From positions 1-16,651 of the forward strand of contig JAZDPL010000015.1 of NCBI GenBank assembly GCA_043797665.1: 16,651 nt of DNA, in the 5' to 3' direction. How positions within the stretch are numbered: position 1 is the stretch's first letter; each line of letters begins with the position of its first letter. The position numbers were made by a program, and so were the translations under genes. Shown here piece after piece: positions 1 through 16,651 of this stretch. The notes beneath the pieces were generated by a model. It worked only from the letters and a program-made list of their open reading frames with translations. It ran no database searches and had not been told where the DNA came from. Source of the stretch: Candidatus Omnitrophota bacterium. GTDB taxonomy: Bacteria; Ratteibacteria; UBA8468; MWAK01.

Positions 1-487
1 CTTCATAAGCCAGTCCCTTCTTGAAGAGCTGCATAAAAATCCACTGCGTCCACCGGTAATAATCCGGATCGGTCGTATTGACTTCGCGGTCCCAGTCGTA
101 ACTGAACCCCATGCGCCGGATTTGGCGTTTGAAATTCCGGACGTTCTTCGCGGTGGTTTCGCGGGGATGCGTTCCCGTATCGAGGGCGTGCTGCTCGGCA
201 GGAAGTCCGAAGGCGTCCCAGCCCATCGGATGGAGGACATTGAATCCTCTCATTCTCTTGTACCGGGCAATGATGTCCGTCGCCGTATATCCTTCCAGGT
301 GCCCCACGTGAAGGCCGGAGGCGGAAGGATAGGGAAACATGTCTAAGATATAAAACTTGGGCTTGGAGGGGTGGCCGGCCTCGCCGGAATCGGGATCGAC
401 GGCCCGGAAGGTCTTATGCTGTTCCCAATAGGCCTGCCACCGGACTTCGATTTCGTCGAAAGGATAAGCTTTAATCCCGCTTGCCAT
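1..487 (-). CDS. leuS: Leucyl-tRNA synthetase, N-terminal part (runs off the left edge)
   Basis: Manual minus-strand translation from ATG at 487: [21 protein letters not shown]...[20 protein letters not shown]...[14 protein letters not shown]...[30 protein letters not shown]-type motif and LeuRS signatures are present. Not in the ORF track because there is no stop in the window. Confidence 0.97.
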
Positions 488-514
488 AAGGAATCACGTG
501 GAATTCGGATTGCT

Positions 515-556
515 TGAAAGAACAAGGGGATGGTTTTACTATCTCACCATCCCCTT
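515..556 (-). terminator. Probable intrinsic terminator or processing hairpin after tRNA-Leu
   Basis: 11-bp perfect inverted repeat AAGGGGATGGT (524-534) / ACCATCCCCTT (546-556), followed on the minus strand by T-rich GTTCTTTC. Confidence 0.6.
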
Positions 557-569
557 ATCGCAACATCTT

Positions 570-653
570 TGCGGAGGGAGAGAGTCGAACTCTCACAGCC
601 TCGCGGCCACCGGATTTTGAGTCCGGCGCGTCTGCCAGTTCCACCACTCCGGC
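570..653 (-). tRNA. tRNA-Leu (anticodon CAA), class II with long variable arm, CCA not encoded
   Basis: Reverse complement GCCGGAGTGGTGGAACTGGCAGACGCGCCGGACTCAAAATCCGGTGGCCGCGAGGCTGTGAGAGTTCGACTCTCTCCCTCCGCA. Anticodon stem CCGGA/TCCGG, T arm GAGAG-TTCGACT-CTCTC. The acceptor stem is imperfect. Confidence 0.93.
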
Positions 654-961
654 GTTAAATAACTAAGGAATTGTCAATCAATCGTTTCTGCAATTTAATT
701 CAAAATTGTAACACCCTCTTTTTCCCCACGGTATGACAGGGGTATGACGTAAATCACCCTCTTTTTATATTTTATCACATAAGCGATAAATTTTCGTAAC
801 GGCGTACAGTTTTCGGGGGGAATCCGGTTGTAATCAGCCAAATACCTGAAGTGGCTGGCTACCCAGCTGTACGGCTGGAGATTGGTGGGTCCGGAAGTCA
901 GTGAGGTTTTTCGGTTTCCTTATGAAGAAAAACATTGTAGTTGTTTTTACTTTTGTTAATC

Positions 962-990
962 TTGAAAAAGAATCGGATTTCGGATATAAT
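962..990 (+). promoter_or_regulatory. Sigma70-type promoter for the 1036 gene
   Basis: TTGAAA (962-967), 17-bp spacer, TATAAT (985-990). GGGAGGAG ribosome-binding site just before ATG 1036. Confidence 0.7.
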
Positions 991-1035
991 TCCATTTGAA
1001 TCAATATGAAGGAAATTGCGAATTAGGGAGGAGAG

Positions 1036-2100
1036 ATGACAAGTAGGGAGAGGATTAAGTTGGTCCTGGACCACAAGGAGCCGGACCGGGTACCCATTCA
1101 GGATTCACCCTGGGGTTCCACCATTGCCCGCTGGCACAAGGAGGGTCTGCCGGAAGAGATTCCGTTGGAAGAGTACTTCGGTTTTGAATTAGTAAGTATG
1201 GGTGCAGACTTTTCGGCGCGGTTTCCCACCCAGATTTTAGAGAAGAATGAAACCTACATCCTGGCTACTACGTCAGACGGCGGAAAACGTAAAAACTTCC
1301 GGGATCACTCTACCACACCCGAGGTGGTAGATTCGCCGATTAAGACCAAAGACGACTGGTTTAAGATTAAGGACCGGCTCAAACCGGACTTCAAGCGTAT
1401 TGACTGGGCTTCCTTTTATAACAATTACCACCAGAAAAGGGCAGAAGCTAAGTTCATCTGTTTCGGTGGCGCAACCGGTTATGACCGGTTCCAGTCGTTG
1501 ATGAACACCGAACGACTGCTCTGCCTTATGGTGGAAGACCCGGAGACCGCCAGGGATATGTTTGACACCGTGGCTAACCTTGTGGTTGAAACCTGCAAAA
1601 TGCTTTTGAAAGAAGGGTATGAATTTGACGCTGCCTTTCTTTACAACGATATGGGCTACCGGAACAGTTCCCTCTTCTCGCCCAAAACCTATAAGGAACT
1701 AATCTTTCCCGGGGACAAGTATATGTTTGATTTCTTTCATAAGAACGGTATGAAGACGCTCCTCCATTCCTGCGGTAACGTTAAACCCCTGCTTCCTCAT
1801 CTGATTGAAGCGGGTTTGGACTGTATTCAGCCGTTAGAGGTTAAAGCCGGGATGGACCTGGCTGAATTGAAGAAACTCTACGGTGACAAACTCAGCTTTA
1901 TGGGCGGAATAGACGTGCGCAAGATGGTTGGTGCCGGTAAAGACCCGACCGCAATTGAAGAAGAGATTAAGACCAAATTTGCGGTGGCTAAAAAGGGAGG
2001 CGGCTATATCTACCATTCAGACCATTCCATACCCAAGGATATCAGTTTTCAGGATTATTTGAAGGTGATGGAGTTAGTGGCGAAGTACGGAAAATATTAA
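1036..2100 (+). CDS. Uroporphyrinogen decarboxylase superfamily protein (UroD/MtaA-CmuA-like TIM barrel), substrate unknown
   Basis: 354 aa with MTSRERI...EPDRVP N-terminus, NDMG, HSCG, LKKLYGDKLSFMGGID and GGYI..SDHSI motifs. Strong RBS. Confidence 0.85.
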   Translation: MTSRERIKLVLDHKEPDRVPIQDSPWGSTIARWHKEGLPEEIPLEEYFGFELVSMGADFSARFPTQILEKNETYILATTSDGGKRKNFRDHSTTPEVVDSPIKTKDDWFKIKDRLKPDFKRIDWASFYNNYHQKRAEAKFICFGGATGYDRFQSLMNTERLLCLMVEDPETARDMFDTVANLVVETCKMLLKEGYEFDAAFLYNDMGYRNSSLFSPKTYKELIFPGDKYMFDFFHKNGMKTLLHSCGNVKPLLPHLIEAGLDCIQPLEVKAGMDLAELKKLYGDKLSFMGGIDVRKMVGAGKDPTAIEEEIKTKFAVAKKGGGYIYHSDHSIPKDISFQDYLKVMELVAKYGKY

Positions 2101-2110
2101 CAAGGAATTA

Positions 2111-2270
2111 TTTCCGCACCTTTTCCAGATATTTCTTCAACGGGACGTTTGATTTCCCCAGCGTGAAAATCGGCACTCGACGGAACTTCGTCTCTCTTCC
2201 GCCTCTGGCGGAAACCGTGCCCGTTCCTTGTTCCGACGCCCGTTTCAGAAAATATCTGGCGGTGCGAAAA
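2111..2270. mobile_element. MITE-like ~160-bp element with long imperfect terminal inverted repeats and nested hairpins
   Basis: TTTCCGCACC..CCAGATATTT..AACGGG.CGT (2111-2148) pairs with ACG.CCCGTT..AAATATCTGG.GGTGCGAAAA (about 2236-2270). Internal hairpins GACGGAACTTCGTC and TTCCGCCTCTGGCGGAA. Confidence 0.55.
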
Positions 2271-2271
2271 A

Positions 2272-2293
2272 GTAGCGGTCGCATTTATGCGAC
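2272..2293 (+). repeat. GTAG-type REP
   Basis: GTAGCG-GTCGCA-TTTA-TGCGAC, same architecture as the copy at 12932. Confidence 0.75.
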
Positions 2294-2309
2294 TTTTAAG
2301 GGGGTTAAA

Positions 2310-3275
2310 ATGAAGTTAGGGGTGTTGTTGGTGCTTTTTGGGGACAAGGATTTGGAAGGCGCGCTGGACTACGTCAGGGAAAGCGGGATTGAGGCGGTTG
2401 AGATTGGTACCGGCAACTATCCCGGGAACAAGCACTGTGACTTGAAGGAGATTTTATCCGGTCCGGCAAAAATTAAAGGGTTTAAGGACGCGATTGAGAG
2501 CAGAGGTCTGACCCTTTCCGCACTCTCCTGCCACGGCAACCCTTTACATCCGGATAAGGCGATTGCAGAAAGCCACCGGGAAATCCAGCGCAAGACGATT
2601 CTTTTAGCGGAAAAGTTAGGTCTGAAGACAGTGATTACCTTCTCCGGTTGTCCCGGCGGCGGACCTAAGGACAGCACACCCAACTGGGTTACCTGTCCCT
2701 GGCCGGACGATTTCAGCAAGACCGTTGCCTGGCAGTGGGAGGAGAAGGTGATTCCCTACTGGAAGGAAGAGGCAAAGTTTGCTTCCGACCACGGTGTTAC
2801 CCGGATTGCCTTAGAGATGCACCCGGGTTTTGTGGTCTACAATCCGGAGACCCTTTTGAAGTTACGGAAGGCGGCCGGTAAAGTAATCGGTGCCAATTTT
2901 GACCCCAGCCACCTCTTCTGGCAGGGAATCGACCCGGTTCTGGCGGTACGCAACCTGGGTGAAGCCATCTTTCACTGCCACGCCAAAGATACCAAAGTTG
3001 ACCCGTATAACGCTAACCTCAACGGTGTTCTGGATACCAAGCCTTACTCGGACGAGGCAAACCGCAGTTGGCTCTTCCGCACGGTTGGGTATGGTCACGG
3101 ATACAGTTTCTGGAAGGATTTGGTCAGTGCGCTTCGTCTGGTGGGTTACGACGGAGTTCTCTCTATTGAGCACGAAGACAGCCTCCTTTCCGGCCGGGAA
3201 GGGTTTCATAAGGCGGTCGCCTTCCTGAAAGAGGTTATCCTTTCTGAACCCAAAGGCGCCATCTGGTGGGCGTAG
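2310..3275 (+). CDS. Sugar phosphate isomerase/epimerase (xylose isomerase-like TIM barrel, IolE/IolI-like family)
   Basis: Likely start ATG 2310 (MKLGVLL) after an AAGGGGG RBS. Motifs VEIGTG, ALSCHGNPLHP, ALEMHPG, NFDPSH, HCHAKD and LSIEHED. Confidence 0.88.
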   Translation: MKLGVLLVLFGDKDLEGALDYVRESGIEAVEIGTGNYPGNKHCDLKEILSGPAKIKGFKDAIESRGLTLSALSCHGNPLHPDKAIAESHREIQRKTILLAEKLGLKTVITFSGCPGGGPKDSTPNWVTCPWPDDFSKTVAWQWEEKVIPYWKEEAKFASDHGVTRIALEMHPGFVVYNPETLLKLRKAAGKVIGANFDPSHLFWQGIDPVLAVRNLGEAIFHCHAKDTKVDPYNANLNGVLDTKPYSDEANRSWLFRTVGYGHGYSFWKDLVSALRLVGYDGVLSIEHEDSLLSGREGFHKAVAFLKEVILSEPKGAIWWA

Positions 3276-3295
3276 GGGGATAGCCTACATTCAAT

Positions 3296-3361
3296 GTCAT
3301 CCTGAGCGAAAGCGAAGGATCTCAAAGAGAGATTCTTCAGCACACCACGCTTCAGAATGAC
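3296..3361. repeat. Palindromic REP doublet, family B (GTCAT[C/T]CTGAG...CAG[A/G]ATGAC)
   Basis: GTCATCCTGAGCGAAAGCGAAGGATCT...AGATTCTTC...TTCAGAATGAC between convergent genes. Relatives at 14495 and 15852. Confidence 0.85.
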
Positions 3362-3383
3362 ACTTAGCCATCACCTTACTTTT

Positions 3384-3827
3384 TTAGCAGGTTTTTTCCA
3401 GCCGTTTGATTTCGTTGACCCGGCGCAGGTGCCGTCCGCCGGCAAAAGAGGTCTCCAGGAAAGTTTTAACAATCGCCCAGGCTAAGTCCGGTCCCAGGAT
3501 TCTGCCGCCCAGGCAGAGCACGTTGGCGTTGTTGTGACTCCGGGCCATCTGGGCGGAGAAGATGTCGTTGCAGGTTACCGCTCGGATTCCTCTGACCTTA
3601 TTAGCCATAATTGCCATTCCCAGGCCGGTTCCGCAGACCAGGACGGCGAAATCCGCCTCTTTTTTTACCACTGCTTCCGCACCGGCCATGCCGTATTCAG
3701 GATAGTCGACGGATTTTTTTATATCAACACCTAAATCAACGATGTGATAACCTTCGCTCTTTAAATTTTCTTTGAGAACTATCCTGAGGTCAAATCCCGC
3801 GTGGTCACTGGCGATCGCTATCTTCAT
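3384..3827 (-). CDS. rpiB: Ribose-5-phosphate isomerase B
   Basis: MKIAIASDHAG...DYP...VCGTGLGMAIMANKVRGIRA...ARSHNNANVLCLGGR...GGRHLRRV. GGAGGA RBS before ATG 3827. Confidence 0.95.
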   Translation of the reverse strand: MKIAIASDHAGFDLRIVLKENLKSEGYHIVDLGVDIKKSVDYPEYGMAGAEAVVKKEADFAVLVCGTGLGMAIMANKVRGIRAVTCNDIFSAQMARSHNNANVLCLGGRILGPDLAWAIVKTFLETSFAGGRHLRRVNEIKRLEKTC

Positions 3828-3850
3828 TCTTCCTCCGTTCACATTCTTTA

Positions 3851-3913
3851 GTCATTCCTGCATGTTTTTAGCAGGAATCCACTGGATTCCCACTTACGAC
3901 ATGTGGGAATGAC
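3851..3913. repeat. Palindromic REP doublet, family A (GTCATTCC...GGAATCC / GGATTCC...GGAATGAC)
   Basis: GTCATTCCTGCATGTTTTTAGCAGGAATCC-ACT-GGATTCCCACTTACGACATGTGGGAATGAC. Confidence 0.88.
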
Positions 3914-3931
3914 AGTTTTAAAGTTTGGTTT

Positions 3932-4528
3932 CTATGGTCGTATTACCTTCGGTTTCGGACCGGTACAGTCATAGATGGCGGACGGCTTTCCGGAAGTCTT
4001 ACCACCGTCAATGACCAGGTCCGCGTTTAGTTTAAGACTCTCTGAAATCCCGGAGATTTCACCGGCCGGTTTTTCTCCGGCCCGGTTGGCGCTGGTTCCG
4101 ATGATGGGCCGGCCTACTTTTTTGAGCGCCGTCCGCAGAAAGGGATGGTCCGGAATTCTTAAACCGACCGTACCATTTTTAGATACCAAAGGAGACAGGG
4201 GCCTGCCCCTGCATGTTTTAGGCAGGGGTCTGCGTGATTTCAAGATGAGCGTAACCGGCCCGGGCCAGAACTTTTCCGCCATTTTTTTTGCCGACTCAGA
4301 AAAGTGCGCCAATCGTAAAGCGGTCTTTAAGTCCGCTACCAGAAGTGGAAACGGTTTGTCCGGTTTACGTCCCTTGAGTTCAAAAATTTTCTTTATCGTT
4401 TCCGGGGCGGAGAGAATACAGCCCAGTCCATAGACCGTATCGGTCGGAAAGATGACTACCTTGCCTGCCTTTAAATCTTCCACAAACTCGGTCAGAGCAA
4501 TTGGCTCGTTTACTTTCAAAGTCCGCAC
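3932..4528 (-). CDS. tsaC: Threonylcarbamoyl-AMP synthase (single-domain YrdC/TsaC, Sua5 family) carrying a 9-aa repeat-derived insert
   Basis: FPTDTVYGLG, KGR, FWPGPVTLIL, VGLRIPDH and GTSAN motifs. Confidence 0.93.
   Translation of the reverse strand: MRTLKVNEPIALTEFVEDLKAGKVVIFPTDTVYGLGCILSAPETIKKIFELKGRKPDKPFPLLVADLKTALRLAHFSESAKKMAEKFWPGPVTLILKSRRPLPKTCRGRPLSPLVSKNGTVGLRIPDHPFLRTALKKVGRPIIGTSANRAGEKPAGEISGISESLKLNADLVIDGGKTSGKPSAIYDCTGPKPKVIRP
4202..4228 (+). repeat. 27-bp intragenic hairpin element, copy 1 (in tsaC)
   Basis: CCTGCCCCTGCATGTTTTAGGCAGGGG, read antisense as PLPKTCRGR. Confidence 0.85.
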
Positions 4529-4535
4529 TAATTCA

Positions 4536-4588
4536 ATTATAATCTCTGCGGATGTTTTTTGACAAGCGCCAACGAATTCAATTATAAT
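4536..4588. promoter_or_regulatory. Overlapping divergent sigma70 promoters (tsaC and rplM)
   Basis: + strand: TTGACA 4559-4564, 18 bp, TATAAT 4583-4588. - strand: TTGTCA 4565-4560, 18 bp, TATAAT 4541-4536. Confidence 0.7.
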
Positions 4589-4608
4589 AATTGTTTACGA
4601 AAAAAGTT

Positions 4609-4638
4609 GTCATTCCGGCATGTTTGTGGCCGGAATCC
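4609..4638 (+). repeat. Family A REP, single unit, in the rplM leader
   Basis: GTCATTCCGGCATGTTTGTGGCCGGAATCC. Confidence 0.8.
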
Positions 4639-4667
4639 ATACGGTTACTTATTTAGGAGATTAAGAT

Positions 4668-5060
4668 ATGGAACGAAGTTGGTACTTAATCGATGCGGAA
4701 AAGCAGGTGTTAGGCAGGTTGGCGACCAGAATTGCCGGCCTTTTGATGGGGAAAGGCAAACTGGAGTATAAGCGAAATCAGGATTGCGGGGATTTTGTGG
4801 TGGTGATTAACGCCGGCAAGATAAGGGTGACCGGCAAAAAGTTGACGGACAAGATATACCGCAAACATACCGGATATTTAGGCGGCTTGAAGGAAATTAC
4901 CCTGAAGAACTTACTGGCAAAAAAGCCGGAAAAGGTGATTGAATTTGCGGTCCGGGGGATGTTGCCGAAGAATCGCTTAGCGGAGAAAATGTTCCTGAAG
5001 ATGAAGGTTTATGCCGGTGCCGAGCATCCCCACGCCAGCCAGAACCCAAAGGCTATATAG
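4668..5060 (+). CDS. rplM: 50S ribosomal protein uL13
   Basis: WYLIDAEKQVLGRLAT...DCGDFVVVINA...HTGYLGGLK...AVRGMLPKN...HPH.SQNP. AGGAG RBS. Confidence 0.97.
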   Translation: MERSWYLIDAEKQVLGRLATRIAGLLMGKGKLEYKRNQDCGDFVVVINAGKIRVTGKKLTDKIYRKHTGYLGGLKEITLKNLLAKKPEKVIEFAVRGMLPKNRLAEKMFLKMKVYAGAEHPHASQNPKAI

Positions 5061-5068
5061 GGAGAAAG

Positions 5069-6298
5069 ATGCCCAAGATTTACCTGCTTGACGTTACCAA
5101 CCGGGATGGAGTGCAGACTTCACGGTTGGGTCTGGCAAAACTCCAGAAGACTCTTATCAACGTCTTTCTCAATAGGATGGGGGTCTACCAGAGCGAGATG
5201 GGTTTTCCGGTGACCCGGCACGAAATCAATTATCTGAAAGCCAACCTTGCCCTGGCGAAGAAAGGGGTTCTTACTCCTATCATCCTCTCCGGATGGATGC
5301 GGGCGACCAAAGGCGACGTGGAGGAAGCGGTTAAAAATGTGCCCATTGAGTATATCAACATATCTATTTCCACTTCTGACCAGATGATTACGGGGAAATT
5401 CCTGGGCAAACTTACCCGCCAGGATGTGACCAAAAGTATGGTAGACGCATTAAAGACCGCCAGGTCTGCCGGGATAAAAACGGTTGGTGTCAATGCGGAA
5501 GACGCTTCCCGGACAGAACTGGATTACTTGGTGGAATTTGCTCTGGCAGCCAAAGAGAACGGTGCGGACCGCATTCGTTACTGCGACACCGTAGGTTGTG
5601 ACAGCCCCTGTACCATTTATGACCGGATTACCTATCTGGCGGAAAAGATAAAGATGCCTGTTGAACTCCATTGCCATAATGACTTAGGTATGGGCGTGGC
5701 GGTAAGTGTAATGGGTGCCAAGGCTGCGGTGGATGCCGGTGTTGACGGTTACATCAATACCACGGTCAACGGTATGGGCGAACGCTGCGGTAACGCGGAC
5801 CTGGTTTCGGTTATCATTGCCCTGAAGAAAGGCGAGGGTCTGTCGGGTAAATACGTTTTAGATGAGGCGGTGGACTTGAGGATGGCGTGGAAGTTAGCAA
5901 AATATGCTTCTTATGCTTTCGGAGTTCCCATTCCCATCAATCAGGTGGGCGTTGGCGCCAATGCGTTTGCCCACGAGTCCGGCATCCATGTAGACGGCGC
6001 GCTGAAAGATTACCGGAACTACGAACTCTATCATTATGAAGAATTGGGCCGGGGCGAGCCGGAGGTGATCGAGACCGGCCGGATGATTACCGTGGGTGAG
6101 TACAGCGGTATCAAAGGTTTCCGGAACGTTTACGGGAAGTTGGAGATTGAGTTTAAGAACGAGAAAGATGCCCGGGAAATTTTAGAGTTGGTCCGGTACG
6201 CCAATGTCCATACCCAGAAGCCCCTGGTTGAGGATGAACTTCTCTTTATTGCTCAGCATCCGGAAGAAGCCCGCCTTCTGATGACCATGAGTCCCTAG
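5069..6298 (+). CDS. DRE-TIM metallolyase of the LeuA/homocitrate synthase family lacking a regulatory domain; homocitrate or Re-citrate synthase-like
   Basis: DVTNRDGVQ, AEDASR, YCDTVG, ELHCHNDLG, NGMGERCGNA and FAHESGIH motifs; 409 aa. Confidence 0.85.
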   Translation: MPKIYLLDVTNRDGVQTSRLGLAKLQKTLINVFLNRMGVYQSEMGFPVTRHEINYLKANLALAKKGVLTPIILSGWMRATKGDVEEAVKNVPIEYINISISTSDQMITGKFLGKLTRQDVTKSMVDALKTARSAGIKTVGVNAEDASRTELDYLVEFALAAKENGADRIRYCDTVGCDSPCTIYDRITYLAEKIKMPVELHCHNDLGMGVAVSVMGAKAAVDAGVDGYINTTVNGMGERCGNADLVSVIIALKKGEGLSGKYVLDEAVDLRMAWKLAKYASYAFGVPIPINQVGVGANAFAHESGIHVDGALKDYRNYELYHYEELGRGEPEVIETGRMITVGEYSGIKGFRNVYGKLEIEFKNEKDAREILELVRYANVHTQKPLVEDELLFIAQHPEEARLLMTMSP

Positions 6299-6571
6299 GG
6301 GTTGTTAAACAATAAAGTTGACTATTTGCCAGAGGCGATTTTGGAGCGAGACAAGGAGCGAAGAAGATGGCGTACCCCCTGTGGTACGGAAGCGATGAGC
6401 GACGCAGTCGCAGCCCAAAAGCGGCCTGGCCCTTCGGGGAGTCCCATCTTTGGGTCATTGCGTCGTTGCTCCTCGGTTATGTGCCACAGTGGGCACAGAA
6501 CCTTCGTCGCGCCTTGCACTAACCTCAAATCCGGGACTCCAAATAGTCAACTTTATTGTTTAACAACCCCT
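6297..6571. mobile_element. MITE (275 bp) with perfect 32-bp terminal inverted repeats
   Basis: AGGGGTTGTTAAACAATAAAGTTGACTATTTG (6297-6328) is the exact reverse complement of 6540-6571. The interior is partly self-complementary and has no transposase. Confidence 0.88.
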
Positions 6572-6578
6572 TAACCTT

Positions 6579-7832
6579 ATGGGTCAAACGATTGCGGAAA
6601 AGATTTTAAGCGCCAAGAGCAATCAGAAAGTTACGGCCGGTGAAATCTGCCTGGCAAAAGTTGATTTTGCTTTTGCCCAGGATGGCACCGCACCTTTAGC
6701 GATAGAAGCCTTTAAGAATCTGGGCGGTGAGAAGGTGTTATTTCCGGAAAGGTCCGCCCTCTTTATCGACCACAGCGCACCCAGTCCCAATCTGGGCGTC
6801 TCCAACCTGCACCAGATGATGCGGCGGTTTGCCGCCGAACAGGGTGTCAGGCTCTACGAGGCGGGCAGCGGTGTCTGCCATATCCTAATTTCGGAAGAGG
6901 GTTTTGTCCGCTGTGGAGGTCTGCTGGTGGGTGCGGACAGCCATACACCGACCAGCGGTGCGCTCAACAATTTTGCCACCGGTGTTGGTTCCACCGATTT
7001 GGCGGCCGCACTCATTACCGGACAGTTGTGGTTTAAGGTCCCGGAGACGATAAGAATTACGCTTAATGGTAAATTGCGGGACAGGGTTTATGCCAAAGAC
7101 GCAGCGCTGTTTATGATAAAAGAGTTGACCGCCGGCGGTGCTAATTATAAGAGTTTAGAACCAACCGGTCCGGTGGTCTCAGGTTTTTCCATAGAGAGCC
7201 GGTTTACGATTGCGAACCTGGCGATGGAGGCGGGTGCCAAAACCTGCCTCTTTGAACCGGACGAAAAAACTTTTGCCTGGCTGGAAGAGCATAATGTGGA
7301 GAAGAAAGATGGTCAGCCGGTCTTCTCTGACCCGGATGCGGAGCGTAAAGAGATGGTCTTTGACCTTTCCGAATTGGAACCCCAGGTGTCCGCTCCCCAT
7401 CAGGTTGATAATGTCTATCCGGTAACCGGAAAAGCCGGAATAAAAATTGACCAGGCTTTTATTGGAACCTGTACCAACGGAAGGTTGGAGGACCTGCGTG
7501 TCGCCAACCAGATTATAGGCAAACGCAAGATTTACCCGAAATGCCGGCTGATAATTGCACCGGGCAGCCGCAGGATTCTGATGTCTGCCCTCAGGGAGGG
7601 GATTCTTCAGAACCTTATGGACTCTGGTGCGATACTGGTTACGCCGGGCTGTGGTCCCTGTGTGGGTACGCACAACGGCGTTCCGGCTGATGGCGAAAGG
7701 GTGCTCTCTACCGCCAACCGTAATTTCCGGGGCAGAATGGGTAATCCCGCCGCGGAGATTTATCTGGCATCACCGGCTACCGTGGCAGCCAGCGCGGTTG
7801 CCGGCGAAATTACCGACCCGCGGGAAATATAG
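6579..7832 (+). CDS. leuC: Aconitase-family large subunit (3-isopropylmalate dehydratase LeuC type 2 / homoaconitase HacA-like)
   Basis: GQTIAEKIL, QDGT, DH, GADSHT, IGTCTNGR, PGCGPC (three Fe-S Cys), STANRNF.GRMG and YLASP motifs. Substrate is uncertain. Confidence 0.85.
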   Translation: MGQTIAEKILSAKSNQKVTAGEICLAKVDFAFAQDGTAPLAIEAFKNLGGEKVLFPERSALFIDHSAPSPNLGVSNLHQMMRRFAAEQGVRLYEAGSGVCHILISEEGFVRCGGLLVGADSHTPTSGALNNFATGVGSTDLAAALITGQLWFKVPETIRITLNGKLRDRVYAKDAALFMIKELTAGGANYKSLEPTGPVVSGFSIESRFTIANLAMEAGAKTCLFEPDEKTFAWLEEHNVEKKDGQPVFSDPDAERKEMVFDLSELEPQVSAPHQVDNVYPVTGKAGIKIDQAFIGTCTNGRLEDLRVANQIIGKRKIYPKCRLIIAPGSRRILMSALREGILQNLMDSGAILVTPGCGPCVGTHNGVPADGERVLSTANRNFRGRMGNPAAEIYLASPATVAASAVAGEITDPREI

Positions 7833-7873
7833 TAGACAGTATATAGGGATAATAACTTCAGTGAATCACGTAT

Positions 7874-7947
7874 GTCATTCCGGCGTGCCTGTAGCCGGAA
7901 TCCAGTTGTTAAATACGAGATTCCCGCTAAGGACATGCGGGAATGAC
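7874..7947. repeat. Family A REP doublet
   Basis: GTCATTCCGGCGTGCCTGTAGCCGGAATCC...GATTCCCGCTAAGGACATGCGGGAATGAC. Confidence 0.85.
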
Positions 7948-7963
7948 AACGAGAGGGACAGAG

Positions 7964-9634
7964 ATGACCGGTGCGCAGATAGTAATTGAGGCTTTAAAGA
8001 AGGAAGGGGTGGAGTTTCTGCCGGGAATTCCCGGCGGTGTGGTCCTGCCTTTTTTTGATGCTTTTTACCACCAGAAAGATATCAGGTTTATTCTTGTCCG
8101 GCACGAACAGGCCGCGGCCCATATCGCCGATGGTTATGCCCGGGCGACCGGAAAGGTCGGTGTCTGTATCGCCACCAGCGGTCCGGGGGCTACCAACCTG
8201 GTTACCGGTTTAGCCACCGCCTATATGGATTCAATTCCTATGGTCGCGATAACCGGCCAGGCAGCCACCCCGTTAATCGGGAACGATGCCTTTCAGGAGG
8301 TTGATACCACCGGCATCACCCGTCCCATCACCAAAAATAATTATCTGGTAAAGGACGTCCGTAATTTAGCCGATACAATCAAAGAGGCTTTTTATGTTGC
8401 CTCTTCCGGCCGGCCGGGTCCGGTACTCATTGACCTGCCCAGCGATGTCCAGCGGGCTGAGGCCGAATTTTCTTATCCGGAGAAGATTGAGATGCGGACC
8501 TACAAGCCTATCCGGGAGGGCCATCCTTTGCAGATTAAAAAGGCAGCCGAACTGCTTTCTTCTTCCGTGCGTCCGGTAATCTTTGCCGGCGGGGGTGTGG
8601 CGCGGAGCCAGGCGAGTGCAGAACTGGTTGCCCTGGCACACAAGACCCAAATACCGGTGGTCCTTACCCTGATGGGATTGGGAACGTTTCCGGCCGACGA
8701 CCCGCTCTTTACCGGGATGGTGGGTATGCATGGGCCCAAGTATGCCAATTACACCATAATGGAGTCAGACCTAATTCTGGCGATTGGCGTCCGTTTTGAC
8801 GACCGGGTAACCGGAAAGGTAAATGCTTTTGCGCCCCACGCCAAGATTATCCATATAGATGTTGACCCGGCCTCCATCAGTAAAAATGTCCCGGTTGACG
8901 TGCCGATTGTGGGTGACGTGAAAGCGGTGCTTTCCCAGATGCTCCCTCTGATTACTCCACCCGACTGCGAAAAGTGGCGGGAAAGGATAGAATCCTGGAA
9001 GAATAAGTATCCGCTTACCTATCAGAAGGACGATAAACTCCGTCCCCAGTTTGTCATTGAAGAGGTTCACCGTCTTACCAAAGGTGAGGCAATCATCGCT
9101 ACCGAAGTAGGACAGAATCAGATGTGGGTCGCCCAGTTTTACCGGTTTAACCACCCGAATTCCCTGCTCAGTTCCGGAGGTTTGGGCACGATGGGTTATG
9201 GGTTCCCGGCCGCCATCGGCGCCAAATTGGGTTGCCCGGACCGCATCGTCTTTGACATCGCGGGTGACGGAAGTTTCCAGATGAACATCCAGGAGTTGAC
9301 GACCGCGACCATTAACCACATTCCGGTTAAGGTGGCGATTCTTAATAACGGTTACCTGGGTATGGTACGGCAGTGGCAGGAACTGTTCTACGGCAAACGG
9401 TACTCCGGGACCTACTTAGGTCCCTGCCCGGACTTTGCCCGGATTGCGGAAGCCTTTGGCGCCAAGGGTAAAAAGGTGACTAAACCGGAAGAGGTGGAGC
9501 CCGCTTTGAAAGAAGCGCTTAAGGAGAAGGAAGTTCCTTTTGTTCTTGACTTCCGGATTGAGCAGGAGGAGAACGTTTTTCCGATTGTGCCGGCCGGAGC
9601 ATCTCTGGACGAAATGATTGCCGGTCTGGCGTGA
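7964..9634 (+). CDS. ilvB: Acetolactate synthase large subunit, biosynthetic type
   Basis: MTGAQIV, RHEQAAAH.ADGYAR, TSGPGATN, FDDRVTG, GLGTMG and the ThDP motif GDGSFQMN...NNGYLGMVRQWQ. Confidence 0.96.
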   Translation: MTGAQIVIEALKKEGVEFLPGIPGGVVLPFFDAFYHQKDIRFILVRHEQAAAHIADGYARATGKVGVCIATSGPGATNLVTGLATAYMDSIPMVAITGQAATPLIGNDAFQEVDTTGITRPITKNNYLVKDVRNLADTIKEAFYVASSGRPGPVLIDLPSDVQRAEAEFSYPEKIEMRTYKPIREGHPLQIKKAAELLSSSVRPVIFAGGGVARSQASAELVALAHKTQIPVVLTLMGLGTFPADDPLFTGMVGMHGPKYANYTIMESDLILAIGVRFDDRVTGKVNAFAPHAKIIHIDVDPASISKNVPVDVPIVGDVKAVLSQMLPLITPPDCEKWRERIESWKNKYPLTYQKDDKLRPQFVIEEVHRLTKGEAIIATEVGQNQMWVAQFYRFNHPNSLLSSGGLGTMGYGFPAAIGAKLGCPDRIVFDIAGDGSFQMNIQELTTATINHIPVKVAILNNGYLGMVRQWQELFYGKRYSGTYLGPCPDFARIAEAFGAKGKKVTKPEEVEPALKEALKEKEVPFVLDFRIEQEENVFPIVPAGASLDEMIAGLA

Positions 9635-9637
9635 TGA

Positions 9638-9681
9638 AATCCCCCTCAATCCCCCTTTTGCAAAAGGGGAGAAGGGGGATT
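9638..9681. repeat. C/G-run palindrome (family D) between ilvB and ilvN
   Basis: AATCCCCCTCAATCCCCCTTTTGCAAAAGGGGAGAAGGGGGATT. Confidence 0.7.
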
Positions 9682-9689
9682 AGAGGGTT

Positions 9690-10166
9690 ATGGAAGAGCA
9701 TTTAGTCACTCTGACGGTGGAGAACCGGTTTGGAATGTTAGCCCGGATAGCCGGTCTTTTTTCTGCCCGCGGTTACAACATCAATAGTCTGGTGGTGGCA
9801 CCGACCGAAGATTCCGTGGTAAGCCGGATGGTTCTTACGGTTACCGGTGATGAGCGGATTATTGAACAAATCATCAAGCAACTGAACAAACTGATTGGCG
9901 TCATCAAAGTGGTTGATTTATGCGAAGGGAAATACCTGGAACGGGAGTTGCTTCTGACCAAGGTGAGCCTTAGTAACCAGAACCGTTTTGAGGTTCTGCA
10001 TTTAACCGAACTTTTTGGCGGGAAGGTGTCTGACCTTTCCAAAAAGGAGTTGACCGTGGAACTGGTCGGTGAAAGCCAGAAGGTGGATGGATTTCTGGAA
10101 CTGATGCGTTCTTACGGTGTGAAAGAAATGGTGCGCACCGGCAAGGTCGCCCTCAGCCGGGAATAA
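9690..10166 (+). CDS. ilvN: Acetolactate synthase small (regulatory) subunit
   Basis: ACT domain [36 protein letters not shown] and EMVRTG; lies between ilvB and ilvC. Confidence 0.96.
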
Positions 10167-10185
10167 CCATACATAAGTTAAAGAT

Positions 10186-10273
10186 GTCATTCCTGTATGT
10201 AGTAAACAGGAATCCAGACGTTGTCCCTGCATGTTTTAGGCAGGGATTCCCGCTTGAAACATGCGGGAATGAC
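10186..10273. repeat. Family A REP doublet with a nested 27-bp-element-like hairpin (10220-10246)
   Basis: GTCATTCCTGTATGTAGTAAACAGGAATCC-AGAC-GTTGTCCCTGCATGTTTTAGGCAGGGA-TTCCCGCTTGAAACATGCGGGAATGAC. Confidence 0.85.
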
Positions 10274-10288
10274 AAAATGGGAGGAGAG

Positions 10289-11287
10289 ATGGCGAGGATA
10301 TTTTACGATAAGGATGCGGATTTAAAGGTTGTGAAGAGCAAAAAGGTGGCGATTATCGGCTACGGAATTCAGGGCCGGGCGCACAGCCTGAACCTGCGGG
10401 ATTCCGGAGTTAAGGTTGTGGCAGCAGAACTGCCGGGAACCCCAAATTACGAAAAGGCGACCGAGGACGGGTTTAAGCCAATTTCCGCGAAAGAGGCAAC
10501 TTCTGTTGCGGATATTATTATGATGCTGGTTCAGGATAATCTTCAGCCGGATGTCTATCGGTCTGAGGTTCTGCCCGGCTTGAAAAAAGGTAAGGCTTTA
10601 GGTTTTGCCCACGGTTTCTCCATCGTCTTCCACCAGATTGTTCCACCCAAAGATGTAGACGTCTTTATGGTGGCGCCAAAGGGTCCCGGCGGTCTGGTCC
10701 GGGATATGTTTGTCCAGGGCAAAGGCGTGCCCTGTCTGGTAGCGGTGGAGGAGGAGTTTACCGGACAGGCTTTGAAGATAGCCCTCTCTTACGCCAAAGC
10801 GATCGGCGGCAGCAGGTCCGGTATTATTGAAACGACCTTTAAAGAAGAGACCGAGACCGACCTTTTTGGAGAACAGACCGTATTGTGCGGTGGGGTGTCC
10901 GCGCTCATCAAAGCCGGCTTTGAAACGCTGGTGGAGGCAGGATACCAGCCGGAGGTTGCTTACTACGAGACCTGCCACGAACTGAAGTTAATCGTAGACT
11001 TGATTAACGAACGGGGCATCACCGGCATGCGCAAAGGGGTCAGTGACACTGCAGAATACGGGGACATAACCCGTGGTCCCCGGGTGATTGACCAGCATGT
11101 AAAGGACCAGATGCGCAAAATACTGACTGAGATTCAGACCGGCGAGTTTGCCCGGGAATGGATTTTGGAGAATAAGGTAGGACGGCCGGTCTATCATGCC
11201 GTAGGTAAAAAGGACGAAGTCCATCAGATTGAAATTGTGGGCAAGAAACTGCGGGGAATGATGGCCTGGTTGAAGAAGGGGGATTAG
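10289..11287 (+). CDS. ilvC: Ketol-acid reductoisomerase (class I)
   Basis: [46 protein letters not shown] and SDTAEYGD motifs. GGGAGGAG RBS before ATG 10289. Confidence 0.97.
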
Positions 11288-11301
11288 AAAAGAGGTGGGG
11301 G

Positions 11302-11904
11302 GTGATGCGGTTATTCTTCAGTATCGCGGTTCCGGAAAGTATTGGCCGGGAGATTGCCGCCGAACAGTCAAAATCCTGCCCCGGCATGCCTAAAGCCGGG
11401 GTTAACGAACCTTCTCTTCATTGGGTCACTCCGGAGAACCAGCACTTTACCCTCCGGTTTCTAGGTGATGTGGAGGAAGCCAGACACAGTCTGTTGATTA
11501 ACGCAGGTCAAAAGGCGGCAGAAAAACATAGTCCATTTTCAGTACAGATTTCTGATTCAGGTTTCTTTCCCGGGAAGGGCGACCCCCGGGTCTTCTGGAT
11601 TGGGGTGACAGAGGGAGCCGATAGTCTGACCGTTTTATCCCGGGTTTTGTCAGATGTTCTGAAAGAAGCCGGTTTCCCTCCGGAAGAGAGGCCCTTTATA
11701 CCCCATCTTACCATAGCCCGGATTAAACAAAAACTTCCGGAAGAGAGACTGCAGAGGTTGGTGGCTGCCTGGAAAGAGAAAGTTTTCGTTCCTTTTACGG
11801 TGACGGAATTCTTTCTGATGGAGTCAAAACTACTTCCGGCCGGTCTGATTTACCGGAAAATAGAAGCATTTCCCCTGTTATCATGTCATTCCCGCATGCC
11901 CTAA
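11302..11904 (+). CDS. thpR: RNA 2',3'-cyclic phosphodiesterase (2H family, LigT/ThpR) with a 9-aa repeat-derived insert
   Basis: MRLFFSI start, two HxT motifs ([15 protein letters not shown]) and PRVFW; lies upstream of recA. The start may be ATG 11305. Confidence 0.92.
11375..11401 (+). repeat. 27-bp intragenic hairpin element, copy 2 (in thpR)
   Basis: CCTGCCCCGGCATGCCTAAAGCCGGGG. Confidence 0.8.
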
Positions 11905-11914
11905 GCGGGAATCT
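11885..11914 (+). repeat. Family A REP single unit overlapping the thpR stop codon
   Basis: GTCATTCCCGCATGCCCTAAGCGGGAATCT. Confidence 0.8.
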
Positions 11915-11926
11915 ATGGAGGTATTT

Positions 11927-12931
11927 ATGGATGAGAAAACTAAAGGTGGTTTAGCCGAAGCGATAAAAGAGATTGAAAAGACGTTCGGCAAAGGTGCGAT
12001 TATGCGATTAGGGGAGCGTGTCCACGAAAAGATTGCGGTAATTTCTACCGGGGCTTTAACCCTGGACTATGCGTTAGGTGTAGGTGGTATTCCCCGGGGC
12101 AGGGTTAGCGAAATCTTTGGCCCGGAATCTTCCGGAAAGACCACCTTAGCCCTCCATATTGTTGCGGAAGCCCAGAGGACGGGTGGCCAGGCGGCCTTTA
12201 TTGACGCCGAGCATGCCCTGGACCCGGACTATGCCAAAAAATTAGGGGTGAATACCGAAGAATTACTTCTCTCCCAGCCTGACTCCGGAGAGCAGGCGCT
12301 GGAGATTGCGGACCGGCTGATTCGGAGTAACGAGATTGATGTGGTGGTAATCGATTCCGTGGCGGCCCTGGTTCCCCGGGCAGAATTGGAAGGTGCGATG
12401 GGTGACAGCGTGATGGGTCTGCAGGCACGGTTGATGAGTCAGGCTTTAAGAAAACTGACCGGTGTCATTAACCGCACCAAGACCTCAGCCATTTTCCTTA
12501 ACCAGTTGCGCGAAAAGATCGGCGTTTTCTTCGGAAATCCGGAGACCACCCCCGGCGGCCGGGCGCTTAAGTTCTACACCAGCGTTCGTCTTGATATCCG
12601 GAGAATCGGTGCCATTGAGGGCGAAAAAAATACCAAAGGCGACAAAAACCTGATCGGTAACCATACCCGGGTAAAAGTAGTCAAAAATAAAGTAGCCCCT
12701 CCGTTCAAAGAGGCGCTCTTTGACATCTACTATAACGAAGGAATTTCAAAAGAGAACTGCATTCTGGACCTGGGACTGGAAAATAAATTTTTAGAGAAGA
12801 AAGGCAATTCCTTATACTACGGCACCCAGAATATCGGGGTGGGCCGGGACCAGGCGCGCGCCTACCTGAAAGAAAATCCGGAAGTAAGGAATAAAATCGA
12901 AGCCGATTTGAGGGCCCAACTATTCACATGA
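11927..12931 (+). CDS. recA: Recombinase A
   Basis: [10 protein letters not shown], Walker [41 protein letters not shown] and [19 protein letters not shown] before ATG 11927. Confidence 0.99.
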
Positions 12932-13011
12932 GTAGCGGTGCGATTTATCGCACCTGTAGGGCAAGGCTTTAGCCTTGCAAAAAATTGTAGGGGTCGGATT
13001 TATCCGACCCG
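12932..13011 (+). repeat. Tandem cluster of three GTAG-type REPs
   Basis: GTAGCGGTGCGATTTATCGCACC (12932), GTAGGGCAAGGCTTTAGCCTTGC (12956) and GTAGGGGTCGGATTTATCCGACCCG (12987). Confidence 0.85.
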
Positions 13012-13039
13012 AAAAAGTAGCCTGCCTCAGGAGGTTTTT

Positions 13040-14491
13040 ATGGACAAAAAGCGGATTGGCTGGAGAATCGGTTTAGCGATTTTAGCGGTGGCGGTCTTGT
13101 CTTTCTGGGGAGGCAAGGCCTTAGCCCAGAAACAGTCTGAAAAAAGCAAAGGCTCTGTTCCTCTTACCCTAAGCCCGGAGGTTACTTCTTTAGAAGAGGC
13201 GTTTATCCGGGTGGCCGAAACGGTAAAGCCGGCGGTGGTTAACATCAGTACCACCCAGAAGGTAGCGATGCGCAGTCCGTTCGAGGACTTTTTTGACGAC
13301 CCGTTCTTCAAAAGGTTCTTTGGCGATAACCAGCCGGAACGTCCCCGCGAGTACCTTCAGCAGTCTTTGGGAAGCGGAGTGATTGTTTCCGCTGACGGGT
13401 ATATTCTCACCAATAATCATGTGGTAAAAGACGCGGCGGAAGTTAAAGTTAAACTTCTTGACGGCCGGGAGTTGAAGGCAAAGGTTAAGGGCCAGGATTC
13501 CAAGACCGATTTGGCTCTTCTGAAGATAGATGCAGACAACCTGCCCTACGCGGTCTTCGGGGACTCTGCGCAAATTAAGGTCGGTCAGTCGGTAATGGCG
13601 ATCGGTAACCCCTTTGGCCTGGAGGGTACGGTTACGGTGGGTGTCGTCAGCGCCAAAGGAAGACATCTGGGAATGAACCCGATTGAGAGTTTTATTCAGA
13701 CCGACGCTTCCATCAATCCCGGTAACAGCGGCGGTCCTCTGGTTACTTTGCGGGGAGAGGTAATCGGTATCAATACCGCAATCGTAGCCAGCGGGCAGGG
13801 AATCGGGTTTGCCATACCTTCAAATATGGCGCGCAACGTCTTTGAGCAAATTCAGACCACCGGTAAAGTAGTACGGGGCTGGTTGGGCGTTTCCGTTCAG
13901 CCCATTGACCCGGAGATGGCAAAACAGTTCGGATTAAAGGAGACGGCCGGTGTTCTGGTTGCCAACGTCTTCGAGAAAACACCCGCGGAGAAGGCCGGTT
14001 TGAAGCCGGGTGATATAATTACCGGTGTAGATGATACTCCGGTTCAGACCACCGATGAACTGCAGAACAAGATTGGCAGTATTAAACCCGGCCAGACCGT
14101 TACCCTGACGGTCATCCGCGACAATAAACAGATATCAATTAAGGTCCAGTTAAGTGAACAGCCGGCCAGGTTGACCGAAGAGGGTTTACCCTCCGGCGAA
14201 GAGAAAGAATGGCGGGGGATTAAGGTCACCGAGGTAACTCCGGAGATGGCAAAAGAAATAGGGCTTCCTTTCGCAATCGGCGTGATTGTTATCGAAGTCA
14301 GTCCTGAGAGCCCGGCTGCCGGGAAGATAATGCCCAAAAGTGTGCTTGTTGAGGTTAACCGGCAAGCCATAAATAACCTTGCCGAATTTTCCCAGGTTGT
14401 TGAGTCTATATCTGACGAGAGCCCGGCGATGGTCCGGGTTTACATCCAGCGCGGATATTTCTACTTCATCATCCCCGGCGTCAGTAAATAG
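13040..14491 (+). CDS. degP: HtrA/DegP/DegQ serine protease with signal peptide and two PDZ domains
   Basis: AGGAGG RBS, N-terminal signal-like segment, catalytic triad motifs TNNHVV / DLALL / INPGNSGGPL, and RGWLGV PDZ entry. Confidence 0.93.
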   Translation: MDKKRIGWRIGLAILAVAVLSFWGGKALAQKQSEKSKGSVPLTLSPEVTSLEEAFIRVAETVKPAVVNISTTQKVAMRSPFEDFFDDPFFKRFFGDNQPERPREYLQQSLGSGVIVSADGYILTNNHVVKDAAEVKVKLLDGRELKAKVKGQDSKTDLALLKIDADNLPYAVFGDSAQIKVGQSVMAIGNPFGLEGTVTVGVVSAKGRHLGMNPIESFIQTDASINPGNSGGPLVTLRGEVIGINTAIVASGQGIGFAIPSNMARNVFEQIQTTGKVVRGWLGVSVQPIDPEMAKQFGLKETAGVLVANVFEKTPAEKAGLKPGDIITGVDDTPVQTTDELQNKIGSIKPGQTVTLTVIRDNKQISIKVQLSEQPARLTEEGLPSGEEKEWRGIKVTEVTPEMAKEIGLPFAIGVIVIEVSPESPAAGKIMPKSVLVEVNRQAINNLAEFSQVVESISDESPAMVRVYIQRGYFYFIIPGVSK

Positions 14492-14494
14492 GTT

Positions 14495-14586
14495 GTCATT
14501 CTGAGCGCAGCGAAGAATCTAATCTTTGAGATTCTTCACGTTGTTCAGAATGACAGATAGGTGGTAGCCGCAGGCTTCAGCCTGCG
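14495..14586. repeat. Family B REP doublet (14495-14554) plus GTAG REP (14564-14586) between convergent genes
   Basis: GTCATTCTGAGCGCAGCGAAGAATCT...GAGATTCTTC...TTCAGAATGAC, then GTAGCCGCAGGCTTCAGCCTGCG. Confidence 0.85.
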
Positions 14587-14587
14587 T

Positions 14588-15220
14588 TTAAAACTCAATC
14601 TGGTTCCTTAACCTTACGCACCGGTAAAGATTGATTGCTTCATGCATTGTCTGGAGGGTATTTTTCAGTACCAGTTTTATCCCCACCGCGTAGACCGTAT
14701 CGCCACCTGAAGCCAGGACAGTACCTTCGGGATTTTTGTAGTAATAAAAGTTAGTGTCGGCTGATATAGACTCCCGGAATACTTCCAACCGTTTATCACT
14801 TGCCCATCCTGGTTTCAGGTCAAAACCACTGTTATTGATGGGAGGAATAATTTTTGCATACCCGATAGAACCATTCCCGGCGCCGGAGATGTAATAATAT
14901 GTAATGTTTAAGTCTCCATTTTTACTTTGAAAAATTAAGGTATCAGGAGTAGTGTTAGCATTTAAAGTAAAAGGTTTTGCGCAGATCAGCCCTTCCTCCC
15001 GATTATTACCCGGTCCGTAAACGATAGTATTCATAAGGTACATCCCAAAATTCGTGGCGTCACCGCCCCCGCGCACCAACTTATGGATGGTGGTCGCCCG
15101 GCCAAAGATAATCGCTAAAAGGGAGAAGATAAAAACCATTATCGCGGATGCGGTCAGCATCTCCACCAGCGTAAACCCCTGCTTAAAACATGCAGGGGCA
15201 GGCCCCCCTCTGTCATTCAT
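14588..15220 (-). CDS. Type IV minor pilin / pseudopilin (PilW/GspJ-like position) with N-methylation motif
   Basis: Likely start ATG 15220 (MNDRGG...KQG|FTLVEML followed by a hydrophobic helix), with Glu at +5. Confidence 0.82.
   Translation of the reverse strand: MNDRGGPAPACFKQGFTLVEMLTASAIMVFIFSLLAIIFGRATTIHKLVRGGGDATNFGMYLMNTIVYGPGNNREEGLICAKPFTLNANTTPDTLIFQSKNGDLNITYYYISGAGNGSIGYAKIIPPINNSGFDLKPGWASDKRLEVFRESISADTNFYYYKNPEGTVLASGGDTVYAVGIKLVLKNTLQTMHEAINLYRCVRLRNQIEF
15176..15202 (-). repeat. 27-bp intragenic hairpin element, copy 3 (in a prepilin leader)
   Basis: Reverse complement CCTGCCCCTGCATGTTTTAAGCAGGGG, one mismatch to copy 1; encodes PAPACFKQG. Confidence 0.85.
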
Positions 15221-15259
15221 CGGTTTTCCCTGTCTGCTATTATACTGTCTGTTGAAATG

Positions 15260-15358
15260 GTAGTCGCAGGCTTTAGCCTGCGTGATGTCGTTGCGAGCGA
15301 CCAAAGTAGTCGCAGGCTTTAGCCTGCGTTTAAAACGCAACCTAAAGGTTGCGACTAC
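15260..15358. repeat. GTAG REP cluster: a single unit plus an inverted pair (REPIN/BIME-like)
   Basis: GTAGTCGCAGGCTTTAGCCTGCG at 15260 and 15306 (identical), and inverted CGCAACCTAAAGGTTGCGACTAC at 15336-15358. Confidence 0.88.
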
Positions 15359-15359
15359 C

Positions 15360-15938
15360 TTAATAGTATCCATTCCTTGTTTTATACGTCATTGTCTGCA
15401 GAATCGATCTGCTCCCCTTTTTTACCGTCACCGTAATCTGAAACAGGTTTCGGTACCCCAACATAGAATCAGCGTTGGTTGAATCGTAATATTCAGTAGT
15501 ACCAGTAACAGTACCGACTATACTTCTATTAGGCACCCCGTCTGTTGTTATGCTGGGGTCATAACCCCAAATCTTGGTGTCATAAGTATAGGTAGTATTA
15601 GATAAAGTTAAACTCCCACTGTTAGTGGAGTTTGTAAGGTCGCCGTAATAACTGGTGGGCGGAAACCGCTGGTCCCGCACCTTATCCATCGCGTACTGGC
15701 TTACCATTACCGCATTGGCGATGTCAAAGGCATCTCCGCGGCTTCCGGTATAGGCGGTCATCTTACTCATAATGACCAGAGTAGCCGCCACCGCTATCGT
15801 GGTCACCACCACCGCGAATACCACTTCAATCAGCGTATACCCCTGCCTCCTGTCATTCTGAGCGATAGCGAAGAATCCCGTTTTCAAGCGAGATCCTTCG
15901 GCATAAAACGCCTCAGGATGACAGACTTTGTCTGTCAC
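15360..15938 (-). CDS. Type IV minor pilin / pseudopilin (PilV/GspI-like position) with a repeat-expanded leader
   Basis: RRQG|YTLIEVVFAVVV hydrophobic helix. Probable GTG start at 15938 overlapping the upstream TGA; ATG 15950 and 15959 are alternatives. Confidence 0.8.
   Translation of the reverse strand: MTDKVCHPEAFYAEGSRLKTGFFAIAQNDRRQGYTLIEVVFAVVVTTIAVAATLVIMSKMTAYTGSRGDAFDIANAVMVSQYAMDKVRDQRFPPTSYYGDLTNSTNSGSLTLSNTTYTYDTKIWGYDPSITTDGVPNRSIVGTVTGTTEYYDSTNADSMLGYRNLFQITVTVKKGSRSILQTMTYKTRNGYY
15852..15922. repeat. Family B REP doublet inside the prepilin leader
   Basis: GTCATTCTGAGCGATAGCGAAGAATC...GATCCTTCGGCATAAAACGCCTCAGGATGAC. Confidence 0.87.
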
Positions 15939-16651
15939 TTCAGTCCCCATACTCTCCATACCGGCACGTATACCCTTCTGCCGTCGGAAAACCCCGGATA
16001 AAAATCACCGCTGGGGTTAGTGTTCTGGTATATAGAGTTATCAAAAGTTAGTTTACCGCCGAGAAAATCAACCACACCTGTGGCCCGGTTAGCCGGGTCG
16101 ATGACGGTTCCACCGGCGACCAGGAGTCCGGAAATGGTGTCGGTCGCAGTCAAAGTATTAGCCAAAGTAATGGTGGCGGTGTTGGATGAGTTCCCTCCGC
16201 TTCCGCAGTAGATTCCACCGGTGACATCGGTAAGTGCAGTATTGACCGTAACCGAAGCATTGCCACTGGAGGAATAGGCAACCACCGCCGGTCGTGGTTT
16301 GCCGTTGTAATCGGGCTGGAAGTCAGCGCTGATAGTTACAGTGGTGTTGCCGGAACCCAAAGCGAAGGCAGTTATTGCCGCCCGCTGTTCTGAGGTATCA
16401 GTACTAAGGGTAAATGGTGAAGTTGGAGGTTTTAGTGGCACAGAAATAGTAACGATTGCGTCTGTGGTTCCAGAAGAAGAGACCACTAAAGCCGAATCGC
16501 TGTTGGTGGCATCAATGGTTACCGCATTATCCCGCAACTCTATTTCTGAACCCGAGGCAACCCCTCCGTAGATAGTGCCGCCCCGTATGGTAACCTTGCC
16601 GTTTGCAATCATCCCGGTGGGTGTACCTACCTGCCCCACCGTATTGCCATT
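15935..16651 (-). CDS. C-terminal part of a Thr/Ser/Gly-rich, beta-rich protein of the pilin cluster (PilX-like by position); start lies beyond the window
   Basis: The frame is open to the window edge, ends in YVPVWRVWGLK*, and overlaps the probable start of the downstream pilin. Function is inferred from context only. Confidence 0.6.
   Translation of the reverse strand, partial: NGNTVGQVGTPTGMIANGKVTIRGGTIYGGVASGSEIELRDNAVTIDATNSDSALVVSSSGTTDAIVTISVPLKPPTSPFTLSTDTSEQRAAITAFALGSGNTTVTISADFQPDYNGKPRPAVVAYSSSGNASVTVNTALTDVTGGIYCGSGGNSSNTATITLANTLTATDTISGLLVAGGTVIDPANRATGVVDFLGGKLTFDNSIYQNTNPSGDFYPGFSDGRRVYVPVWRVWGLK

What the first reader, a model, noticed from the sequence alone, without database searches (positions are those of the whole stretch)
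4202..15202. A 27-bp hairpin element inserted in frame into three unrelated genes (tsaC, thpR, a prepilin)
Seen: three 27-nt copies, at 4202-4228 (CCTGCCCCTGCATGTTTTAGGCAGGGG), 15202-15176 (one mismatch) and 11375-11401 (CCTGCCCCGGCATGCCTAAAGCCGGGG). Each has a CCTG foot, a 7-bp stem and a 9-nt loop starting ATG, and each is followed by T. The thpR copy has a compensatory T-A to G-C stem change, so the structure is conserved. The copies are read in different frames or orientations ([28 protein letters not shown]) with no stop. Deleting 27 nt gives natural-looking sequence: [24 protein letters not shown] and MNDRGG|FTLVE. Known precedent: Rickettsia palindromic elements insert in frame into genes but are much longer. 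Inference: this is a minimal, frame-preserving mobile element that colonises protein loops, including in tsaC, which is essential in many bacteria. Removal at the RNA or translation level is a more speculative alternative.
Basis: partly seen in the sequence, partly recalled or inferred. Interest (0 to 1): 0.9.

Follow-up and report, generated by a model that had tools for sequence, protein, structure and literature searches.

The report
Tiny 27-base jumping DNA hairpin
A 27-base DNA hairpin has copied itself dozens of times in this bacterium, mostly into other repeats but also, without breaking the reading frame, into working genes; such tiny mobile repeats are known, but this family appears undescribed and its mover is unknown.

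Summary
The three copies are real and are true insertions: orthologues of tsaC, thpR and the prepilin lack them. The genome holds 66 copies of fixed build: 4-nt foot, 7-bp covarying stem, 9-nt loop. 27 lie in frame in genes; most others nest inside other hairpin repeats. A congener differs by whole units, and the 27-mer occurs in other phyla and in viral contigs. Free copies follow sequence resembling the element's own 3' end; 6 of 78 prepilin cleavage sites carry one. One sense frame usually holds a stop and no such stop interrupts a gene, so the insert is translated, not removed; in-frame sites are partly survivors of selection. No dedicated mover was found; an Ssn-like nuclease and a RAYT are candidates. 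In-gene hairpin repeats are published (RPE, intragenic REPs; SDRs recalled); this family fails the REP, SRM and MITE tests and I found no description. The scan noted similar tiny hairpin families in this and other genomes; a look-up with this sequence found none.

The parts
4202..4228 (+). 27-nt CCTG-foot hairpin copy, antisense inside tsaC; read as PLPKTCRGR (TsaC residues 101-109)
   Evidence: low-confidence loop (pLDDT 59) in an otherwise confident model
4196..4201 (+). target-side CAGGGG directly 5' of the tsaC copy, identical to the element's own last six bases
3932..4528 (-). tsaC (threonylcarbamoyl-AMP synthase), the only match in this assembly, frame intact
11375..11401 (+). 27-nt copy inside thpR, read in the sense frame that normally holds a stop; its loop variant avoids the stop
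11302..11904 (+). thpR (RNA 2',3'-cyclic phosphodiesterase), frame intact
15176..15202 (-). 27-nt copy exactly at the prepilin cleavage site; supplies ...KQG before F, so it lies in the leader that would be cut off
14588..15220 (-). prepilin-like gene (likely start MNDRGG); family orthologues lack the element and have a G-run before TT at the site
10220..10246 (+). fourth, altered copy (foot GTTG) between two GTCA repeats upstream of ilvC; probably not translated (inference)
10186..10273 (.). pair of GTCA-type (CGTC/SRM class) repeats with the same 4+7+9+7 build and loop sequences as the element; others at 3851-3879, 7919-7947, 11885-11913

Best explanation
A non-autonomous, 27-nt mobile DNA hairpin (4-nt unpaired foot CCTG/CATG/CTTG, 7-bp stem, 9-nt loop) that inserts as a whole unit, without target duplication, at a purine^(mostly T) step. 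SHOWN: fixed length, covarying stem, filled/empty sites, wide spread, two kinds of target: (a) loops or 3' loop edges of other hairpin repeats and of itself; (b) free sites that end in a G-run resembling the element's own 3' end, which makes the Gly codon at prepilin cleavage sites a hot spot. SHOWN indirectly: in genes the insert is kept and read through; 27 = 9 codons and most frames are open, so inserts in loops, leaders and tails survive, while those with a stop or in critical places are purged. INFERRED: it moves as folded single-stranded DNA, using in trans an enzyme that recognises a hairpin plus its 5' foot (the logic of RAYT/REP and Ssn/SRM pairs); the best candidates in this genome are the small Ssn-like GIY-YIG nucleases (my estimate 35%), a Y1 HUH transposase/RAYT (30%), or an unidentified enzyme or host repair synthesis (35%). 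It has no function for the host proteins beyond being tolerated.
For: Length: 47 perfect-stem copies have a 9-nt loop, 3 have other lengths (8, 8, 11), against 0.33 at 9 nt in Markov controls; profile scan 79 hits at score >=18 against 0 in controls; 66 core copies in 44 distinct flank contexts. Stem covaries in a set found without enforcing pairing: 63 distinct sequences, pair 5/27 p=4e-7, 11/21 p=4e-4, 9/23 p=0.01 (sequences are related, so p overstates). Empty sites: TsaC segment 39 aa here against 30 aa in 5 of 5 family orthologues; ThpR 9-column gap in 4 of 5 full-length family orthologues, 7 in the fifth; a DNA contig about 90% identical is 27 letters shorter over 11312-11873 (record 18; gap place not printed); prepilin orthologues in 3 of 3 family genomes with a full match are empty. 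Congener G001: one extra exact 27-nt unit with a different loop in a prepilin, a 27-nt net insert in secA and a 42-nt one in metG where G000 is empty. Targets: base -1 is G in 35 and A in 8 of 44, base +1 is T in 37 of 44; 13 of 18 hand-picked free coding sites have GGG at -3..-1 (list) against 1.5% background; 6 of 6 filled prepilin sites have GGG before the element against 10 of 72 empty ones; 15 copies in GTAG-repeat loops are all in one orientation in the A variant (221 empty), none in 135 G-variant loops; 34 of 91 distinct junctions in other genomes sit at a >=6-bp hairpin against 5% of controls. No flanking direct repeat longer than 1 nt in 66 of 66. Read-through: stop in sense frame 1 in 36 of 39 non-coding copies; only 2 of 26 coding copies with an assigned frame use it and both lack the stop; 0 of 66 copies put a stop between coding-like flanks. 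Spread: at least 109 stretches in GTDB contigs of several phyla, 82 and 115 copies in two distant genomes, 4 stretches in 3 viral contigs.
Against: No mover identified: no gene bracketed by free copies in G000 or in 16 regions of three other genomes (output partly cut). The RAYT-like gene is flanked by GTAG repeats and the Ssn-like genes by GTCA hairpins, not by this element; 0 of 66 copies fit the SRM motif; G062 (26 copies) shows no clear Ssn-like gene and G026 (1 copy) none. Junctions are not always clean: metG +42 nt, a prepilin site +39 nt, secA with diverged flanks, +28 nt or T-to-G at base -1 in nested sites. The thpR site itself (AAAAT^T) does not fit the G-run target. Many identical copies travel as passengers of their host repeat (7 identical composites), so 66 copies are fewer than 66 events. 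Gene calls are my own rough ones; the frame test is partly circular and small (p=0.026). No protein-level evidence.
Confidence: 0.75

Rival explanations
1. It is simply a foot variant of the genome's GTCA (CGTC/SRM-class) repeats, moved by the same Ssn-linked process, and so a member of a described REP family.
For: Same 4+7+9+7 build and the same loop sequences as 153-157 GTCA repeats; intermediate feet exist; all 7 relatives with the element also have 9-nt-loop GTCA repeats; in G001, G061 and G065 copies sit in the hairpins beside the Ssn-like gene.
Against: 0 of 66 match the SRM motif while 100 GTCA repeats do; no GTC tag and no C tail, which SsnA needs (PMC11893778, section 8 read); 4 of 5 distant carriers have no 9-nt-loop GTCA repeat; it inserts into GTCA repeats and is in genes far more often (27 of 66) than NTS (2%, PMC11893778). 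The 9-nt-loop GTCA repeats may instead be hybrids that took their core from this element (inference).
Confidence: 0.25
2. No enzyme of its own: copies spread by template switching or gene conversion between similar hairpins, primed at G-rich microhomology.
For: Free targets resemble the element's 3' end; T-to-G change at base -1; a 24-nt slippage array derived from it in one gene; head-to-tail tandems.
Against: Exact 5' foot and exact length at 44 distinct contexts; orientation-specific entry into GTAG loops that share only one purine with it; exact suffix match between flank and element end is 0-1 nt in 51 of 66; near-identical sequence across phyla and in viral contigs.
Confidence: 0.15
3. 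The 27 nt are removed at RNA or translation level (mini-intron or bypass).
For: Stable hairpin of conserved structure inside genes that are probably essential.
Against: Both orientations and all six frames are used; stop-bearing versions never interrupt a gene and the two copies in the stop-prone frame lack the stop; an RNA-library contig identical over 15003-15232 keeps the prepilin copy (weak: only 30 letters on one side, DNA may be in the library); no Rfam match at these sites.
Confidence: 0.03
4. The inserts were selected for a function (terminator, mRNA structure or peptide tag).
For: The tsaC copy is kept in a relative at 88% identity; coaX and tilS copies are shared with G001.
Against: Six unrelated peptide readings; presence/absence differs within the genus; depleted in coding DNA (27 of 66 against about 90% coding).
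Confidence: 0.05

Closest known systems
GTAG- and CGTC-tagged REPs, including intragenic REPs and Rickettsia RPE-4/RPE-6 (Di Nocera et al. 2013, PMC3733652; abstract, parts 1-2 of 8 and passages read; figures and supplements not seen)
   Same: 20-40-nt hairpin with a 4-nt unpaired 5' tag; copies inside ORFs, incl. tRNA synthetases; some REP families sit inside other palindromes; CGTC REPs lack a known transposase.
   Different: Tag is CCTG/CATG/CTTG, not GTAG or CGTC; loop fixed at 9 nt (CGTC loops 4-5); no 3' tail; mostly single, not dimers; parasitises both REP classes; prefers targets like its own end.
Small dispersed repeats (SDR1-8) of Nostocaceae (Elhai et al. 2008; paper not held; details recalled; only citing passages read in PMC4390886 and PMC13756078)
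   Same: 21-27-nt structured repeats; SDR5 (21 nt) inserts precisely at a defined site; mover unknown.
   Different: Different sequence and hosts; SDR5 targets HIP1; this family spans several phyla and viral contigs. Sequence comparison with SDRs could not be made.
NTS/SRM repeats and Ssn GIY-YIG nucleases (Chenal et al. 2025, PMC11893778; abstract, introduction, sections 8 and 12 and passages read)
   Same: About 28-nt oriented ssDNA hairpins with a 5' foot; shared inner stem; Ssn-like genes present in this genome, flanked by SRM-type repeats that can carry the element.
   Different: 0 of 66 copies fit the SRM motif; SsnA is a nuclease with no shown strand transfer; NTS are rarely in genes (2%).
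Rickettsia palindromic element RPE-1 (as reviewed in PMC10969869 and PMC3184786, passages read)
   Same: In-frame insertion into unrelated, working genes at tolerant positions.
   Different: About 105-150 bp with one conserved peptide; here 27 nt, six readings.
MITEs (PMC3184786, passages read)
   Same: Non-autonomous, non-coding, filled/empty sites.
   Different: No terminal inverted repeats reaching both ends, no target duplication, far shorter.

Membership tests
GTAG/CGTC-tagged REP | 20-40-nt stem-loop, multicopy | tested here: met
   27 nt, 66 copies, covarying stem
GTAG/CGTC-tagged REP | unpaired 5' tag GTAG or CGTC/TGTC/CCTC | tested here: not met
   foot is CCTG, CATG or CTTG
GTAG/CGTC-tagged REP | cognate RAYT gene flanked by the repeat (GTAG class) | tested here: not met
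   RAYT-like gene (NF047646, 63 bits, below cut-off 80) is flanked by GTAG repeats; nearest copy 15.7 kb; assembly 86% complete
NTS/SRM (Ssn substrate) | match to the published degenerate SRM motif | tested here: not met
   0 of 66; 100 GTCA repeats match
NTS/SRM (Ssn substrate) | flanks an ssn gene | tested here: inconclusive
   beside the Ssn-like gene in 3 of 6 genomes examined (G001, G061, G065), always inside the loop of another hairpin; not in G000, G062, G063
NTS/SRM (Ssn substrate) | bound and cut as ssDNA by Ssn | not testable with these tools
   needs a biochemical assay
MITE | terminal inverted repeats at both ends | tested here: not met
   4-nt unpaired foot on one side only
MITE | target-site duplication | tested here: not met
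   flanking direct repeat 0 nt in 61 and 1 nt in 5 of 66
RPE-like coding repeat (behaviour) | in-frame inserts in unrelated intact genes, absent from orthologues | tested here: met
RPE-like coding repeat (behaviour) | retained in mRNA and protein | tested here: inconclusive
   indirect only: stop avoidance, one RNA-library contig
SDR (Nostocaceae) | 21-27 nt, structured, precise insertion at specific sites (recalled) | tested here: met
SDR (Nostocaceae) | sequence kinship to SDR1-8 | not testable with these tools
   paper not held
self-splicing or protein-spliced intron | tolerates stops or frameshifts; sense orientation only | tested here: not met
   both orientations; no stop-interrupted gene; no Rfam match

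The most novel reading that the evidence does not exclude
The unit moves as a covalently closed 27-nt single-stranded dumbbell (7-bp stem capped by the 9-nt loop and by the 4-nt foot closed into a second loop) and is integrated or copied at sites that mimic its own circle junction (G-run target) or at exposed loops of other hairpins, by a borrowed Ssn-type nuclease or Y1 transposase. It would then be a cross-phylum, phage-carried parasite of REP systems near the lower size limit for mobile DNA, and the first defined substrate linking Ssn enzymes to insertion. The circle folds in silico (-3.9 kcal/mol), and self-like targets, head-to-tail tandems and base -1 changes fit it, but no circle was observed and run-on junctions are rare (3 of 76 contexts).
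Probability: 0.2. Interest if true: 0.8.

Novelty: new variant of a known kind. Interest (0 to 1): 0.5.

Why it matters
How repeats under 40 bp (CGTC REPs, SDRs) move is still open (PMC3733652 states that CGTC REPs lack a dedicated transposase; PMC13756078 that SDR5's function is unknown). This family gives sharp ends, filled/empty pairs, a target rule and two candidate enzymes in one genome, so the question becomes testable with oligonucleotides. It also shows a concrete route by which 9-residue inserts enter loops of housekeeping proteins (TsaC, TilS, ProS, MetRS, SecA, Tmk) and how an insertion can rebuild the site it lands in (the KQG|F prepilin cleavage site). In-frame hairpin repeats as such are not new.

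Tried and rejected
Mover search: Y1_Tnp and GIY-YIG families in G000 and five carriers, GIY-YIG in five more; pairs of close copies in G000 and 16 regions of G061/G063/G065 held ordinary genes, none a nuclease or transposase as far as the printed part showed. Hairpin targets for free coding sites: rejected, mean best stem 2.9 against 2.9 in controls. Target-site duplication: rejected. Base -1 being a copy of the element's last base: match 0.70 against 0.57 permuted, with 8 counter-examples among A-ending copies; not convincing. Single-sequence structure prediction failed (pLDDT 33.5); the 44-sequence alignment worked. Sequencing runs: all shares were small (at most 0.13), so no habitat claim; laid contigs showed no listed joint at the tsaC or prepilin copy, and tables were cut. 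The p-value printed used 14 of 18 by mistake (the list gives 13) and is not used. One search's covariation used hand-picked copies, so one search is cited instead. Literature: searches found no description of this family (listings only for most papers; one search's seven hits were not opened); the library lacks most subscription papers, Elhai 2008 among them, and the figures and supplements of PMC3733652 and PMC11893778 were not seen and may list related repeats. Look-up of earlier scan notes by this sequence: nothing.
Full report
Observation. The host frames are intact: TsaC and ThpR score above their NCBIfam cut-offs; the third gene is prepilin-like by motif and orthologues. A fourth, altered copy lies at 10220-10246.

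The family. In the 2.69-Mb assembly (86% complete) a structure scan found 47 perfect-stem copies with a 9-nt loop and 3 with other loop lengths, against 0.33 at 9 nt in Markov controls. A profile scan gave 79 hits at score 18 or more and none in controls; 66 have the core foot and stem, in 44 distinct flank contexts. The stem covaries in 63 distinct sequences from other genomes that were found without enforcing pairing. The genome is rich in other hairpin repeats; its 153-157 GTCA repeats have the same 4+7+9+7 build and loop sequences, and 100 of them fit the published SRM motif whereas 0 of 66 copies of the element do.

It is an insertion. The TsaC segment from WPG to RIP is 39 residues here and in a relative at 88% identity (two identical records), 30 in 5 of 5 family orthologues and 30-34 in all other in-frame matches listed. 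In a confident model (mean pLDDT 93) the insert, residues 101-109, is the one uncertain loop (59), between two strands. ThpR orthologues show a 9-column gap in 4 of 5 full-length family members and 7 in the fifth; a DNA contig about 90% identical is 27 letters shorter across thpR, though the gap's place was not printed. The prepilin's orthologues in three family genomes are empty and have a G-run followed by TT at the site. The one congener, G001, has 31 exact-pattern copies; 6 of the other 59 relatives have 1-4 and the rest none. G001 shares the coaX and tilS copies, has an extra exact 27-nt unit with a different loop in front of a shared prepilin copy, carries copies in secA (+27 nt, diverged flanks) and metG (+42 nt) where G000 is empty, and lacks 39 nt including the element at another prepilin. 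So movement is recent on the scale of the genus, and junctions are mostly but not always clean.

Where it lands. With my own rough gene calls (coding fraction 0.90), 27 of 66 copies lie in frame in genes, among them xerC-like, proS, ispG, trpE, tmk, coaX, tilS (twice), moeA and six prepilins. An automatic label called 47 nested in other repeats and 19 free; 16 of the 19 free ones are in genes. Base -1 is a purine in 43 of 44 contexts and base +1 is T in 37. There is no target duplication. At 18 hand-picked free coding sites (15 of the 16 automatic ones, one tandem-array copy left out, three re-labelled) the six bases upstream read C-A/C-G-G-G-G by majority, the element's own 3' end; 13 of 18 have GGG against 1.5% background, and these sites are not hairpins. 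Six of 78 prepilin-like cleavage sites carry the element exactly before the first residue of the mature pilin; all six have GGG upstream against 10 of 72 empty ones. The element ends in codons for K/R-Q-G and so rebuilds the cleavage site, and is presumably cut off with the leader (inference from known prepilin processing). Nested copies enter GTAG-repeat loops at one position and in one orientation (15 of 15; none in 135 loops of the G variant). At several nested sites the net gain is 28 nt, or base -1 is G where all empty hosts have T: the 5' junction can slip by one base.

Translated, not removed. All six frames are used. One sense frame has a stop in 36 of 39 non-coding copies; only 2 of 26 coding copies with an assigned frame use it, thpR being one, and both have loop variants without the stop (small and partly circular). 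The non-circular test agrees: none of 66 copies places a stop between coding-like flanks. An RNA-library contig identical to 15003-15232 keeps the prepilin copy, a weak hint only. Rfam finds nothing at the copies. Frame preservation is thus a product of the 27-nt length plus selection.

Spread. An exact-pattern scan of GTDB contigs stopped at 109 stretches, 80 fetched, with titles naming Planctomycetota, Latescibacterota, Nitrospirota, delta- and gammaproteobacteria, Burkholderiales and Elusimicrobiota; three pair poorly and may be chance, and a few come from the window's own lineage. Two distant genomes hold 82 and 115 copies, largely as passengers of their own host repeats. 34 of 91 distinct junctions there lie at a hairpin of 6 bp or more, against 5% of controls. 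Four stretches in three viral contigs hold free copies, a possible route between phyla (inference).

Mover. G000 has a RAYT-like gene flanked by GTAG repeats and two 96-98-residue GIY-YIG genes flanked by GTCA hairpins, which I call Ssn-like from size, Pfam hit and context; the cd10448 assignment was not tested. In G001, G061 and G065 the hairpins beside the Ssn-like gene carry the element in their loops, which shows proximity, not cognacy. G062, with 26 copies, shows no clear Ssn-like gene. No gene bracketed by free copies was found. I commit to movement as folded single-stranded DNA by an enzyme borrowed in trans, because an oriented hairpin with a conserved 5' foot, no target duplication and a liking for hairpin loops is the known logic of RAYT/REP and Ssn/SRM pairs; which enzyme is open. 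The boldest reading, a closed 27-nt dumbbell intermediate, fits the self-like target and the tandems but has no direct support.

Comparison. Short REPs inside ORFs, including RPE-4 and RPE-6, and REPs inside other palindromes are published (PMC3733652). SsnA and its 28-nt NTS substrate are described, with NTS rarely in genes (PMC11893778). RPE-1 is about 150 bp (PMC10969869). SDRs of 21-27 nt are recalled; only the 21-nt SDR5 and its precise insertion were confirmed through citing papers. The element works like these but fails the defining tests for GTAG/CGTC REP, SRM and MITE. Nine searches found no description, within a library that lacks most subscription papers. Earlier scan notes describe many tiny nested or in-frame hairpin families, three in this genome; these are unchecked, and I cannot exclude that one (e1-6988505) overlaps this family. 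They label the host as Ratteibacteria or Omnitrophota, which I did not test.

Verdict. Real, well supported as a tiny mobile hairpin; an apparently undescribed family of a known kind, with an unusually clear target rule and an unknown mover. Interest 0.5.

Noticed in passing
window 6297-6571: 275-bp non-coding element with perfect 32-bp terminal inverted repeats (MITE-like) between an HMGL-like synthase gene and the next gene; its end sequence has 29 matches (up to 4 mismatches) in the genome.
   Followed up: partly
G000 C22:27400-27546 (L215): A 24-nt unit derived from the element is repeated five times before a full copy, in frame, giving a (PSSTQGQA)n linker: the element can seed a coding tandem repeat.
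   Followed up: no
G000 C89:54040-54100 (L227): A copy inserted in the loop of another copy, in frame inside an alpha-mannosidase-like gene that holds a third copy at 54441.
   Followed up: partly
window 14588-15959 and L315, L317: Prepilin leaders are a general sink for repeats: many leaders in G000 and in relatives end in peptides read from GTCA and other hairpins.
   Followed up: no
G000 genome-wide, e.g. L076:2105-2130: Another small hairpin family (core CCCCAATCTGACATTGGGG), 13 copies, at least two inside ORFs.
   Followed up: partly
L008 (G013 Sua5): An 8-residue insert near the C-terminal part of the YrdC domain, absent from its congener L007; possibly another mini-element.
   Followed up: no
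window 570-653: tRNA gene on the minus strand (Rfam RF00005).
   Followed up: no
G000 and relatives: GTCA repeats with a 9-nt loop occur in 16 of 61 genomes of this class but in only 1 of 5 distant carriers; they may be hybrids of SRM repeats and this element.
   Followed up: partly
L062 end (G001:C130): The congener's contig breaks at the foot of the thpR copy, so such repeats may cause assembly breaks and be undercounted.
   Followed up: no
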